Shown: positions 1-64,000 of the stretch, piece after piece
Position numbering within the stretch: the stretch's first letter is position 1
Layout of the letters: the number at the start of each line of letters is the position of its first letter
Source: a virus
Virus record (IMG/VR): IMGVR_UViG_3300037502_002391
Location: 1-64,000 of that record
Reading direction: 5' to 3' (one strand)
DNA: 64,000 nucleotides
Notes under the pieces: generated by a model
The model's input: the letters and a program-made list of their open reading frames with translations, nothing else
Told to the model about the DNA's origin: nothing
Databases searched by the model: none
Position numbers and translations under genes: made by a program

Positions 1-713
1 TTTCCCTGGATGCCCTCACCAATCAACTCACCTTGTATTGCAAAGTTCTTGTTTTTGGCTCTCATCTTGTTCTCCAAATCAAGTTCCCTTGCAACCTTCC
101 AGAAAGTATTCCCCTCTGTTTCCAATAATTCAAGATTTCTTGAACAAACACCAAACTCACCATTGTTTATGTAGAATGTTGCAGAAGATCCATCCAGTTT
201 TTCTGTTATATAGAAATCATCATTTGATTCTATATATGTCTTATAATCATTTGGAATATTCTGGGCTCTAATTTCATCTGTCTTGGAAATGAAGGATGGA
301 AACATTCCTTTTGCCAACCCAGAAAGTTCAGGTGAAATTGGTGTTTCATACTTCACAATACCCAACATTTCTGTCACATCCATACCCTCTTCAAGAGATA
401 TTTCAGAACCTAAAACAGAAATAGGCAATATCAACCCCTGGGAGATTTGCCCCCTCATTTTTACAGTTCTCAATCGAAAACCCTCTGCTTCAGTTGATTT
501 CCTATATGAAGATTTTCTTAAAAATTCAAACTCTTCTTTAATAGGTAAGAAGGAATCAATTTCACAATACACAATGAAATCACCCACCTTATGTTCAACA
601 TTCTTGGCAACAACAACTTGCCATCCATCCACAATGGCCAACTCAATGTTGTCAGCACCTTCAATTTGTCTTAACTCTGATATTTTTCTAATGCTTGCAA
701 GTTTCCTTTCCAT
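1..713 (-). CDS. RNA ligase (ATP-dependent), DRB0094/Rnl2-like family; 3' end runs off the window
   Basis: Absent from the ORF track. Translated by hand from ATG at 713: MERKLASIRKISELRQIEGADNIELAIVDGWQVVV...YCEIDSFLP...RLRTVKMRGQISQGL...KTDEIRAQN...ITEKLDGSSATF...CSRN...AIQGELIGEGIQG. Motif I KxDG and QGE are present. Confidence 0.9.
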   Translation of the reverse strand, partial: MERKLASIRKISELRQIEGADNIELAIVDGWQVVVAKNVEHKVGDFIVYCEIDSFLPIKEEFEFLRKSSYRKSTEAEGFRLRTVKMRGQISQGLILPISVLGSEISLEEGMDVTEMLGIVKYETPISPELSGLAKGMFPSFISKTDEIRAQNIPNDYKTYIESNDDFYITEKLDGSSATFYINNGEFGVCSRNLELLETEGNTFWKVARELDLENKMRAKNKNFAIQGELIGEGIQG

Positions 714-740
714 ATTATTTTTTTTGTTTAGTTAAAAATT

Positions 741-770
741 TCCCCCTACCCAGGTATTTGAGTAGGGGGA
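741..770 (-). terminator. Intrinsic terminator-like hairpin
   Basis: TCCCCCTAC...GTAGGGGGA stem, followed by ATTTTT on the minus strand, just after the 776-1042 gene. Confidence 0.65.
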
Positions 771-775
771 TTTAA

Positions 776-1042
776 TCAATCTACTAAAGTTTCAATCTTT
801 GATTTGTTGATTATATGATCTGTGATTGTATAATCCTCCACTTTTGTCAAGATGACACATTTGGATAAAATCTTATAAGGAACATTGATTAAGAAATCAT
901 TTCCATTATAGAACTGGAGGGTATTCTTTAACTGTAAGGATCCGTGTATAGATTTTAGGAATAACTTGAACTGTGTCTTATCAACAAAATTCTCATTGAT
1001 TAAATTCTCATTCTTATAAATTACTCTAATGTTGTGTGTCAT
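776..1042 (-). CDS. Hypothetical protein
   Basis: Start moved to the ATG at 1042 (MTHNIRV) because the track start lies inside the promoter. Confidence 0.7.
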   Translation of the reverse strand: MTHNIRVIYKNENLINENFVDKTQFKLFLKSIHGSLQLKNTLQFYNGNDFLINVPYKILSKCVILTKVEDYTITDHIINKSKIETLVD

Positions 1043-1063
1043 GTTCTTGTTTTTTTGTTGATG

Positions 1064-1095
1064 CAAATTTAAAGTAAAAAAATGAATTAACCAAA
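1064..1095 (-). promoter_or_regulatory. Bacteroidota primary-sigma promoter (-33 TTTG / -7 TAAATTTG)
   Basis: Minus strand reads TTTG-N20-TAAATTTG, matching TTTG-N19-21-TAnnTTTG. Confidence 0.85.
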
Positions 1096-1114
1096 TCTTT
1101 TTTTCATTATTTTC

Positions 1115-1201
1115 TGGGTTAGGTCATCATCATAGCCACACATTGACCTTTCTTATCAGAAGCCCTATTAACAGGCTACTCCTGGAAGTGTGGATCACCC
1201 A
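1115..1201 (-). ncRNA. Candidate structured RNA with a pseudoknot (family unknown)
   Basis: GC-richer intergenic segment with complementary pairs TGGGT/ACCCA, CCACAC/GTGTGG, AGGTCA/TGACCT, CAGGA/TTCTG and AGCC/GGCT. Confidence 0.5.
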
Positions 1202-1217
1202 TTGATTCTTTTTAACA

Positions 1218-1553
1218 CTAGATTACATACTCTGGAATTCTTTCAATTGAATCATCTATTGTATCCAATAACCCATCACAATATACATCTTTGATTTCTT
1301 TCTTAACTCTTCCAAGAGTATTCACCAAATACACATCATACAAATCACTGCCATTTAATGTAATCAAAACCCAGCCTTTGTGCCTACGGGCAGACACTCT
1401 TAAAAGCAAACCCTTATTGCTTAAATTTATTGTTTTTGACACACCAAAAGACCAGAACACAGGTTGATTATATGTGAGCCAACCCATTGTTTCCTGGGGG
1501 TTAAATTCTAATTTGTCTTCAAGTAAAGGTTTGATTGCTGTTATGATTTTCAT
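1218..1553 (-). CDS. Hypothetical phage protein
   Basis: 111-aa ORF directly behind a host-type promoter. Confidence 0.75.
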   Translation of the reverse strand: MKIITAIKPLLEDKLEFNPQETMGWLTYNQPVFWSFGVSKTINLSNKGLLLRVSARRHKGWVLITLNGSDLYDVYLVNTLGRVKKEIKDVYCDGLLDTIDDSIERIPEYVI

Positions 1554-1572
1554 TTTGGTTGTTTTGTTGATG

Positions 1573-1604
1573 CAAATTTAATACAAAGAAATGAATTAAA
1601 CAAA
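1573..1604 (-). promoter_or_regulatory. Bacteroidota primary-sigma promoter
   Basis: TTTG-N20-TAAATTTG. Confidence 0.85.
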
Positions 1605-1609
1605 TTTTT

Positions 1610-1852
1610 CTACACCAATTCTGGTTGATTTTTTTTAAAACCATTCCAATGGTTTATAACCCTCTCACAAGCATATGGTCTATGACCATATAATCCTTTA
1701 TTAGTAACCATATGCATTCCTGTTTCACCAAACATCCACCACTGAAATTCTATTCCAGATTTAACACAATATAGTTTGCAACCATTACCCCAAGACCATA
1801 ATAGACCTTTTGCTTCAATTTCTATTTCTTTTGCTCTAACTTCTGGTTTCAT
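1610..1852 (-). CDS. Hypothetical protein
   Basis: Start moved to the ATG at 1852 (MKPEVRAKE); the upstream part of the track ORF overlaps a separate small ORF. Confidence 0.65.
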   Translation of the reverse strand: MKPEVRAKEIEIEAKGLLWSWGNGCKLYCVKSGIEFQWWMFGETGMHMVTNKGLYGHRPYACERVINHWNGFKKNQPELV

Positions 1853-1874
1853 ATTAATTTTGTTTAGTTTGGTT

Positions 1875-2009
1875 TTAAAGTATTTTCCAAGAATATGTAG
1901 TATAACTATTACGAAGAAACCGATCACATTCTTTTTTTGTCTTGAACTCACGCACAAACACCCTGCCTGTCTTCTTTTCTGTTAATTCTAACACTTGCGG
2001 CTTTCTCAT
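1875..2009 (-). CDS. Small hypothetical protein (44 aa)
   Basis: Not in track: MRKPQVLELTEKKTGRVFVREFKTKKECDRFLRNSYTTYSWKIL, directly behind the promoter at 2033-2064. Confidence 0.65.
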   Translation of the reverse strand: MRKPQVLELTEKKTGRVFVREFKTKKECDRFLRNSYTTYSWKIL

Positions 2010-2032
2010 AGTGGTTGGTTGTTTTGTTGATG

Positions 2033-2064
2033 CAAATTTATAGCAAATAATTCAAACCACCAAA
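2033..2064 (-). promoter_or_regulatory. Bacteroidota primary-sigma promoter
   Basis: TTTG-N20-TAAATTTG. Confidence 0.85.
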
Positions 2065-2102
2065 TCTTTTTTTAAAGAAAATAGTATTTATGATAAAAAA
2101 AA

Positions 2103-2996
2103 ATGAAGAAGTTTATAACATTTATATTACTAACTATTGTAATCCAGAGTTGCAACACATTATCCCACACAAAAAAGACATATGTCCACCAGTTTGCAGC
2201 CTCAACCAAAGATTTACCAAAGTATTCCTTAAAGTTCAACCAAACATTATCCAATGTGAGGAAAAGTAGGGGTGTATATTTTGCCAATACATTATCAACA
2301 CCATCATTACACCTAACAGAATTAGATAGCATATATGCACAACAAAAATTGGATGAAAGAAAAACCATTTTATTTCAAAACTCATTTGAAATTCTTAATA
2401 CATACTCAAAAATATTATTGGCCTTATCATCAGATGTTTATGTTGATGATTTATATAACAATATAAAAGAACTTGAATATGATTTAGAATCCTTAATAAA
2501 CCTAAATAATAAATTAACATCATTTAACACTCCAACCGGTTTCGTAAATATAGGGGCTAAAATAGGAGTAGTTTCTGGAAGAATTTATATAAACCAAAAA
2601 CAAAGTAAAGAGATAAAAATATTATTAAATTCTTCTGACACATTAATAACAAATGTATCAAATAATATTATTTCATATTTGGATTCTAAAAACTTAAATG
2701 CTATCATTGATAATGAAGATAAGATGTTATCAATAAACTACTTGAGTTATATACAACAATCAAATAGAACTAGTATTTATACTGATTTGGATTATATCAA
2801 ATTAAAATCAGATTTATCTAGCATAAAAGAATTAAAAGATAATTTAATTATTTGTATGATTAATTTAAGAGATTCTCATAAAATAATGGTGGAAGAAATT
2901 AATAAAAAAAATTCAACTATTGATACTATAAATGAAATAAAAGAATTAGCAAAAACCATAGTTGGAATAAACCAAATAATTAAAGAATTAAAATAA
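2103..2996 (+). CDS. Predicted lipoprotein, helical
   Basis: MKKFITFILLTIVIQSC: basic N-terminus, hydrophobic core, lipobox Cys17. Confidence 0.75.
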   Translation: MKKFITFILLTIVIQSCNTLSHTKKTYVHQFAASTKDLPKYSLKFNQTLSNVRKSRGVYFANTLSTPSLHLTELDSIYAQQKLDERKTILFQNSFEILNTYSKILLALSSDVYVDDLYNNIKELEYDLESLINLNNKLTSFNTPTGFVNIGAKIGVVSGRIYINQKQSKEIKILLNSSDTLITNVSNNIISYLDSKNLNAIIDNEDKMLSINYLSYIQQSNRTSIYTDLDYIKLKSDLSSIKELKDNLIICMINLRDSHKIMVEEINKKNSTIDTINEIKELAKTIVGINQIIKELK

Positions 2997-2997
2997 T

Positions 2998-3294
2998 ATG
3001 GAATACCTGTTAAAAGAAATACATACTTCAATTACAAATGTTGAAAATGAAAGATATAATGAGAATTTATCCAAGGTAGAAAAAACTCATCTTGAAAATA
3101 CTTTATTAACATTAAGAAATATGGAGAGATCTATCATTAATAAAAAAAATGATGATATGCTCCAAGAATTATCTACCATCACACCATCCCTAACTAAACT
3201 AATAAATGAAATGGAATCATCTGGGGAAAGACTTAATGAACTAAATGTAAAACTAAAACGCTTAATCAATATTATCAACTTCTTAAAATTCTAA
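2998..3294 (+). CDS. Hypothetical coiled-coil protein
   Basis: 98-aa ORF 1 nt after the lipoprotein gene. Confidence 0.7.
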   Translation: MEYLLKEIHTSITNVENERYNENLSKVEKTHLENTLLTLRNMERSIINKKNDDMLQELSTITPSLTKLINEMESSGERLNELNVKLKRLINIINFLKF

Positions 3295-3296
3295 AA

Positions 3297-3551
3297 ATGG
3301 ATCAGTATATTAAAATCATTGGCTTTATTGCCACCATTATCACCATCACATCTTTCACATTTAAGGACATTCTAACCATTAGACTAGTTAATGTTTTAGG
3401 GTCATTTGTTTGGCTTGTGTATGGCTTTTATACAAAAGACCACCCAATAATCATTGTGAATTTAAGTGTTGTTATAATCCAAATATGGGGCATATTTTTC
3501 TTGTTAAAAGATAGAATGTTTCCACCTCCAAACAAAAATCAAATTCTTTAG
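3297..3551 (+). CDS. Small 3-TM membrane protein (YgjV/PQ-loop-like)
   Basis: Three hydrophobic segments; IRLVNVLGSFVWLVYG...PIIIVN pattern. Confidence 0.65.
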   Translation: MDQYIKIIGFIATIITITSFTFKDILTIRLVNVLGSFVWLVYGFYTKDHPIIIVNLSVVIIQIWGIFFLLKDRMFPPPNKNQIL

Positions 3552-3560
3552 ATGGGGATT

Positions 3561-3590
3561 TCACAGAGGGGCATTGATGCACCTCTGTGA
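3561..3590. terminator. Hairpin between convergent genes (probable bidirectional terminator)
   Basis: TCACAGAGG-G-GCAT-TG-ATGC-A-CCTCTGTGA. Confidence 0.6.
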
Positions 3591-3625
3591 GCATAAAATG
3601 TTGATTATTAGTATAGTTGGGTGTC

Positions 3626-4039
3626 TTAAAAGTAATGAATCCTCTTTAAATACCCATCATCTCCAACCATATTTCTCAATTGACTATTACTATATTCACT
3701 TAATGGAGATGTATAAATGTATAAAGTGCCACCAACTTTCAATCCTTTTGGTAATGAGTGTAAGTTGTAACAACTTTCTAAAATCAAATTACCTCTAACT
3801 ATTAACCCTTCTGGTAATGAACTTATATTTTCACAAAAAGTTAAATTCAAATCACCACTAACTTCCAATCCTTCTGGTAGTGATTCTATATTTGAATATG
3901 TCAAATCCAAATCACCTTCAATATCTAAATCTTTTTCTGTTAATGGTATTTCATTTTTCCATTTCCATAAGAATGGTGGATTGTGTTCTTCCTTTTCTTC
4001 AAGGAATTCAAATATTCTTTTTAATGCTTCTTTTTTCAT
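3626..4039 (-). CDS. LRR-type repeat protein, paralog 6 of array
   Basis: About 3 SLPEGLxVxGxLxL repeats; shared N-cap MKKEALKRIFEFLEEKE. Confidence 0.85.
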   Translation of the reverse strand: MKKEALKRIFEFLEEKEEHNPPFLWKWKNEIPLTEKDLDIEGDLDLTYSNIESLPEGLEVSGDLNLTFCENISSLPEGLIVRGNLILESCYNLHSLPKGLKVGGTLYIYTSPLSEYSNSQLRNMVGDDGYLKRIHYF

Positions 4040-4686
4040 TATCTAAATATTCCTCCTTTTATAAATCCAGGTTTAACCATTTCTCTTAATTGATTATCTG
4101 AATATTCTTCTAATGCCGTACCTAATATAAATAGGTGTTCACCAATTTCTAATCCTTTTGGTAATGAGGTTATTTTTGTGCCTGATAAATCCAAATGCTC
4201 ACTAACTGTAAGTCCTTGGGGTAATGATTTTAATGTTGTACAACTATTTAAAGCAAGATAACCATCAACCTTTAAACCTTTTGGTAAAGATTGTATTTTT
4301 GAAAAAGCCAAATCAATACTCCCATTAACCTCCAAATCTTTTGGCAGTATCTCAATGGATGTGTATGATAAAATTAAATCTTCTTCAACTACCAATCCTT
4401 TTGGTAAATATTTTATGCTTGAATATGATAAATTCAAATGTTCTCCAACTTCCAATCCTTCTGGTAATGATTCTATTTTTGAAGCATATAAACTTAAATT
4501 ACCCCCAACCTTCAACCCTTTTGGTAATGAGGTAATTTCTGATCCTTCAAAAATTAAATCCCCTTTAACATTTAACTCTTCTTTTGTTAATGGTATATTA
4601 TTAATCAATTTCCATTTAACTGGTAGATTATACCCTTCCTTCTCTTTTAGGAATTCAAATATTCTTTTTAAGGTTTCTTTTTTCAT
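4039..4686 (-). CDS. LRR-type repeat protein, paralog 5
   Basis: About 7 repeats of 20-21 aa; shared N- and C-caps. Confidence 0.85.
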   Translation of the reverse strand: MKKETLKRIFEFLKEKEGYNLPVKWKLINNIPLTKEELNVKGDLIFEGSEITSLPKGLKVGGNLSLYASKIESLPEGLEVGEHLNLSYSSIKYLPKGLVVEEDLILSYTSIEILPKDLEVNGSIDLAFSKIQSLPKGLKVDGYLALNSCTTLKSLPQGLTVSEHLDLSGTKITSLPKGLEIGEHLFILGTALEEYSDNQLREMVKPGFIKGGIFR

Positions 4687-4694
4687 ATCATATA

Positions 4695-5165
4695 TTAATT
4701 ATCATCATCTTCTTCATAATCATCTTCATCTTCATAATCATAATCAATGTAATATTCAGAAATTATATCACCTTTTATAAAACCAGGTTCAATTGATTTT
4801 CTTAAATGATCATCATTTTTATAGTAATAAGGTAGTTCAGATTCAGTTACATCTAAATGCCCCCCAACTTTCAATCCTTTTGGTAATGAAGTTATGCTTG
4901 TTCTTACTAAAAATAAACTATCACCAATTTCCAATCCTTCTGGTAGTGATTTTATTTTTGAACGAGATAAATCTAACCAACCACTAATTTTCAAGCCTTT
5001 TGGTAATGAGGTAATTTTTCTATCCTGTAAATCCAAATCACCTTTAATATTTAATTCTTCTTCTGTTAATGGCTCACCATTTTCCCATTTCCATAAGAAT
5101 GGAGTATTATGTTCTCCCTTCTCTTCAAGGAAATCAAATATTCTTTTTAACGCTTCTTTTTCCAT
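4695..5165 (-). CDS. LRR-type repeat protein, paralog 4, with acidic tail
   Basis: About 3 repeats; ends YDYEDEDDYEEDDDN. Confidence 0.85.
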   Translation of the reverse strand: MEKEALKRIFDFLEEKGEHNTPFLWKWENGEPLTEEELNIKGDLDLQDRKITSLPKGLKISGWLDLSRSKIKSLPEGLEIGDSLFLVRTSITSLPKGLKVGGHLDVTESELPYYYKNDDHLRKSIEPGFIKGDIISEYYIDYDYEDEDDYEEDDDN

Positions 5166-5632
5166 TATCTACTAATTTTTCCTTTTATAAATCCAGGTTT
5201 AATCATTTCTCTTAATTTTTCATCTGTGTATTTTGTTAATGGTGTATTTCTTATAAATATAAAATCCCCAACTTCCAATCCTTTTGGTAATGTTGTCATA
5301 TTAGTACCTATTAAACTCAAATAACCACCAACTTTCAATCCTTCTGGTAATGAGGTTATATTTGAATAAAATAAATTCAAATCACCACCAACTTTCAATC
5401 CTTTTGACAATGAAGTTAATTCTGTACAAAAACTTAAATCCAAAGTACCACCAACTTTCAATCCTTCTGGTAATGAGGTTATATTTGTGTTTTTTAAATT
5501 CAAATCACCTTCAATATCTAATTCTTCTTTGGTTAATGGTATATTATTTAATAATTTCCACAAGAATGGAGTATTATGTTCTCCCTTTTCTTCAAGAAAC
5601 TCAAATATTCTTTTTAATACTTCTTTTACCAT
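5165..5632 (-). CDS. LRR-type repeat protein, paralog 3
   Basis: About 4 repeats; C-cap TKYTDEKLREMIKPGFIKGKI. Confidence 0.85.
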   Translation of the reverse strand: MVKEVLKRIFEFLEEKGEHNTPFLWKLLNNIPLTKEELDIEGDLNLKNTNITSLPEGLKVGGTLDLSFCTELTSLSKGLKVGGDLNLFYSNITSLPEGLKVGGYLSLIGTNMTTLPKGLEVGDFIFIRNTPLTKYTDEKLREMIKPGFIKGKISR

Positions 5633-5635
5633 TAT

Positions 5636-6466
5636 CTAATCTCTAATTATTATTCCTTTTATAGACCCAGGTCTAATCATTTGTCTTAATTCCTTATTTG
5701 AATATTTTGTTAATTCTGTATTTTTTATATATATATTATCACCAACTTCCAATCCTTCTGGTAATGAGGTTATTTTTGAATCAGATAAATACAAATCAAG
5801 CAAAACTTTTAATCCTTTTGGTAATGATGTTAAACTTTTGCAGTTTCTTAAATCTAAATCACCCCTAACTTTCAATCCTTCTGGTAAATGGGTTATATTA
5901 GAAGAATTCAAAGACAAACCACCACCCAATTTAAATCCCTCTGGTAATGAGGTTATTTGTGTTTGATTTAAACTCAAATGATTTCCAACTTCCAATCCTT
6001 CTGGTAATGAGGTTATTTTTGTATTTGATAAATCCAACCAACTACTAACTTTCAATCCTTCTGGTAATGAGGTTATTTTTGTATTTGATAACATCAAATA
6101 ACCACCAACTTCCAACCCTTTTGGTAGTGAGGTTATAAATGTGTTATGTAAACTCAAACCACGACCAACTTTCAATCCTTCTGGTAAATGGGTTATATTA
6201 GAATAATTCAAAGTCAAACTACCCCCAACTTGTAAATCATCTGGTAATGAGGTAATATCTACTTGGGATAAATCCAAATTACCACCAACTTTTAAACCTT
6301 TTGGTAATGAGGTTATTTTTGCATTTCTAAAATTCAAATCACCTTTAACATTTAAATCTTCTTTTGTTAATGGTATATTATTAACTAATTTCCATCTAAG
6401 TGGTACATTACATCCTTCCTTTTCTTCAAGGAAATCAATTATTCTTTTTAATGCTTCTTTTTCCAT
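5636..6466 (-). CDS. LRR-type repeat protein, paralog 2
   Basis: About 10 repeats of ITSLPEGLKVGGxLxLSxT. Confidence 0.85.
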   Translation of the reverse strand: MEKEALKRIIDFLEEKEGCNVPLRWKLVNNIPLTKEDLNVKGDLNFRNAKITSLPKGLKVGGNLDLSQVDITSLPDDLQVGGSLTLNYSNITHLPEGLKVGRGLSLHNTFITSLPKGLEVGGYLMLSNTKITSLPEGLKVSSWLDLSNTKITSLPEGLEVGNHLSLNQTQITSLPEGFKLGGGLSLNSSNITHLPEGLKVRGDLDLRNCKSLTSLPKGLKVLLDLYLSDSKITSLPEGLEVGDNIYIKNTELTKYSNKELRQMIRPGSIKGIIIRD

Positions 6467-7059
6467 TATCTAATTATTTTTCCACCTATAAACCCAGGCT
6501 TAATCATTTCTCTTAATTTTTCATCTGTGTATTTTGTTAATGCTGTATTCTTAATAAATAAATGACCATAAACTTCCAAGCCTTTTGGTAATGAAGTTAT
6601 ATTTGAAGAAGATATTATACAATTATGAGCAACTCTAAATCTTTCTGGTAATGATATTAACTTTGGACACATCAATAAAATAAAAGGTCCCTCAACTTCC
6701 AAACCTTTTGGTAATGAGGAAAAATTAGGGCAACTAACTAGAGACAAACTACCAACTTTTTTCAATCCTTCTGGTAATGAGGTTATTGGCACATCTGATA
6801 AATACAAATCACCACGAACATTTAAATCTTTTGGTAATGAGGTTAAATTATTGCAATTTAATAACCGCAAAGCACCAACATTTAATCCTTCTGGCAATGA
6901 TGTTAAATTAAAACCATACACAATTCTCAAATCACCTTCAACATATAAATCTTCTTTTGTTATTGGTTCATTGTTTTTTAGTTTAAAACTAAGTGGTATT
7001 ATCTTACCTTCTTTTTTTTCAAAGAACTCTAACATTCTTTTTAGCACTTCTTTTTCCAT
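6466..7059 (-). CDS. LRR-type repeat protein, paralog 1
   Basis: About 6 repeats; shared caps. Confidence 0.85.
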   Translation of the reverse strand: MEKEVLKRMLEFFEKKEGKIIPLSFKLKNNEPITKEDLYVEGDLRIVYGFNLTSLPEGLNVGALRLLNCNNLTSLPKDLNVRGDLYLSDVPITSLPEGLKKVGSLSLVSCPNFSSLPKGLEVEGPFILLMCPKLISLPERFRVAHNCIISSSNITSLPKGLEVYGHLFIKNTALTKYTDEKLREMIKPGFIGGKIIR

Positions 7060-7961
7060 TATTTTCTATTTATTTTCTCCCCCTCTATTTTTACAGATAT
7101 TTTTGGTTTATAACCTTTTGGCAATCTATTATCTATCCCAACAAACTCCCCCATTTCATTATCCATTCTAATGGTAATTTCTTTCTTATCCAAATTCATC
7201 ATTATTTGTCCCACAGTCTGCATATTATACATATTCTTCATTCTATAAGGGTTCAAGAACTTATTTTTCTTATATTGTTCTTTCATCTTATCAATAACAT
7301 CTAGATCCTTTTCAGCATCTTGCAAATGCTTTTTGGCCAACTCCAATCTTGAATGGGATGACTTCTTCTTTATGCCGTAAATGTAACCTGTTTTTTTGTG
7401 TACTATGCCATGATTGGTTCTTACCTCAACCTTATCATCACCCATCTTTGTTATGACTGGAGTGTCCTTACTTGTGAGTTCAATAATATATATATTTTTT
7501 GGGCTTCCAACAATTGTCTGACCCTTAATTCCAACATTCTTTGGATCATCTGCATCATAAGATATGATTGATTTAATCACATCTTTTAAATTCTTAAAAC
7601 TTAATGCTCTACGTATTTTCTTGCCATCATTGGAGTTCTTAACTTTCTTGGACTTGAATACCTTATTACTTTCCTTCTCATCTTGTCTAACCAATAGACT
7701 TGAATTAACTATTCCAATACCGTATTCATTCATTCCCTCGGACCAGTCTGTTTCTGTGTCTCTCCAATACATAACCTCAACATCATCCACAATCTCATGG
7801 ACAATTTCCATCTTTGCCAAATAACCCCTATCCCTATTTTTGGCTATAACATTTCCATCATCTAATTTGACAGCAGCAATTGTGCATTCTTGAATTAATT
7901 GCTCATTTAATAAAATGTCAACTTGATTTTCAGTAAGCAAAATGAATTTATTATCTTTCAT
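7059..7961 (-). CDS. Ntn-hydrolase (C45/AAT- or NRDE-like) with N-terminal propeptide
   Basis: CTIAAV...AKNRDR...EGMNEYGIGI...RTNH after a 25-aa leader ending LIQE. Confidence 0.7.
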   Translation of the reverse strand: MKDNKFILLTENQVDILLNEQLIQECTIAAVKLDDGNVIAKNRDRGYLAKMEIVHEIVDDVEVMYWRDTETDWSEGMNEYGIGIVNSSLLVRQDEKESNKVFKSKKVKNSNDGKKIRRALSFKNLKDVIKSIISYDADDPKNVGIKGQTIVGSPKNIYIIELTSKDTPVITKMGDDKVEVRTNHGIVHKKTGYIYGIKKKSSHSRLELAKKHLQDAEKDLDVIDKMKEQYKKNKFLNPYRMKNMYNMQTVGQIMMNLDKKEITIRMDNEMGEFVGIDNRLPKGYKPKISVKIEGEKINRK

Positions 7962-7969
7962 TTTTTTAC

Positions 7970-7977
7970 TATAAATA
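7970..7977 (-). promoter_or_regulatory. TATTTATA motif, putative phage late promoter
   Basis: Same motif recurs shortly upstream of many structural-type genes (see findings). Confidence 0.5.
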
Positions 7978-7979
7978 TA

Positions 7980-8396
7980 TCAAGATAATGATTTTATAAT
8001 GTTCATTAACTTTTCATCAATATATAATCCATTCAATTCTTCATAAGTAAAATAGCCACATTCTGTATGTTCATCACCATCTATTGCATTCACCAAATCT
8101 GGTATTAATTTTTTATCTGGACTATCTAATAAATAAACATTGAACTTTCCATTTATCTTACTACCATCCCTTGAATATCTATCAATGACATCAATGATTG
8201 TTAATTTTTTATTTGTTATATGAATATTGGTTTCTTCATAAAACTCCCTTTTAGCACCCTCATGGGTTGTTTCAAATGTTTCCAATTTACCAGCAGGTAT
8301 TGACCACATTCCAGGCAAACTATTGCTCTTTGGACTTCTTTTGCAAAGAAGAAATTGTTTATTATGTCTTACCAAGACACCAACATATTGTCTCAT
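7980..8396 (-). CDS. NUDIX hydrolase
   Basis: Nudix box GKLETFETTHEGAKREFYEETNI. Confidence 0.9.
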   Translation of the reverse strand: MRQYVGVLVRHNKQFLLCKRSPKSNSLPGMWSIPAGKLETFETTHEGAKREFYEETNIHITNKKLTIIDVIDRYSRDGSKINGKFNVYLLDSPDKKLIPDLVNAIDGDEHTECGYFTYEELNGLYIDEKLMNIIKSLS

Positions 8397-8397
8397 A

Positions 8398-9099
8398 TTA
8401 TTTTTTTACTAAATGATAAGCATTTTTATTCCCAGTGTCAATGAATGCCAATTCAACATCATCATATTTCTTAATTACTTTTTCATCCAAATGAGTATGA
8501 CCAACCACTTGGTTAAATCCTGGAATATAATCATTTGTCAATTCTTTCATCCCTGCCCAAAATACACCAGAGAAAGGATCAATGCCACCCCTCTCATCAC
8601 CAATGTAAAAAAGGGTCTTGCAACTAATTTCAAACAAGAAGTTTAACTTGTCTGCAATGTCATTATGCTCTTTTGCATCGCCCCAACCCAAATCCAATGC
8701 TGTCAAATAATCATTCTCTGTTGATTCAACCAACTTGTTTGTAATTCCAGCATGGGAAACAATGGTATTACCATATAGAAATGTTGCTTGGAACAAATCT
8801 TTGTATTTCTTAAACAAGTTGTTCACATCAAACATAATACTATAATCAAAACCTGTCCCCCTATAATTAGAGTTCAAATAATAATAATGAATATCATGAT
8901 TACCCAAAAGCAACTTAACCTTATCTGGATAAGTTTGTTTTAGTCTAATGATTTTCCTAAAGTTATCCAAAATCTTTTTTGATCCAATGGAATAAGAATC
9001 AAAGTAGTCCCCTACAAAGACAATATAATCCTCATCCATATGTTCATCTACAATAGACTTCCAAAAGTCCTGACCATGAATATCACCAATTACTAGCAT
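8398..9099 (-). CDS. Calcineurin-like metallophosphoesterase
   Basis: GDIHG, GDYFD, GNHD, HAG and GHTH motifs. Confidence 0.9.
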   Translation of the reverse strand: MLVIGDIHGQDFWKSIVDEHMDEDYIVFVGDYFDSYSIGSKKILDNFRKIIRLKQTYPDKVKLLLGNHDIHYYYLNSNYRGTGFDYSIMFDVNNLFKKYKDLFQATFLYGNTIVSHAGITNKLVESTENDYLTALDLGWGDAKEHNDIADKLNFLFEISCKTLFYIGDERGGIDPFSGVFWAGMKELTNDYIPGFNQVVGHTHLDEKVIKKYDDVELAFIDTGNKNAYHLVKK

Positions 9100-9170
9100 T
9101 TTTTTTGTGTTTTGTTTTGCAAAAATACAACTAATTTTGATTAAAACCTATTTATTAATAAATATTAATT

Positions 9171-9518
9171 ATGAAAATTAAAATTAATGACATCACTTTT
9201 GAGGCAAAATTGGCAATAACACGTGAAGAGAAAGAAAAAGGAATGATGAATAAGGAATTTGATGATACATTCAATGCTATGTTATTCCTTATAGATGAAT
9301 CCAGATCCTGTTTCTGGATGAAAAATTGCATTATACCTTTAGATATCATAATGATTGATAACAATGTAATTACAAAAATACATCACAATTGCCCCCCATG
9401 CACAACTGAAAGATGTAAGAGATATTGTGGTAATGGGAATATGGTGTTAGAGGTAATGGGAGGCACATGTAAAAAAGAAAACATAAATGAGGGTGATTAT
9501 CTTGATGTTATTAATTAG
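9171..9518 (+). CDS. DUF192 family protein
   Basis: KGMM...MLF...FWMKNCIIPLDII...VLEVMGG pattern. Confidence 0.85.
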   Translation: MKIKINDITFEAKLAITREEKEKGMMNKEFDDTFNAMLFLIDESRSCFWMKNCIIPLDIIMIDNNVITKIHHNCPPCTTERCKRYCGNGNMVLEVMGGTCKKENINEGDYLDVIN

Positions 9519-10954
9519 TATTTAGTAATTTCATCCTCTAATTTATTTTTAATTTTACTAGCAATATTTTTCATTAAACCTAAATATTCAGTTTCTGTTT
9601 TTTCTTTATTGCTATCATACTTAGAATATCTTGATTTTGGTTCTGTTGATTTTGGTTTTGGTTGGGGTGGTCTTTTACCTCTACCTATGAAATTTAACCC
9701 TGAAATATTTGTGATACTTGGATGCCCCCCACTATTTGCTTGAATTATATCCCAAGCATTTAATGCAACACAATCCAATTTTTGCTTCTCATCTTCTGTC
9801 AATTCACTAAATAACTTATCCATAATTGATTTCAATTCAGAATTTGTTTTTGGAGCACCAGGTTTTGTGTAATATTTATTGCCATAAGTTGCAAAGAAAT
9901 CATTAAATGTAAAGCCAACACTACCTTCCTTTGCTTTTAATTCATTAACCCACTTCATTGTTGATAGTAATATTAACTTATCCTCTAACATTGGTTTAAA
10001 TTGTTCCATAACAGTTTTTGCCAATTCTCCCAAGTGTAATGTTTTATATTTTGGATTATCTTTAAATGGATTTTTTGAAACCTGGATTAAACCCAATGGC
10101 CAATATAATATTAAAAAGTTTGCATCTGGATTGTTCTTAAATGCAACATATCTATCATAGGATCCTGTTCCAGTTAATTTGCCCATTCCATATTGATAAA
10201 TGATTCCATCCTCATATTTAACATTTGGACTGTCCTTCATTGATTCAATATATTTCTCTGCATTGAGTTGCAAATCTTCTGGCAATTCATCTGTATTGTT
10301 TTTCATCCATTTCTTAATACTATTTAATATTGAGAATATAGAAGGACTTGAATTCATAACCAAATACTCCAAAAATCCAGTTTTATTCTTAAATGCCAAT
10401 AATAGTTTGTTTGCAACAAGGCCCAATAGTAATTTATTTTCCCTCATTGATTTGGACTTATCATACTTATATAAGTAATTAATAACATCATCTGTTGTTA
10501 ATCCTTGCCTAATAAAATCAGCAGAGTCAACAGTATTAATTATCAAAATATCTGTGTCACTAAATATATCACTTTTTGAAATAACTTGTGAAATAGTTTC
10601 AGCATTTGACCTTGCTTTTTTAAATTGTCCTGATGTATTTTTTGTTACACCAATCTGGCTATCATGATGATCTGTATGTATCTTGAACATAGGTTTTCCA
10701 TGTGCAAAATCAACTAAAACAGGCATAGTATCACCTAATGCATCATTCTTTTTAACAGCAAATTCCATTTCACCATATTGAATTACATGTGTATCAACAA
10801 CTTCAATACCATTATCCTCCAAGTATTTTTTCATAGCTAATGCTGTAGTTACACCATCCAAATCTTGATGAAAATATATTTCAGCTTTTGGGTATCTTTT
10901 TGCTAGTGCTTTTATTTCCCTAATACCAGTTTCAAGTATTATTTTCTTTTTCAA
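9515..10954 (-). CDS. DHH-superfamily phosphoesterase
   Basis: HQDLDG, VDF, TDHHD and C-terminal GGH motifs. Confidence 0.75.
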   Translation of the reverse strand: MKKKIILETGIREIKALAKRYPKAEIYFHQDLDGVTTALAMKKYLEDNGIEVVDTHVIQYGEMEFAVKKNDALGDTMPVLVDFAHGKPMFKIHTDHHDSQIGVTKNTSGQFKKARSNAETISQVISKSDIFSDTDILIINTVDSADFIRQGLTTDDVINYLYKYDKSKSMRENKLLLGLVANKLLLAFKNKTGFLEYLVMNSSPSIFSILNSIKKWMKNNTDELPEDLQLNAEKYIESMKDSPNVKYEDGIIYQYGMGKLTGTGSYDRYVAFKNNPDANFLILYWPLGLIQVSKNPFKDNPKYKTLHLGELAKTVMEQFKPMLEDKLILLSTMKWVNELKAKEGSVGFTFNDFFATYGNKYYTKPGAPKTNSELKSIMDKLFSELTEDEKQKLDCVALNAWDIIQANSGGHPSITNISGLNFIGRGKRPPQPKPKSTEPKSRYSKYDSNKEKTETEYLGLMKNIASKIKNKLEDEITKY

Positions 10955-10955
10955 T

Positions 10956-11324
10956 CTAATTAAGTGTTAATAAATATTTTAGTTTATTGACTTCTGCCAT
11001 AATTTCATCTCTAATATTTAACAAATCACTATCTTCACCTTCTATTAATTTTTCTGATAAACTCATCAAAAATTCTGTAAAATTATCAAGATATTCTTGC
11101 ATTGAGAATGAACTCATATCTTTAAATTCTAATGTAAAATCCCCCCCAAACTCAGGGCGACCATGTTTACCCATACAAACCTCAACATACTTGTCAATCA
11201 AATCATCTAGGTTTTCATAAAAAGCACCATAAGCCTGGTGTTTTGCATATGACTTTGTTTGCCAATGCAAGAACCTAAATTGTGTTTGTGTGCTAACAAG
11301 TTCTAATATAATCTCTTCATTCAT
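10956..11324 (-). CDS. Ferritin/Dps-like four-helix protein (DUF5856-like)
   Basis: HWQTKSYAKHQAYGAFYENLDDLIDKYVE...LNIRDEI...KLKYLLTL. Confidence 0.8.
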   Translation of the reverse strand: MNEEIILELVSTQTQFRFLHWQTKSYAKHQAYGAFYENLDDLIDKYVEVCMGKHGRPEFGGDFTLEFKDMSSFSMQEYLDNFTEFLMSLSEKLIEGEDSDLLNIRDEIMAEVNKLKYLLTLN

Positions 11325-11339
11325 ATTACTATTTTAATA

Positions 11340-11582
11340 TTAAATACTTGTTCCTGACAATTTATTTATCTTAAACTCAAGATATTCTATTGCTTTTTTT
11401 AAATCTTCAATTTCCTTGTCTGGATTTTTCCTGCCGGATCTTGCAACATATTTAACAACATTAAATAAATATGCATCTTTATCCAAGCCCCAAGCCTCAC
11501 ATACTTTATAAACCTCATATGTGTCATCTTCCCCAAATTTGTAATGGTCAGGGTGCGAAACCATTTCTTTATTTGTTATCAT
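11340..11582 (-). CDS. DUF3310 family protein
   Basis: VSHPDHY...NVVKYVARSGRK...EDLKKAIEYL. Confidence 0.85.
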   Translation of the reverse strand: MITNKEMVSHPDHYKFGEDDTYEVYKVCEAWGLDKDAYLFNVVKYVARSGRKNPDKEIEDLKKAIEYLEFKINKLSGTSI

Positions 11583-12301
11583 AGTCTATCAATATTTTTA
11601 AAAATTATTTTACGTTTTGCAATAGGTAATATAGTTTCTCTTACTGGAAACTCTTGTGTTGTTGTAATTTCATATACTTGTTTTGTTATATCACATTGAT
11701 TTTCTTTAAGTTTTTCAAAAACTTTAATAATTGAAATCTTATTATCATAACCCCCACAATAAATCTCAATAAATTTACTATTACTATCATACTTACCATA
11801 ATTCAAAATTATATCAAATGAATAAATATATAATAATTTTTTTGATTTGTCAAAAAAATAAAAATAACCAGATGAACTTGGTGCCGTTTTATTCTTTTTT
11901 AATTTAACATCAATATTATCAAATGCCAAAGTCCAAATTGATTTAGCAAAATTGAATAAATCAAGCAATTTTGGATAGGTAAAATTAATTGTTCTACTAA
12001 CCTCACTCTTATCTTTATTCACCAATTCTGGTATATTATCATATTTAAAATCTTCAATTCCAATCTCATCATCATATTCATTTAATTGTCTAGTTAATGA
12101 AATTGTCTTATTATCTTTACCTATTGATGCAATATTGATTAAATTTATTGTTATATCATGTAAGTCTGGATAGATTTTTAAATCATTTAACCTACTCTCT
12201 GAACTCTTTATGTAGTTCAAAGCCACATATTTATTATACTCAAAATCAATAGGATGGCGGAATAACCACTCCGGATTAAGTTTAACATTTGTCATCATCA
12301 T
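11579..12301 (-). CDS. Hypothetical protein
   Basis: 240-aa ORF overlapping the next gene by 4 nt. Confidence 0.75.
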   Translation of the reverse strand: MMMTNVKLNPEWLFRHPIDFEYNKYVALNYIKSSESRLNDLKIYPDLHDITINLINIASIGKDNKTISLTRQLNEYDDEIGIEDFKYDNIPELVNKDKSEVSRTINFTYPKLLDLFNFAKSIWTLAFDNIDVKLKKNKTAPSSSGYFYFFDKSKKLLYIYSFDIILNYGKYDSNSKFIEIYCGGYDNKISIIKVFEKLKENQCDITKQVYEITTTQEFPVRETILPIAKRKIIFKNIDRL

Positions 12302-12386
12302 CTTCTTCTTTTCTAAAAAAACAAAATTAAAATATCCTTTATTATATTTTATAAATATCTATATATTTATATATAAATATAAAATT

Positions 12387-12527
12387 ATGGGATGTGGTTG
12401 TAAATCTAAAACAAATGAAAGTGCACAATCTTCTACATCTTCTTCTTCACAAGTCCAAGAAAATTTGAAGGATAAGATAAAAAAGACAGTTGAAAAATAC
12501 TATACAGCACAGAAAACAAAAGGGTAA
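12387..12527 (+). CDS. Small MGCGCK-type protein (46 aa)
   Basis: Not in track: MGCGCKSKTNESAQSSTSSSSQVQENLKDKIKKTVEKYYTAQKTKG; TATTTATA upstream (12364) and a terminator downstream. Confidence 0.7.
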   Translation: MGCGCKSKTNESAQSSTSSSSQVQENLKDKIKKTVEKYYTAQKTKG

Positions 12528-12534
12528 ATTGCAG

Positions 12535-12565
12535 AAAAAGGGGTTAATTGCCCCTTTTTTTTTTA
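12535..12565 (+). terminator. Intrinsic terminator
   Basis: AAAAAGGGG-TTAATTG-CCCCTTTTT followed by a long T run. Confidence 0.75.
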
Positions 12566-12609
12566 TTTATAATGCAAAATATTATTTATATGTTTAACAA
12601 AAAAATAAT

Positions 12610-13296
12610 ATGAACATTAAAAAGAAAACTATAATTTGCAATTTATTTTCTGATTTCATCCTTGAAAAAATTGGTCTCAATACCAATACAATAATCCAGG
12701 TTACAGACTGCTCAAATTTCTATACAATAAATGGAGATAGTGATAGTCTATCAATTCTAAACATAAATGAAACTGTTGATGAATTTAATTCAAAGTTCCA
12801 AATATTCCTAAATGATGATAAAATATTAAGAACAATAGATTTAATTAACTATGGTGCAAAACTAACCCCCACTCAAAAACTAAAATATAAATTCTATAAC
12901 ACAGAAAATTGCTTGTATCCAAAAGATGAAATAAATGACACCATAAAATCCTATATAACCACATCTACATTCCCCCACGGCTATTCTTTCCATCAAGGTA
13001 GGAGTTTACTATACAAACTTAAAAACATTGCTTATAATGTCTTTAAATTGGGTTACATCAAATGGGTTGATATTGAGATGAATTGTAATGAGTCTGAAGA
13101 TGACATTATTAACATAACCCACAATCTTTCCCCATTAAAACACGACTTCATTAAATCAGCAATACTAGATGTATTTGATATTCAATCAATTAGTGATATG
13201 GGTATTAATAAATATGATATATTTAATGAATCACTAAAAATTGCAAGGGAATCCCCAAAAATCAAAAAACTACATAAAGACTTTATTGTGATGTGA
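12610..13296 (+). CDS. Hypothetical protein, possibly a degenerate MetK (SAM synthetase)-fold protein
   Basis: ICNLFSDFILEKI and GRSLLYKLKNIAYNVFKLG resemble MetK helices; catalytic motifs are absent. Confidence 0.45.
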   Translation: MNIKKKTIICNLFSDFILEKIGLNTNTIIQVTDCSNFYTINGDSDSLSILNINETVDEFNSKFQIFLNDDKILRTIDLINYGAKLTPTQKLKYKFYNTENCLYPKDEINDTIKSYITTSTFPHGYSFHQGRSLLYKLKNIAYNVFKLGYIKWVDIEMNCNESEDDIINITHNLSPLKHDFIKSAILDVFDIQSISDMGINKYDIFNESLKIARESPKIKKLHKDFIVM

Positions 13297-13301
13297 TTAA
13301 A

Positions 13302-13324
13302 ATGGGGGATTCAATATCCCCCAT
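13302..13324. terminator. Bidirectional terminator hairpin
   Basis: ATGGGGGAT-TCAAT-ATCCCCCAT between convergent genes. Confidence 0.75.
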
Positions 13325-13329
13325 CTTTA

Positions 13330-13614
13330 TTATAATATTGCTTTTTTTACCAAATCCAAAGCCTCAAAGATTGTTTCATATTCTTTTGTTGGTGCAAAAA
13401 AATGTGTTTTCTCATTTGCAGAATTTACATCTGTAATTAACATAACTGATGGTACAAATTCAGTATTAGTTATCTTACTATACATATCATACTCTTTATC
13501 ATATTTATCAATATCTCGATCATGGTAAGGAATATTCTCCTCATCTAGTAATTTCTTAAACTCTGTACAATGAGAACACCCTTCCATTGTGTAAATAACT
13601 AATTCATAATTCAT
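13330..13614 (-). CDS. Glutaredoxin/thioredoxin-like protein
   Basis: YTMEGCSHC and FVP cis-Pro motif. Confidence 0.85.
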   Translation of the reverse strand: MNYELVIYTMEGCSHCTEFKKLLDEENIPYHDRDIDKYDKEYDMYSKITNTEFVPSVMLITDVNSANEKTHFFAPTKEYETIFEALDLVKKAIL

Positions 13615-13617
13615 AAT

Positions 13618-13902
13618 TCATAACTTTTTATTTAAACTATTTATGTAAAATTTTACCTCATCTAATTGTGAAGGTTTGAAGTATATTGTTACAGTATATT
13701 TGTCCTCAACATAATTCACTAAATGAATTATAAATCCATTTTTTGCTAAATAAATAATTTCTGCTGGATTATCTATTAGTTTTTCAATTGCACTTACATA
13801 CAATATCTCACCATTAAAACTATCTCTCTTGTGAACATTACTTAATGCCACTTGGGATAAGTCATATGCCAACTTTTCTGTGAATTTTTTTATTCTATCC
13901 AT
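13618..13902 (-). CDS. Hypothetical protein
   Basis: 94-aa ORF in operon. Confidence 0.7.
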   Translation of the reverse strand: MDRIKKFTEKLAYDLSQVALSNVHKRDSFNGEILYVSAIEKLIDNPAEIIYLAKNGFIIHLVNYVEDKYTVTIYFKPSQLDEVKFYINSLNKKL

Positions 13903-13924
13903 AATTATTTTTTTAAATTAAAAA

Positions 13925-13953
13925 TCCCCCCACCTCAATCAAGAAGTGGGGGT
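13925..13953 (-). terminator. Intrinsic terminator-like hairpin
   Basis: CCCCCAC...GTGGGGG stem followed by a T run on the minus strand, after the DUF932 gene. Confidence 0.65.
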
Positions 13954-13960
13954 TTTATAG

Positions 13961-14713
13961 TTACACCACTAAATACTCTTCAGCAATTTCCCATAACTGG
14001 GTGTTTAACTTATTGTCATTGATGAAGTTGACAATTGGTTTTGACCTTCTATTGGTGTTCTGGAACTTAACTCCACCTTTGATTATCTTCTCTTGAACCA
14101 CATTGAAGATTGTCCAGAGGTCATTTGATTTATCTTCCTCCCTATAAGGTCTTAGTACATCCTCTAAAACCACATTGTTTGCAGCCTTGTCAAAACGAAT
14201 ATCAATGGCTCTTTGTGTAAATTCCTCAATCTCCCTCTGACCCAATTCCCTCTCTTGCATTTCACCCATTCTATTGAAGATTGTTGGGATTTTTGAAAAG
14301 AAATCATTAGTCATCACTTGTGTGAAATCTGTACTTAAATCCACATGCTTCATAGATATGCTATTAGCTACTGATGTTGGAACAACCAATCCATTTGAAC
14401 AAACTAGCCTATAAATCCCCATTGAAATGTCCATTTTGGATGTCCCATTGTGGGAATTGTTGAACATAATTTGTGGAAGAACATCGCCCACATTATGAAA
14501 ATCATTGTGTCTTAAAATGACTTGGTGTGCAGAGTATTGAGAGTCCCCAACTTGTTTTGCAGAGTTTATCTGCCAACCACTATCAACCAATTTCTCCAAG
14601 ATTGCTCTTGAATTGGCAAAATTATACCTATTAGACATTTTAGGATCTGGACCTTCTGCAAAGATGGCTGGAACTGATGTCTTTAATGCTGCAAGATTTA
14701 GTGATGTGTTCAT
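13961..14713 (-). CDS. DUF932/DUF945 family protein
   Basis: NSHNGTS, GIYRLVCSNGLV and DLWTIFNVVQE motifs. Confidence 0.85.
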   Translation of the reverse strand: MNTSLNLAALKTSVPAIFAEGPDPKMSNRYNFANSRAILEKLVDSGWQINSAKQVGDSQYSAHQVILRHNDFHNVGDVLPQIMFNNSHNGTSKMDISMGIYRLVCSNGLVVPTSVANSISMKHVDLSTDFTQVMTNDFFSKIPTIFNRMGEMQERELGQREIEEFTQRAIDIRFDKAANNVVLEDVLRPYREEDKSNDLWTIFNVVQEKIIKGGVKFQNTNRRSKPIVNFINDNKLNTQLWEIAEEYLVV

Positions 14714-14721
14714 ATTTTTTG

Positions 14722-14801
14722 TTTTTTTCTTTTTGATTAATTTGATGTTGCAAAGATATACTGCTCCAATTTAATTTCCAAATCTAATTCAAATTTATTT
14801 T
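14722..14801. repeat. About 80-bp direct repeat, copy 1 (contains promoter)
   Basis: Near-identical to 15090-15169 (one mismatch). Confidence 0.9.
14751..14782 (-). promoter_or_regulatory. Bacteroidota primary-sigma promoter
   Basis: TTTG-N20-TATCTTTG. Confidence 0.85.
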
Positions 14802-14899
14802 AAACTTATTTTATGTAAAAAAATTTCATATTTAATTGAGTTTCTCAACATTTCAAATGTTTTTGATTTTCTCTTTTCACCTTGTTTTTTTCTTTTTGA

Positions 14900-15088
14900 T
14901 TAATCTACTTTAACTAAGCGTCCATCATCAATTTTAAGTTTTCCTTCATCAAATCCTTTATTTATCTCATTGCAAAATTTTGTACTTGTCTTTTCTCCTT
15001 TTAAGTAAAAAGCAACGGGTGTTTTTGGAATCCAACATAGCCAATCGCCAGTTAGTGGGTTCTTCTTTTTCAACATTATTTCTTTCAT
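14900..15088 (-). CDS. Small hypothetical protein
   Basis: Start moved to the ATG at 15088 (MKEIMLKK), behind the duplicated promoter. Confidence 0.65.
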   Translation of the reverse strand: MKEIMLKKKNPLTGDWLCWIPKTPVAFYLKGEKTSTKFCNEINKGFDEGKLKIDDGRLVKVD

Positions 15089-15089
15089 A

Positions 15090-15169
15090 TTTTTTTCTTT
15101 TTGGTTAATTTGATGTTGCAAAGATATACTGCTCCAATTTAATTTCCAAATCTAATTCAAATTTATTTT
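15090..15169. repeat. About 80-bp direct repeat, copy 2 (promoter at 15119-15150 plus the 3' end of the upstream gene)
   Basis: TTAATTTGATGTTGCAAAGATATACTGCTCCAATTTAATTTCCAAATCTAATTCAAATTTATTTT is shared with copy 1. Confidence 0.9.
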
Positions 15170-15427
15170 TCCAAAAGGCCCATCAAAATATTTGACACTA
15201 GAATAAGGTTCATGCCCCTTATTAACCAAAACACAAATATCAATAATTTGTTGCTTGGTTAAGACATAATCTTCACCCCTATCAAAATTAAAATAACTAG
15301 ATTTACGCAACTTATCAAAAAATAATTGTTTTTTGTCCAACTTAACCAATTTCTTTAACTCATGTTGATTCTTCTCAAAAAAAGAAATAATTTCAGATAA
15401 ATAAATCTCAACATTAACATTTGTCAT
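15152..15427 (-). CDS. Hypothetical protein
   Basis: 91-aa ORF. Confidence 0.7.
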   Translation of the reverse strand: MTNVNVEIYLSEIISFFEKNQHELKKLVKLDKKQLFFDKLRKSSYFNFDRGEDYVLTKQQIIDICVLVNKGHEPYSSVKYFDGPFGKINLN

Positions 15428-15482
15428 ATAACCAATTTTAAATTCACAAATTTATAAATATATATATTATTAAAAGAAAAAA

Positions 15483-15626
15483 ATGTTAAATCTAAAAAAA
15501 TGTAATAACTGTAAATCAAAGAAAATGTCATATGAAACACCAATAACCATCATAAGTTTATACTTATTGGGTTCTGGAATATATGTAGCCATTTTGTTAG
15601 TAAAATACCTTACTTCCTTAATTTAA
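15483..15626 (+). CDS. Small CxxC + single-TM protein (47 aa)
   Basis: Not in track: MLNLKKCNNCKSKKMSYETPITIISLYLLGSGIYVAILLVKYLTSLI. Confidence 0.55.
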   Translation: MLNLKKCNNCKSKKMSYETPITIISLYLLGSGIYVAILLVKYLTSLI

Positions 15627-16509
15627 ACTTAACTTCTAATTTAACATAAAAATCACCCCCAGGATAACCTTTATCTCTTATCCTTAATGGTTTACTTGTG
15701 TCAAACACATCAGATGCTTTTATTGATAAATCTCCATTAGGATGTGGAACAATATACTTTTCTGCACATATTTCCTCATTGGTTAAATAATGAGTATAAA
15801 CCAAATCATTCCCCATCTTTGAAAATCCATCACTTGGTTCAACATTGATTCTTAAAACTAAATCCCCAAAATCATATTTGTCAAAATCCCCTAACTTGTG
15901 CATTTTCAAGAATTGCCCATTATCTGCTGTTTTTGGAATCTCTATGGTAACTTTATTCATTTCACTTTTAACACCAATACCATTGCACTTATAACACTTA
16001 TCTATAATTATTTGACCAAATCCAGCACAACTAGGACAAGCAGTCTGTACTTGTTGGACAAAGAAGCCTGATCCAAACCTATTTATTATGAATCCAGAAC
16101 CATTACAAGTGTCACAATTCCTCTTATTCCCACCTGTCCCTCTACACCCATCACAAGGAATATTCCTATCATACACAATATCTTTTACCATACCTTTATA
16201 TACTTCAGTTGGGGTTAATTTCAAATTTAATACTTTATCTACTACCTTTGGTTTTCTATTTGATTGATTGAAGAAACTAGCAAACAAGTCATCCATATTA
16301 GGCCCGCCTTGTCTCTGCATATCATATTGTTTCCTCTTATTTGAGTCTGATAAAACTTCATAAGCCTCACTAATATCTTTGAACATATCACCACCACTTG
16401 GATTAATATCTGGATGGTATTTTTTGGATAATTCTCTATATTTTTTTTTTAATAAATCTTCTGTGAAATTCTCTTCAATTTCTAAAATTTTGTAATAATC
16501 TTTTAACAT
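15610..16509 (-). CDS. dnaJ: DnaJ-type co-chaperone
   Basis: J domain with HPD, four CxxCxGxG repeats, C-terminal DnaJ domain. Confidence 0.95.
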   Translation of the reverse strand: MLKDYYKILEIEENFTEDLLKKKYRELSKKYHPDINPSGGDMFKDISEAYEVLSDSNKRKQYDMQRQGGPNMDDLFASFFNQSNRKPKVVDKVLNLKLTPTEVYKGMVKDIVYDRNIPCDGCRGTGGNKRNCDTCNGSGFIINRFGSGFFVQQVQTACPSCAGFGQIIIDKCYKCNGIGVKSEMNKVTIEIPKTADNGQFLKMHKLGDFDKYDFGDLVLRINVEPSDGFSKMGNDLVYTHYLTNEEICAEKYIVPHPNGDLSIKASDVFDTSKPLRIRDKGYPGGDFYVKLEVKFKLRK

Positions 16510-16510
16510 T

Positions 16511-17167
16511 ATGAATTATTTTATTGTACTATTTAAAGATAAACAAAAAAAAAGAATTATCAAGAAATTCATCACAAAGAGAAATGCTCTTTTGGCTTAT
16601 AATAAAATGATGGAAAAATCAGATAATGTTTTTTTTGATAGGAAAGTTCAAAAGGCTAAAGAATGTAATTTTGAATTAGGATTAGTATCTACACTAAATG
16701 AATCTGATATACCTATGTATCTAAAAGATGATTTGGGAAGGAATCAAAGAGTTTATATCAATAATGATAGCAATATGAGTTTTGTTGCCATAAATAGATA
16801 TAAAGTTGAGGAAAAAATATTTGACATACAGCAAAATAAAAAAATATCATTAATAGAATTAGATAATAACTATTTATCTATAACTGGATTTAAAGTTGTT
16901 TGTGTTTTGAATCATAAAATTGTTGTGCAAAATGACACAAAGTTTGATTTGTTTACTCTAAAAGATGAGAATGAGGCTTTAAGATTTTTAGATTGTTTAA
17001 CAAACTATCTAAACCACACAAACAATTTATCCTGTATGATTTTAAAAAGTACAACCTTAACACAAAAGAAATACTTATATGAATTATTAGAAGAATATGG
17101 ATTTGATAAGGCTATGCTATATAGAAGAGTAACTACTCAGCCCCTTCAGAAACAAAATAAAACTTAG
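16511..17167 (+). CDS. Hypothetical protein
   Basis: 218-aa ORF divergent from dnaJ. Confidence 0.7.
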   Translation: MNYFIVLFKDKQKKRIIKKFITKRNALLAYNKMMEKSDNVFFDRKVQKAKECNFELGLVSTLNESDIPMYLKDDLGRNQRVYINNDSNMSFVAINRYKVEEKIFDIQQNKKISLIELDNNYLSITGFKVVCVLNHKIVVQNDTKFDLFTLKDENEALRFLDCLTNYLNHTNNLSCMILKSTTLTQKKYLYELLEEYGFDKAMLYRRVTTQPLQKQNKT

Positions 17168-17342
17168 TTCCAGATATATCAACACTAAATCTATCAGTCT
17201 CATTACCTAGATTTTCATTTAATTTTTTACTAAATTCACCAAATGTTTTCTTATCCAATTCAAAAGCAACAATTATTTTTGAGTTAGGTGCAAATTGTTC
17301 TAATGCTTCTGTAATTAATGCTAATTGTTCTATTTGCCCCAT
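17133..17342 (-). CDS. Hypothetical protein
   Basis: 69-aa ORF, last of an overlapping minus-strand run. Confidence 0.65.
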   Translation of the reverse strand: MGQIEQLALITEALEQFAPNSKIIVAFELDKKTFGEFSKKLNENLGNETDRFSVDISGTKFYFVSEGAE

Positions 17343-17521
17343 AATATAATCTTTAATTTATCAAAAAAATTTAAATTAGTTTTTTCTTTTTTGAAAAGAT
17401 CTTCTTTTTTAATTTTTTTCAAATCATTTATGAACTTTAATTTTTCATTATCCAAAATTATCTTGTTCTTATTTCTTTCTTCCTCTACTAGTTTCAAGAA
17501 CTTTGTTTTCTCCATCTTCAA
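17330..17521 (-). CDS. Hypothetical protein
   Basis: 63-aa basic ORF. Confidence 0.6.
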   Translation of the reverse strand: MKMEKTKFLKLVEEERNKNKIILDNEKLKFINDLKKIKKEDLFKKEKTNLNFFDKLKIILWGK

Positions 17522-17906
17522 TATTTTTAGGATTATTTTTTGGCATTAAAAATTCAAGGTTATTCAAATCATCTAATTTATTTTTATTGAAAAGTTCTTT
17601 TAATATATCAATATTTTTATTAAGTAAAATACTTTTTTGTTCAATTTCAAGATTATCTTTAATAACTTTAAATATTTTTGCTAAACCTTCATCAAATGAT
17701 AATTCATTATTTTGAAAAACAAAAGTAATTCCAGTTTTATTTATTTCATTTTTTATACCAAAAGTAACAACAAATTTATCTGTTAAATAAGATTGTGGTA
17801 TTAACCAACTCTTTGGTAAAATTAAATCAATAAATACAAAATCATCTGCAAGTCTAATTGAAGATAAGTATGTTCCAAATTCTTTTAAATTGTTGTACAA
17901 TTTCAT
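17469..17906 (-). CDS. Hypothetical protein
   Basis: 145-aa ORF. Confidence 0.7.
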   Translation of the reverse strand: MKLYNNLKEFGTYLSSIRLADDFVFIDLILPKSWLIPQSYLTDKFVVTFGIKNEINKTGITFVFQNNELSFDEGLAKIFKVIKDNLEIEQKSILLNKNIDILKELFNKNKLDDLNNLEFLMPKNNPKNIEDGENKVLETSRGRKK

Positions 17907-17908
17907 TG

Positions 17909-18103
17909 CTATGTAAATTTAATATATGTTATAATGAAACTAATTGCCAAACTAAATATAATTTTATCTACTGTTTTTAGTGAATTCTTTTCAATATACG
18001 AAGCATTACCAAAAAATAAAATAAATATTCTAGTAGTAAAATAAATCACTACTAGAATACAGAATACAAACAAAAAATAAAATATTGGCAAATAATTACT
18101 CAC
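17909..18103 (-). CDS. Small 2-TM membrane protein
   Basis: Two hydrophobic segments. Confidence 0.65.
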   Translation of the reverse strand: MSNYLPIFYFLFVFCILVVIYFTTRIFILFFGNASYIEKNSLKTVDKIIFSLAISFIITYIKFT

Positions 18104-18284
18104 TATCTTTGGTTGTTTTCCTTTGTTTAACTATATCAAGTCTAGTCTCCTGTAATAGAGCTTTTATTTCTTGTGCTGTTTTTCTAGCTCTTGTACCTGC
18201 ACTTTTATTCCCTTTACGATAGAATCTATCAGCATCAGAATAAAATAAATCCATTAATTGTTTAAGTTTTTGAATAATTTCCAT
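18096..18284 (-). CDS. Histone H1-like Hc1-family protein
   Basis: KGNKSAGTRARKTAQEIK signature typical of Bacteroidota Hc1-like proteins. Confidence 0.8.
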   Translation of the reverse strand: MEIIQKLKQLMDLFYSDADRFYRKGNKSAGTRARKTAQEIKALLQETRLDIVKQRKTTKDSE

Positions 18285-18299
18285 TTTATATTAATTTTA

Positions 18300-18764
18300 T
18301 TAAGTTGATAAATTTTCATCAAGTAATCTATAAATTTCTGTTAATATTTGCAAGTCTGCTTTACTAAAAGTACCCTCAATATTGAACAATTCAGATATAA
18401 AAGTCTTTATTGCTTTTTTATCGACTCCGGATACTTTATTGTAAAAAATATCAAAATAAAAAATCTTTAAATACTTGTAATGATTACCATTCTTTTTAAG
18501 AATTATATTTTCTTTTTTAAAAGAATCAATAGTTTTTTGCCAACACCAATCAAAATGTTTCTCATTATCATCCTGGGTGTATTCTATAGCAAAATTATCA
18601 TTATGCGAATCACCTAGATATGTTTGGCTTATTGTATTATTCAATGAAATCAATATATCCAAAAATAGGTCAACCTTTTCTCTATTAATATTGTGCATAT
18701 TAAAATAAGTTTCAAGTTCCTCTTTGGGTATTGGCTCAACTAGCCAGTTAAAAAAATTCTCCAT
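18300..18764 (-). CDS. Hypothetical protein
   Basis: 154-aa ORF. Confidence 0.75.
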   Translation of the reverse strand: MENFFNWLVEPIPKEELETYFNMHNINREKVDLFLDILISLNNTISQTYLGDSHNDNFAIEYTQDDNEKHFDWCWQKTIDSFKKENIILKKNGNHYKYLKIFYFDIFYNKVSGVDKKAIKTFISELFNIEGTFSKADLQILTEIYRLLDENLST

Positions 18765-18788
18765 AAATCATTGTCTATGGAGAATTTT
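18753..18788 (-). promoter_or_regulatory. 13-bp hairpin sequestering a start codon; terminator-like
   Basis: AAAATTCTCCATA-N10-TATGGAGAATTTT; the 3' arm contains the ATG of 18300-18764. Confidence 0.6.
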
Positions 18789-18815
18789 AATACAAAAAAA
18801 ATATAATTGTATATA

Positions 18816-19862
18816 TTATTGTGTTTTTTGATTATAATTAATTAATTTTTTCATTTTATCAAATTCTTCAACTAGAATTGGATTCCTTTTTGTGCTTTCT
18901 TTCATTTTTTTAATGAAATCTGGTCTTTGATCCCCATCTTGTACTATATGTACATCTTGAGATTTCTGATATGCTCTTTTCTTTTCCCCAGCAAAATAAT
19001 TATTCTTTCTTTTTTTATTTACATTATTGTTAATATCACTTTTTTCAGTGTTTGCCCATTCAGGATTATTTCCTGTTCTTGAACTTCCCTCAATATTGTC
19101 TGTTAACCATTCATCATCTGGGCTAACCTCATCATATGATAAATTCTCCATACCTGGTCCACGACCCAGATTATCAATATATTCTTCTTCTGCTGAATCC
19201 ATACGATAAGCCTTAACATCAGACTTCTTTAATTGTCCATTTGTCTTTGGAAAAGTATCTGGATTCTCAACATACTTGCCATTTGAACCATACTTAATAT
19301 ATTCAGACATTTTTTTGCCAACATCCTTTAAATTCTTTTCATTCTCACTTTTTGACTTCTTTAATAAAGATTCAACATCAGTTAAACTTTTTGGCTTTTT
19401 TGTAAATGTATTCCTTTCTGCTTCATTGATAATATCTTTTATGAATGAAACCAACTCATCTTCTGTCATTGCAATAGTACTATGCCCTAAATTAGCTTCA
19501 CTAGATTCATTAATAATGTTTTCAATAAAAGATACCAATTCTTCTTCTGTCATTTTGACACTCTTTTTACCTTTCTTCAATAACTTAAAATCTTCAGCAT
19601 CAATTTTGCCATTCTTGTTTTTGTCAATCTTATGTTGTTTACCAACTAACTTTTCTTTAACTTCTTTTTTGCCTTTCTTCAATAACTTGAAATCTTCAGC
19701 ATCAATTTTGCCATTCTTGTTTTTGTCAATCTTATGTTGTTTACCAACCAATTTCTCATCTATATCTTTCTTCATCTTTTTTTCAAATAACAAATTTGAC
19801 CTTTTATTAAATTCTTCATTTAATACCTTGTTAACAATTGAATCAATACTATTTTTATTCAT
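18816..19862 (-). CDS. Probable head-internal protein with two EF-hand-like repeats
   Basis: Two copies of KLVGKQHKIDKNKNGKIDAEDFKLLKKGKK (102-bp period); two copies of MTEE/DELVSFI..IINE; TATTTATA upstream. Confidence 0.6.
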   Translation of the reverse strand: MNKNSIDSIVNKVLNEEFNKRSNLLFEKKMKKDIDEKLVGKQHKIDKNKNGKIDAEDFKLLKKGKKEVKEKLVGKQHKIDKNKNGKIDAEDFKLLKKGKKSVKMTEEELVSFIENIINESSEANLGHSTIAMTEDELVSFIKDIINEAERNTFTKKPKSLTDVESLLKKSKSENEKNLKDVGKKMSEYIKYGSNGKYVENPDTFPKTNGQLKKSDVKAYRMDSAEEEYIDNLGRGPGMENLSYDEVSPDDEWLTDNIEGSSRTGNNPEWANTEKSDINNNVNKKRKNNYFAGEKKRAYQKSQDVHIVQDGDQRPDFIKKMKESTKRNPILVEEFDKMKKLINYNQKTQ

Positions 19863-19883
19863 AATAACTTTTTTATATAAATA

Positions 19884-21257
19884 CTATGATTTATGATTTG
19901 TTATAAGGTTTTTGACCTGAGATTCAGTAATATTCCACTTTTTAGCAACATTTTCAACAATTTTTTCAAATCTATGAGGTGTTCTAATAGCCTCCTCAAT
20001 ACCACCAATGTCAATTGTTTCAAATCCTTTTAACTTATCAAATGCTGGATTTTGCTCAATAGGGTCTTTCTTTGCTTGTTTCATAACACCCCAGGTAGAT
20101 GGCTTCATTTTCATATGATTAATAACCAAATATTCAATAACATCAACATTTGTTCCCTCAAATGATTCAATCCAATCAGCATATTGTTTCACATATTCAG
20201 CAGATTTTGCATCATGCCCATATGCTGTTGGTTCACCTGTCTTGGGGTTAATTGCATAAGTATCCATCTTTCCCAAGTCATGGAATAAAGCAGCCATAAT
20301 CATATTTGGATCATCCCCATACTTGTTATAAGCCCTCCTTAATACCAGGATAATGTGTTTTAATGAATTACCTTCTGGATGCCATTTACTTGGTTGTTTT
20401 GCTCCCCATTGGTCAAAAAATAATTTCTTTAAATCTTGTGGCAATGACCTAATAAGTTCTTGTGCTGTACTTGGAATTTCTCTCTTGTTCATATTTTGTT
20501 CAGTTAATTTTAATGCACCAATATCCCCCTGATTACAATATGGGAATTTTAAACACTTTTTCTTCACTTGCACAAATTGTCCTCCTGGTATTTGTGTCTT
20601 GCTCTTCCCCCTCCAATCTTTCTTTTTCATAGATTTTGCCCACATCCCTGGAACCTCATAAGACCCCGTAGAAGCAGTTGTAGTTGCTTCCTTGGCTTCT
20701 ACCTTCCCTTCATTAAATATTGGCTTAAAATTAATTTCTGTCCACTCATTCTCTTTTATTGGAACACAATTTGGAACCATTTTTCCATTCTTCATTTTTC
20801 CCCCAACTCGTCTATATCCTTTCCAACATGCTTCACTCATACTTTCAAGGTTGGGAAATAATGGTGCAACATAACCACCAGATGAACCTGAACCAGTTGC
20901 TTCCTTAGTTTCCATCTTTGCCAATTTTTTGTAATAGTTGGGGTCTTCCCAAAGATGGTCTTTTGCAATTTGTCTAGCAATTTTAATACTACTAGTATGT
21001 TCTTTCTCAATGTTAACACCTTTGTTTAGTTGTTTTTTCAAGAAAGCAACATAATCTGTTGAATCTTTTGTTTTATTGTGTTTTCTTTCAATATCTATTA
21101 AAGATATATTTCTTTTTTTTAATTCCATTTTATCATCTTCTTTAATTTCACCATCATTAACCATTCTAATGTAATTGAATTGTGCTGGGTATGATTTTGA
21201 ATTCTTTGAAAATTCACTAGCTATGGTATTAGCAAAAAGTTTATTTGGATCTTCCAT
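19884..21257 (-). CDS. Modular protein: DUF5661-like + CWxGY motif + HD-domain phosphohydrolase
   Basis: EHT...IAKDHLWEDPNYYKKL; CWKGY...KNGKMVPNCVP; HPEGNSLKH...ALFHDLGK...GH. Confidence 0.7.
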   Translation of the reverse strand: MEDPNKLFANTIASEFSKNSKSYPAQFNYIRMVNDGEIKEDDKMELKKRNISLIDIERKHNKTKDSTDYVAFLKKQLNKGVNIEKEHTSSIKIARQIAKDHLWEDPNYYKKLAKMETKEATGSGSSGGYVAPLFPNLESMSEACWKGYRRVGGKMKNGKMVPNCVPIKENEWTEINFKPIFNEGKVEAKEATTTASTGSYEVPGMWAKSMKKKDWRGKSKTQIPGGQFVQVKKKCLKFPYCNQGDIGALKLTEQNMNKREIPSTAQELIRSLPQDLKKLFFDQWGAKQPSKWHPEGNSLKHIILVLRRAYNKYGDDPNMIMAALFHDLGKMDTYAINPKTGEPTAYGHDAKSAEYVKQYADWIESFEGTNVDVIEYLVINHMKMKPSTWGVMKQAKKDPIEQNPAFDKLKGFETIDIGGIEEAIRTPHRFEKIVENVAKKWNITESQVKNLITNHKS

Positions 21258-21260
21258 AGG

Positions 21261-21506
21261 TTATGCATTTTTTAATTTTGGTTCCCAATAACTCCTATTC
21301 TGCCACATAAATTGATAGAATTCTCTAAACATCTTAACTGTTATATCTTTAACCTCACCTTCAAACTTGCCTCTCCTAAATTCTTTTTGAAGTTTTTCAA
21401 TCAACTTATTCTCATATTGAGATAGTGTACTACTTTCAAAGAAATCTTTTATTTCTTTTCTCATTATAGTTTCAATTTCCTTCTTTTCAGATTGTGTTAA
21501 TGCCAT
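21261..21506 (-). CDS. Hypothetical protein
   Basis: 81-aa ORF. Confidence 0.7.
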   Translation of the reverse strand: MALTQSEKKEIETIMRKEIKDFFESSTLSQYENKLIEKLQKEFRRGKFEGEVKDITVKMFREFYQFMWQNRSYWEPKLKNA

Positions 21507-21919
21507 TACTTAAATATTATGGAATATGTAAATCCAAATATTGATAAACCTATTAGGATTTGATTTATTACATTCTTTGTCTTTTCTTTTTGTAAAAGAT
21601 TTTTATTGTCAATATAACTATTATTTAAAACCTCATACTTATCATTCTGTACTTTAATTAATTCTTTATATTTCTGTTCTTTTTCAATATATGAAAATAA
21701 TAATGAATCTTTTAATGCTAGTTTTCTTGAATTCTCAATAATTAAGTTATTTGTAGTATTCAATTCATTTCTCACAGAATCATAACGAATCAAATCTTTT
21801 GCTATTTCTTTCACAATGCTAATTGGGAAAGTTTTAGTTTGAATTGAATCTGTATCTACTTGTGAAGAAACTATCAATGGCAGCCATATTAAAAGTGTCA
21901 ATAGAAATAACTTTTTCAT
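21506..21919 (-). CDS. Signal-peptide coiled-coil protein with C-terminal hydrophobic segment (spanin-like candidate)
   Basis: N-terminal signal, heptad region, C-terminal TM; overlaps the upstream TM/coiled-coil gene. Confidence 0.5.
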   Translation of the reverse strand: MKKLFLLTLLIWLPLIVSSQVDTDSIQTKTFPISIVKEIAKDLIRYDSVRNELNTTNNLIIENSRKLALKDSLLFSYIEKEQKYKELIKVQNDKYEVLNNSYIDNKNLLQKEKTKNVINQILIGLSIFGFTYSIIFK

Positions 21920-22244
21920 AATAATATCTTCTAATAACTTCTTTTTTGTTGTTTATATCTTTTATGTTTTTATCAATTTCAGAAATTTCATTAAAGTACT
22001 TATCTATTTTTTCTTCTAAATTTTTTTGACTATCCTCAATTCTTTTATTTGATTTTTCTAATTCAACAATTTTTTGGTTTGTTTTATCATCCAACTTAAC
22101 TTTTGGTTCAGATTTCTTATATAGTGTTATTCCAATAAATACTAAAAATATAATTAATATAATTTTTAATATAGCATTTAAAAAACTATCAAAGTTTCCA
22201 GTTAATTTGGTGTTTTCTTCCTTATTGCTAATATTTTTGACCAT
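21834..22244 (-). CDS. Single-TM coiled-coil protein (i-spanin-like candidate)
   Basis: TM ILKIILIIFLVFIGITLY followed by a long coiled coil. Confidence 0.5.
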   Translation of the reverse strand: MVKNISNKEENTKLTGNFDSFLNAILKIILIIFLVFIGITLYKKSEPKVKLDDKTNQKIVELEKSNKRIEDSQKNLEEKIDKYFNEISEIDKNIKDINNKKEVIRRYYYEKVISIDTFNMAAIDSFFTSRYRFNSN

Positions 22245-22780
22245 TTTGATTTAAACTTTTGATAATATTGTTCTAATTTTGTTATTATATTTAAAAAATC
22301 TTCATCAACTTTAACAATATCAGCACTAACATAAACTCCACCATTCTCACCAATCGTATATAAAAATGTGATATTATCATCAATTAATTTACCACCCCAC
22401 TCCACATTATTCTTATATAAATGTAATTCATCAAAATCAACAAGATCTGAAACTTCCTCAACAAATTCATCCATTGTTTCTTGAAAAGTTGATTTATCAT
22501 CTGTTGTTATACTATCAACTTCTGATCTTGAATCCCCATGTATAACAAATATTCCTCCAGATATTTTATATTTTTGTTCAAACTCTGTATTTTTATTCAC
22601 ACTGCCTTTGCCATCATCATAGTCATCTCTAACAGTAGCATCATCTTCAACATTTTTTTTTATCCTACTTGAAATACTATCAATTGTATTTATTCTTGAC
22701 ATATCTGAGGTTTGCTCAAATAACATCTTTGATTTTTTCAATAGAGATTTCATCTCATCATATCTACTTTCTATTATCAT
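22202..22780 (-). CDS. Hypothetical protein (possibly virion-associated)
   Basis: 192-aa acidic ORF. Confidence 0.7.
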   Translation of the reverse strand: MIIESRYDEMKSLLKKSKMLFEQTSDMSRINTIDSISSRIKKNVEDDATVRDDYDDGKGSVNKNTEFEQKYKISGGIFVIHGDSRSEVDSITTDDKSTFQETMDEFVEEVSDLVDFDELHLYKNNVEWGGKLIDDNITFLYTIGENGGVYVSADIVKVDEDFLNIITKLEQYYQKFKSKWSKILAIRKKTPN

Positions 22781-23369
22781 TTTCTAATTTTTTTTCAAAA
22801 AGTTTTATATCAAAAGATGGTGATATATCTGTGTATGTTTTGTATATGTTACTTCTGCTTATTATTCCATTAAATTTTTTATCAATATCTGTATTTGTAT
22901 TATGTCCTATGAATTTTTTTTCTATTTTCATATTTTTACAAATGTATAAACATAATAAAGACAATTTATTAATTTGTTCATCTGTATATGTATCCCAAAA
23001 GTCATAATCTCTCCACTTTTTATAATATGGTTCACCATTATAAATATCGCCAATCCAATTATTATTTAACCCAGTATTTTTATTTTTTTCAATCCAACCA
23101 AGATTCTCAATTGCTACTACTATTGAATTATAATTCAAAATATCCTTGTTGAAAAAATTTGAATACTCATCATCATTTAATAAGTTTAATACCTCCCCTT
23201 TTTTTGTGATTACATAATTTGGTATTTTATCATAATTACCATTATGCCTATATTTTAGGGATATTAAGTAATTCTTAATATCCCTAAAAGTATTAATTAA
23301 CACTATTTTATTTTTAATCTTTTGTTTTCCAGTAGGTTTAAAATCACCATACTTAATTATCTCCAGCAT
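22764..23369 (-). CDS. Amidase_2 (N-acetylmuramoyl-L-alanine amidase)-like protein, possibly degenerate
   Basis: PNYVITKKGEV, NSIVVAIENLG, YTDEQI..L..L, IGHN and DISP motifs; first Zn-binding His replaced (IVLINT). Confidence 0.65.
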   Translation of the reverse strand: MLEIIKYGDFKPTGKQKIKNKIVLINTFRDIKNYLISLKYRHNGNYDKIPNYVITKKGEVLNLLNDDEYSNFFNKDILNYNSIVVAIENLGWIEKNKNTGLNNNWIGDIYNGEPYYKKWRDYDFWDTYTDEQINKLSLLCLYICKNMKIEKKFIGHNTNTDIDKKFNGIISRSNIYKTYTDISPSFDIKLFEKKLENDNRK

Positions 23370-24240
23370 TCCTTTTTCTATATGTTAATCTATTTAAATC
23401 ATCAATATTATCATTTAAATCACCCAAATTTAAATTTATCTTTTTTCTTCTTGTGTTTTTTGGTTTTTGAGTCTCAATTAAATCTTCTTTTAATAAAGTA
23501 TCTTCCAATAATGTTGGTGTAACTCTTGGCTTATATATTCTTTTTGTTGGTTTTGGTGAATCAACAAAAGGTGCTAAGTCATCCTTAGATTCAATATCAG
23601 TCTTTGATTCCTGTTTAGATTTTGTTAGATTATCAAGATATTCTTCTAACTTATCTAATTCATCCTGGGTTGGTGTATAAATATTTTTTTGTTTTTCTGC
23701 CTCTATTTTACCTGCTTCTATACTTAATTTATCCAACTCATCATCAGTTAATTGTTGGCTTGGGACCTTAGTTTCTGCATTGTTCTGATCTCTTAATTTT
23801 ACCAACATATGCAAGAAAGATAAAGATATTATAGGCAATAGACCACCAGAGAATAAGGCCAAAACCCTTTTATGCCCAATAATATCACCCTCCTCAATAA
23901 AATATTGAAAAAACACATTTGATAACTCTACCCAATCTTTAAATTCTTTTGAGTTTTCATCAATGTATTGATATGAATAAAAGACATTTCCAACTAATTG
24001 TATTAGTGTAACAATACCAAAAGGTATATACACATTCTTACCCATATGAACTGAGATTGCAGCCAAAGCTGATAAGGCTGCAATCTCAATACCAAAAGAT
24101 AGATAAATAGCCCAAGTTGAATTATTTGTTAACCCATACCAACTAGTCACATGTGAAATTGACACAATTGCAACAGTTATAATTGGAACTAAAAATGCAA
24201 AATATACTATTTTTTCTAAATTTTTACTAAAAATATTCAT
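23353..24240 (-). CDS. Multi-TM membrane protein with acidic cytoplasmic tail (holin-like candidate)
   Basis: About four TM segments in the N-terminal half; adjacent to the amidase-like gene. Confidence 0.55.
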   Translation of the reverse strand: MNIFSKNLEKIVYFAFLVPIITVAIVSISHVTSWYGLTNNSTWAIYLSFGIEIAALSALAAISVHMGKNVYIPFGIVTLIQLVGNVFYSYQYIDENSKEFKDWVELSNVFFQYFIEEGDIIGHKRVLALFSGGLLPIISLSFLHMLVKLRDQNNAETKVPSQQLTDDELDKLSIEAGKIEAEKQKNIYTPTQDELDKLEEYLDNLTKSKQESKTDIESKDDLAPFVDSPKPTKRIYKPRVTPTLLEDTLLKEDLIETQKPKNTRRKKINLNLGDLNDNIDDLNRLTYRKRNAGDN

Positions 24241-24524
24241 TATCTAAGTTTTTCTAATTCTAAATCAATTTGAGTTTGTCTATTGACATCTAATATTTTT
24301 CTATCTGTTGACTGAATAAATCTTTTTTCAGTTTCTAAACTCATTATCTTCAACTGTTTGTCTAGTTCTGCCTTAGTGTAAGTTGAATCTTTTATTGCTG
24401 TAATTTCTTTTCTTATTTTAACTAACTCTCTATTATCTGAACAACTTCCAAAATAATTTAAAGTCAATAAAACAAAAACAATTGTAATAAAATTCTTTTT
24501 TAAAAAGTTTCTAAAATTTTCCAT
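24240..24524 (-). CDS. Small membrane-anchored protein
   Basis: Start moved to MENFRNF (24524); hydrophobic stretch ending FGSC, possible lipobox. Confidence 0.6.
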   Translation of the reverse strand: MENFRNFLKKNFITIVFVLLTLNYFGSCSDNRELVKIRKEITAIKDSTYTKAELDKQLKIMSLETEKRFIQSTDRKILDVNRQTQIDLELEKLR

Positions 24525-24543
24525 AAAATTTGTTGTTTTAATT

Positions 24544-25344
24544 TTAAATATAATCAAATAATACTTTTGACTCATTTCTGAGTTTTTTAAGTGCTTTTTC
24601 TTTTATCTGTCTAACTCTCTCCTTTGTTAGGTTGAAATCAACTCCAATTTCTTCTAATGTTCTAATAGAACCATTGAGACCAAAATAATCTTCAATAATT
24701 ATTTTTTCTCTATTATCAAGAAGATTCAAAATGTTTAATAACTTTTCTCTTAAAATTTGCTTTGTGTTAAAAACATCTTCAGGATTGTCAGCATTATCAT
24801 TTTTAATTACAGTTAATAGTGTATCACCATCTTCATTTAATGTAGAATCCAGGTCAATTGTGAATGGTAAATTTGTTAACTTATCTGGTATATTATTGTC
24901 AAATTCATTTAAGAATTTCTTAATCTTATGATATTCTTGAACAATATTTACAGGCAACCGGATTGTTCTAGCATTATCATTTAAACACTCAATTATTGAC
25001 TGTTTAATCCACCAAACACCATAGGAGATAAACCTCAAATTTTTTGACCAATCAAATTTATCAATGGCTTTAAGTAAACCATAATTACCTTCAGCAATCA
25101 AATCAGATAAATCCATACCTTGATTTTGATATTGCTTACACACACTAATGACAAATCTCAAATTACCTTCAACTAATTCTTTCTTTACTATTTCTTTTTG
25201 TGCTTGTGTAGAATTAGAATCTAGCATTATTTTTGCCAATTCCTTTTCTCGTTCAATGGTCATAACTTTCAATTTCCTCACATCTTTTAAATATGATGAA
25301 ATTTCTGATTGATTAATCATTGTAAATGTTTTCTCACTTTTCAT
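24544..25344 (-). CDS. Phage-encoded sigma-70 family factor (RpoD/SigA-like)
   Basis: YLKDV (1.2); NLRFVISVCKQY, DLIAEGNYGL and ISYGVWWIKQSI (2); RTIRLP (3); TLEEIG...LTKERVRQI (4.2). Confidence 0.95.
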   Translation of the reverse strand: MKSEKTFTMINQSEISSYLKDVRKLKVMTIEREKELAKIMLDSNSTQAQKEIVKKELVEGNLRFVISVCKQYQNQGMDLSDLIAEGNYGLLKAIDKFDWSKNLRFISYGVWWIKQSIIECLNDNARTIRLPVNIVQEYHKIKKFLNEFDNNIPDKLTNLPFTIDLDSTLNEDGDTLLTVIKNDNADNPEDVFNTKQILREKLLNILNLLDNREKIIIEDYFGLNGSIRTLEEIGVDFNLTKERVRQIKEKALKKLRNESKVLFDYI

Positions 25345-25831
25345 TTGTGTGTTGTTTTGAATATTTATCTAATAAACCCCTCTCAATTGTGGTTAATGAA
25401 GTTATACCTTTTTTTGAAATCTTTTCTAATATTAAATCTAAATCAGTTTCTGATTCCCCCTCCCTAATTTGAGAATATATCTTATTTAAATTATCCCCCT
25501 TTAATATCCCCAAGAATGGTTTTTTTGATTTTTTAAAATTATCTGGAATGTCATTTAGACCCAAATCATTAAAATTATCCATAGGGAAGAATGCAGCATA
25601 AGTATCTCCCAACTCAACTAATGTAAATCCATAACATAAATGTCCTAAAATACTACTAAGGAAAGTGGATAAATCAAGCAATTCAACATCTGATCCAAAA
25701 ATCATTATTGTAGAATCCCCCACTGTAGTTACAAGTGGTTCTGTATCTGAAACTTCAGAAAAATCCTCAAAAAATGAATCAATATTAAATTTCTTACTAG
25801 CCTGATAGATGGTTAAGTTGTAGTTCTTCAT
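25334..25831 (-). CDS. Hypothetical protein with C-terminal LDxILEKISxxGxxSLT motif
   Basis: DLDLILEKISKKGITSLTTIER (DUF6576-like); TATCTTTG -7 box at 25846-25853. Confidence 0.65.
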   Translation of the reverse strand: MKNYNLTIYQASKKFNIDSFFEDFSEVSDTEPLVTTVGDSTIMIFGSDVELLDLSTFLSSILGHLCYGFTLVELGDTYAAFFPMDNFNDLGLNDIPDNFKKSKKPFLGILKGDNLNKIYSQIREGESETDLDLILEKISKKGITSLTTIERGLLDKYSKQHTNEK

Positions 25832-25865
25832 TTCTTTTTTTTTTGCAAAGATAAGGTGTTTTTGA

Positions 25866-28184
25866 TTAAATCAAAACTTTTGACACATTATTTTTCTTTT
25901 CAACAATTATTTTTGATTCACCCCAATTACTAATTAGGGGGTTATGCGAAATTAACAATATTTTCTCAAAATAACTCTTTAATCTGATAAAAAATTCTCC
26001 CATCATATCCAGGCTTTCATTTGACACCTTTCCAAATACTTCATCAGCCACCCATATATTTGGTTTTGGCAATGAACATACTTTGCTTAAAACTGCTCTT
26101 AATGCCAATGAAGCAACTGTCTTTTCATAACCAGATCCTGTTGTCATTAGTTTCTCAACACCTGTGTTATTATCAATCATAACAAATTCAACTTCATTCT
26201 TATCATTTACCCTAACATCAAGGGTAAAATAACACACATCTAATAACAATCTTTGCAATTCAGAGTTTATGACTGGAAGCATAGTTTTCATAATCATTTT
26301 TGATATTCCATTTTTACCAAATAGTTCAAGATATATCTTGTATTTTTTCTCTTCATCTTGTTCTTTATATATAGTATCAATAATGTTTATATTTTTATCT
26401 TTCTTATCTTTATAATTTGAAATTTTAATTTCAATGCTATTTATTTCTTTTGTTAATTTATTTTTCTCATATAGCAATTCATCAATTTTACTATTTGCCT
26501 TTATGATTAAAGCATCTATCTGATTATTCTTTTTTATTTTCTCTTGAACTTCCAAATAATTTTTCATCTTGGTTTCTAATTGGTTTAGTTTAAGCATATT
26601 GCCTTCCAAGGACAATTGATGTTTCTTAATAACCAATTTATTCTTTTCATAAGCATCAAATTCTTTTTTTAATTTATTAAAATTATCATTCTTTGCTTCA
26701 AGTTCAATTAAATTATTTGAGATAGTGTTGTAATTATTCTTGTGTTCTTCCAGGGATTCAATCTTAGCCTTTGTGAATTCTGCATCAATTAAATTAAGAC
26801 CACAATGTTCGCATTGTACACCATTTCCATATGTCTGGATTAATTTTGTAATTTCATCCACTTTGGATTTTGCCATTTGCTTTTCCAATTTGGTTTCCAT
26901 TATATCATCCTTCAAATTATCATGCTCATCTTCTTCATAGAAAGTTGTTGGCTTCTCATTTGAAATGGAATTTATCAATTCATTTAGTTTGATATTATTA
27001 ATATTCACAGCCTCAATGTCCTTCTCCAACGATTCTTTATTCACAATCAAAAGTTCTTTATCAATATCAGAATGTTTTGATGTGTACAATTCATTCTTAT
27101 ATTGATTTCCCTTTGCTAATCTTTCATCATAATCCTTAACTTCAATGGTTAATTTATCAAGATTAATTTCCAATTCATTGATTTCTTCTTCCAATGATAT
27201 ATTCTCAGCTTTTAATTTCTCAACATTATAAACATTTGAGAACATTCGTTTTGAAAACTCTTGATAAACTTCTTTGCCAAAATCTTCTTTCTTCTTCAAG
27301 TGCTCCAAACCTAGGAAACGACCCAATAATTGACCCCTTGCTGTGGGTTTTGATTCCAATAAATCTTCAAGATTATTTCCAGTTGTTAAAATGGTGGCCA
27401 AGAAATCATCCATATTACCAATGGTATTCTTAATGAATATTTCTGTTTCCCTTCTTTGTTCACCCTTTAGATTCTGCAGTTCCCCATTCTTTAATTTCTT
27501 ATCAAATGATAATTCTGTCTTCACCTTCCATTCACCACTCTTGCTCATCTTTCTCTCCATATTCCTAGATATAACATATTCCTCACCATCAATAAGGATG
27601 TATCCAGTAACAGAAACGTGATCCTTGCTTGTAAATTTGTTAAAAATATCCTCTGCCTTGTTACTCTTGGTTGTGGTGTTAAAGAATAGAAATAACAACA
27701 AATCAATTGTTAGAGTTGTCTTACCCCCAGTATTCTGTGGGGTTGATTCAACAATGGTGATACCATTTAACTTATCAAAATCCAATTCTTGATTTTCACC
27801 AAATGAAAGAAAATTGCTAAAATTAATCTTTTTTATATACCACTTATTGAATTGAGTTGGTTCTTGGTTTTCTAAAACCAATTTATTCTCCACAACCTTA
27901 TTTATTTCCATAATCTTATCATAAAAATCAGAATTGCCATTTGTGTCAAGCAAATTCTTTATGAGTTTGTTCTGGTAATTAATATCCATTATGTTTGATG
28001 AAACATCAACAGATTGCAATACTTTATCCTCATATTTGACTTTTGTGATTACATTAACACTAGATGTTCCATACTTTTTTGCAAAGTATTGACGGACATC
28101 CTTAATTTTATCTTGTGTTATATTTTCAGGATAATCCTCCCAAATAACTCTTATGTTTGGATTTTTCCATAGTTGTTCTTCCAT
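25866..28184 (-). CDS. sbcC: SbcC/Rad50 (gp46-like) ATPase
   Basis: NFLSFG, Walker A NTGGKTT, coiled coil with CEHC zinc hook, signature GSGYE, Walker B VADE, ISH. Confidence 0.9.
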   Translation of the reverse strand: MEEQLWKNPNIRVIWEDYPENITQDKIKDVRQYFAKKYGTSSVNVITKVKYEDKVLQSVDVSSNIMDINYQNKLIKNLLDTNGNSDFYDKIMEINKVVENKLVLENQEPTQFNKWYIKKINFSNFLSFGENQELDFDKLNGITIVESTPQNTGGKTTLTIDLLLFLFFNTTTKSNKAEDIFNKFTSKDHVSVTGYILIDGEEYVISRNMERKMSKSGEWKVKTELSFDKKLKNGELQNLKGEQRRETEIFIKNTIGNMDDFLATILTTGNNLEDLLESKPTARGQLLGRFLGLEHLKKKEDFGKEVYQEFSKRMFSNVYNVEKLKAENISLEEEINELEINLDKLTIEVKDYDERLAKGNQYKNELYTSKHSDIDKELLIVNKESLEKDIEAVNINNIKLNELINSISNEKPTTFYEEDEHDNLKDDIMETKLEKQMAKSKVDEITKLIQTYGNGVQCEHCGLNLIDAEFTKAKIESLEEHKNNYNTISNNLIELEAKNDNFNKLKKEFDAYEKNKLVIKKHQLSLEGNMLKLNQLETKMKNYLEVQEKIKKNNQIDALIIKANSKIDELLYEKNKLTKEINSIEIKISNYKDKKDKNINIIDTIYKEQDEEKKYKIYLELFGKNGISKMIMKTMLPVINSELQRLLLDVCYFTLDVRVNDKNEVEFVMIDNNTGVEKLMTTGSGYEKTVASLALRAVLSKVCSLPKPNIWVADEVFGKVSNESLDMMGEFFIRLKSYFEKILLISHNPLISNWGESKIIVEKKNNVSKVLI

Positions 28185-28186
28185 TT

Positions 28187-28525
28187 TTAATTTTGTTTAT
28201 TTTCATATGATTCAATTATGGCATTTATTGCCCAAACAATTCCAGATGAGAAAATCCCATCAAAAAACCAAGATATCTCAAAACACAAAGAAAGATAAGT
28301 ATTTGTTGGGGAATATATGAATAACCCCAAGAAAAATCCACCCCAAGTGCTAAAACACATTGGACAAGATATAATTCCATAAATGAATTTGAAAGCTGGG
28401 GATATAAGCAATATATCTTTCTTCCCAACATCATTTATAAAATTTCTAAATCCTGAAAAAATTGATCCATAAACCATTATATTCATAAGACCATAACTTA
28501 AAAAAGCCCAAATTAAAATATCCAT
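28187..28525 (-). CDS. DUF1360-like membrane protein
   Basis: Hydrophobic; ISCPMCFSTW motif. Confidence 0.65.
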   Translation of the reverse strand: MDILIWAFLSYGLMNIMVYGSIFSGFRNFINDVGKKDILLISPAFKFIYGIISCPMCFSTWGGFFLGLFIYSPTNTYLSLCFEISWFFDGIFSSGIVWAINAIIESYENKQN

Positions 28526-28526
28526 A

Positions 28527-29117
28527 TTATCTAATTTTTATATTTGATGTTCTATGAAACCTAGTAGGTTGTGCTGTCATTTCAGCAAATAATCTACGAT
28601 AGTCTTCTATAATCTTATTCTTATTTCTCAAATCTTCACTTACCAAATTTAATGTCATTTTTACATCACTAAGTTCATTTTCCAATTCTGTATTATCCCC
28701 AGGCACTTCTTTAATAACAAAAACTTCTTTTACTATTGGAACTTCCTTAATAACCTCAACCTCTTTTATTTCAACCCTAACTTCCCCAGTTTGAACCTCT
28801 TTAATAATTTCCTTGTATATGGGAACTTCTTTAGTGACCTCAACAATTTTCTCAACAACTCTATCAACTGGAACTTCTACAATCTTTTCCACAATTCTAT
28901 CAACTGGAACTTCCACAATTTTCTCTACCTCCTTAATAACCTCAACTGTGCTAGTTCTTAAATTACTATCATCACCCAACATTCCATATTTCTCAACATA
29001 GAACCCTGATTTTAAACATTTTGATGTAAATTCATCAATGTTGGAAATATTGTTTTTCTCACAATATCTTATGATGTCAACAAAAAAAGCATCATCAGTA
29101 ATTATTTGTGTTTTCAT
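28527..29117 (-). CDS. Protein with VEKIVEVPV repeats and a coiled coil
   Basis: EVEKIVEVPVDRIVEKIVEVPVDRVVEKIVEV. Confidence 0.75.
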   Translation of the reverse strand: MKTQIITDDAFFVDIIRYCEKNNISNIDEFTSKCLKSGFYVEKYGMLGDDSNLRTSTVEVIKEVEKIVEVPVDRIVEKIVEVPVDRVVEKIVEVTKEVPIYKEIIKEVQTGEVRVEIKEVEVIKEVPIVKEVFVIKEVPGDNTELENELSDVKMTLNLVSEDLRNKNKIIEDYRRLFAEMTAQPTRFHRTSNIKIR

Positions 29118-29122
29118 TTGTT

Positions 29123-29908
29123 TTATTTGTTTGTTAAATTTTCATTATTATTTTTAATATCATCATATGAATTTATCTTAAAACTCAAAAATGGAGTTGG
29201 ATTTGGTAAATCAACAAATTCATAATTATTATCATTAATTGTATAAACACCATAACCATGATTTGATATGCTCTCTCCAAAATTCTGTTGTATAAAACTA
29301 CCAATCATTATTGCTAATTTATTATCTGGTATATCAAAAATGGCTCTCTTATGTATATCACCACAAAAAACAACATCACAACCATTAAAAATATTTGAAT
29401 CAAACCCATCCTCTATGGTATGACCAATATCTGTCTTTAAACCCTTAACTGCACCATGAAATAAACCCACATTAACTATACCCTCACTCTTCTTTGGGAT
29501 GTCTGGGGGGATGTTATGCTGCATTAGTGAATATACACACCAGTTAACATTTTCATCAGCATACACCCCCCGCTCCTTCAAATAACTAATTTTTGGATTT
29601 TTTATTGAATCTACAATAGGTGTAATAGCATCTAATCTATCCATATTTGTTTCCAAGAAATCATGATTGCCAATTATAACAATGGTCTTACTAATCTTTG
29701 CACATTCCTCAAGAACCCAAACAACAAACTCAACAAGTTCTGGGGTCATCTGATTCTTGCTATGCACCAAATCTCCTGTGAAAACAATTCTATCCGGTTT
29801 TAGTTCAACCCACTGTGCAAATGCTTCAGATAATATTTCCCTAAACAAATCATGATCCTTATACAATCGTATATGCAAATCAGAGAAATGAACAATTTTA
29901 TTTATCAT
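29123..29908 (-). CDS. sbcD: SbcD/Mre11 (gp47-like) nuclease
   Basis: SDLH, TGDLVH, GNHD, FHG, GDIH and GS..QQNFGE motifs; start moved to MINKIVH. Confidence 0.85.
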   Translation of the reverse strand: MINKIVHFSDLHIRLYKDHDLFREILSEAFAQWVELKPDRIVFTGDLVHSKNQMTPELVEFVVWVLEECAKISKTIVIIGNHDFLETNMDRLDAITPIVDSIKNPKISYLKERGVYADENVNWCVYSLMQHNIPPDIPKKSEGIVNVGLFHGAVKGLKTDIGHTIEDGFDSNIFNGCDVVFCGDIHKRAIFDIPDNKLAIMIGSFIQQNFGESISNHGYGVYTINDNNYEFVDLPNPTPFLSFKINSYDDIKNNNENLTNK

Positions 29909-29956
29909 ATTATTTTTTTTATAAGTATAGATAAATAAAATCATTCTATCAATACG

Positions 29957-30757
29957 TTACCACACTTTAATTCTGCTAAAATACCCAAATAAAGGATCAT
30001 TATCTGATTTTTTGAATGTTGCAGTAGCAGTAATTTCCTCACCAAGTCCAATAAGACTACCTACATTACCATAGGCCTTCCATTTGCCTTCAACATTCTC
30101 AATCAATAACTTATATTTAACTGAATGATTATAGGAGTCAACAATACCTTTGCAGGAAAGAACTTTAAATACACCCTTAAATCTACCTACAACAACCTCA
30201 TTTGCAACTAATTCTAATTGTCTCCTTCTTTCTGCTAATACTTTAACAAATTCTATCTGTTTTTCTGAAATTTTACCTGAACTATAGAACTTACTTGCAA
30301 TCTCTCTAATTTTATTATCATTAACAGATAATGTCTCCTCCAAATTTTCATTAGCAGCCAATATATTGGCTATTTGAATTTGCTTCAACCTTCTCTTACG
30401 TTGAATCATTGTTTGTTTAGTAACACCTTCAACATCAAATGTATATTTCATAATGTTGTTGGTGCAGTCAAACCCAACATAAATCAAATTAGATGTTTCT
30501 TTATCCAAGAAGAATGAACCCCTCTTTATACTGTGATTACAGCAAGAACATTTGTTACCATTTGGATTAAAATTAGCCATCCATTCTTTTGGATTATCCA
30601 CACCAATCTTGTCAAAATCAACCTCAAACTCTGTTTCAGTAACATAACCATCTACAGCATCTGGCACTCTAAATGAAGTGTAATACCCCACGTAAGTGAA
30701 GTTTTCAGGCTTAATTCCTTGTCCTACATATTTGAATTGGTTGGTGGTGGTTGTCAT
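29957..30757 (-). CDS. Hypothetical early protein (Zn-finger-like CxxCxH/C, possible OB-like C-terminus)
   Basis: Start moved to MTTTTNQ; KCSCCNH...GFDC; behind a host-type promoter. Confidence 0.7.
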   Translation of the reverse strand: MTTTTNQFKYVGQGIKPENFTYVGYYTSFRVPDAVDGYVTETEFEVDFDKIGVDNPKEWMANFNPNGNKCSCCNHSIKRGSFFLDKETSNLIYVGFDCTNNIMKYTFDVEGVTKQTMIQRKRRLKQIQIANILAANENLEETLSVNDNKIREIASKFYSSGKISEKQIEFVKVLAERRRQLELVANEVVVGRFKGVFKVLSCKGIVDSYNHSVKYKLLIENVEGKWKAYGNVGSLIGLGEEITATATFKKSDNDPLFGYFSRIKVW

Positions 30758-30781
30758 ATTGTTTTTGTTTTTATTGGATTG

Positions 30782-30813
30782 CAAAGATAAGAACTATATT
30801 CTAATAAAACAAA
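30782..30813 (-). promoter_or_regulatory. Bacteroidota primary-sigma promoter
   Basis: TTTG-N20-TATCTTTG. Confidence 0.85.
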
Positions 30814-30834
30814 CTTCTGTGAAAATATTTCTAA

Positions 30835-31659
30835 CTATATTTCCAAATCAAAAACAATATTAGTAAACTCCTTTGGCACACGGTATTCAACAAAACCCCC
30901 ATCTTTCTTTAGGTGACAAACAATGCAACCATATAGTCTAATTGCCCCATATTTTGATTGTGAGAGCATTTTAAGTAACAACCTAGCATAGAGTGGCAAC
31001 TGGATATAATAATGCTCCAGGGCTGTGCTATTGTATTTTTCAAAGGGTTCAAACATCTTTTCTGTGAAGTCATTTGATTGGAAACTTTTATCCTTATTTG
31101 TTTTCCAGTCTGTGATAATAATACCAAAATCAGATTTATCTTTATTGGGTATTAACCATACCTTATCTGGTTGGCCAACATACCCAAGTTCAGGATCCCC
31201 AAGAACCATTTCTGTATCAAGAAGAACTGCACCTCTTTCCTTCATAAGATTGATGTATTGAATCCCTGATTGAATCATTCTCTCTGAAACAATCTTCTGT
31301 GACATATCGCATTCAAAAATTGGTTCTCTAACATCTTTGTAATCACCATAAGATTCAATTAATTTTTTTTCCAAAAAATAATGAACTCTTGAACCCAAGT
31401 TTGCTGCATAATTTGCTGAATCACTCCATTCCTTTAAAAAAGCATTGGCTTTCTTCTCATCCCCCTTTGCTTTTCTATAAGCAATCTCTTCACCTGGAAA
31501 TTCCTTATAATATTTTTTAATTATTTTTGAAACAGATGGATAATCACTTCTCCCATTCATATGATATATATGATCCTCCTCAATAAAACTTAAATTTAAT
31601 TCTTTCTGTCTTTCATTAATTATATTCCTAATATCTTTTGCAATTTCTTCCAAATTCAT
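30835..31659 (-). CDS. PD-(D/E)xK exonuclease
   Basis: SVS, GSRVH, GQPD, DWKT and QLxLY motifs; start moved to MNLEEI. Confidence 0.85.
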   Translation of the reverse strand: MNLEEIAKDIRNIINERQKELNLSFIEEDHIYHMNGRSDYPSVSKIIKKYYKEFPGEEIAYRKAKGDEKKANAFLKEWSDSANYAANLGSRVHYFLEKKLIESYGDYKDVREPIFECDMSQKIVSERMIQSGIQYINLMKERGAVLLDTEMVLGDPELGYVGQPDKVWLIPNKDKSDFGIIITDWKTNKDKSFQSNDFTEKMFEPFEKYNSTALEHYYIQLPLYARLLLKMLSQSKYGAIRLYGCIVCHLKKDGGFVEYRVPKEFTNIVFDLEI

Positions 31660-31660
31660 T

Positions 31661-32569
31661 TCACTTAATTTTAACATAATATTTATCAATCTCCCCCTTC
31701 AACTCACAAACATCTTTATCATAAGGGAGTTTGACCATCTTAATTCTATCATATAGTTTTCCACCATTTAACTCATTATACAATTTTAAAGAATCTTTAT
31801 AAGCATCACCATCTAAACAAATGATAATGTCTTTCTCTGCCTTATCATACAATAAATTAAATAACTTAATGCTAAGATGCTTACCAAGTAGGGGAATTGG
31901 ATTTGGTAAAAATATACTATCAAATACCCCTTCTGTCAAATATACATCCTGTGACCAATCAATTAAATGTTCATTAAATATTATATCTTCTTTGGGGGCT
32001 GTTGCATTTTTATATTTAATCTTTCTCTTTACCCAACTTCTCCCCAAAAAATAATTCAACTCCCCATCCTTATCATAAGATGGAATAATAATTCTATTGG
32101 CAAAATCCCCCTTTATAGTATAACCCATATTATATCTATGAATCATATCATCTGTAATCCCTCTACTCAAAAGATAATTATAAGCCTCATTTCTTGGAAT
32201 ATGCAACTTGTTTGAATCCTTAAATGCAATAAATCCTTCTGGCAATTTTAACTTTGGATAAAAAACATCATTAACCTTTAAATCATCAGGTTTAATAAGG
32301 TCATATAATTTCTTCTGTTTCTTTGTGCCAAAAACATCAAATAGTTTACCAAGGGGACCATGTGTTTTATCATTATCCTCACCACAACTCCAACAATGAT
32401 ATAAATGCTTGGTTAATGAAACCTCAAAATTACCCTTGTTTTGATCCTCATCACACATTGGGCAATTATACAAATACTGGTGTTTTGATTCATATGATTT
32501 GATTGGCTTACCAATCACATCACTAATCAAGTCCAATATTACTTCAATCTCTTTATTTTTATTCTCCAT
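31661..32569 (-). CDS. DNA primase (Zn finger + TOPRIM)
   Basis: CPMC...HCWSC, YLLSRGI, RIIIP, TEGVFD, LDGD; variant promoter TTTG-N20-TATAATTG at 32574-32605. Confidence 0.9.
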   Translation of the reverse strand: MENKNKEIEVILDLISDVIGKPIKSYESKHQYLYNCPMCDEDQNKGNFEVSLTKHLYHCWSCGEDNDKTHGPLGKLFDVFGTKKQKKLYDLIKPDDLKVNDVFYPKLKLPEGFIAFKDSNKLHIPRNEAYNYLLSRGITDDMIHRYNMGYTIKGDFANRIIIPSYDKDGELNYFLGRSWVKRKIKYKNATAPKEDIIFNEHLIDWSQDVYLTEGVFDSIFLPNPIPLLGKHLSIKLFNLLYDKAEKDIIICLDGDAYKDSLKLYNELNGGKLYDRIKMVKLPYDKDVCELKGEIDKYYVKIK

Positions 32570-32597
32570 TTTGCAATTATATATAATAAATTGCAAA

Positions 32598-33197
32598 TTA
32601 CCAAATTTCTTTCATCTTCATATAACCAAGAACAGCAGTATAAGCATCTGTTTGGTCAAAATTTTCTTTTTTTAATTTTCCATTTTTTGTATAATGCCAA
32701 GAAATCTGTGGTTCTTTCTTTGAAACTAATTCCCATATTAGATTTTTCTTATCCACATTCTTATCATACCCACCAAAAAGAACATCCTTGCCTTTCTCAT
32801 TCTTATTTATTAATTCAGGATATGCAAATTTTCTTGAATTATATGTTGATATGAATTCTGGAATAATATTTAGGACATCAAAAACCTCTTTACAAACCAA
32901 AGTATTAAATCTCATCAAAACACCAACTGTATTTACATTGTTAGATGTAAGTAAGGGTTCTTCAATAATAACTTTTGTTATCCCTATGTTTTTATATTCT
33001 TCAAGTTTTAATTTGAAAAGATTTGATTTTATGATTAATTCTTGTATTTTAGAACCAATTTCAGATTTTGGGATTGGGGATAAATGTGTTAATTCCAACA
33101 AATGTTCTGAATTAATATCAAACAATGCAATCCCAATTGTTTTTGTTGAAACATCCAACCCCAAAACTTTGGGGGAATTAATATCTATTTTATTCAT
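32598..33197 (-). CDS. RuvC-like Holliday junction resolvase
   Basis: LGLDVST, IIEEP and DQTDAY acidic motifs. Confidence 0.8.
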   Translation of the reverse strand: MNKIDINSPKVLGLDVSTKTIGIALFDINSEHLLELTHLSPIPKSEIGSKIQELIIKSNLFKLKLEEYKNIGITKVIIEEPLLTSNNVNTVGVLMRFNTLVCKEVFDVLNIIPEFISTYNSRKFAYPELINKNEKGKDVLFGGYDKNVDKKNLIWELVSKKEPQISWHYTKNGKLKKENFDQTDAYTAVLGYMKMKEIW

Positions 33198-33199
33198 AA

Positions 33200-35386
33200 T
33201 TAGAAATCCAAACTTATATTATATTGTTGTGTACCTTCTCTTAATTTAGGTTCATTAACTTTAGATATAACCATAAGTTCTTTGTTTGAATTGTAAAGTC
33301 CAATTTCTGTTATATACTTAGATCCACTTGAATAGGTTGGGTTTGTGGACGTTTTAAATTGTGTATCAACCAAATTGATAGCATACCTCATATCATATAT
33401 TGTTGCCACAATACCTGTTTGAATATTACCATAGAAGAAATATTCATCACCAAAGTTTAGTTTTGTTGGTTCATCTTGACCTGGCAAATCAATAAAATTA
33501 TTTAAGTTGTATGTTGTTGCTCCAGTATAATTTGATTCAGTAATAACAAATGTTGTTTTTGTCAATGCTGAAGCTGGAATATAACCATTTATCTTTTTTG
33601 ATTCAATTTGGCTTGTAAAATCAATAATTTTCCAATTATCTGGTGTTGGCAATGTGCCTGTGTTTGTCCTTTGTGTTACAATCTTAAATTGATTTGCTGA
33701 AAACCCAGATAAACTATTATCAACAAATAAGAATGGAAATTCATCACCAAACTTAACTGCAACATTCTGTGCTGTGCTTGTACATCCTGAATTTGGTCCA
33801 ATAATTTTTTGATAATAATTACAATGTAGTGAATTGGTATAACCTGTTGAATCCAAACGATATGACACCCATAAAGTTTGGCTATCACCTGTTAAAACAC
33901 CAACATCATCAGAGACATCAGCATCAAATAAATTTGGTGTTATAAGACTAACTTCTGGTGCTGGTAATGTCCAATTTCTATTTGACTTATAGGATAATGC
34001 TGCAATGATTTCATCATCATCAATAACAACAATCTGGTTATCAGGAAATACTCTACCAACTCTATTTACTTTTCCTTTGCTATTTATATTATCATCCCAT
34101 AAATTGAAGAACCTAATCCCAGGTTGATTCATATCCTGGTTCTTTGTTGATTTTATAAAATATGGAATACATATGCCTTCTTTGTTTGGTGGATCCACAT
34201 AGAAAGTTTGACCAATTGTTCCACCTGATTTTTTATGCCACATCAATGTTGGAATTCTTAATTTAAAATCCCTTGCATTGTATCCTGAAATATTTGGGTT
34301 ACTTGCACTATATGGATTCATTGCAAACTTCTCTCCATATACATTATCTATAGATTGATTTGTATAATGAATAATAGCAATTGCTTTTTGTTCTTTTGAT
34401 GGAACAACAATTTTATTTAATCTTGAATCATAATAATAAACATAACCATCAACATCATCTATTGTTTGCCCAGAAATAGAATAAAGATATTCCTTTGTTC
34501 CAAGATATGATTGTGATCCATATTTTGTATAATCCTCAAATGTTGTTGTTCCTGTGACTCCAGCCACAGTCTGTGACCAAGGTATATTCATATTCCATAT
34601 TCTTGTATCTTGTGTTGCAGATGTGTCACATATGCTCTCATAATTAAAAACATCATTTGACCAGTTTGGATTTGGTGTTACACTATCATATAATGCTGTC
34701 ATCCCTGATGGATATATGATACACCTTGCCAACTCACTCCCACTTGTTTTTGCTGAATATACCGGAAGATTTCTATCCAACCCAATCGTATAACTTCCAC
34801 TTGCTCCTGATGTGGATGATTCAATCTTATATATAAGATTGGGAAATGAATTTCTTATACTTCCACAATCACCAATCCCATCATATATAATAGAAACAAA
34901 ATCACCAACTTTTGGTACTCCTGCTGTTGCTGAACAACTATTTGCAGACATCACCAAACTTGTCTGACCTGTGATTCCAGACATAATTGCAACATAATTT
35001 GATGAAACTGTATATGCTGAACTTGTTTGTGCTGACCATATTGTTGCTCCACTAACAAATAAACCCTTATCTGCTGCCAAGTTATAAAATTCTTCAACAA
35101 CAGATTCATTGAATGGAATTCCATAAGTTGTTCCACTTGTCCCTGCCAAATAATATGGATACTTTATATTTTGTTTGTTTACATTTAAATTTGAACTATC
35201 ATTGTGAGCACAAAATGCAGGCATTAATATATTATTTGATGCAATACTTAATCCTGAATAATCAATTTCTGAATCCCCAACTTGAAAATATGCTATATTG
35301 AACTGCCCCTTAGATATTGCCCTTCTACCAACATCAGTTATCCTTGTGTTCAATATTCCTGATGTGTTCTTTATTATGTAACCCAT
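33200..35386 (-). CDS. Virion structural protein (tail/baseplate-associated)
   Basis: RITDVGR..I...F.VGDSEIDY at the N-terminus; YITEIGLYN..ELMVISK at the C-terminus (tail-collar-like); rich in [ST]GxT. Confidence 0.7.
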   Translation of the reverse strand: MGYIIKNTSGILNTRITDVGRRAISKGQFNIAYFQVGDSEIDYSGLSIASNNILMPAFCAHNDSSNLNVNKQNIKYPYYLAGTSGTTYGIPFNESVVEEFYNLAADKGLFVSGATIWSAQTSSAYTVSSNYVAIMSGITGQTSLVMSANSCSATAGVPKVGDFVSIIYDGIGDCGSIRNSFPNLIYKIESSTSGASGSYTIGLDRNLPVYSAKTSGSELARCIIYPSGMTALYDSVTPNPNWSNDVFNYESICDTSATQDTRIWNMNIPWSQTVAGVTGTTTFEDYTKYGSQSYLGTKEYLYSISGQTIDDVDGYVYYYDSRLNKIVVPSKEQKAIAIIHYTNQSIDNVYGEKFAMNPYSASNPNISGYNARDFKLRIPTLMWHKKSGGTIGQTFYVDPPNKEGICIPYFIKSTKNQDMNQPGIRFFNLWDDNINSKGKVNRVGRVFPDNQIVVIDDDEIIAALSYKSNRNWTLPAPEVSLITPNLFDADVSDDVGVLTGDSQTLWVSYRLDSTGYTNSLHCNYYQKIIGPNSGCTSTAQNVAVKFGDEFPFLFVDNSLSGFSANQFKIVTQRTNTGTLPTPDNWKIIDFTSQIESKKINGYIPASALTKTTFVITESNYTGATTYNLNNFIDLPGQDEPTKLNFGDEYFFYGNIQTGIVATIYDMRYAINLVDTQFKTSTNPTYSSGSKYITEIGLYNSNKELMVISKVNEPKLREGTQQYNISLDF

Positions 35387-35404
35387 TATTCTTTTTATAT
35401 ATAA

Positions 35405-36463
35405 TTATCTGATATGTGAATTTATTCCAGCATTGCTATCAGAATTATATATCAATTCACAACATTTACATGTATTTATTGCTGCTGAAATAATTCTTAT
35501 TAGATTTTTTTGCTCAATTTTAGTAGAACATCCATTTGAATTAGTTTGCAAATCAATATTATTGATTATTGATGTTGTAACACCTGTCAATGTATCCCCA
35601 CTGATTAGTGTTGTGTTATATGTCAAAGCAGTATATGAACCAATATTTAGACTTGGTGAACAATAAGGTCTTGATTCATTTTTTGTTGTAACACTAGTTG
35701 TTGTAGGTGTTAATCCTGAAGTATTTTTATATACTGATATTGTATTTAGTGTTGATGCTGATCCAGGTTGTGATGTTATTGTCTGCAAATTTGCATTCAA
35801 TCCAATTGTTAACACATCCCCTGTTTTAAGTGGGGGATCAATAGTCAAATTCCAGGTTGTTTGAATTGTATCATTGGATATATTTGTTTGTGATATATTC
35901 TCAAGATTTAAAGCATATTGGTTTACTGTGCCATCAAATTCAACTGAAAATATTTTTGATGTTGTTACAGATGTATTTGCTGATGCAATAATATTATAAT
36001 CACCTCCACATAAATTGCTAAATATTGGATTTGGTGTATATGTAACTCCATTATTTATGGAATACAAATATGGCTTTGTTTGCCCCTTGGCATTGGCCAC
36101 AATGATACCATCACAATTTGATGAGCAAGTATTGTTTGTTACGGTTGCATTCAATACAAGGGGTGTATATGCCCCACAAGTGCCTGATGTAACAATCACC
36201 TCATTCTTGGGGATTTTGCCAATCAATTTCCAGTTTGATATTGGAAAATCTGTTTCAGTTTGACTTCTTAATGCTGAATTTGTTGTTCCTGTCCAATTTG
36301 TAATTTCCCAATATGTATTCCCTGAATTCCATTGCATATTCATTGCATTAGCAGAATTCACCCAATATGGTTTTCCATTTGTTGTACCACTATGAACAAA
36401 GTTATAAGGCCCCAATTCATCATTTTCAAAAAAAATACTCAAACATAAATCACTAACTGCCAT
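35405..36463 (-). CDS. Structural protein with an SprB-like repeat
   Basis: TCSSNCDGII...PYLYSINNG...FSNLCGGDY. Confidence 0.65.
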   Translation of the reverse strand: MAVSDLCLSIFFENDELGPYNFVHSGTTNGKPYWVNSANAMNMQWNSGNTYWEITNWTGTTNSALRSQTETDFPISNWKLIGKIPKNEVIVTSGTCGAYTPLVLNATVTNNTCSSNCDGIIVANAKGQTKPYLYSINNGVTYTPNPIFSNLCGGDYNIIASANTSVTTSKIFSVEFDGTVNQYALNLENISQTNISNDTIQTTWNLTIDPPLKTGDVLTIGLNANLQTITSQPGSASTLNTISVYKNTSGLTPTTTSVTTKNESRPYCSPSLNIGSYTALTYNTTLISGDTLTGVTTSIINNIDLQTNSNGCSTKIEQKNLIRIISAAINTCKCCELIYNSDSNAGINSHIR

Positions 36464-36465
36464 AA

Positions 36466-37566
36466 TTATTCTTTTATTAATCTAACTGGATAAAAATCAT
36501 CAGATGTTGTAGATATGAAGTTTGAGCCATAAGAAACATTTACTGAATCATATGAAAATGAAACAACATATTTTGTATTATTATTTGATGTGGTATCTGT
36601 GCTTGTCCAAACATTTCCTTTCTTTCCTATTTGTTGAAATGCCCCAGCACTAAAAAACCCAGATCCAACTGCATTATAATTATATTTATTTTCTGCACCA
36701 ACATTAGGTGAATCCCAAGTTGATTTTGATTTTAAAATCCCTCCACTTGTTACTTCACCAAATAAGGTATCGTAGTCTGTTTTTGTTGGAATTCTATATC
36801 CAGTTGGTGCTAAATTCTTTGCACTTGTTATGGCTGCATAATTATATAGATAACCTCTTGTTTGCCAAGATTCACCAAACTCATAAGATGTATATGCTGG
36901 AACTCCTTTATATGATAAAAAGTCAGAAAAATTAGCAATATATTTGATATCACTACCATCCCTAAATTTAGTAACTTTTAGATTTTCTGGTGCCCAATAT
37001 TGTGAACCAACTTTAACTTCACCACAATTTGTAACTCCTGTGATTAAACCATTATCATCAACACCATAACAATTATTATTATACTTTATTCTATCCCAAC
37101 TTGCATCTGTTGACCAATTTATTGTTCCAGCAATACAAGATGTATAACCATTTGGCACTTTATATAATCTATCCCCCAACTTAAATGAATTTCCTCTAGC
37201 ATAAACCAACCAATTTGTTGTACTACCTGTGCACATTTCATCACAATTTGCTGTACCACTTATATTTCTGCCTATAACAAACCTTGTGCAATAAGTAGGT
37301 GAAGTTTCATACCCAACAGGGATTGTAATTTCAAATGACTCATTTGCATTATCTGTAATTTTTATATCATAATTGCCACTAGATAAATTTCCAATAATAT
37401 TACCATTATTAACATTGCCATTCACATAAATTACATAAGGGGGTAATCCACCACTTATATAAAGTGATATAGAACCATCCTTCTTATCCACACCACTTGT
37501 CTTTGTGACATTATACCTAACACTAAATGGAAAAATAGTTATTAGTTCAGTATATGCTATTGCCAT
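36466..37566 (-). CDS. SprB-like + FISUMP (Fib_succ_major) domain protein
   Basis: SGGLPPY...LSSGNY; VKVGSQYWAPENL, GYLYNYAA, APTGYRIPT, YPVRLIKE. Confidence 0.8.
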   Translation of the reverse strand: MAIAYTELITIFPFSVRYNVTKTSGVDKKDGSISLYISGGLPPYVIYVNGNVNNGNIIGNLSSGNYDIKITDNANESFEITIPVGYETSPTYCTRFVIGRNISGTANCDEMCTGSTTNWLVYARGNSFKLGDRLYKVPNGYTSCIAGTINWSTDASWDRIKYNNNCYGVDDNGLITGVTNCGEVKVGSQYWAPENLKVTKFRDGSDIKYIANFSDFLSYKGVPAYTSYEFGESWQTRGYLYNYAAITSAKNLAPTGYRIPTKTDYDTLFGEVTSGGILKSKSTWDSPNVGAENKYNYNAVGSGFFSAGAFQQIGKKGNVWTSTDTTSNNNTKYVVSFSYDSVNVSYGSNFISTTSDDFYPVRLIKE

Positions 37567-37570
37567 ATTT

Positions 37571-38977
37571 TTAACTTAAATTTAATGTTGTTATACACTC
37601 TATACAATCAATAAATGATGATGAAGTATATGAATAAAAATAATTTCCTGTATATGTAATTGGATTCACATTTGTTGGTGGTATATAAGTGTTTGAGAAT
37701 GCCCCCAAATAAGTCCAACAATTATCATCCGCATCTTTTATAACTGAATTCACCACTAATGATGTTTGATAACTTTGTGTTTGTATTATTAATGTTGGAT
37801 TTGAATTTAATCCTATTGGAAGACAACTCTGGAACACATAAACCATATTACTTGATGGAGTTGGTGTTGGAGTTGGTGTTGCTGTTCTTGTAATTGTTGG
37901 TGTTACACTTGATGTTGGAGTTGGTGTTGGAGTTATCAAACAAGTTGAACAATCTGCACTAACTGCTAAAATTTCATCAAGATATATATTAGAACTAGTA
38001 ACTACTGCACTATCACTTGTATATTCAAAACATCTTTGTTCTCCATCTACAACTGCCCTTATAGATTCACCAATATTAATTGGAATACCTGAAAATATTA
38101 AATCTTGATATGCATAGTAATCAACATTTGTTGAACATTCTGTTAAAACCCTTGTTCCTGCAAATGCAAATGTTTTATCCAAAACATTATATGTCACATT
38201 TCCTGATATAATAATATTATTAGTTGGGGTTACAGTTGGTGTTGGTGTTGGTGATGTAGTTGGTGCATTATATGTGTATCCTGATAAATTGAAATTTACA
38301 GCCAAACCACCAGTTGATGATGGGGTTGGGGTTGGGGTTGGGGTTCTTGTTGTGGTTGGTGTTGTAGTTGGAGTGGGTGTTGTAGTTGGTGATAAATCAC
38401 AATTAAATATAGCAGAAAAATCAATTATATTGCAAACACTTGGGCTTGGTGTTGGTGTTGGGCAAGAACCACTAAAAACAATTCCTGTATATAAATCAGG
38501 ATATGATTCTGTATAACATGGTGATTTGCCATATAACAAACATTCACCACCAAGTGTTGAACTTAAACACCATTTGGATTTTTCTGTATTAAAATATATT
38601 GCACCTCCTGTTTCACCTGTATAATAAACATATCCATCATATAAAACATTTGCAATTGAGTAGTTGCCAACATTTGAACCTAAAATGCCATATTGTGTTG
38701 ATGCACAGAAATTTTGAATAGCATCACCTGGAATAGTTTCTGGTTCAAAAGGTATCTGAAATGCTTCAACTAAATCTGGACATTTTTCTTGCTCAATAAA
38801 TAAGGTACCTTCTGAATCATATAAATCCCCAAGTTCATTATATTCCAAAACACTAGCATATCCATTATAGGAATTGCCAATAATATTATAAACTTCACCA
38901 ACATTTGGTATTTTTGATGTTATATCAAATCTAAATTTATTTCCATTAGAACAATCTTCAAATAATATTAAACTCAT
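37571..38977 (-). CDS. Cys-rich structural protein with PT linkers
   Basis: Several TPTPTPS tracts between Cys-containing domains. Confidence 0.75.
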   Translation of the reverse strand: MSLILFEDCSNGNKFRFDITSKIPNVGEVYNIIGNSYNGYASVLEYNELGDLYDSEGTLFIEQEKCPDLVEAFQIPFEPETIPGDAIQNFCASTQYGILGSNVGNYSIANVLYDGYVYYTGETGGAIYFNTEKSKWCLSSTLGGECLLYGKSPCYTESYPDLYTGIVFSGSCPTPTPSPSVCNIIDFSAIFNCDLSPTTTPTPTTTPTTTRTPTPTPTPSSTGGLAVNFNLSGYTYNAPTTSPTPTPTVTPTNNIIISGNVTYNVLDKTFAFAGTRVLTECSTNVDYYAYQDLIFSGIPINIGESIRAVVDGEQRCFEYTSDSAVVTSSNIYLDEILAVSADCSTCLITPTPTPTSSVTPTITRTATPTPTPTPSSNMVYVFQSCLPIGLNSNPTLIIQTQSYQTSLVVNSVIKDADDNCWTYLGAFSNTYIPPTNVNPITYTGNYFYSYTSSSFIDCIECITTLNLS

Positions 38978-38986
38978 TATTAATAA

Positions 38987-39208
38987 TTATAAAACATTTG
39001 TTATACCAGTTATAGTTATATTATTTGCATCAATAACTTTTAAAATATATTGGTTGCTATTATCAAATGGTTTTGGAATATCAAATGAGGTTGTTGTTTC
39101 TGTAATTGTATTTACAAAAATGCAATTGTTCAAATTTGATTGACACAAATAAATATCAAAAGGTGTTTGCCCTGTGATTCCAAGAATATTTACTTTTATA
39201 TTTACCAT
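38987..39208 (-). CDS. Small structural protein (same domain as the repeats of 60873-61424)
   Basis: ITGQTPFDIYLC vs LSGSTPLSIYVA. Confidence 0.7.
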   Translation of the reverse strand: MVNIKVNILGITGQTPFDIYLCQSNLNNCIFVNTITETTTSFDIPKPFDNSNQYILKVIDANNITITGITNVL

Positions 39209-39319
39209 TTATATAATATTGACATTTTATAAATATATCATATATATTTTCTTTAGAATAATATAATATAAATTTTATTTTAATACATATTAACTTTACT
39301 TTTTTAAACAAAAAACATA

Positions 39320-42040
39320 ATGAATATATTAGGTCATGCACCATTCATAGGCATAACAGGTTATGCAAAACACTCCAGATTATTTTTCACAACATTAAAT
39401 AAATATCACAATGTAAAAATAAGGAATAGCACAATTGGTGCAAATTGGTCTGGTTACAACAATGAACCACATAGCAATGAAACATATTTCACAGATGATA
39501 TGGAGGATATGTTAATATTGCAAACATTAACAAATGCTAATGGATCAAAAACAGATTATCCAATTTACAACCACAATGATAATTTTAAGCCAGATGTTCA
39601 CATTATATTGGGTGAGATGAATGATGAATATTTTTATCAAGATTATGATGGGTTTAAAATTGCATATAATGTATGGGAAACAACAAAATATCCCGAAGAT
39701 TTTTTCAATAGATTATTTTATTTTGACCAAGTTTGGGTACCAAGCAAATGGCAACGTGATTGCTTGATTAATCAAGGTTATCCAAGTGCAAAAATATTTG
39801 TTGTGCCAGAAGGTGTTGATGTTGATTTTTTCAAACCCAAAAATGAAATTAAACCAAAGGATAAATTTAGGTTTTTACATTTTGGAAGATGGGATTATAG
39901 AAAATCAACAACAGAAGTTTTAAGAGCATTTTCAGAAACATTTAAAGATGTAAATGATGTTGAATTGATTTGTTCTGTTGAAAACCCATATTCTTTTGAT
40001 GGATTGAATTCAACAATTGAAAGATTTTCACATCATAACATTGATACAACAAAGATAGTTGATGTTGGGTTTGTATCTGATCAGGAATATTTGGAATACC
40101 TTCAAAATGGTGATGTTTTTGTTTCTTGTGCAAGAAGTGAAGGTTGGAATCTACCTTTGATTGAGGCTATGTCTTGTGGAACACCATCCATATATTCAAA
40201 CTGTACTGGTCAATTGGAATTTGCTGAAGGCAAAGGAATTCCTATTGATATTATAGAATATAAACCAGCAAATATTGAAAGAAGTCATTTCCCTGGTGAT
40301 TATGCTGAACCAAATTTTGATGATTTATCAAAAAAAATGCTTGATGTATATAATAATTACCAATATCATAAGCAAAAAGCACTTGATGAATCAAGACAAA
40401 TTCAAGAAAACTTCAACTGGGATTCTATTGCTTTGATTGCTTCCAGCATATTGAACAATATTCAAAAAACATATAAAAATGATTTTGTATTTGTAACAGC
40501 TGGAAACCTTGAATATATGCCAGTCATTGAGCAATTAGTTAAATCACTATTATTATTTAGCAATAGAAAAATAATTGTATATGGTGTTTCTTGTTATGCC
40601 CCATTCAATTATCCAAATATGATAAAAAAAATCATAAACCCAGAGAACATTTCAAAACATGATAAGTGGTATTGGAAACAATATGCTTGTATTGAATCTA
40701 CAAATGAATATTTTGAAAATTTTGTTTGGATTGATGGTGATACAATTGCAAATTACAATATTGATAATGTTTCAAAATATTTTGATAATATTGAAAATTA
40801 CCCCATACCTGATATACATAGACAAGAAGACTTCTTTGGCTCATATAATGGAGTAAGCCAATCATTTAATGAAGAATTATGCAAGAAATACTTGGTAAAA
40901 AAATCAAGACCATTTGCACATATTTGCTTTTATGTTTACAATAAAAAATGTAAATGGTGGTTTGATGAAATTATTGAAATTTATAGAAACAATTTAGATG
41001 AATATGGAAAATTATTCATATGGAATGATGAAGGTATTGATAATTTTTTAAGATGGAAATATAACTTTAAAAAATATTTGCCTTTATCAAACTTTGATAC
41101 ATCAGCATATGATGGTGATTTTGGCAATATGAACTCCACATTAAATGATTTTTTAACATTCTGGAATGAACCTGGGCCAAAAAACTTTAATAGAATATAT
41201 GGCTATCAATACATACCAAAAGATAAATCAGATATAATTTATTTTCACGGAAATAAAGATTGCAACATATCTGAAAGAATGACAACATTCATCAATATGA
41301 TGAAAAATGAATCCTTTTATAATTCTGAATACTTTTACACAAGCATTTATAATATAGAAAATTTTGGAGATATAAAGGATGTTCATGGTGGCACAATACA
41401 AATTGCTGAAAAATATGGTTGGGGTAGAGCTATATACCATGAAATTTACAATCTTGAAGATTATTATCACAATAGAATAAAAAGTATTAAAAGTGGTGAC
41501 ATTGTTGTTGATTTAGGCGCAAATATTGGAGTTTTTAATAGATGGGCATATGCACAAGGTGCATCAAAAGTAATATCTTTTGAGCCAGACAAAAGATATT
41601 ATAAATTATTAAAATTAAATGCTCACCCAAAATCACATCTATTTAATGCTGCTATGTCTAATAAAATTGGTGAAATTCATTTATATGAAAGTAATCATTT
41701 AGGCGGATCAAACATTTTTGTATCCAATACAAATAATGTAACCCATTACCCTGTTAGAACATACAATTTGGATTACTTGTTTGAAACAGGTCTTGTTGAT
41801 AAAATTGATTTCCTAAAAGTTGATATTGAAGGTGCTGAAATATTAGTCTTTGATGGAATATCAGATGATAATTTAAAAAAAATAAACAATATTGCAATGG
41901 AGTACCACCACTCACATTTAGGTTTTGATGAAGATTTAAGGCACAATTTTATTGTAAGATTAAATAATCTTGGATTTAACTCTCACATTTTGTTTTTGGG
42001 TACAAACAATGCATTACAATTAATACACTTTTGGAAATGA
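39320..42040 (+). CDS. GT4 glycosyltransferase + GT-A-type domain + FkbM methyltransferase fusion
   Basis: GRWDYRK and SEGWNLPLIEAM (EX7E); WIDGD (DxD) and FHGNK; VVDLGANIG and LKVDIEGAE. Confidence 0.85.
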   Translation: MNILGHAPFIGITGYAKHSRLFFTTLNKYHNVKIRNSTIGANWSGYNNEPHSNETYFTDDMEDMLILQTLTNANGSKTDYPIYNHNDNFKPDVHIILGEMNDEYFYQDYDGFKIAYNVWETTKYPEDFFNRLFYFDQVWVPSKWQRDCLINQGYPSAKIFVVPEGVDVDFFKPKNEIKPKDKFRFLHFGRWDYRKSTTEVLRAFSETFKDVNDVELICSVENPYSFDGLNSTIERFSHHNIDTTKIVDVGFVSDQEYLEYLQNGDVFVSCARSEGWNLPLIEAMSCGTPSIYSNCTGQLEFAEGKGIPIDIIEYKPANIERSHFPGDYAEPNFDDLSKKMLDVYNNYQYHKQKALDESRQIQENFNWDSIALIASSILNNIQKTYKNDFVFVTAGNLEYMPVIEQLVKSLLLFSNRKIIVYGVSCYAPFNYPNMIKKIINPENISKHDKWYWKQYACIESTNEYFENFVWIDGDTIANYNIDNVSKYFDNIENYPIPDIHRQEDFFGSYNGVSQSFNEELCKKYLVKKSRPFAHICFYVYNKKCKWWFDEIIEIYRNNLDEYGKLFIWNDEGIDNFLRWKYNFKKYLPLSNFDTSAYDGDFGNMNSTLNDFLTFWNEPGPKNFNRIYGYQYIPKDKSDIIYFHGNKDCNISERMTTFINMMKNESFYNSEYFYTSIYNIENFGDIKDVHGGTIQIAEKYGWGRAIYHEIYNLEDYYHNRIKSIKSGDIVVDLGANIGVFNRWAYAQGASKVISFEPDKRYYKLLKLNAHPKSHLFNAAMSNKIGEIHLYESNHLGGSNIFVSNTNNVTHYPVRTYNLDYLFETGLVDKIDFLKVDIEGAEILVFDGISDDNLKKINNIAMEYHHSHLGFDEDLRHNFIVRLNNLGFNSHILFLGTNNALQLIHFWK

Positions 42041-42699
42041 GCAAGTTAAATGAAATTGGTTTAAAATACCAAACAGACAAATCATCAATAATTCATGATT
42101 ATTTAAGGAAATATGAAAAGTATTTACCTTTTAAACAAAGTGATTTTTTAAAAATTTTAGAAATAGGTGTTCTTAATGGATCATCATTAAAAATGTGGAA
42201 AGAATATTTCTATAGTTCATTAGTCATTGGACTTGATATAGATGAAGAATGTAGAAAATATGAAGAAGATAGAATCATAATTGAAATTGGTTCACAAAAT
42301 GATGAACATTTTTTATCTAGGGTGTCTAGCCATTATGGTCTATTTGATTTAATTGTTGATGATGGATCACACATAAATTCAGATGTAATATTTTCTTTTA
42401 AACATTTATTTAATAGCCTAAATAGTGGGGGTGTATATATTGTTGAAGACTCTTTAACATCTTATTCACCTTATTATGGGGGTTCATTTGATGGTGATAA
42501 TACCATCATTAGTTATTTTAAAAAACAAATAGATTTGGTAAATTTCAATGGGGAGTTAAATGAGGTAAATCCAAATGAGAATGCTAGAAAAGATTCTGAA
42601 TTGCTTCAACAATTCATAAAAAATGGAAAAAATGAATTAGGGATTAATATTGAATCAATTAATTTCATCAACTCTGCAATAATAATAACTAAAAGATAA
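42031..42699 (+). CDS. Class I SAM-dependent (sugar O-)methyltransferase
   Basis: TDK..HDY, ILEIGV..GSSLKMW, IVDDGSH, GGVYIVED (MycE-like). Confidence 0.85.
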   Translation: MEMSKLNEIGLKYQTDKSSIIHDYLRKYEKYLPFKQSDFLKILEIGVLNGSSLKMWKEYFYSSLVIGLDIDEECRKYEEDRIIIEIGSQNDEHFLSRVSSHYGLFDLIVDDGSHINSDVIFSFKHLFNSLNSGGVYIVEDSLTSYSPYYGGSFDGDNTIISYFKKQIDLVNFNGELNEVNPNENARKDSELLQQFIKNGKNELGINIESINFINSAIIITKR

Positions 42700-42704
42700 T
42701 TATA

Positions 42705-45431
42705 ATGGCTCACCTTGAACAACAAGATTTTTGCTTAAAAGTTAAGCAAAAATTCCCTAATTTTTTTAAAAATAAAAATGTATTAGATATTGGATCTCTT
42801 GATGTCAATGGTAATAATAAACAATTATTTGAAGATTGTAATTATTTAGGCATTGATGTTGGAGAAGGTAAAAATGTTGATTTTGTTAGTATTGGTCACT
42901 TGTTTGATGGACCAGATAATTATTTTGACACAATCATATCCACAGAAGTTTTTGAACATGATATGTTTTATGAAGATACTATAAAAAATATTATGAGGAT
43001 GTTAAAACCTGGTGGTCTATTTTTATTTACTTGTGCTGCACCTGGGAGACCTGAACATGGTACTAGAAGATGTGGTGAAGAATGTGCGCCACTATTAATT
43101 CAAATTAATGAAAATTGGGCTGACTATTATAAAAATTTAGAAGAAAATGATATTAGAAAAATTCCACAATTTAATGAAACATTTCCTGATTGTTATTTTC
43201 AATATAAAAATACAGATATTGAAATTCCTTGTGATTTATACTTTTATGGTATAAAAGGTGGTGAAAAATATTTGGTAGATAATATAAATGTTCACTATGA
43301 TAAAAATCATTTTAGTGAACACGTATTTGTAATTGATTGTTGGCCAAATAATGAAGCCAAAGAAAATGATTTAATAAATTTAATAAAATTATTAAAAGTT
43401 TTTAATATTGAAATATTACTAACTGGTCATTATCCAATAAAACCAGAAATACAAAAAATGGTGGATTATTTTTTATATGATAAAAAAAATTCACTACTAA
43501 AATATAATGAGTTTATTGATTATTCTGTTGCAAGTGGAAGATTTTCTAATATGAATAATTACATTCTTGAAAATCAAATGGAGTTTCACCATGATTTTGC
43601 AATATGGGAAACAATGCAAAATGCATTCAATTTTTGCAAAGTATTGGAAAAAAAATATATACACTTTTTTGAATATGATAATCTACCAAACATTTATCAA
43701 TATAGGCAATCTTTTTTAGAAAGAATACTAGATTTTGATGCAATAATATATGAATATGATACTATGTCATCAATTGATTCTCACTTAGCACCATATTGTG
43801 CTACTTTTATTTTTTCAATAAAAACAGACATTGCAATAAAAACAATAAATCAAATAAAAACAAAATTTGATTATTTCACAAATAAGCCTTTAGGTTGGCA
43901 ATTAGAAAAGGTTTTTTTAAGTTGTTTAAAAAATGTAACAAATAATATTTTAAAATCTGAATATATTGCAAATAATAATGAGTTAAACACACAAGCAGTT
44001 TGGAATAGAGATGGTGTTGATAGAAATGGTGCAAAATTGCAAATATATTTAGGTGTTGAATTTAATGGTGATTTATATATTCATTTAATATCTGGATTCC
44101 ATGAAGTAAAGGAAGAAAATAATTACTTGATTGAAGTAAATTATGATAATTACAAAAAATTTATACCTTTAAAAAAAGGAAAATTTTTATTAGAAAAGAT
44201 AGGAAAATATAAAAAAGGTGGTAGAGTAAAATCATATTTAGATGGTGTTGAAATTTTCAATGAATATCTAAATGAAGACTTTTATGATTTTTATAAAAAA
44301 AATACACTAACATTTAAAAATGTTCAACAAAATCATCCTCCTAAAAATATAAATATAAATTTCATAGATGGTGCATATGTTCAAATATTAGATGAGTATT
44401 TTTTTGATAGAAATTTTGAAATTAAATTTTTTGATAAAAAAACAAACAATGAAGTGTATGGAACAACAATAAAAAGTAATTGGTTTAGTAAACCAAGTTT
44501 TCAATATTTTGTTGATTGGAGAATTGAAATTAAATCAACTAACTACAACCTTGATTACAATTTAGACTTAAAAGACAAAAAAGTCTTTATTGCTTTTGAA
44601 TCTAAATCATTAGGTGATAATATTGCTTGGATTCCTTATGTTGATTTATTTCAAAAAAAACATAATTGTATAGTTGTTTGTTCAACTTTCTATAATTCAT
44701 TATTTATAAATCAATATCCAAATATTGAGTTTGCTAATCCTGGACAAACAATAAATGATATACATGCACTATATAGAATTGGTTTATTCTATGATGGTGA
44801 AACTTTTGATTCAAAAAAACACCCATCAAATCCAATTAAAGAACCATTAATGAAGATTGCAAGTGATATTCTTGGTTTAGATTTTATTGAAGAGAAACCA
44901 AAATTACCTTTACTATCTAATAAAAAAGTAAAACGAGTTTGCATTGCACCTCACTCAACATCACAATGTAAGTATTGGAATAACCCTACTGGATGGCAAG
45001 AAGTTGTTGACTACTTGAACAATGTTGGTTATGAAGTTAGGCTTTTGTCAAAAGAAGAAGATGGATTTATGGGTAATAAAAACCCTATTGGAGTTGTAAA
45101 GCAACCACCTAGTGATACAATAGAAATATTAAAAACAATTCAAGAATCTGAATTATTTATAGGATTAAGTAGTGGTTTAAGTTGGTTGGCTTGGGCATCT
45201 GGAACACCAACAATTTTAATTTCAGGTTTTACAGATGATTATTTAGAACCAAAAAATGATTTAATTAGAATTATAAACAAAAATGTTTGTAATGGTTGTT
45301 GGCATACTCACAAATTTGATGCTGGTGATTGGAATTGGTGTCCAATGCATAAAGGAACAAGTAGAGAATTTGAATGTACAAAAGAAATAACATCAAAAAT
45401 GGTAATTAATGAAATATTAAAAATTATATAA
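42705..45431 (+). CDS. Methyltransferase + unknown domain + TibC/Aah-like protein O-heptosyltransferase
   Basis: VLDIGSLDVNG, STEVFEHD; C-terminal SKSLGDNIAW, KYWNNPTGW, FIGLSSGLSWLAW, CNGCW...WCP.HKGT.REFECTK.IT (Fe-binding Cys pattern). Confidence 0.85.
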   Translation: MAHLEQQDFCLKVKQKFPNFFKNKNVLDIGSLDVNGNNKQLFEDCNYLGIDVGEGKNVDFVSIGHLFDGPDNYFDTIISTEVFEHDMFYEDTIKNIMRMLKPGGLFLFTCAAPGRPEHGTRRCGEECAPLLIQINENWADYYKNLEENDIRKIPQFNETFPDCYFQYKNTDIEIPCDLYFYGIKGGEKYLVDNINVHYDKNHFSEHVFVIDCWPNNEAKENDLINLIKLLKVFNIEILLTGHYPIKPEIQKMVDYFLYDKKNSLLKYNEFIDYSVASGRFSNMNNYILENQMEFHHDFAIWETMQNAFNFCKVLEKKYIHFFEYDNLPNIYQYRQSFLERILDFDAIIYEYDTMSSIDSHLAPYCATFIFSIKTDIAIKTINQIKTKFDYFTNKPLGWQLEKVFLSCLKNVTNNILKSEYIANNNELNTQAVWNRDGVDRNGAKLQIYLGVEFNGDLYIHLISGFHEVKEENNYLIEVNYDNYKKFIPLKKGKFLLEKIGKYKKGGRVKSYLDGVEIFNEYLNEDFYDFYKKNTLTFKNVQQNHPPKNININFIDGAYVQILDEYFFDRNFEIKFFDKKTNNEVYGTTIKSNWFSKPSFQYFVDWRIEIKSTNYNLDYNLDLKDKKVFIAFESKSLGDNIAWIPYVDLFQKKHNCIVVCSTFYNSLFINQYPNIEFANPGQTINDIHALYRIGLFYDGETFDSKKHPSNPIKEPLMKIASDILGLDFIEEKPKLPLLSNKKVKRVCIAPHSTSQCKYWNNPTGWQEVVDYLNNVGYEVRLLSKEEDGFMGNKNPIGVVKQPPSDTIEILKTIQESELFIGLSSGLSWLAWASGTPTILISGFTDDYLEPKNDLIRIINKNVCNGCWHTHKFDAGDWNWCPMHKGTSREFECTKEITSKMVINEILKII

Positions 45432-46305
45432 TATTTAATATTTCATTAATATTAAAAATTTCTTCAATTGTGGAATATGGACATTCATGTACATTATAAT
45501 CAAATTGATAATCAAAAAGGTATGATCCAATTAATTGGTTTTTAACTTTAGGTTTATTTGCAATTATATTGTTATGCAATTTATAACCAAAAACATTTGG
45601 TGAAGTTCCAATCCAAAAAACAGTTGATTTTAAATTTATTGCAGTTGCAGCATGTTGTAATGATGAATCAATAAGAAAACGTTTTGATGAAATAGGTAAA
45701 ATACCAAATAATTCCATATTTGATAATTTATAATCAATTCTTTCAACACCATTTAATTCATATCCACTTTTTCTTGTAATATGATATATATGATGTGTGT
45801 TTTTATATTTATCCACAATAATTTCTGCAATATCTTGTGGCATATCTCTACACCAAGAGTATATTGATTTTGTTTCTAAATCACCTCCTGATGTTTGTAA
45901 CACAACTATTGGTTTATCTCTAAACCATTTTTTTGTATTTATCTTTTCAGAATAATTTGGATATAATTGTGGTGTTTGGTCTTTATATTCAATATTTAAT
46001 AAATCACACCAATTATTAATTAAATGCTTGTTTTTATGTATATGTCCACTTTGATTATATGGTTCATGCCTAAAAATGAGTGTATCTTTATTTTCTATAA
46101 AATCTTCATAGAAATATGGTGAATTACCTAAAGGATAAACTCTATCAACATATGGATTATTTAAAAAAACTTCTGGATATGAAACAACTAATATAAGTTT
46201 TCTATCTTTATATGTTTCTTTTATTGTTTTTGGTAATGATGTGGCTGCAACATTTTTACCTAAACCACCTTGTATGTGCCAAATTAAATATTTCTCTAAA
46301 TTCAT
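45424..46305 (-). CDS. GT9-like (GT-B) glycosyltransferase
   Basis: GGLGKNVAAT, PEVFLNNPYVD, IDSSLQHAA..., VFWIGTSP. Confidence 0.75.
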   Translation of the reverse strand: MNLEKYLIWHIQGGLGKNVAATSLPKTIKETYKDRKLILVVSYPEVFLNNPYVDRVYPLGNSPYFYEDFIENKDTLIFRHEPYNQSGHIHKNKHLINNWCDLLNIEYKDQTPQLYPNYSEKINTKKWFRDKPIVVLQTSGGDLETKSIYSWCRDMPQDIAEIIVDKYKNTHHIYHITRKSGYELNGVERIDYKLSNMELFGILPISSKRFLIDSSLQHAATAINLKSTVFWIGTSPNVFGYKLHNNIIANKPKVKNQLIGSYLFDYQFDYNVHECPYSTIEEIFNINEILNII

Positions 46306-46343
46306 TTATAAATTTTTTAATTTTTTATTTAAAAATACAAAAT

Positions 46344-47258
46344 TTATAAATAAGAATCAATAGTTATTTTTGTATATTCTTCAGTGCATGAAACATTAAC
46401 AGTTGTATATCCACCCATAGCCAAACCTAAACTTTGAGAACCAGCACCTGCCATACATCTTCTTCCAACTATTAATGCACCACCACTAGCCCATATTGTA
46501 CCATTATATTCTTCTGTACATCTAACAAGATTATACCCTCCTGATACTAATGCTTCATTTTGTGTACCCATACCAATTATACTACATCTTGCATTTATTA
46601 ATGCACCACCATTAGCCCATATTGAACCATCATATTCTTCTGTACAAAATTCAGCACCAACTCCACCAAAAACAACACCTAAATTTTGTGTGCCTGCACC
46701 AGCATGTTCTCGTCTTGCATTTATTAATGCACCACCATTAGCCCAACTTGTACCATTATATTCTTCTGTATTTGCTAATGCTATCCAACCTCCAGAAACA
46801 AGAGCCTCATTTTGTGTACCAAAACCATAAAAAAAACATCTTCCTGTTATTAATGCACCACCAGATGCCCATGTTGACCCATTATATTCTTCAGTAATTG
46901 CCTGATTAGTAAGTCCACCTGCTATAAGACCTAAATTTTGTGTGCCTGCACCTGCTGACATACATCTTACAGTTATTAGTGCACCACCAGATGCCCATGT
47001 TGTACCATTGTATTCTTCTGTGCATTGTAAATTAACTGTGTCAAATCCTCCCATTACTAAACCTTCATTTTGTGTACCAGCACCTGTTAAACCTCTTCTT
47101 TGACATATCATTGCACCTCCTATAGACCAACTTGAATCTAAATAAGAAGCCATAGGTAATCTATTTGTAGTATCAAACCACAAACAAAAAGTGTCTGTAC
47201 ATATTGTTGCAGGTCTATTTGCTACTCCAACTATTTCTGTACTTTGTAGTTTTGCCAT
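46344..47258 (-). CDS. Kelch-type beta-propeller protein C
   Basis: Six TEEYNGxxWAxGGALIxxR repeats; N-terminus MAKLQSTEIVGVANRPATIC. Confidence 0.8.
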   Translation of the reverse strand: MAKLQSTEIVGVANRPATICTDTFCLWFDTTNRLPMASYLDSSWSIGGAMICQRRGLTGAGTQNEGLVMGGFDTVNLQCTEEYNGTTWASGGALITVRCMSAGAGTQNLGLIAGGLTNQAITEEYNGSTWASGGALITGRCFFYGFGTQNEALVSGGWIALANTEEYNGTSWANGGALINARREHAGAGTQNLGVVFGGVGAEFCTEEYDGSIWANGGALINARCSIIGMGTQNEALVSGGYNLVRCTEEYNGTIWASGGALIVGRRCMAGAGSQSLGLAMGGYTTVNVSCTEEYTKITIDSYL

Positions 47259-47259
47259 A

Positions 47260-48225
47260 TTATTCTATACTATTTATTATTGTTAATTGACAACCATACT
47301 CTTCAGTATTATTAAGAGACACATTGCTAGTTGCACCCCCAATTGCTAAACTACAATTTGATGAACCAGATCCAATTGTTCCACCACCTAAACTTTGCCT
47401 TGGACACAATAATCCTGTCCTAGAAGACCATATTGAACCATCATAGTCTTCAGTACAACTAAGCATACTCCCATTTGTACCACCATAAGCAACTCCATCA
47501 AATTCATATCCAGAGGATGCTAAACATTCCCTAGCTGTTATTAATACACCACCAGACGCCCATGATGTACCATTAAATTCTTCAGTACATGATACATAAG
47601 CATTAGTAAAACCACCTGTAACCATAGCTTGGGTTGGTACTCCAACACCAGTTAAACTTCTTCTAGCTGTAATCATTGCAGTACATGTGGACCAAGCATT
47701 ACCATTATATGCTTCATTACATGATACATTAACATTAGTAAAGCCACCAGCAAAATAAGCTGAATTTTGTGCACCAGCACCTGCTGCTAATGATCTCCCA
47801 TTAATTAATATCCCACCATTAGTCCATGTTGCACCATTATATTCTTCAACACACCTAAGCGAAGGATTACCACCAATTGCTAAACCTAAATTTTGAGTCC
47901 CAGCACCTCCTAAACGTGACCTAGCAGTTATTAATGCACCACCAGATGCCCATGTTGACCCATTATATTCTTCAGTACATGAGAGGTTAACATTTGTATA
48001 TCCACCTATTGATAATCCTGCATTTTGTTGCCCGCCTCCGGCTAAACGTCTTCTAGCAGTTATTAATGACCCTCCTGTAGTCCATATTTTTGATGTAGAT
48101 GTGCCACAATATGAAAAAACTGGTCTTTTATTAGTAGTATCAAACCACATACAAACAGTATCTGTGCATATTGTTGCTGGTCTATTTGCCACTCCAACTA
48201 TTTCTGTGCTTTGTAATTTTGCCAT
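47260..48225 (-). CDS. Kelch-type beta-propeller protein B
   Basis: Same repeats and identical N-terminal 20 aa. Confidence 0.8.
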   Translation of the reverse strand: MAKLQSTEIVGVANRPATICTDTVCMWFDTTNKRPVFSYCGTSTSKIWTTGGSLITARRRLAGGGQQNAGLSIGGYTNVNLSCTEEYNGSTWASGGALITARSRLGGAGTQNLGLAIGGNPSLRCVEEYNGATWTNGGILINGRSLAAGAGAQNSAYFAGGFTNVNVSCNEAYNGNAWSTCTAMITARRSLTGVGVPTQAMVTGGFTNAYVSCTEEFNGTSWASGGVLITARECLASSGYEFDGVAYGGTNGSMLSCTEDYDGSIWSSRTGLLCPRQSLGGGTIGSGSSNCSLAIGGATSNVSLNNTEEYGCQLTIINSIE

Positions 48226-48231
48226 AATATT

Positions 48232-49245
48232 TTAATGATAATTATCTCTTATACCTGTTGCTGTTTTTGTAAATTCCTCTGTATTAGAACTTGAACCTGT
48301 GTTAGATTGCCCACCAGCAACTAAACCAGAACTATCTGAACCAGCACCACCTAAAAAAGTTCTTGCTGTTGAAATTGCTGCACTTGCTGTTGACCATACC
48401 AATCCATTATATTCTTCGGTACATGTACATCTTGTACCAGATGAAAAATGAACACTATCTCCACCACCAACAACAACTGCTGTATATCTTTGACCAAATC
48501 CAGTAAGACCTGTCCTAGATGTTATTAAAGAACCACCAACACACCAAGACACACCATCATATTCTTCAGCAATTGCTGTAATAGTAGGTGTAAGACTTCC
48601 ACCAGCAAAAAGTGCTTGATTTTGTGTTCCAATTTCTGCTCCACTAGATCTTGCAGTTATTAATGAACCACCTGCTGACCAAGATGTCCCATTATATTCT
48701 TCAGTACATGATAAAGCATTTGTTGCCCCCACGCTTACATTTGTTGAGCCCCCAGTAGCTAATCCAACATTTTGTGAACCAACAACACCAAGTGTATTTC
48801 TTGCTGTTATCAATGCACCACCAGATGCCCATGTTGTACCATTATATTCCTCAGTAACACTCAAAACACTTACTGAACAAACACCTCCACCAGTTGCTAA
48901 CCCTTCATTTTGTGTCCCTGCTGAACCTAAAAAACCTCTTGCACATATCATATTACCACCAGCAGCCCATGATGTTCCACCATATTCTTCAGTAGAATTA
49001 TATACTTGTGTTGTTCCAGTTGACCCCCCCATAGCCAAAGCTAAATTTTGTGTTCCAGTTGCACTTAATGAAGCCCTAGCAGTAATCATTGTACCACCAG
49101 CAGCCCAAGTACCACCAGTAAACCCTGAATATGATACAACAAATCTATCACAAGTTGTATTAAACCACAAACACATTGTATTTGCACATATTGTTGCAGG
49201 TCTATTTGCTACTCCAACTATTTCTGTACTTTGTAATTTAGCCAT
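48232..49245 (-). CDS. Kelch-type beta-propeller protein A
   Basis: Same repeats and N-terminus; TATTTATA at 49260-49267. Confidence 0.8.
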   Translation of the reverse strand: MAKLQSTEIVGVANRPATICANTMCLWFNTTCDRFVVSYSGFTGGTWAAGGTMITARASLSATGTQNLALAMGGSTGTTQVYNSTEEYGGTSWAAGGNMICARGFLGSAGTQNEGLATGGGVCSVSVLSVTEEYNGTTWASGGALITARNTLGVVGSQNVGLATGGSTNVSVGATNALSCTEEYNGTSWSAGGSLITARSSGAEIGTQNQALFAGGSLTPTITAIAEEYDGVSWCVGGSLITSRTGLTGFGQRYTAVVVGGGDSVHFSSGTRCTCTEEYNGLVWSTASAAISTARTFLGGAGSDSSGLVAGGQSNTGSSSNTEEFTKTATGIRDNYH

Positions 49246-49277
49246 AATGAACTATATATTATAAATATACTCAAATA

Positions 49278-50099
49278 TCATTTATAACCAAAAAAATCAT
49301 AATACCATTGATATGTTTCTTTTATCATATCAATAGTGTATTGTCCCAAAATTTGTTTTGAGTCATTTGGTAACATTTCAAGTTTATTTCTTATAATATG
49401 ATCACCATATATACCATGAATTGTATCATTCTCTATGGTTATTTGATTTATGTGTTGGAAATTATGTTTGTACTCATTTACCTCTAAATATTGATATATG
49501 GTTTTCATTACACTTTCTGGATTATTACATAAATCCTCATATCTAATGAATAAGAAATTTTTTGCTGTACCATCTAACAATGTCTGTTGTAATTTTTCAA
49601 TAGAATAACCTAATGGATGTCCTTGTGCCCATAATTCAACTCTCTTATGTGTTGTTGTTCCTTTTATTTTAATGTTATCCATTAAACCATCATCTTTATC
49701 AGGATTTAATCTAAATTTTTTTTCAAATGATGCAAATATAGATGGAAGATTTCTTACCATATATATTATTTTTGGATTTTCCACTATATTGGATAATAAA
49801 TTATAATAAAACCCCCAAACTCTATTTTTATCTAAATAATATGGTTTTGTTGTTTGTGATTGTATGTATCCTTTTATTCCTTCTGAACAAAATTTATAGA
49901 ATCCATTTTTCCACATTTTTGTATCACCTGCCTTTGATTCATGATTTTGGTTATATCCAATTCTTGTACCTAGCATTAAATCAATAAGACCTGATGTTGG
50001 TGTTACATAAAATTCTGGGTTTTGACCTATTAAATTTTGTAATAATGTGCTACCACTTCTTGGTAAAGTGGAGTTAAAAAAAATCTTTTGGTTATGCAT
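49278..50099 (-). CDS. Sulfotransferase family protein
   Basis: 5'-PSB loop LPRSGSTLL, DKNR, MVRNL..I.AS, IRYEDL. Confidence 0.85.
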   Translation of the reverse strand: MHNQKIFFNSTLPRSGSTLLQNLIGQNPEFYVTPTSGLIDLMLGTRIGYNQNHESKAGDTKMWKNGFYKFCSEGIKGYIQSQTTKPYYLDKNRVWGFYYNLLSNIVENPKIIYMVRNLPSIFASFEKKFRLNPDKDDGLMDNIKIKGTTTHKRVELWAQGHPLGYSIEKLQQTLLDGTAKNFLFIRYEDLCNNPESVMKTIYQYLEVNEYKHNFQHINQITIENDTIHGIYGDHIIRNKLEMLPNDSKQILGQYTIDMIKETYQWYYDFFGYK

Positions 50100-50730
50100 A
50101 TCTTCCAAATATAATTTCAGAAATTGTTTCTTTATCCCCCAATGTTCCTTTTGTTAAAGCATTCACACCTAATGCTTTCCTTACTCTATTTGTTCTATTT
50201 GGTGGAACTCCATGTGTTAGCCAAGATGGAAATATTATAAAATCATTCTTTTTTGGTGAAAAATATACCTCTTCTTGTGAAAATAAATGATTTTGATAAT
50301 CATCAAGTAATGATGGTTCAAAATATGATCTATTAAATGATTTTACTTCTTTAGAAAAACATATGGCAGCATCATCCTCATGAGCATCATAATAAAAAAC
50401 ACCTGCTAGAATTGTGTTTGGATGTGTATGTGCTTTATGAATTTGTCCTGGTTTTTTATATGTCAACCATGATTGAGCAAATTGTAAATCTTTATAATTA
50501 TATCTCATAACATTTGTTGCAAATTCTTTAAAACAAGACATAAAAAATAAATTTAAGTCATCACATATTGGATTGTCCAATATGTAACTATTTTTTGATA
50601 TCATACCATACCCATGACCTGTTTCAGACATTTCACAACTATCAAAATAATTAATAACATCATCTATGTTCCCACCATAATTTTTAACATATAATGGTGT
50701 TGGGAATAGTGAAAAAACTTGTGCATCCAT
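50092..50730 (-). CDS. 2OG-Fe(II) oxygenase (TIGR02466-like)
   Basis: LFPTP, HTHPN, GVFY, FPSWLTHGV, R. Confidence 0.85.
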   Translation of the reverse strand: MDAQVFSLFPTPLYVKNYGGNIDDVINYFDSCEMSETGHGYGMISKNSYILDNPICDDLNLFFMSCFKEFATNVMRYNYKDLQFAQSWLTYKKPGQIHKAHTHPNTILAGVFYYDAHEDDAAICFSKEVKSFNRSYFEPSLLDDYQNHLFSQEEVYFSPKKNDFIIFPSWLTHGVPPNRTNRVRKALGVNALTKGTLGDKETISEIIFGRYA

Positions 50731-51326
50731 TATTTATCTTTTGGTACAAAATTAAACGCAATTGAAATCCTTTCTCCATCTGAATTGTTGGTTTCAACAT
50801 GATGCCTTACCCAACTTGGGAATATATAAAATAAAGATTCTATTGGTTTTTTAATAGCACCAAATGAATTTGATTTTGTTGTTATTCTTTCCACATCAGA
50901 TTTTAAAAAATATTCCGCAGTATCTCCTCTATGAAGAACTAAATCACCCATATCACTAAAAGGTACTGAAACATAGTAAACACCAGATAAAATACTACTC
51001 TGGTGATCATGCTCCAAATTATAATTTCCCTTTTGATTGATGTTAACCCAAAAATTACCTAATTTTAAATTTGGAACACCAATGTGTTTATAACAATTCT
51101 CATTAACAAAAATTTCAAGATTATTAAATAAATTTAATAATTCCTTTGGTAAAGGTAAAACAATATCACTACTATGCCAACCACCTCTATTTGATATTGT
51201 TGCACCTTTTGTATTTTCTTTTAACCATAAACAATATTCCTTAATTTCCTCATTGTTTATGTCTTTTACTTCAGATTCCCATATTGGTGTTGAGAACCAT
51301 AATTCTTCATGTGTTATAATTTTCAT
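50730..51326 (-). CDS. 2OG-Fe(II) oxygenase (TIGR02466-like)
   Basis: SNRGGWHS, HDH, SGVYYV, FPSWVRHHV, RISIAFN; start moved to MKIITHEE. Confidence 0.85.
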   Translation of the reverse strand: MKIITHEELWFSTPIWESEVKDINNEEIKEYCLWLKENTKGATISNRGGWHSSDIVLPLPKELLNLFNNLEIFVNENCYKHIGVPNLKLGNFWVNINQKGNYNLEHDHQSSILSGVYYVSVPFSDMGDLVLHRGDTAEYFLKSDVERITTKSNSFGAIKKPIESLFYIFPSWVRHHVETNNSDGERISIAFNFVPKDK

Positions 51327-51904
51327 ATATCTATATGTGTGAACCAACCAGTTAATATATATTTTGTTTGCGTGGGAGATGAAACTCCTCTATGCAAATG
51401 TGTCCAATCAGATGGCCATATCAATAACTTTCCTCTTTCTGGTGATTCAAAATGTTGTTGATAAAAAAATTCTGTTTCACCTCTATCTGTTAATGTATTC
51501 AAATATATCATCCAAACTAAAAGTCTATCAGAATGTTTTTTCCCAGCTCTTTCACAATGCCAACCAAGAAAACCCTCATTTGGTTCATATTTTTGCATAT
51601 TAAAATAGGCATATAAATCAATTGGATCCATCTTTTGCATTGCTGTTGAATGTCTATTTAAATAATCTAATACACCATTTTTAACTGTAATAACAACCTC
51701 ATCCAATAACATACCCCAAGGTTCTTTATTTAAGAAAGATGGGTCAAATGTTATGTCTGTTGATTTTTTATCACTATCAGATGATATACCTGTTGGACCA
51801 TATAAAACACCTGGTTTTTTTAAATCTGATTGTTCAAATGCATTAATCAAATTATGGCAAGTATTTATAGATAAAGCATTTTCTTTACGATATATGAAAT
51901 TCAT
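51323..51904 (-). CDS. 2OG-Fe(II) oxygenase (prolyl-4-hydroxylase-like)
   Basis: QKYEP, WHCE, WMIYLN, GETEF, WPSDWTHLHRG, KYILTGW. Confidence 0.85.
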   Translation of the reverse strand: MNFIYRKENALSINTCHNLINAFEQSDLKKPGVLYGPTGISSDSDKKSTDITFDPSFLNKEPWGMLLDEVVITVKNGVLDYLNRHSTAMQKMDPIDLYAYFNMQKYEPNEGFLGWHCERAGKKHSDRLLVWMIYLNTLTDRGETEFFYQQHFESPERGKLLIWPSDWTHLHRGVSSPTQTKYILTGWFTHIDI

Positions 51905-51907
51905 ATA

Positions 51908-52591
51908 TTAATTAAGTTTGTTTTTTTTATCTTCTGGTAATTCACCCAAAAAATTTAATATTCTACCCTCACTATCTTTTAATCTATTAAAAGAAAGATA
52001 TGGACCCATTGCATTCATAATATCTCCAGGTGAGGATGAATCATTCAAAGATTTAACTCTATTTTCAAAATATTTATGTAATGAATCTGCTTGATGTGTG
52101 TTGACATCTTTGGTATCAAAAGAACCATTATCTAATTCACCTTTAATTTTACTCCATAAGGTCAACTCTCTAACTCTATCTTTAGCAACTTGTAACATAC
52201 AACTTCTATCATATAGATTCCTATCCAAATCAATATGAGCATCCATTATATCAAATTTATTATTTTCTTCATCTTGCATTAAATCATCTATTTTTTTGTC
52301 AAGTCTTAACTTTTCAACTGTATTCTTCCTTAAATCAAAAGTAAGATTCATTAATGCATCAAAATGAGCAGACATTTCTCTAACAGATTGCCAATATTTT
52401 GAGGCAATTGTAGGATGTTTTGCATCATTTAAAACTGAAAACCTCATTTCAGTTTCAGTTCTAAAAATTTGTTTTTTATGCCAATTGTCAACTAATTCAT
52501 CTTTTAGTGTTAGAATAGTGTTAACATCTTCTTCATTTAGAATGCTAATAATTTCTTTTAAATCTTCATTAAATTGTAATTCTTTTTTCAT
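51908..52591 (-). CDS. Hypothetical helical protein (fibre-module associated)
   Basis: Start moved to MKKELQF; FRTETEMRFSVLND..HPT..SKYWQ. Confidence 0.7.
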   Translation of the reverse strand: MKKELQFNEDLKEIISILNEEDVNTILTLKDELVDNWHKKQIFRTETEMRFSVLNDAKHPTIASKYWQSVREMSAHFDALMNLTFDLRKNTVEKLRLDKKIDDLMQDEENNKFDIMDAHIDLDRNLYDRSCMLQVAKDRVRELTLWSKIKGELDNGSFDTKDVNTHQADSLHKYFENRVKSLNDSSSPGDIMNAMGPYLSFNRLKDSEGRILNFLGELPEDKKNKLN

Positions 52592-52601
52592 ATATTTTTT
52601 T

Positions 52602-52853
52602 TTAAGGTAAAATAACTTGTGGTGGATTTTGCTGTTCATTGTTTGATGGTGGTTGATAAGATTCTGCAATTGCAGCATCAACAATTGCTTGTGCTTCTTC
52701 TTTTGTCTTTTCTACAGCACCAATTCTTTGTGGCCATATAGTATTTTCTGTTACCCATATATTTCCTGGATAACCAGAAATATGTGCAAGTTCATTGTCT
52801 TCATGGGTTATAAACCCATGACCATAGTTAATAGCATAATAATATTTTAACAT
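52602..52853 (-). CDS. Hypothetical protein
   Basis: Start moved to MLKYYY. Confidence 0.65.
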   Translation of the reverse strand: MLKYYYAINYGHGFITHEDNELAHISGYPGNIWVTENTIWPQRIGAVEKTKEEAQAIVDAAIAESYQPPSNNEQQNPPQVILP

Positions 52854-52912
52854 ACTAAGTTTTTTATAAAAAAAAATAAACACTTATAATCATAAGTAAA
52901 TACTAACATAAT

Positions 52913-53437
52913 TTAAATAAATTCAACCCATCTAGCATTTTCCCTTGTAACACCACTAATACCTTCAATTGATGATCCTGTCCAAGCATTTAATAGCAAA
53001 GCACCATCAACTGTATTGTCATAAACTTGATATCCAAAATAAATATCCACAACTGATCCACCAGTTAATGCATTATTAAATAATGTTTCATAATTTGGTA
53101 TTTGATATTGATATGTTTTGTTATTTTCACAAACATATGCAATCATGCCAAGTTTTCTTCTTCCAGAAGAAATACCATCTGAATATAGATTTATAACATT
53201 TGGTGAACCATTTGGTGCATTATAACTAAAATCAATAGGAATTGTATTTCCTGAATATAATACTGTTCCTGTTGTCCCATTTGGTATAGTAAAATTCAAA
53301 TCACTTAATTTAAATACTTCACAAAATCCACCAACTTGGAATGAACTAAAATTGCTTCCAGTATTTGAATCAGTATTAACTGAATTTGGTCCAGATAATA
53401 CAACTGATGATTTTGGATTTTTATAATTAAAGCTCAT
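52913..53437 (-). CDS. Structural/hypothetical protein
   Basis: 174 aa; RRKLGMIAYV..NKTYQ; TATTTATA upstream. Confidence 0.7.
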   Translation of the reverse strand: MSFNYKNPKSSVVLSGPNSVNTDSNTGSNFSSFQVGGFCEVFKLSDLNFTIPNGTTGTVLYSGNTIPIDFSYNAPNGSPNVINLYSDGISSGRRKLGMIAYVCENNKTYQYQIPNYETLFNNALTGGSVVDIYFGYQVYDNTVDGALLLNAWTGSSIEGISGVTRENARWVEFI

Positions 53438-53480
53438 TAATTTATTCTATAAATATATGTTATTTTATTTTAACCATAAA

Positions 53481-56400
53481 TTAAACTGTGGTAAATGTGA
53501 TTGTTGTTGTTGCTGTTATTTTATAAATGGTTGATGTTCCAACTTGTGTTACATTTGTCCCTATTACTCTATATCCATTTGGGACTTGTATGAATGCAAC
53601 ACCTGCCCCACCATTACAAGGGTTATTTGGACTTAATTGGGTTGAACCTCCTCCTCCATGATTAGAAATTGTAGGACATCCACAAAAAGCAAGAGATGTA
53701 CTATTAGTTTTATTAACTCCACAACCACCAACGCCATAAATAGATATGGTTGAATCAAGTGGAAGTGAAATTCCACCCTCACCAAAATATGTAGTAGGTT
53801 GTATAGAATAACCAGCTCCACCACCACTATTTTGTGAATTTATATTCACAAAATTACCTGTTGCTCCTGAATAGTTTTGGCAACTGCTCTTTGAACCCCC
53901 ACCTAAACTACCTAATCTACTTGCACCACCACCACCAAATCCAATTCCACTACCACAAACACCTTCAATACCAACTGAACGACCACCACCACCACCAGCA
54001 GCAGATAATATCACATTACTACTTGTATCATATAATGTTGTTGTTCCACCAGTACCACCAGGATCACAAAAACTTGAAGAGCCTGCACCTGCTGTGCCAA
54101 TTATAATTGAGTGACTTGTATTTGTTAATACTGAAATACTATTTCCTGTTGCAATACAACCACCAGCACCTCCACCACCAAAATAACCACCAGATAAATC
54201 CCCATCAGATTTTCCACCTCCACCACCTCCACCAACAAGGTTGACATTTATGTTTATTGAACAATTGGTACTTCCTGTTATTGCACCTGATGAATTAAAA
54301 CCATAGCAAGTTCCACTTACTGAAAATATCCTTTCAGTTCCCCAAGCAGAAGTATCATTATTGTTACATGATGTTAGTGATGGATAATAAATAGAACCAT
54401 TTGAACTATTGAATGTAGAATATCTACCTACTACATAATTACTAGCCAAACAAGCTGTGCTACAATTGTTTAAACCACCAAGATCCCTACCTGCTCCAAA
54501 TACTTTACAAGCAGTCAAGTTTGTTGGTGTGGTTGTTGGTGTGGTTGTTGGTGTGGTTGTTGGTGTGGTTGTTGGTGTGGTTGTTCTTGTATTAGTTGGT
54601 GTAGTGGTATTAGTCATTGTTTGAGTTGGTGTTGTTGTTGGTGTTCTTGTTGGTGTTAATGTTCTTGTTGGTGTTATGGTTGGAGTTGCAGTAGTTGATG
54701 GTGTTTGTGTTGGTGATGGTTGAGTAGGGCATGTTGTTACACTATCTATAACATTATAAGCAAATAATCCAACATTTGGATCCCTAGACCATTCATAACA
54801 GGCAAAATCATCTGTAAATGTATTTGCTGATTCTCCATTATTTGCAAATGCTAAATGATTAATATCACTATAATCATTCAAACAATTAATCTCAGAATTA
54901 ACATCATTGTCAGAATAGTAAACTTTATCATTTATAGATAATGCACCTGAACTTTTTCTAACATATGCTGTAAATGTTGCACCACTTGCTGGACAACCAT
55001 AAGTACAAGTAGCAGGTGTATTTGATGAAGCTCTAAAAGTCCTTGCATAACAGAAAATTGGTGTTGGTGTTGGTGTTGGTGTTCCTGTACTTGTTGGTGT
55101 TGTTGAAGGTGTGACTGTGTTTGTTGGCGTAACTGTATTTGTTGGTGTTGTTGTCCTTGTTGGTGTAACTGTATTTGTTGGTGTAACTGTATTTGTTGGT
55201 GTATTACTAGGTGTTGGTGGTATAGTTGGGCAACTAACTTCTATTTGAAATGTACCATTAGGTTCATTAGTTGTAACTTGAACTATTACAGTAGTTGGCT
55301 CATTTAATGTTTTTGTAAAACTATTCTGGTATAATCCAGTGAATGTTCCTGAACTAATTACATTGGTAGAATTCCATGTTACTAAAACTGTAGTATTTAC
55401 ATTACTACTACAAATAACATTGATATTTCCTGTATTTAATCCAACATTATATGTGTATATATGATATGCTTTTGTTCCACCACTATTAATGATTGAAGTA
55501 TTACAAACTCCAGTATAATTAATTGTTGCATATATTGTTGGTGTAGGTGTGTTTGTTGGTGTTACTGTATTTGTTGGTGTTATTGTGTTTGTTGGTGTAG
55601 ATGTTTTTGTTGGTGTTATTGTGTTTGTTGGTGTAATTGTATTTGTTGGTGTTATTGTATTTGTTGGTGTAATTGTATTAGAAGGTGTATTTGTTGGTGT
55701 TATTGTTCTTGTTGGTGTTATTGTGTTTGTTGGTGTTATTGTATTAGAAGGTGTATTTGTTGGTGTAATTGTATTTGTTGGTGTTATTGTTCTTGTTGGT
55801 GTAATTGTATTAGAAGGTGTATTTGTTGGTGTTATTGTTCTTGTTGGTGTTATTGTATTAGAAGGTGTATTTGTTGGTGTTATTGTGTTTGTTGGTGTTA
55901 TTGTATTAGAAGGTGTATTTGTTGGTGTTATTGTGTTTGTTGGTGTAATTGTATTAGAAGGTGTATTTGTTGGTGTTATTGTTCTTGTTGGTGTTATTGT
56001 GTTTGTTGGTGTAATTGTATTAGAAGGTGTATTTGTTGGTGTTATTGTATTAGAAGGTGTATTTGTTGGCGTTATTGTATTTGTTGGTGTTATTGTGTTT
56101 GTTGGTGTAATTGTATTAGAAGGTGTATTTGTTGGTGTTATTGTTCTTGTTGGTGTTATTGTGTTTGTTGGTGTAATTGTATTAGAAGGTGTATTTGTTG
56201 GTGTTATTGTATTAGAAGGTGTATTTGTTGGCGTTATTGTATTTGTTGGTGTTATTGTGTTTGTTGGTGTAGATGTTTTTGTTGGTGTTATTGTGTTTGT
56301 TGGTGTATTTGTTGGTGTTATTGTGTTTGTTGGTGTAGATGTTTTTGTTGGTGTTATTGTGTTTGTTGGTGTAATTGTATTTGTTGGTGTTATTGTATTT

Positions 56401-56798
56401 GTTGGTGTAATTGTATTAGAAGGTGTATTTGTTGGTGTTATTGTTCTTGTTGGTGTTATTGTGTTTGTTGGTGTTATTGTATTAGAAGGTGTATTTGTTG
56501 GTGTAATTGTAACAGTAGGAGTAATAGTTGTTGTTGGTGTAATAGTTACAGTAGGTGTTGGTGTTTTTGTTGGTGATGGTGTAATCATAGGATCAATCAA
56601 CTGAAATCCACATGATTTATTTATAGATGAAAAGTATAAATCATATATACCATAATAATACCCATCAACATTTGAATAAAAATATGGTAAAATAGCATTA
56701 TTTATTATTCTAGTTCCACCAGTTTCAGGATAAAATGTAATTGTTGAATTATACCCAGAATAATTTAAAGTATCTATATATAGAACATTACTAGCCAT
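53481..56798 (-). CDS. Mucin-like Thr/Pro-repeat fibre protein with Gly-rich C-terminal domain
   Basis: About 350-aa (TNTITP)n tract, Cys-rich modules, LVGGGGGGG...GGAG C-terminal domain. Confidence 0.85.
55540..56580. repeat. Coding tandem repeat (18-bp TNTITP unit with 12-bp variants)
   Basis: (GTTGGTGTTATTGTGTTT)n on the plus strand. Confidence 0.95.
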
Positions 56799-56868
56799 TT
56801 TTCATATTTTAAACTTTATAAATTTATAACAACATATAAATATGTAATAACACATAAATTATATTAGA

Positions 56869-57264
56869 TTAACAACCAATCCAATTTAATTGATTTTCAT
56901 CCCATATGTAACATTCATTATCTTCTGGATATGGAATAGGTGGATTCCACAAACAACTGAAGTCATCTAAAATCCAAGAATTAAATGGTTTTGGTGGTAT
57001 AAAAGCATCTCTACTTTCATCATATGAATAACCAATTCCAGCATAATTTTTTCTAAAAGCCTTATCTTGATTTTCTGATGGTGTCATATTATCTGATTGA
57101 TAATGTATTCCACCTTTTGTGTTATATGATGTTCTTTTACATATTTGATTTTTAAAATTACCATACCATAATTCTGGTTGTAAACCTTCTATTAATTCTG
57201 TTTCATCAACACCAACAATTACTTCTGTTACAATATTATTTGATAAAAATGCATAGTGTGCCAT
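56869..57264 (-). CDS. Tail-fibre-associated protein
   Basis: Start moved to MAHYAFL; RTSYN...FRKNYAGIGYSYD..RDAFIPPKP..SW, a pattern common next to Gly-rich fibre genes. Confidence 0.75.
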   Translation of the reverse strand: MAHYAFLSNNIVTEVIVGVDETELIEGLQPELWYGNFKNQICKRTSYNTKGGIHYQSDNMTPSENQDKAFRKNYAGIGYSYDESRDAFIPPKPFNSWILDDFSCLWNPPIPYPEDNECYIWDENQLNWIGC

Positions 57265-57274
57265 ATAATTTAAT

Positions 57275-64000: not shown

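What the first reader, a model, noticed from the sequence alone, without database searches (positions are those of the whole stretch)
1115..1201. Compact pseudoknotted ncRNA candidate among early genes near the RNA ligase
Seen, minus strand: UGGGU GAU CCACAC UUC CAGGA GU AGCCU GUUAAUA GGGCU UCUG AUAAG AA AGGUCA AU GUGUGG CUAUGAUGA UGACCU A ACCCA. It has a closing stem, two hairpins, and CCACAC pairing with GUGUGG in the second hairpin loop. G-U pairs favour the minus strand. It is GC-rich relative to its surroundings and is not terminator-shaped. I could not match it to hammerhead, HDV-like, twister, pistol or a riboswitch. Possible roles are ribozyme, decoy RNA or ligase substrate.
Basis: seen in the sequence. 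Interest (0 to 1): 0.7.

Follow-up and report, generated by a model that had tools for sequence, protein, structure and literature searches.

The report
Conserved pseudoknotted RNA after phage gene
An 87-base stretch after a small early gene of an uncultured freshwater jumbo phage is a real, evolutionarily maintained folded RNA (three helices plus a pseudoknot) that matches no known RNA family, sits where relatives have a plain transcription terminator, and has no established function.

Summary
Window 1115-1201 (minus strand) reads as described and lies between a 111-aa gene (1218-1553) and the next promoter. Twenty homologous loci (14 distinct sequences) carry it. Compensatory changes occur in all four helices, including the CCACAC/GUGUGG pseudoknot (A-U, G-U, G-C) and the closing stem (G-C, G-U, A-U). 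90.6% of cells pair, against 21-51% when partners are slid. A tree-aware null gives P about 0.001. Junction bases GA, UUC, AUAAGAA and A never vary, while 66% of third codon positions next door do. Folding energy alone is unremarkable (z -0.3).

Rfam 15 has no match. It is not a tRNA, a terminator or a hammerhead. It always follows the 111-aa gene, whatever gene comes next. The sister clade (78-84% protein identity) has a classic terminator in that slot.

My best reading is a cis-acting 3'-UTR/intercistronic RNA module for processing or 3'-end stability. The structure is well supported (about 0.85). The function is inferred (about 0.4). Rivals are a trans-acting RNA linked to the downstream RNA ligase, a new ribozyme, a switch or antiterminator, and a protein operator. 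The family is narrow, with one copy per genome. I could not check whether it is already in the 2023 phage csRNA catalogue.

The parts
1115..1201 (-). Whole 87-nt structured RNA element (position i of the RNA = window 1202-i)
   Evidence: Sequence. CM hits of 94-122 bits in 20 homologous loci. Covariation.
1197..1201 (-). P1 5' strand UGGGU, pairs with 1115-1119
   Evidence: 100% paired in 14 variants. The second pair is G-C (11), G-U (2) or A-U (1).
1115..1119 (-). P1 3' strand ACCCA
1194..1196 (-). Junction GA(U/A). GA is invariant; the third base varies.
1188..1193 (-). Pseudoknot 5' strand CCACAC, pairs with 1136-1141
   Evidence: 100% paired. The third pair is A-U (12), G-U (L038) or G-C (L040). 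This helix was not part of the CM used for alignment.
1185..1187 (-). Junction UUC, invariant. It could pair with GAA of J2/3, but there is no variation to test this.
   Evidence: the pairing is my inference.
1157..1184 (-). Hairpin 1: 7-bp outer stem, 2-nt bulge, 3-4 bp inner stem, variable 4-5 nt loop
   Evidence: Pair 25-50 of A4 is C-G/G-C/U-G and pair 26-49 is A-U/G-U. Loop sequence and length vary.
1150..1156 (-). Junction J2/3 AUAAGAA, invariant in all 17 distinct loci
1121..1149 (-). Hairpin 2: AGGUCA/UGACCU (6 bp here; 4-bp core GGCU/AGCC in other clades). Its 17-nt loop holds the pseudoknot 3' strand.
   Evidence: Two adjacent pairs swap U-A/C-G and C-G/U-A between clades. The terminal pairs are lost in clades B/C.
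1136..1141 (-). Pseudoknot 3' strand GUGUGG in the hairpin-2 loop
1218..1553 (-). 111-aa early gene of unknown function; the element starts 16 nt after its UAG stop
   Evidence: ORF. Homologs. No Pfam, PHROG or NCBIfam match. AF2 model pLDDT 84.7, no clear structural match.
1573..1604 (-). Promoter-like site TTTG-N20-TAAATTTG (Bacteroidota type) in front of the 111-aa gene
   Evidence: Pattern scan: 18 matches against 9.5 expected. That it is a promoter is inferred.
1064..1095 (-). Near-identical promoter-like site just downstream of the element, in front of the 88-aa gene
   Evidence: It is absent in L027, L030 and L035, where the next gene starts 30-35 nt after the element.
776..1042 (-). 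88-aa gene downstream. It is not a constant neighbour of the element.
741..770 (-). Intrinsic terminator (12-bp GC-rich stem + T-run) after the 88-aa gene
3..713 (-). RNA ligase gene with an N-terminal OB domain (cut by the window edge; 350 aa in a relative)

Best explanation
The element is a genuine structured RNA under purifying selection. A 5-bp closing helix (P1) encloses a three-way junction with two hairpins. The 5' junction strand CCACAC pairs with GUGUGG in the loop of hairpin 2, giving an H-type pseudoknot. The junction strands GA, UUC, AUAAGAA and A are invariant.

It is transcribed on the gene strand as the 3' UTR or intercistronic spacer of the 111-aa early gene's mRNA. It fills the slot that holds an ordinary intrinsic terminator in related phages.

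Most likely it acts in cis on that early transcript as a shape-specific processing or 3'-end/stability module. A host or phage factor, or the RNA itself, would use the fold to define or protect the end of the upstream message, while transcription runs on into the variable cassettes downstream.

Shown: the sequence, the fold with covariation, the conservation, the linkage to the upstream gene, the terminator in the same slot in relatives, and the lack of any known family.

Inferred: that it is transcribed with the 111-aa gene, that it acts in cis, and the processing/stability mechanism. My confidence that it is a real functional RNA structure is about 0.85. My confidence in the cis processing/3'-end role is about 0.4, and that is the figure entered below.
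For: Structure:
- 20 loci (14 distinct sequences) align to one model.
- 90.6% of 385 cells pair, against 21-51% when partners are slid. 0 of 500 shuffles reach the observed pairing or covariation score.
- Both-sided changes that keep pairing occur in P1, the pseudoknot, hairpin 1 and hairpin 2.
- RNAalifold on an independent MAFFT alignment recovers P1, H1 and the H2 core.
- A tree-aware null gives P<=0.0008 for kept pairing and P=0.0016 for 5 or more compensated pairs.

Selection:
- 73 of 111 third codon positions of the adjacent gene vary.
- Only 7 of 31 unpaired element positions vary, all in hairpin loops or at base 8.

Linkage to the upstream gene:
- All 21 loci (window included) whose 111-aa protein is 88% or more identical, and whose contig reaches past the gene, carry the element right after the stop codon.
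- The next gene is one of four unrelated small genes, in three loci without an intervening promoter.

Terminator slot:
- L041, L042 and L051-L053 (78-84% identity), and L045 and L046 (55-57%), have a GC hairpin plus T-run there.

Strand:
- It is co-oriented with all flanking genes.
- G-U pairs favour this strand, 90.6% against 84.9%.

RNA libraries:
- A metatranscriptome contig spans 1040-1348 across the element. This is weak, because DNA carry-over is not excluded.
Against: - Nested folding energy is no better than shuffles (z -1.3 to 0.0 in six variants).
- The homolog set is shallow. There are three sub-clades, so each helix rests on only one or two independent events.
- A simple hairpin would be enough to block 3' exonucleases, so an invariant junction core and a pseudoknot look over-engineered for mere stabilisation.
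- No discrete RNA ends could be seen. Only low-depth contigs were available.
- No processing factor or cleavage site is identified.
- The two terminal pairs of hairpin 2 are not kept in clades B/C.
- In those clades an alternative AUAAG/CUUAU hairpin competes with hairpin 2.
Confidence: 0.4

Rival explanations
1. It is a trans-acting small RNA cut out of the early transcript. It could be a decoy or mimic for a host factor, or a partner or substrate of the phage's RNA-repair enzymes such as the downstream Rnl5-like RNA ligase.
For: - Invariant junction core with variable apical loops, which suggests recognition by shape.
- An RNA ligase homolog lies 0.4-1.9 kb downstream on the same strand in all 12 element-bearing loci with enough sequence.
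- The ligase is not found on the contigs of relatives that lack the element.
- The helix order resembles a tRNA whose D arm is replaced by a strand that pairs with the 'T-loop'. This is my reading, not tested.
Against: - The ligase association is confounded by phylogeny; one gain would explain it. The sister-clade contigs are only 4-9% complete.
- Variable cassettes lie between element and ligase, and in the window a terminator does too.
- The element has no promoter or terminator of its own.
- No host look-alike was found in 151 sampled genomes of the phylum of a Bacteroidetes MAG.
- It is not a tRNA by ARAGORN, even at relaxed thresholds.
Confidence: 0.2
2. It is a self-cleaving ribozyme of a new class that cuts the early polycistronic transcript behind the 111-aa gene.
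For: - Its size (87 nt), its pseudoknot-locked multi-helix junction with invariant unpaired bases, and its intergenic position in a phage are typical of small ribozymes.
- It replaces a terminator, so it could supply the 3' end.
Against: - No match to any Rfam ribozyme model at E<=10.
- The CUGA next to hairpin 1 is part of a covarying pair, not a hammerhead core.
- It is single-copy with a very narrow distribution, unlike most self-cleaving classes.
- A metatranscriptome contig runs uncut through the element (weak evidence).
Confidence: 0.1
3. It is a cis regulator of what lies downstream: a ligand-sensing riboswitch or a put/EAR-like processive antitermination RNA that lets RNA polymerase read through later terminators, such as 741-770 in front of the ligase gene.
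For: - The conserved junction core resembles an aptamer.
- In L027, L030 and L035 the next gene has no promoter of its own.
- The ligase gene starts 28 nt after a terminator, with no promoter-like site between them.
- An alternative 3-bp helix in the hairpin-2 loop overlaps the pseudoknot strand, which hints at a possible switch.
Against: - The downstream gene differs between loci and usually has its own promoter.
- There is no expression platform: no terminator or start-site sequestering helix after the element.
- No match to any Rfam riboswitch family.
Confidence: 0.08
4. It is the binding site (operator or RNP partner) of the 111-aa protein encoded just upstream.
For: Strict physical linkage of the element to this gene in 21 loci, whatever follows.
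Against: - Homologs at 78-84% identity do without the element.
- The predicted fold (two helices, a five-stranded sheet, a C-terminal helix) has no clear match to RNA-binding folds. The best Z is 6.2, to a protein of unknown function.
- Protein operators usually conserve apical loops, and here those vary.
Confidence: 0.07
5. It is not a functional RNA. The alternatives are conserved intergenic DNA (a protein-binding palindrome or recombination joint of the cassette array), a tiny ORF (MCGYDDDLTQKIMKKRFG), or a chance fold.
For: - Unremarkable folding energy.
- The neighbouring promoter DNA is also well conserved.
- An 18-codon ORF starting in the pseudoknot strand stays open in several variants (my reading).
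Against: - Compensatory changes occur in non-nested helices, with G-U intermediates. Neither a DNA site nor an ORF explains these.
- The ORF's length and C-terminus differ between clades, and its changes are mostly non-synonymous.
- The tree-aware null is rejected.
Confidence: 0.1

Closest known systems
PeSL (promoter-early stem-loop) cassette boundaries of T4-type phages (recalled from Arbiol, Comeau & Krisch 2010; not read here)
   Same: - An array of small early genes, each headed by a near-identical host-type promoter.
- A structured element sits just upstream of the next promoter.
- Cassettes are shuffled between relatives.
   Different: - The 'stem-loop' here is an 87-nt three-way junction with a covarying pseudoknot and an invariant junction core, not a simple terminator hairpin.
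- The promoters are of the Bacteroidota type.
- Only one cassette carries the element.
Intrinsic (Rho-independent) terminator
   Same: It occupies the same slot, a few bases after the stop codon of the same gene, as bona fide terminators in relatives.
   Different: - No T-run follows; the 3' flank is A-rich.
- It is multi-helix and pseudoknotted.
- The terminator scan does not call it.
tRNA and tRNA-like processing signals (t-elements, mascRNA, TLS; from memory)
   Same: - Similar length.
- The 5' and 3' ends pair in a closing stem that can stack on the 3' hairpin.
- There is a central long hairpin.
- A 5' strand contacts the loop of the 3' hairpin, as the D-loop contacts the T-loop.
- It is intercistronic, like the 'punctuation' model.
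   Different: - No D stem, no T-loop consensus, no anticodon-like loop (the loop varies in length and sequence) and no 3' CCA overhang.
- ARAGORN finds nothing at relaxed thresholds.
- No Rfam tRNA-clan hit.
Small self-cleaving ribozymes (hammerhead, twister, pistol, hatchet, HDV-like)
   Same: It is a compact pseudoknot-constrained junction with invariant unpaired bases, lying in a phage intergenic region.
   Different: - No covariance-model match.
- The helix order (P1, PK 5' strand, hairpin 1, hairpin 2 with the PK 3' strand in its loop) does not map onto HDV or pistol topologies as I recall them.
- The hammerhead core boxes are absent.
Junction-plus-pseudoknot aptamers (such as THF-I and SAM-I) and cis antitermination RNAs (put of HK022, EAR of Bacillus); from memory
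   Same: - A loop-to-junction pseudoknot locks a multi-helix junction.
- EAR also lies between genes inside an operon.
   Different: - No sequence or structure match in Rfam.
- No expression platform.
- No constant downstream gene.

Membership tests
Any Rfam 15 family (4227 covariance models) | Match to the family covariance model at or near its gathering score | tested here: not met
   No gathering-score hit in the whole window. With only the element given, at E<=10, the only hits are chance snoRNA/miRNA fragments of 13-15 bits against cut-offs of 43-88.
Hammerhead ribozyme | Three helices around the core CUGANGA / GAAA / UH | tested here: not met
   J1/2 is GAUCCACACUUC, with no CUGANGA. The C of the only CUGA is half of a covarying base pair (C-G/G-C/U-G). 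No Rfam hit.
tRNA / tmRNA | Cloverleaf with D, anticodon and T arms, detectable by ARAGORN | tested here: not met
   No genes in the window. None in 14 variants at 60-80% thresholds. The only calls were spurious opposite-strand 'mitochondrial' ones in 3 of 14.
Intrinsic terminator | GC-rich hairpin directly followed by a U-tract | tested here: not met
   The 3' flank is GAAAAUAAUGAAAAAAAG. The scan finds terminators at 741-770 but none at the element.
Riboswitch (generic) | Aptamer joined to an expression platform and associated with a consistent downstream gene set | tested here: not met
   Four unrelated downstream genes, most with their own promoter, and no terminator or start-site helix after the element. 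Ligand binding cannot be tested here.
Type III toxin-antitoxin RNA (ToxI-like) | Tandem array of short pseudoknot repeats upstream of a toxin gene | tested here: not met
   One copy per genome in five phage records and in the window. It lies downstream of its neighbouring gene, not upstream.
Self-cleaving ribozyme (generic, new class) | Site-specific self-scission in vitro | not testable with these tools
   Only contigs of RNA libraries were available. One contig spans the element uncut.
Evolutionarily conserved structured RNA (generic criterion) | Compensatory covariation in the proposed helices beyond phylogenetic expectation, and conservation above the neutral rate | tested here: met
   (P about 0.001); 23% of unpaired positions vary, against 66% of third codon positions.
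csRNA catalogue of phage structured RNAs (Fremin, Bhatt & Kyrpides 2023, PMC10690425) | Presence among the 8495 IMG/VR-derived models | not tested
   The paper's supplementary models are not held. Its pipeline needed at least 3 unique IMG/VR v3 regions and one covarying pair, so inclusion is possible.

The most novel reading that the evidence does not exclude
The element is the founding member of a new functional RNA class. One possibility is a new self-cleaving ribozyme. Another is a tRNA-shaped 'punctuation' signal that jumbo phages of Bacteroidota use in place of a terminator to cut early transcripts. It might work together with the RNA ligase that always lies downstream.
Probability: 0.12. 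Interest if true: 0.85.

Novelty: categorically new. Interest (0 to 1): 0.55.

Why it matters
Most candidate phage RNA motifs are simple hairpins. A pseudoknot-locked three-way junction with an invariant core is the level of complexity seen in ribozymes, aptamers and tRNA mimics.

This one has a clean natural comparison: sister phages carry a plain terminator in the same slot. That makes its function directly testable. If it proves to be a processing signal, a ribozyme or an RNA-repair partner, it would add a new RNA tool to early gene expression in jumbo phages of Bacteroidota, a group with almost no RNA biology described.

'New' here means no known RNA family fits. Whether the mechanism is new is unknown. 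The family is small and restricted to one freshwater phage lineage.

Tried and rejected
- Rfam search of the 1-kb region, the whole window, and the element alone in two variants found nothing real.
- ARAGORN at default and relaxed thresholds found no tRNA or tmRNA.
- blastn of 700-1700 against 50,697 phage records gave no match. tblastn of the SbcC-like protein found only distant uncultured or cyanophage hits, so no cultured relative is known.
- Pattern scans of IMG/VR returned only the five related contigs plus one chance match in a coding region, L021.
- A pattern scan of 185,579 species genomes returned one chance match inside a bacterial ORF, L050, which the model does not score.
- Model R2 found no second copy in the window with filters off. 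It found none in three more distant phage records, none in the terminator-type loci, and none in 151 sampled genomes of the phylum of G011. Two metagenome records (L047, L049) are not held and were not searched.
The ENA/Logan contigs encoding homologs P0003-P0009 and P0011 could therefore not be fetched.
- Metatranscriptome contigs were laid on 600-1700. They cover the element at depth 2-4 and one contig bridges it, but contigs cannot show ends, strand or level, and DNA carry-over is possible. The parts without cover mean nothing.
- Function of the 111-aa protein: no Pfam, PHROG or NCBIfam match. Foldseek gave no E<=0.001 hit. VIA-align's best Z was 6.2, to a protein of unknown function, with weak rows for the T4 MotA C-domain, secretion chaperones and immunity proteins. 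The Atlas gave only viral hypothetical clusters.
- Read-through or recoding of the UAG stop is rejected. A UAA follows two codons later in the window and the extension is not conserved. The 137-aa form P0010 is a TGA read-through call across a terminator.
- The small-ORF reading is rejected as the cause of the covariation.
- A literature search found no description of this motif.

Full report
**What is there**

The window is the first 64 kb of an 82-kb IMG/VR virus record, estimated 27% complete, so it comes from a jumbo phage. A 90%-complete relative is 270 kb.

The stretch lies in a 175-base gap between the stop codon of a 111-aa ORF (1218-1553) and the ATG of an 88-aa ORF (776-1042). An RNA ligase gene with an N-terminal OB domain (PF21189 + PF09414, phrog_968) follows at 3-713.

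GC content is 0.42-0.43, against 0.22-0.31 in the flanks. No T-run follows the element, and the terminator scan does not call it.

**Is it more than chance?**

From the one sequence alone it is not convincing.
- The nested minimum free energy is -22 kcal/mol, with z = -0.31 against dinucleotide shuffles.
- Five other variants give z between -1.3 and 0.0.
- A perfect six-base match between the 12-nt junction and the 17-nt loop has a chance of roughly 0.02 (my arithmetic).

Comparison with homologs decides the matter. Searching for homologs of the flanking 111-aa protein in IMG/VR and in JGI metagenomes gave 32 loci. A covariance model built from three variants hits 20 of them at 94-122 bits, always right after the gene. 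These make 14 distinct sequences.

On that alignment, 90.6% of 385 pair cells are standard pairs. When the 3' partners are slid by 1-3 columns the figure is 21-51%. No shuffle out of 500 reaches the observed pairing or covariation score.

Every helix carries a both-sided change that keeps pairing:
- P1: G-C, G-U, A-U.
- Pseudoknot: A-U, then G-U in L038, then G-C in L040. This helix was not part of the model used for alignment.
- Hairpin 1: G-C / C-G / U-G.
- Hairpin 2: two adjacent swaps, U-A to C-G and C-G to U-A.

RNAalifold on an independent MAFFT alignment recovers P1, hairpin 1 and the core of hairpin 2.

I also ran a tree-aware null. The observed number of changes in each paired column was re-dealt on a tree built from the flanking gene. 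It gave a mean of 51 broken cells (sd 9.5), against 24 observed (P<=0.0008). It reached five compensated pairs in 0.16% of runs, and both results together in 0 of 5000 runs.

Single-sequence folding flips between hairpin 2 and the CCACAC/GUGUGG helix from variant to variant. That is what a nested-only algorithm does when both helices exist.

**Selection**

Among 17 distinct loci, 66% of third codon positions of the adjacent gene vary, and third-position identity between the main clades is about 0.6. Only 23% of unpaired element positions vary. Those lie in the hairpin loops and at base 8.

The junction strands GA, UUC, AUAAGAA and A never change. A conserved junction core with free apical loops points to a function that depends on the three-dimensional core.

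**Strand**

All neighbouring genes are on this strand. The G-U pairs give 90.6% canonical cells on it, against 84.9% on the opposite strand. Three RNA libraries from one study hold the locus at low depth, and one contig bridges 1040-1348. Contigs cannot prove transcription or show ends.

**Context**

The small genes here are each preceded by a near-identical TTTG-N20-TAAATTTG site followed by GCATCAACAAAA. The sites are at 2033-2064, 1573-1604 and 1064-1095. The pattern occurs 18 times in the window, against 9.5 expected.

From established knowledge this is the Bacteroidota promoter consensus, so the host is probably a Bacteroidota. That is an inference.

Across relatives, the gene that follows the element is one of four unrelated small genes of 88, 44, 66 or 81 aa. 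In L027, L030 and L035 the next gene starts 30-35 nt after the element with no promoter between them. The element is therefore tied to the upstream 111-aa gene and is co-transcribed with it.

In the sister clade (L041, L042, L051-L053; 78-84% protein identity) and in more distant homologs (L045, L046), the same slot holds a textbook terminator: a GC hairpin plus a T-run. Still more distant homologs go straight into the next gene.

There is one copy per genome and no paralog. No copy was found in more distant phage relatives, in species-representative prokaryote genomes by pattern, or in 151 sampled genomes of the phylum of a Bacteroidetes MAG by model.

**What it is not**

- It matches no Rfam 15 family at any useful score.
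- It is not a tRNA or tmRNA.
- It is not a terminator.
- It is not a hammerhead. The only CUGA is half of a covarying pair, and no CUGANGA box is present.
- It is not a repeat array like ToxI.
- It is not a typical riboswitch, because there is no expression platform and no constant downstream gene.
- As I recall their helix orders, it does not map onto HDV-like or pistol folds. This was not tested beyond the Rfam models.

**How it most likely works**

The shown facts are a precisely conserved fold, fixed just behind the stop codon of one early gene, in the place of a terminator, with transcription evidently continuing into variable downstream cassettes.

The reading that needs the fewest extra assumptions is a cis-acting module of that transcript. 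The fold would be recognised by a nuclease, or cut by itself, to set the 3' end of the upstream message. Alternatively it shields that end, while the polymerase runs on.

Geometrically, P1 can stack on hairpin 2 through the single-A linker, and the pseudoknot can stack on top. Hairpin 1 would project sideways, and the A-rich AUAAGAA strand could line a groove. This is inference.

The helix order also resembles a tRNA whose D arm is replaced by a strand that pairs with the 'T-loop'. That makes an RNase P/Z-type 'punctuation' role conceivable, but it is untested.

I put about 0.85 on 'real functional RNA structure' and about 0.4 on the cis processing/3'-end role.

**Rivals**

- *Trans-acting RNA or ligase partner (0.2).* An RNA ligase homolog lies 0.4-1.9 kb downstream in all 12 element-bearing loci with enough sequence. 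It is absent from the fragmentary contigs of relatives without the element. One evolutionary event could explain this, and variable cassettes and a terminator lie between the two.
- *New self-cleaving ribozyme (0.1).*
- *Switch or antiterminator acting downstream (0.08).* The ligase gene starts 28 nt after the terminator at 741-770 with no promoter-like site between them, so read-through must occur somehow.
- *Operator of the 111-aa protein (0.07).* The protein's predicted alpha+beta fold has no clear match.
- *No RNA function (0.1).*

**Limits**

- The homolog set is shallow, with three sub-clades.
- No read-level RNA data were available.
- The 2023 catalogue of 10,006 candidate phage and virus RNAs (PMC10690425) could already hold this motif, but its models are not held here.

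**Verdict**

The structural interpretation is supported. The function remains open. By every test available here this is a new RNA family, narrow in range and of moderate interest.

Noticed in passing
window 1064-1095, 1573-1604, 2033-2064 (minus strand): Three near-identical Bacteroidota-type promoter-like sites (TTTG-N20-TAAATTTG followed by GCATCAACAAAA) each head a small gene. The pattern is enriched in the window, 18 matches against 9.5 expected. This suggests a Bacteroidota host and host-RNA-polymerase early transcription.
   Followed up: partly
window 776-2064 compared with L027-L040 (downstream of the element): The small early genes (44, 66, 81 and 88 aa) are shuffled in order and presence between close relatives. 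The 44-aa and 81-aa-like genes lie upstream of the 111-aa gene in the window but downstream of it in other loci.
   Followed up: partly
window 713-770 (minus strand): A strong intrinsic terminator (12-bp stem, 741-770) is followed 28 nt later by the RNA ligase start codon, with no promoter-like site between them. Ligase expression seems to need terminator read-through.
   Followed up: no
L004 compared with window (ligase gene): Between clades, the 111-aa protein is 93-96% identical but the RNA ligase 0.4-1.9 kb away is only 55-60% identical. This sharp mosaic boundary suggests recombination within the early region.
   Followed up: no
element positions 60-62 with 72-74 (window 1140-1142 with 1128-1130): RNAalifold proposes a 3-bp helix (UGU with AYR) inside the hairpin-2 loop that overlaps two bases of the pseudoknot strand. 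Only one-sided, pair-keeping changes are seen. In clades B/C an AUAAG/CUUAU hairpin also competes with hairpin 2. These may be alternative conformers.
   Followed up: partly
window 1218-1553 (minus strand): The 111-aa protein folds with confidence (pLDDT 84.7) into two N-terminal helices, a five-stranded antiparallel sheet and a C-terminal helix. It has no convincing structural or family match. Homologs occur in phage contigs of up to 627 kb.
   Followed up: partly
P0010 / L041-L042, L051-L053: A public 137-aa form of the 111-aa protein is a gene-calling artefact. TGA is read as Trp, so the frame runs through the terminator hairpin.
   Followed up: yes

What the first reader, a model, noticed from the sequence alone, without database searches (positions are those of the whole stretch)
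3626..7059. Tandem array of six capped LRR-type proteins with variable repeat number: a possible phage binder repertoire
Seen: six translationally coupled paralogs share an N-cap (MxKEALKRIFEFLEEKE...PLTKEELNVKGDL) and a C-cap (LxxYxxxxLRxMxKPGFIKGxI). Between the caps are about 3, 7, 3, 4, 10 and 6 copies of a 20-21-aa SLPxGLxVGGxLxLxxT unit. Scaffold positions are constant and the xLxLxx strand positions vary. Paralogs are mosaics: about 40 identical bp at 5200-5241 vs 6501-6542, and about 25 bp at 5095-5120 vs 5562-5587. Inference: recombination shuffles repeats to give diversified binding surfaces, analogous in architecture to VLRs. There are no signal peptides, so targets may be cytoplasmic, such as host defence proteins.
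Basis: partly seen in the sequence, partly recalled or inferred. Interest (0 to 1): 0.8.

Follow-up and report, generated by a model that had tools for sequence, protein, structure and literature searches.

The report
Phage array of small LRR binders
An uncultured freshwater giant relative of phage T4 carries six adjacent genes from a large, unstudied, phage-only family of small leucine-rich-repeat binding proteins; the family diversifies by ordinary recombination, not by a dedicated diversity machine, and what the proteins bind is unknown.

Summary
Six minus-strand genes (3626-7059) share an N-cap and a C-cap and hold 6, 10, 4, 3, 7 and 3 repeat units of 20/21 aa.

AlphaFold models are confident (pLDDT 92-93) and are LRR solenoids. 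The best solved match is Vibrio FlrP (Z 14.1). Variability sits at unit positions 11, 13, 15 and 16, the outward residues of the xLxLxx strand.

The family has no Pfam model. It was found only in uncultured phages, and the scan had already noted it on other phage DNA. A related 270-kb T4-type phage has 41 copies, about 8% of its genome.

Exchange is real but ordinary:
- A three-gene cassette (g1-g3), bounded by a 16-nt repeat at the gene starts, is absent from the relative.
- One conversion-like tract is significant (global P 0.0002).
- Relatives share blocks of identical repeat units between paralogs.

Nothing points to programmed diversification. Orthologs are 88-99.5% identical, array segments are near-identical in contigs from four studies, dN/dS at variable sites is 0.71, and no reverse transcriptase was found.

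A late-type TATTTATA motif, an array inside the relative's head operon, and a T4 capsid-targeting-like EF[IL]xE leader hint that the proteins are head cargo. That is inferred, not shown.

The parts
6466..7059 (-). g1, 197 aa, N-cap + 6 units + C-cap
   Evidence: It is 92% aa / 95% nt identical to a singleton gene at 174051-174665 of the related 270-kb phage record G001.
5636..6466 (-). g2, 276 aa, 10 units
   Evidence: AlphaFold pLDDT 92.8, pTM 0.84, a continuous solenoid. No close ortholog in G001 or G003 (50% aa or less).
5165..5632 (-). g3, 155 aa, 4 units
   Evidence: AlphaFold pLDDT 92.4. Best solved match 8z5u_0, Z 14.1. Nearest relative 65% aa.
4695..5165 (-). g4, 156 aa, 3 units plus a 20-aa Tyr/Asp/Glu tail (4698-4757)
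   Evidence: 98.7% aa identical to G001 233339-233809. pI 4.46.
4039..4686 (-). g5, 215 aa, 7 units
   Evidence: 99.5% aa identical to G001 232683-233330. 1650 database relatives at E<=1e-3, none with a Pfam domain in the best 120 apart from one LRR_14.
3626..4039 (-). g6, 137 aa, 3 units, divergent C-cap
   Evidence: 93.4% aa identical to G001 232270-232683.
5166..7059 (-). g1-g2-g3 cassette, present here and absent at the syntenic site of G001
   Evidence: Window 1-5180 matches G001 228645-233824 at 97% nt. Window from about 7060 onward matches G001 233812 onward at 87%.
7047..7062 (-). Upstream copy of the 16-nt direct repeat ATAATGGAAAAAGAAG, spanning stop/start, at the cassette boundary
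5153..5168 (-). Downstream copy of the same 16-nt direct repeat
6500..6542 (-). 43-nt tract in the g1 C-cap, identical to 5199-5241 in the g3 C-cap
   Evidence: 26 consecutive agreeing polymorphic sites, global P 0.0002.
5199..5241 (-). Partner of the 43-nt tract (g3 C-cap)
7059..7961 (-). Upstream gene, 300 aa, weak Ntn-hydrolase/AAT match; its stop overlaps the g1 start
   Evidence: Pfam AAT, E 8e-4, below cut-off. TAATG overlap. The same gene precedes g4' in G001.
7970..7977 (-). TATTTATA motif 9 nt upstream of the operon's first start codon; late-promoter-like
   Evidence: 13 of 26 window hits lie in the 4.5% non-coding DNA. In G001, 59 of 123 hits are intergenic and 45 lie just upstream of same-strand starts, including the prohead protease gene.

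Best explanation
The six genes belong to a large, uncharacterised, phage-restricted family of small soluble LRR solenoid proteins.

Each protein has a two-helix N-cap, 3-10 units of consensus S-L-P-[EK]-G-L-[KE]-V-G-G-x-L-x-L-x-x-[TSC]-x-I-T, and a helix-plus-strand C-cap. The x residues flank the core leucines on the stacked beta-strands. They form one variable surface rich in Asp, Asn, Ser and Tyr, so each paralog most likely binds a different macromolecular target.

The repertoire is inherited, not generated on demand. It changes by ordinary homologous recombination:
- whole genes are gained or lost between the near-identical gene-start sequences;
- short tracts are converted between paralogs;
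- blocks of units are copied between paralogs;
- units duplicate within genes.

Individual genes are otherwise stable across samples and years.

The array is read from a late-type promoter together with an upstream hydrolase-like gene. In a sister phage another array sits between the prohead protease and the capsid genes. The first helix carries a K-x-I-x-[ED]-F-[LI]-x-E motif like the T4 capsid-targeting sequence.

I therefore think the proteins are most likely loaded into the head and delivered with the DNA, to bind host proteins such as defence factors.

Shown: fold, family size, position of variability, recombination signatures, stability and promoter-motif context. Inferred: protein binding, packaging, cleavage of the leader, and host targets.
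For: Fold:
- AlphaFold pLDDT 92.4 and 92.8.
- All top solved matches are LRRs: FlrP 8z5u Z 14.1, rmsd 3.1 A over 139 residues, then Leptospira LRRs, SHOC2 and IpaH.
- By sequence, E 6e-24 to 8z5u and 7e-7 to SspH1.

Repeat class is used for protein recognition elsewhere: long relatives carry the same repeats fused to the NEL E3-ligase domain (E 2e-37) and to PcfJ.

Variable face:
- Entropy profile.
- DSSP places positions 11-13 in a strand, so 11 and 13 alternate with core L12 and L14.
- Composition at variable positions is D 16.7%, N 14.9%, S 12.1%, Y 10.0%.

Family size and range:
- 41 genes in G001, 23 in G003.
- 1650 close relatives.
- 895 representatives at E<=1e-30.
- ESM Atlas nearest clusters are 97-100% viral.
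- No capped member in 50,697 phage records or in 185,579 species genomes.

Recombination: cassette and 16-nt repeat; tract; patchy divergence; identical unit blocks; gene order differs between G001 and G003 arrays.

Stability.

Late or head context:
- TATTTATA enrichment and position.
- S77 protease - 3 LRR genes - 541-aa ORF - gp23-like capsid gene in G001.

Leader:
- Conservation is I9 98%, F12 99%, L/I13 97%, E15 61%.
- T4 IPII and IPIII begin MKTYQEFIAE.
- In T4, residues 4 and 7 target and residues 8 and 10 direct processing (PMC9026906).
- Helix 1 (residues 2-15/17) has the lowest pLDDT, 70-77.
Against: - No target, binding, packaging or cleavage has been observed.
- The [LIVM]-x-E site is not invariant: 59% at E15 and 43% at E11.
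- The T4 resemblance is five residues long and was looked for.
- Helix 1 is modelled as part of the fold.
- A profile of the leader finds no unrelated protein with it in three genomes. A looser eight-residue pattern finds two.
- pI ranges from 4.2 to 9.4, median 6.1, unlike the basic T4 internal proteins.
- Only 4 of 9 clusters in G001 lie in a unit headed by TATTTATA. The largest array follows an RNA ligase gene.
- LRRs can also bind glycans or serve as structural braces, as FlrP does.
Confidence: 0.5

Rival explanations
1. The proteins are made in the infected cell and act there without being packaged. This is the first reader's reading: cytoplasmic binders of host proteins such as defence factors. 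The N-terminal helix is then only a structural cap.
For: No signal peptide. Helix 1 is modelled as packed on the solenoid. The leader is confined to the family in the profile search. The pI is not basic. Several arrays lie next to nucleic-acid-metabolism genes: RNA ligase, Nudix and DNA methyltransferase.
Against: Late expression is the wrong time to neutralise defences that act on entry. The operon here and three other LRR units in G001 sit behind the late-type motif, and one array is inside the head operon.
Confidence: 0.3
2. The proteins are virion-surface decorations or adhesins. They attach through the conserved caps to capsid, collar or fibres and offer many different binding faces to host or environmental surfaces.
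For: Late-type promoter context. The window also encodes SprB-repeat and Gly-rich fibre-type proteins. LRR or beta-helix modules are proposed as host-recognition parts of a chimallivirus fibre cloud (bioRxiv 10.64898/2026.04.21.720040).
Against: No recognisable attachment or trimerisation domain. The proteins are very small monomer-like solenoids. Arrays are scattered, mostly away from the tail and fibre genes.
Confidence: 0.08
3. The proteins are structural parts of the prohead core or head interior, a brace or spacer role like FlrP on the flagellar rod. Their diversity would then be drift on a tolerant scaffold.
For: An array lies between the protease and the capsid genes in G001. The closest solved relative is a structural brace.
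Against: A structural role does not explain 41 paralogs with variability concentrated on one face and rich in Tyr, Asp and Asn. It also does not explain gene content that differs between sister phages.
Confidence: 0.08
4. Programmed diversification: somatic-type assembly as in lamprey VLRs, or retroelement-driven mutagenesis (DGR), rewrites the variable codons during the phage's life.
For: The architecture resembles VLRs. Asn, Asp, Tyr and Ser are common at the variable positions.
Against: No reverse transcriptase in four related records, one of them 90% complete. Lys is 8.8% at variable positions, which AAY mutagenesis cannot give. All genes are complete. Orthologs are 88-99.5% identical. Repeat segments have 0 differences in contigs from four studies dated 2019-2025.
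Confidence: 0.02

Closest known systems
Vibrio FlrP (PDB 8Z5U/8Z5W; bioRxiv 10.64898/2025.12.04.692373)
   Same: Same 20-aa repeat type (LP.GL.V.G.L.L..T.I) and the same small beta-solenoid. phmmer E 6e-24; Z 14.1, rmsd 3.1 A over 139 of 155 residues.
   Different: FlrP has a Sec signal, is periplasmic, is a single gene and braces the flagellar rod. It lacks the family's N-cap helices and C-cap, and it is bacterial, not viral.
LPX-type LRR domains of IpaH/SspH/SlrP/YopM type III effectors
   Same: Short bacterial LRR with an LP motif, used to recognise target proteins. Sequence hits to SspH1 and IpaH, Z 9-10. Long relatives of this repeat carry a true NEL ligase domain.
   Different: No NEL domain, no secretion signal, different caps, phage-encoded, and present in tens of copies per genome.
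Lamprey/hagfish variable lymphocyte receptors and engineered repebodies
   Same: Capped LRR with a variable module number and variable concave-strand residues. Weak sequence and fold matches.
   Different: VLR genes are assembled somatically from cassettes into an incomplete germ-line gene. Here every gene is complete and stable. The caps are unrelated and lack disulfides, and the unit is 20-21 aa.
T4 internal proteins IPI, IPII and IPIII with the capsid-targeting sequence (PMC3012670, PMC9026906)
   Same: T4-type phage with gp20, gp21 (S77) and gp23 homologs in the sister genome. Variable accessory genes. Leader motif [ED]-F-[LI]-x-E versus T4 E-F-I-A-E. Position after a Nudix gene and a hydrolase gene parallels T4 nudE-e-ipIII-ipII.
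   Different: Unrelated fold. Not uniformly basic. The leader starts five residues further in. Packaging and cleavage are untested.
Repeat-protein multigene families of large eukaryotic viruses (poxvirus ankyrin, mimivirus-type LRR, ankyrin and FNIP families)
   Same: A large virus devotes several per cent of its genome to tandem paralogs of a repeat scaffold. BFVD fold hits include many giant-virus LRR proteins at weak scores.
   Different: Different repeat classes, hosts and caps; no sequence relationship shown.

Membership tests
Leucine-rich repeat superfamily (fold) | Tandem 20-30-aa units with the LxxLxLxx(N/C/T)xL core | tested here: met
   Units of 20/21 aa with L12 92%, L14 89%, T/S/C17 over 90% and I/L19 over 90%.
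Leucine-rich repeat superfamily (fold) | Solenoid with a parallel beta-sheet formed by the LxL strands | tested here: met
   Models at pLDDT 92-93 have one strand at unit positions 11-13 in every unit. All best structural matches are LRR proteins, Z 9-14.
Leucine-rich repeat superfamily (Pfam models) | Score above the gathering cut-off of a Pfam LRR model | tested here: not met
   LRR_4 23.0 vs 27, LRR_8 19.1 vs 27, LRR_1 19.0 vs 20.6, DUF5649 24.6 vs 25. Three of the six proteins have no hit at all.
IpaH/SspH NEL effectors | C-terminal NEL E3-ligase domain | tested here: not met
   No NEL hit in any of the six. NEL occurs only in long relatives that share the repeats.
FlrP-like flagellar rod LRR | Sec signal peptide and periplasmic location | tested here: not met
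   N-termini are charged helices and there is no hydrophobic segment. FlrP has signal residues 1-19.
VLR-type somatic assembly | Incomplete germ-line gene flanked by partial LRR cassettes; variants within one population | tested here: not met
   All 70 members in three genomes are complete ORFs with both caps or nearly so. Unique array segments have 0-5 differences in four studies.
Diversity-generating retroelement target | Reverse transcriptase and template repeat; variable residues limited to those reachable from AAY codons | tested here: not met
   No RVT_1 hit in G000, G001 (90% complete), G003 or G005. Lys 8.8% and Glu 3.1% at variable positions. G000 itself is only 27% complete.
T4-type internal (head cargo) proteins | Phage has a T4-type S77 prohead protease | tested here: met
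   Peptidase_S77 E 3.6e-22 and phrog_207 E 3.6e-42 in sister genome G001. Not seen in the 82-kb fragment that holds the window.
T4-type internal (head cargo) proteins | N-terminal capsid-targeting sequence ending in [LI]-x-E | tested here: inconclusive
   F12 99% and L/I13 97%, but E15 only 61%. The alternative I9-x-E11 occurs in 43%. The resemblance to MKTYQEFIAE is short.
T4-type internal (head cargo) proteins | Presence in the virion, removal of the leader, ejection into the host | not testable with these tools
   No cultured relative was found in the phage collection, and no proteome is available.

The most novel reading that the evidence does not exclude
Giant T4-related freshwater phages carry in their heads a ready-made panel of tens of different LRR binders. 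Each has a cleavable capsid-targeting helix. They are injected with the DNA so that pre-formed binders neutralise a range of host defence proteins before any phage gene is expressed. This would be an inherited, recombination-shuffled counter-defence repertoire.
Probability: 0.25. Interest if true: 0.85.

Novelty: new variant of a known kind. Interest (0 to 1): 0.6.

Why it matters
LRR binders are a known kind of protein. A phage that spends about 8% of a 270-kb genome on 41 small capped LRR genes is not described in the literature I could search, and the family has no Pfam model.

If the proteins are binders of host factors, they would be one of the largest viral binder repertoires. They would also be a natural library of stable 14-30-kDa scaffolds comparable to repebodies.

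If they are head cargo, they would extend the T4 internal-protein idea from a few small inhibitors to a modular, evolvable panel. Each paralog would also be a probe for an unknown host defence or surface protein.

The stretch occurs in 20 runs of 9 studies labelled riverine, aquatic, freshwater, subsurface, wastewater and, in one run, marine, so the phage is widespread.

Tried and rejected
- Pfam and PHROGs on the six proteins gave only sub-threshold LRR and DUF5649 hits, and PHROGs of unknown function.
- Megablast of 20 kb against 50,697 phage records gave no match. tblastn of g5 found only a repeat-only hit in Edwardsiella phage Edno5.
- The scan of 185,579 species genomes found only repeat-region matches: Rhabdochlamydiaceae, Saccharibacteria, a Bacteroides MAG and others. 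The two that seemed to reach the caps do not carry them. This gave no clue to the host.
- DGR idea: no reverse transcriptase.
- Positive selection: pooled dN/dS over 16 ortholog pairs is 0.71 at variable positions, 0.45 at scaffold positions and 0.44-0.48 in the caps. Divergence is small (dS 0.03-0.09), so power is low.
- Leader as a generic tag: an 18-aa profile found no non-family protein.
- Read-level variation: all runs are kept as Logan contigs, which break inside the repeats into 150-600-nt pieces. The many 'joints' have short sides and mostly reflect paralogs, so they say nothing about array haplotypes. No RNA run was examined.
- Foldseek against PDB gave no hit at E<=0.001. Only the second-look aligner gave usable Z-scores.
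- No complex prediction was run, because no specific partner could be named. The neighbour of the hydrolase-like gene is g1 here but g4' in G001.
- No tree was built. Orthology rests on BLAST identities and synteny.
Full report
**What is there.** The window is the first 64 kb of an 82-kb IMG/VR virus record, estimated 27% complete, with about 29% G+C. Six ORFs lie head to tail on the minus strand between 3626 and 7059. Cutting each protein at the SLP anchor gives a 52-53-aa N-terminal part. Then follow 6, 10, 4, 3, 7 and 3 units of 20 or 21 aa in transcription order, the last unit running into a 22-aa C-terminal part. Three junctions are TAATG overlaps and two are gaps of 3 and 8 nt. TRF sees the 60-nt period in g2, g3 and g5. 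There is no signal peptide or membrane segment.

**Fold.** Pfam gives only sub-threshold LRR and DUF5649 hits, and three of the six proteins get nothing. AlphaFold2 on g3 with 30 same-length homologs gave pLDDT 92.4 and pTM 0.84. On g2 with 20 homologs it gave 92.8 and 0.84. Both models have two N-terminal helices, a regular solenoid with short strands at unit positions 7-8 and 11-13, two short C-terminal helices and a closing strand pair.

[quoted passage not shown] It is followed by Leptospira LRR proteins, SHOC2 and IpaH LRR domains. By sequence, g2 matches 8z5u at E 6e-24 and SspH1 at 7e-7. FlrP is a Sec-exported rod-binding LRR, so the likeness is in repeat type and fold, not in family. 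Long database relatives share only the repeat region. They carry it fused to NEL E3-ligase, PcfJ, DnaJ or amidoligase domains. This places the unit in the short bacterial LP-type LRR class used for target recognition.

**Where the variation lies.** In 357 unique 20-aa units from 190 family members, entropy exceeds 3 bits at positions 11, 13, 15 and 16 and is about 3.0 at 18. It is below 0.7 at 2, 3, 6, 8, 12, 14 and 19. Positions 11-13 are a strand in every unit of the model. Residues 11 and 13 therefore point away from the core leucines 12 and 14 and stack into one surface. I had no coordinates, so this rests on strand alternation and the DSSP string. The variable positions are rich in Asp, Asn, Ser, Tyr and Lys.

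**How big the family is.**
- g5 has 1650 relatives at E<=1e-3 in the 90%-clustered database, with lengths quantised at about 135, 155, 176-181, 196, 216 and 240 aa.
- A profile search finds 895 representatives at E<=1e-30, including repeat-only long proteins.
- ESM Atlas neighbours are clusters that are 97-100% viral.
- BFVD's best hits are unnamed 'Leucine-rich repeat' proteins of uncultured Caudovirales.
- No capped member was found in 50,697 deposited phage genomes or in one genome of each of 185,579 prokaryote species.
- A related 270-kb record (G001, 90% complete) has 41 members in nine clusters, about 22 kb or 8% of the genome. A 107-kb record (G003) has 23.
- G001 has T4-type terminase, portal, S77 prohead protease and gp23-like capsid genes. 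This is a giant T4 relative.

**Is the array variable among relatives?** Window 1-5180 aligns with G001 228645-233824 at 97% nt, and the window from about 7060 aligns with G001 from 233812 at 87%. Between them G001 has nothing, while the window has g1-g2-g3. The extra cassette runs exactly from start codon to start codon. It is bounded by the 16-nt direct repeat ATAATGGAAAAAGAAG at 7047-7062 and 5153-5168.
- g1 is 95% nt identical to a singleton gene 59 kb away and on the other strand in G001.
- g2 and g3 have no ortholog above 65% aa.
- g4, g5 and g6 are 98.7, 99.5 and 93.4% identical to the three G001 genes at the syntenic site.

Gene order also differs between a seven-gene array of G001 and its five-gene counterpart in G003. 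So gene content changes between sister phages. The 16 gap-free ortholog pairs, however, are 88-99.5% identical and keep their repeat number.

**Exchange between paralogs.** The 43-nt identity between the C-caps of g1 and g3 corresponds to 26 consecutive agreeing polymorphic sites (global P 0.0002 in 5000 site permutations). The 26-nt identity between the N-caps of g3 and g4 is only suggestive. Differences between orthologs are clumped. In one pair the N-caps are 86% identical while the C-caps are 98%, and both N-caps are 91% identical to a neighbouring gene. In G001 different paralogs share one to three consecutive units with identical variable halves, sometimes at different unit positions. 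The usual distance is 7 of 12 residues. No such shared unit exists among the window's six genes. Here the evidence is for cap tracts and whole-gene cassettes, with unit-block exchange seen at family level.

**Against programmed diversification.**
- Pooled dN/dS is 0.71 at variable positions, 0.45 at scaffold positions and 0.44-0.48 in the caps.
- No reverse transcriptase is present in four records.
- The stretch is held by 20 runs of 9 studies, mostly riverine, aquatic, freshwater, subsurface and wastewater metagenomes plus one run labelled marine.
- In contigs of four of these studies the unique parts of the array, repeat regions included, carry 0-5 differences.
- The contigs are too fragmented to phase the array.

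**Context and a possible route of delivery.** TATTTATA on the coding strand is strongly enriched in non-coding DNA. In the window, 13 of 26 hits lie in the 4.5% that is non-coding. In G001, 59 of 123 lie in 10.7% non-coding DNA, and 45 sit mostly 10-21 nt upstream of a same-strand start. One copy lies 9 nt before the 300-aa hydrolase-like gene, whose stop overlaps the g1 start. In G001 the motif precedes the prohead protease gene, which is followed at a 1-nt gap by three LRR genes, a 541-aa ORF and the capsid gene. It also precedes two further LRR units.

The leader of the family reads M-[EK]-K-E-x-L-K-[RK]-I-F-[ED]-F-[LI]-[EK]-E-K, with I9 98%, F12 99%, L/I13 97% and E15 61%. T4 IPII and IPIII start MKTYQEFIAE. 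In that sequence, residues 4 and 7 direct targeting and residues 8 and 10 direct cleavage by gp21 (PMC9026906). T-even internal proteins are described as a diverse set of anti-restriction proteins sharing only that tag (PMC3012670).

The predicted leader coincides with helix 1, the least confident part of both models. The order Nudix gene, hydrolase gene, array also parallels T4 nudE-e-ipIII-ipII. All this is suggestive only:
- the site is not invariant;
- the match is short and was searched for;
- the proteins are not uniformly basic;
- a leader profile finds no unrelated carrier.

A looser eight-residue pattern finds two unrelated carriers, both next to the g1 ortholog. One of them has a sub-threshold ART-PolyVal match, as does a third ORF nearby that carries a variant of the tag.

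**Verdict.** It overreaches with the VLR analogy. The thing is a new, large, phage-only LRR family: an inherited binder repertoire shaped by ordinary recombination. Function and targets are unknown. Head cargo is the reading I favour at modest odds.

The same family, and the capsid-tag idea, have been noted by this scan on other phage DNA. I treated those notes as leads. I checked the head-operon placement, the promoter motif and the mosaic signal myself on this phage and its sister records.

Noticed in passing
window 7970-7977 and 25 other sites; G001 genome-wide: TATTTATA on the coding strand behaves like a promoter element. Half of all copies lie in the few per cent of non-coding DNA, mostly 10-21 nt upstream of same-strand starts, including head genes in G001. 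It differs from the T4 late box TATAAATA in its two middle bases.
   Followed up: partly
window 4698-4757 (C-terminal tail of g4): A 20-aa tail made only of Tyr, Asp, Glu, Ile and Asn follows the C-cap of g4, and the C-terminal 129 nt are 100% identical in G001. Tyr flanked by acidic residues looks like a tyrosine-sulfation or DNA-mimic motif. An earlier first-reader note, not checked here, reports a sulfotransferase elsewhere in this window.
   Followed up: no
L081 (G001 96000-112000): T4-type head module on the minus strand: terminase large subunit, gp20-like portal, two small ORFs, S77 prohead protease, three LRR genes, a 541-aa ORF and a gp23-like capsid protein of 597 aa with a long N-terminal extension.
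   Followed up: partly
L009 8743-12835 (next to the g1 ortholog): Three unrelated-looking ORFs begin MNLQENI.RI. Two of them have sub-threshold ART-PolyVal (ADP-ribosyltransferase) hits. A neighbour is a Tae4-type amidase above the Pfam cut-off. Two further ORFs begin MKILINENQLSDIINE. This looks like an island of tagged effector-like genes.
   Followed up: partly
window 7059-8396 versus T4 65416-67490 (L082): The order Nudix hydrolase, hydrolase-like gene, LRR array parallels T4 nudE, e (lysozyme), ipIII, ipII. It may be coincidence.
   Followed up: no
G000 81499-82255 (beyond the window): The end of the window's record matches bases 1-756 of G001 at 93%. The two ends of the 270-kb G001 record are therefore contiguous in this phage, and G001 is probably a complete, permuted genome.
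   Followed up: no
window 7058: In one run (X6) a contig carries an 11-nt insertion between the hydrolase-like gene and g1, replacing the overlapping stop/start by a short spacer.
   Followed up: no
window 55500-56600 and 58600-59600: These parts of the two very long ORFs (53481-56798 and 57275-60883) match several repetitive regions of G001 (34-36 kb, 67-72 kb) at 66-73% nt. This is a second, unrelated repeat family in fibre-type genes.
   Followed up: no
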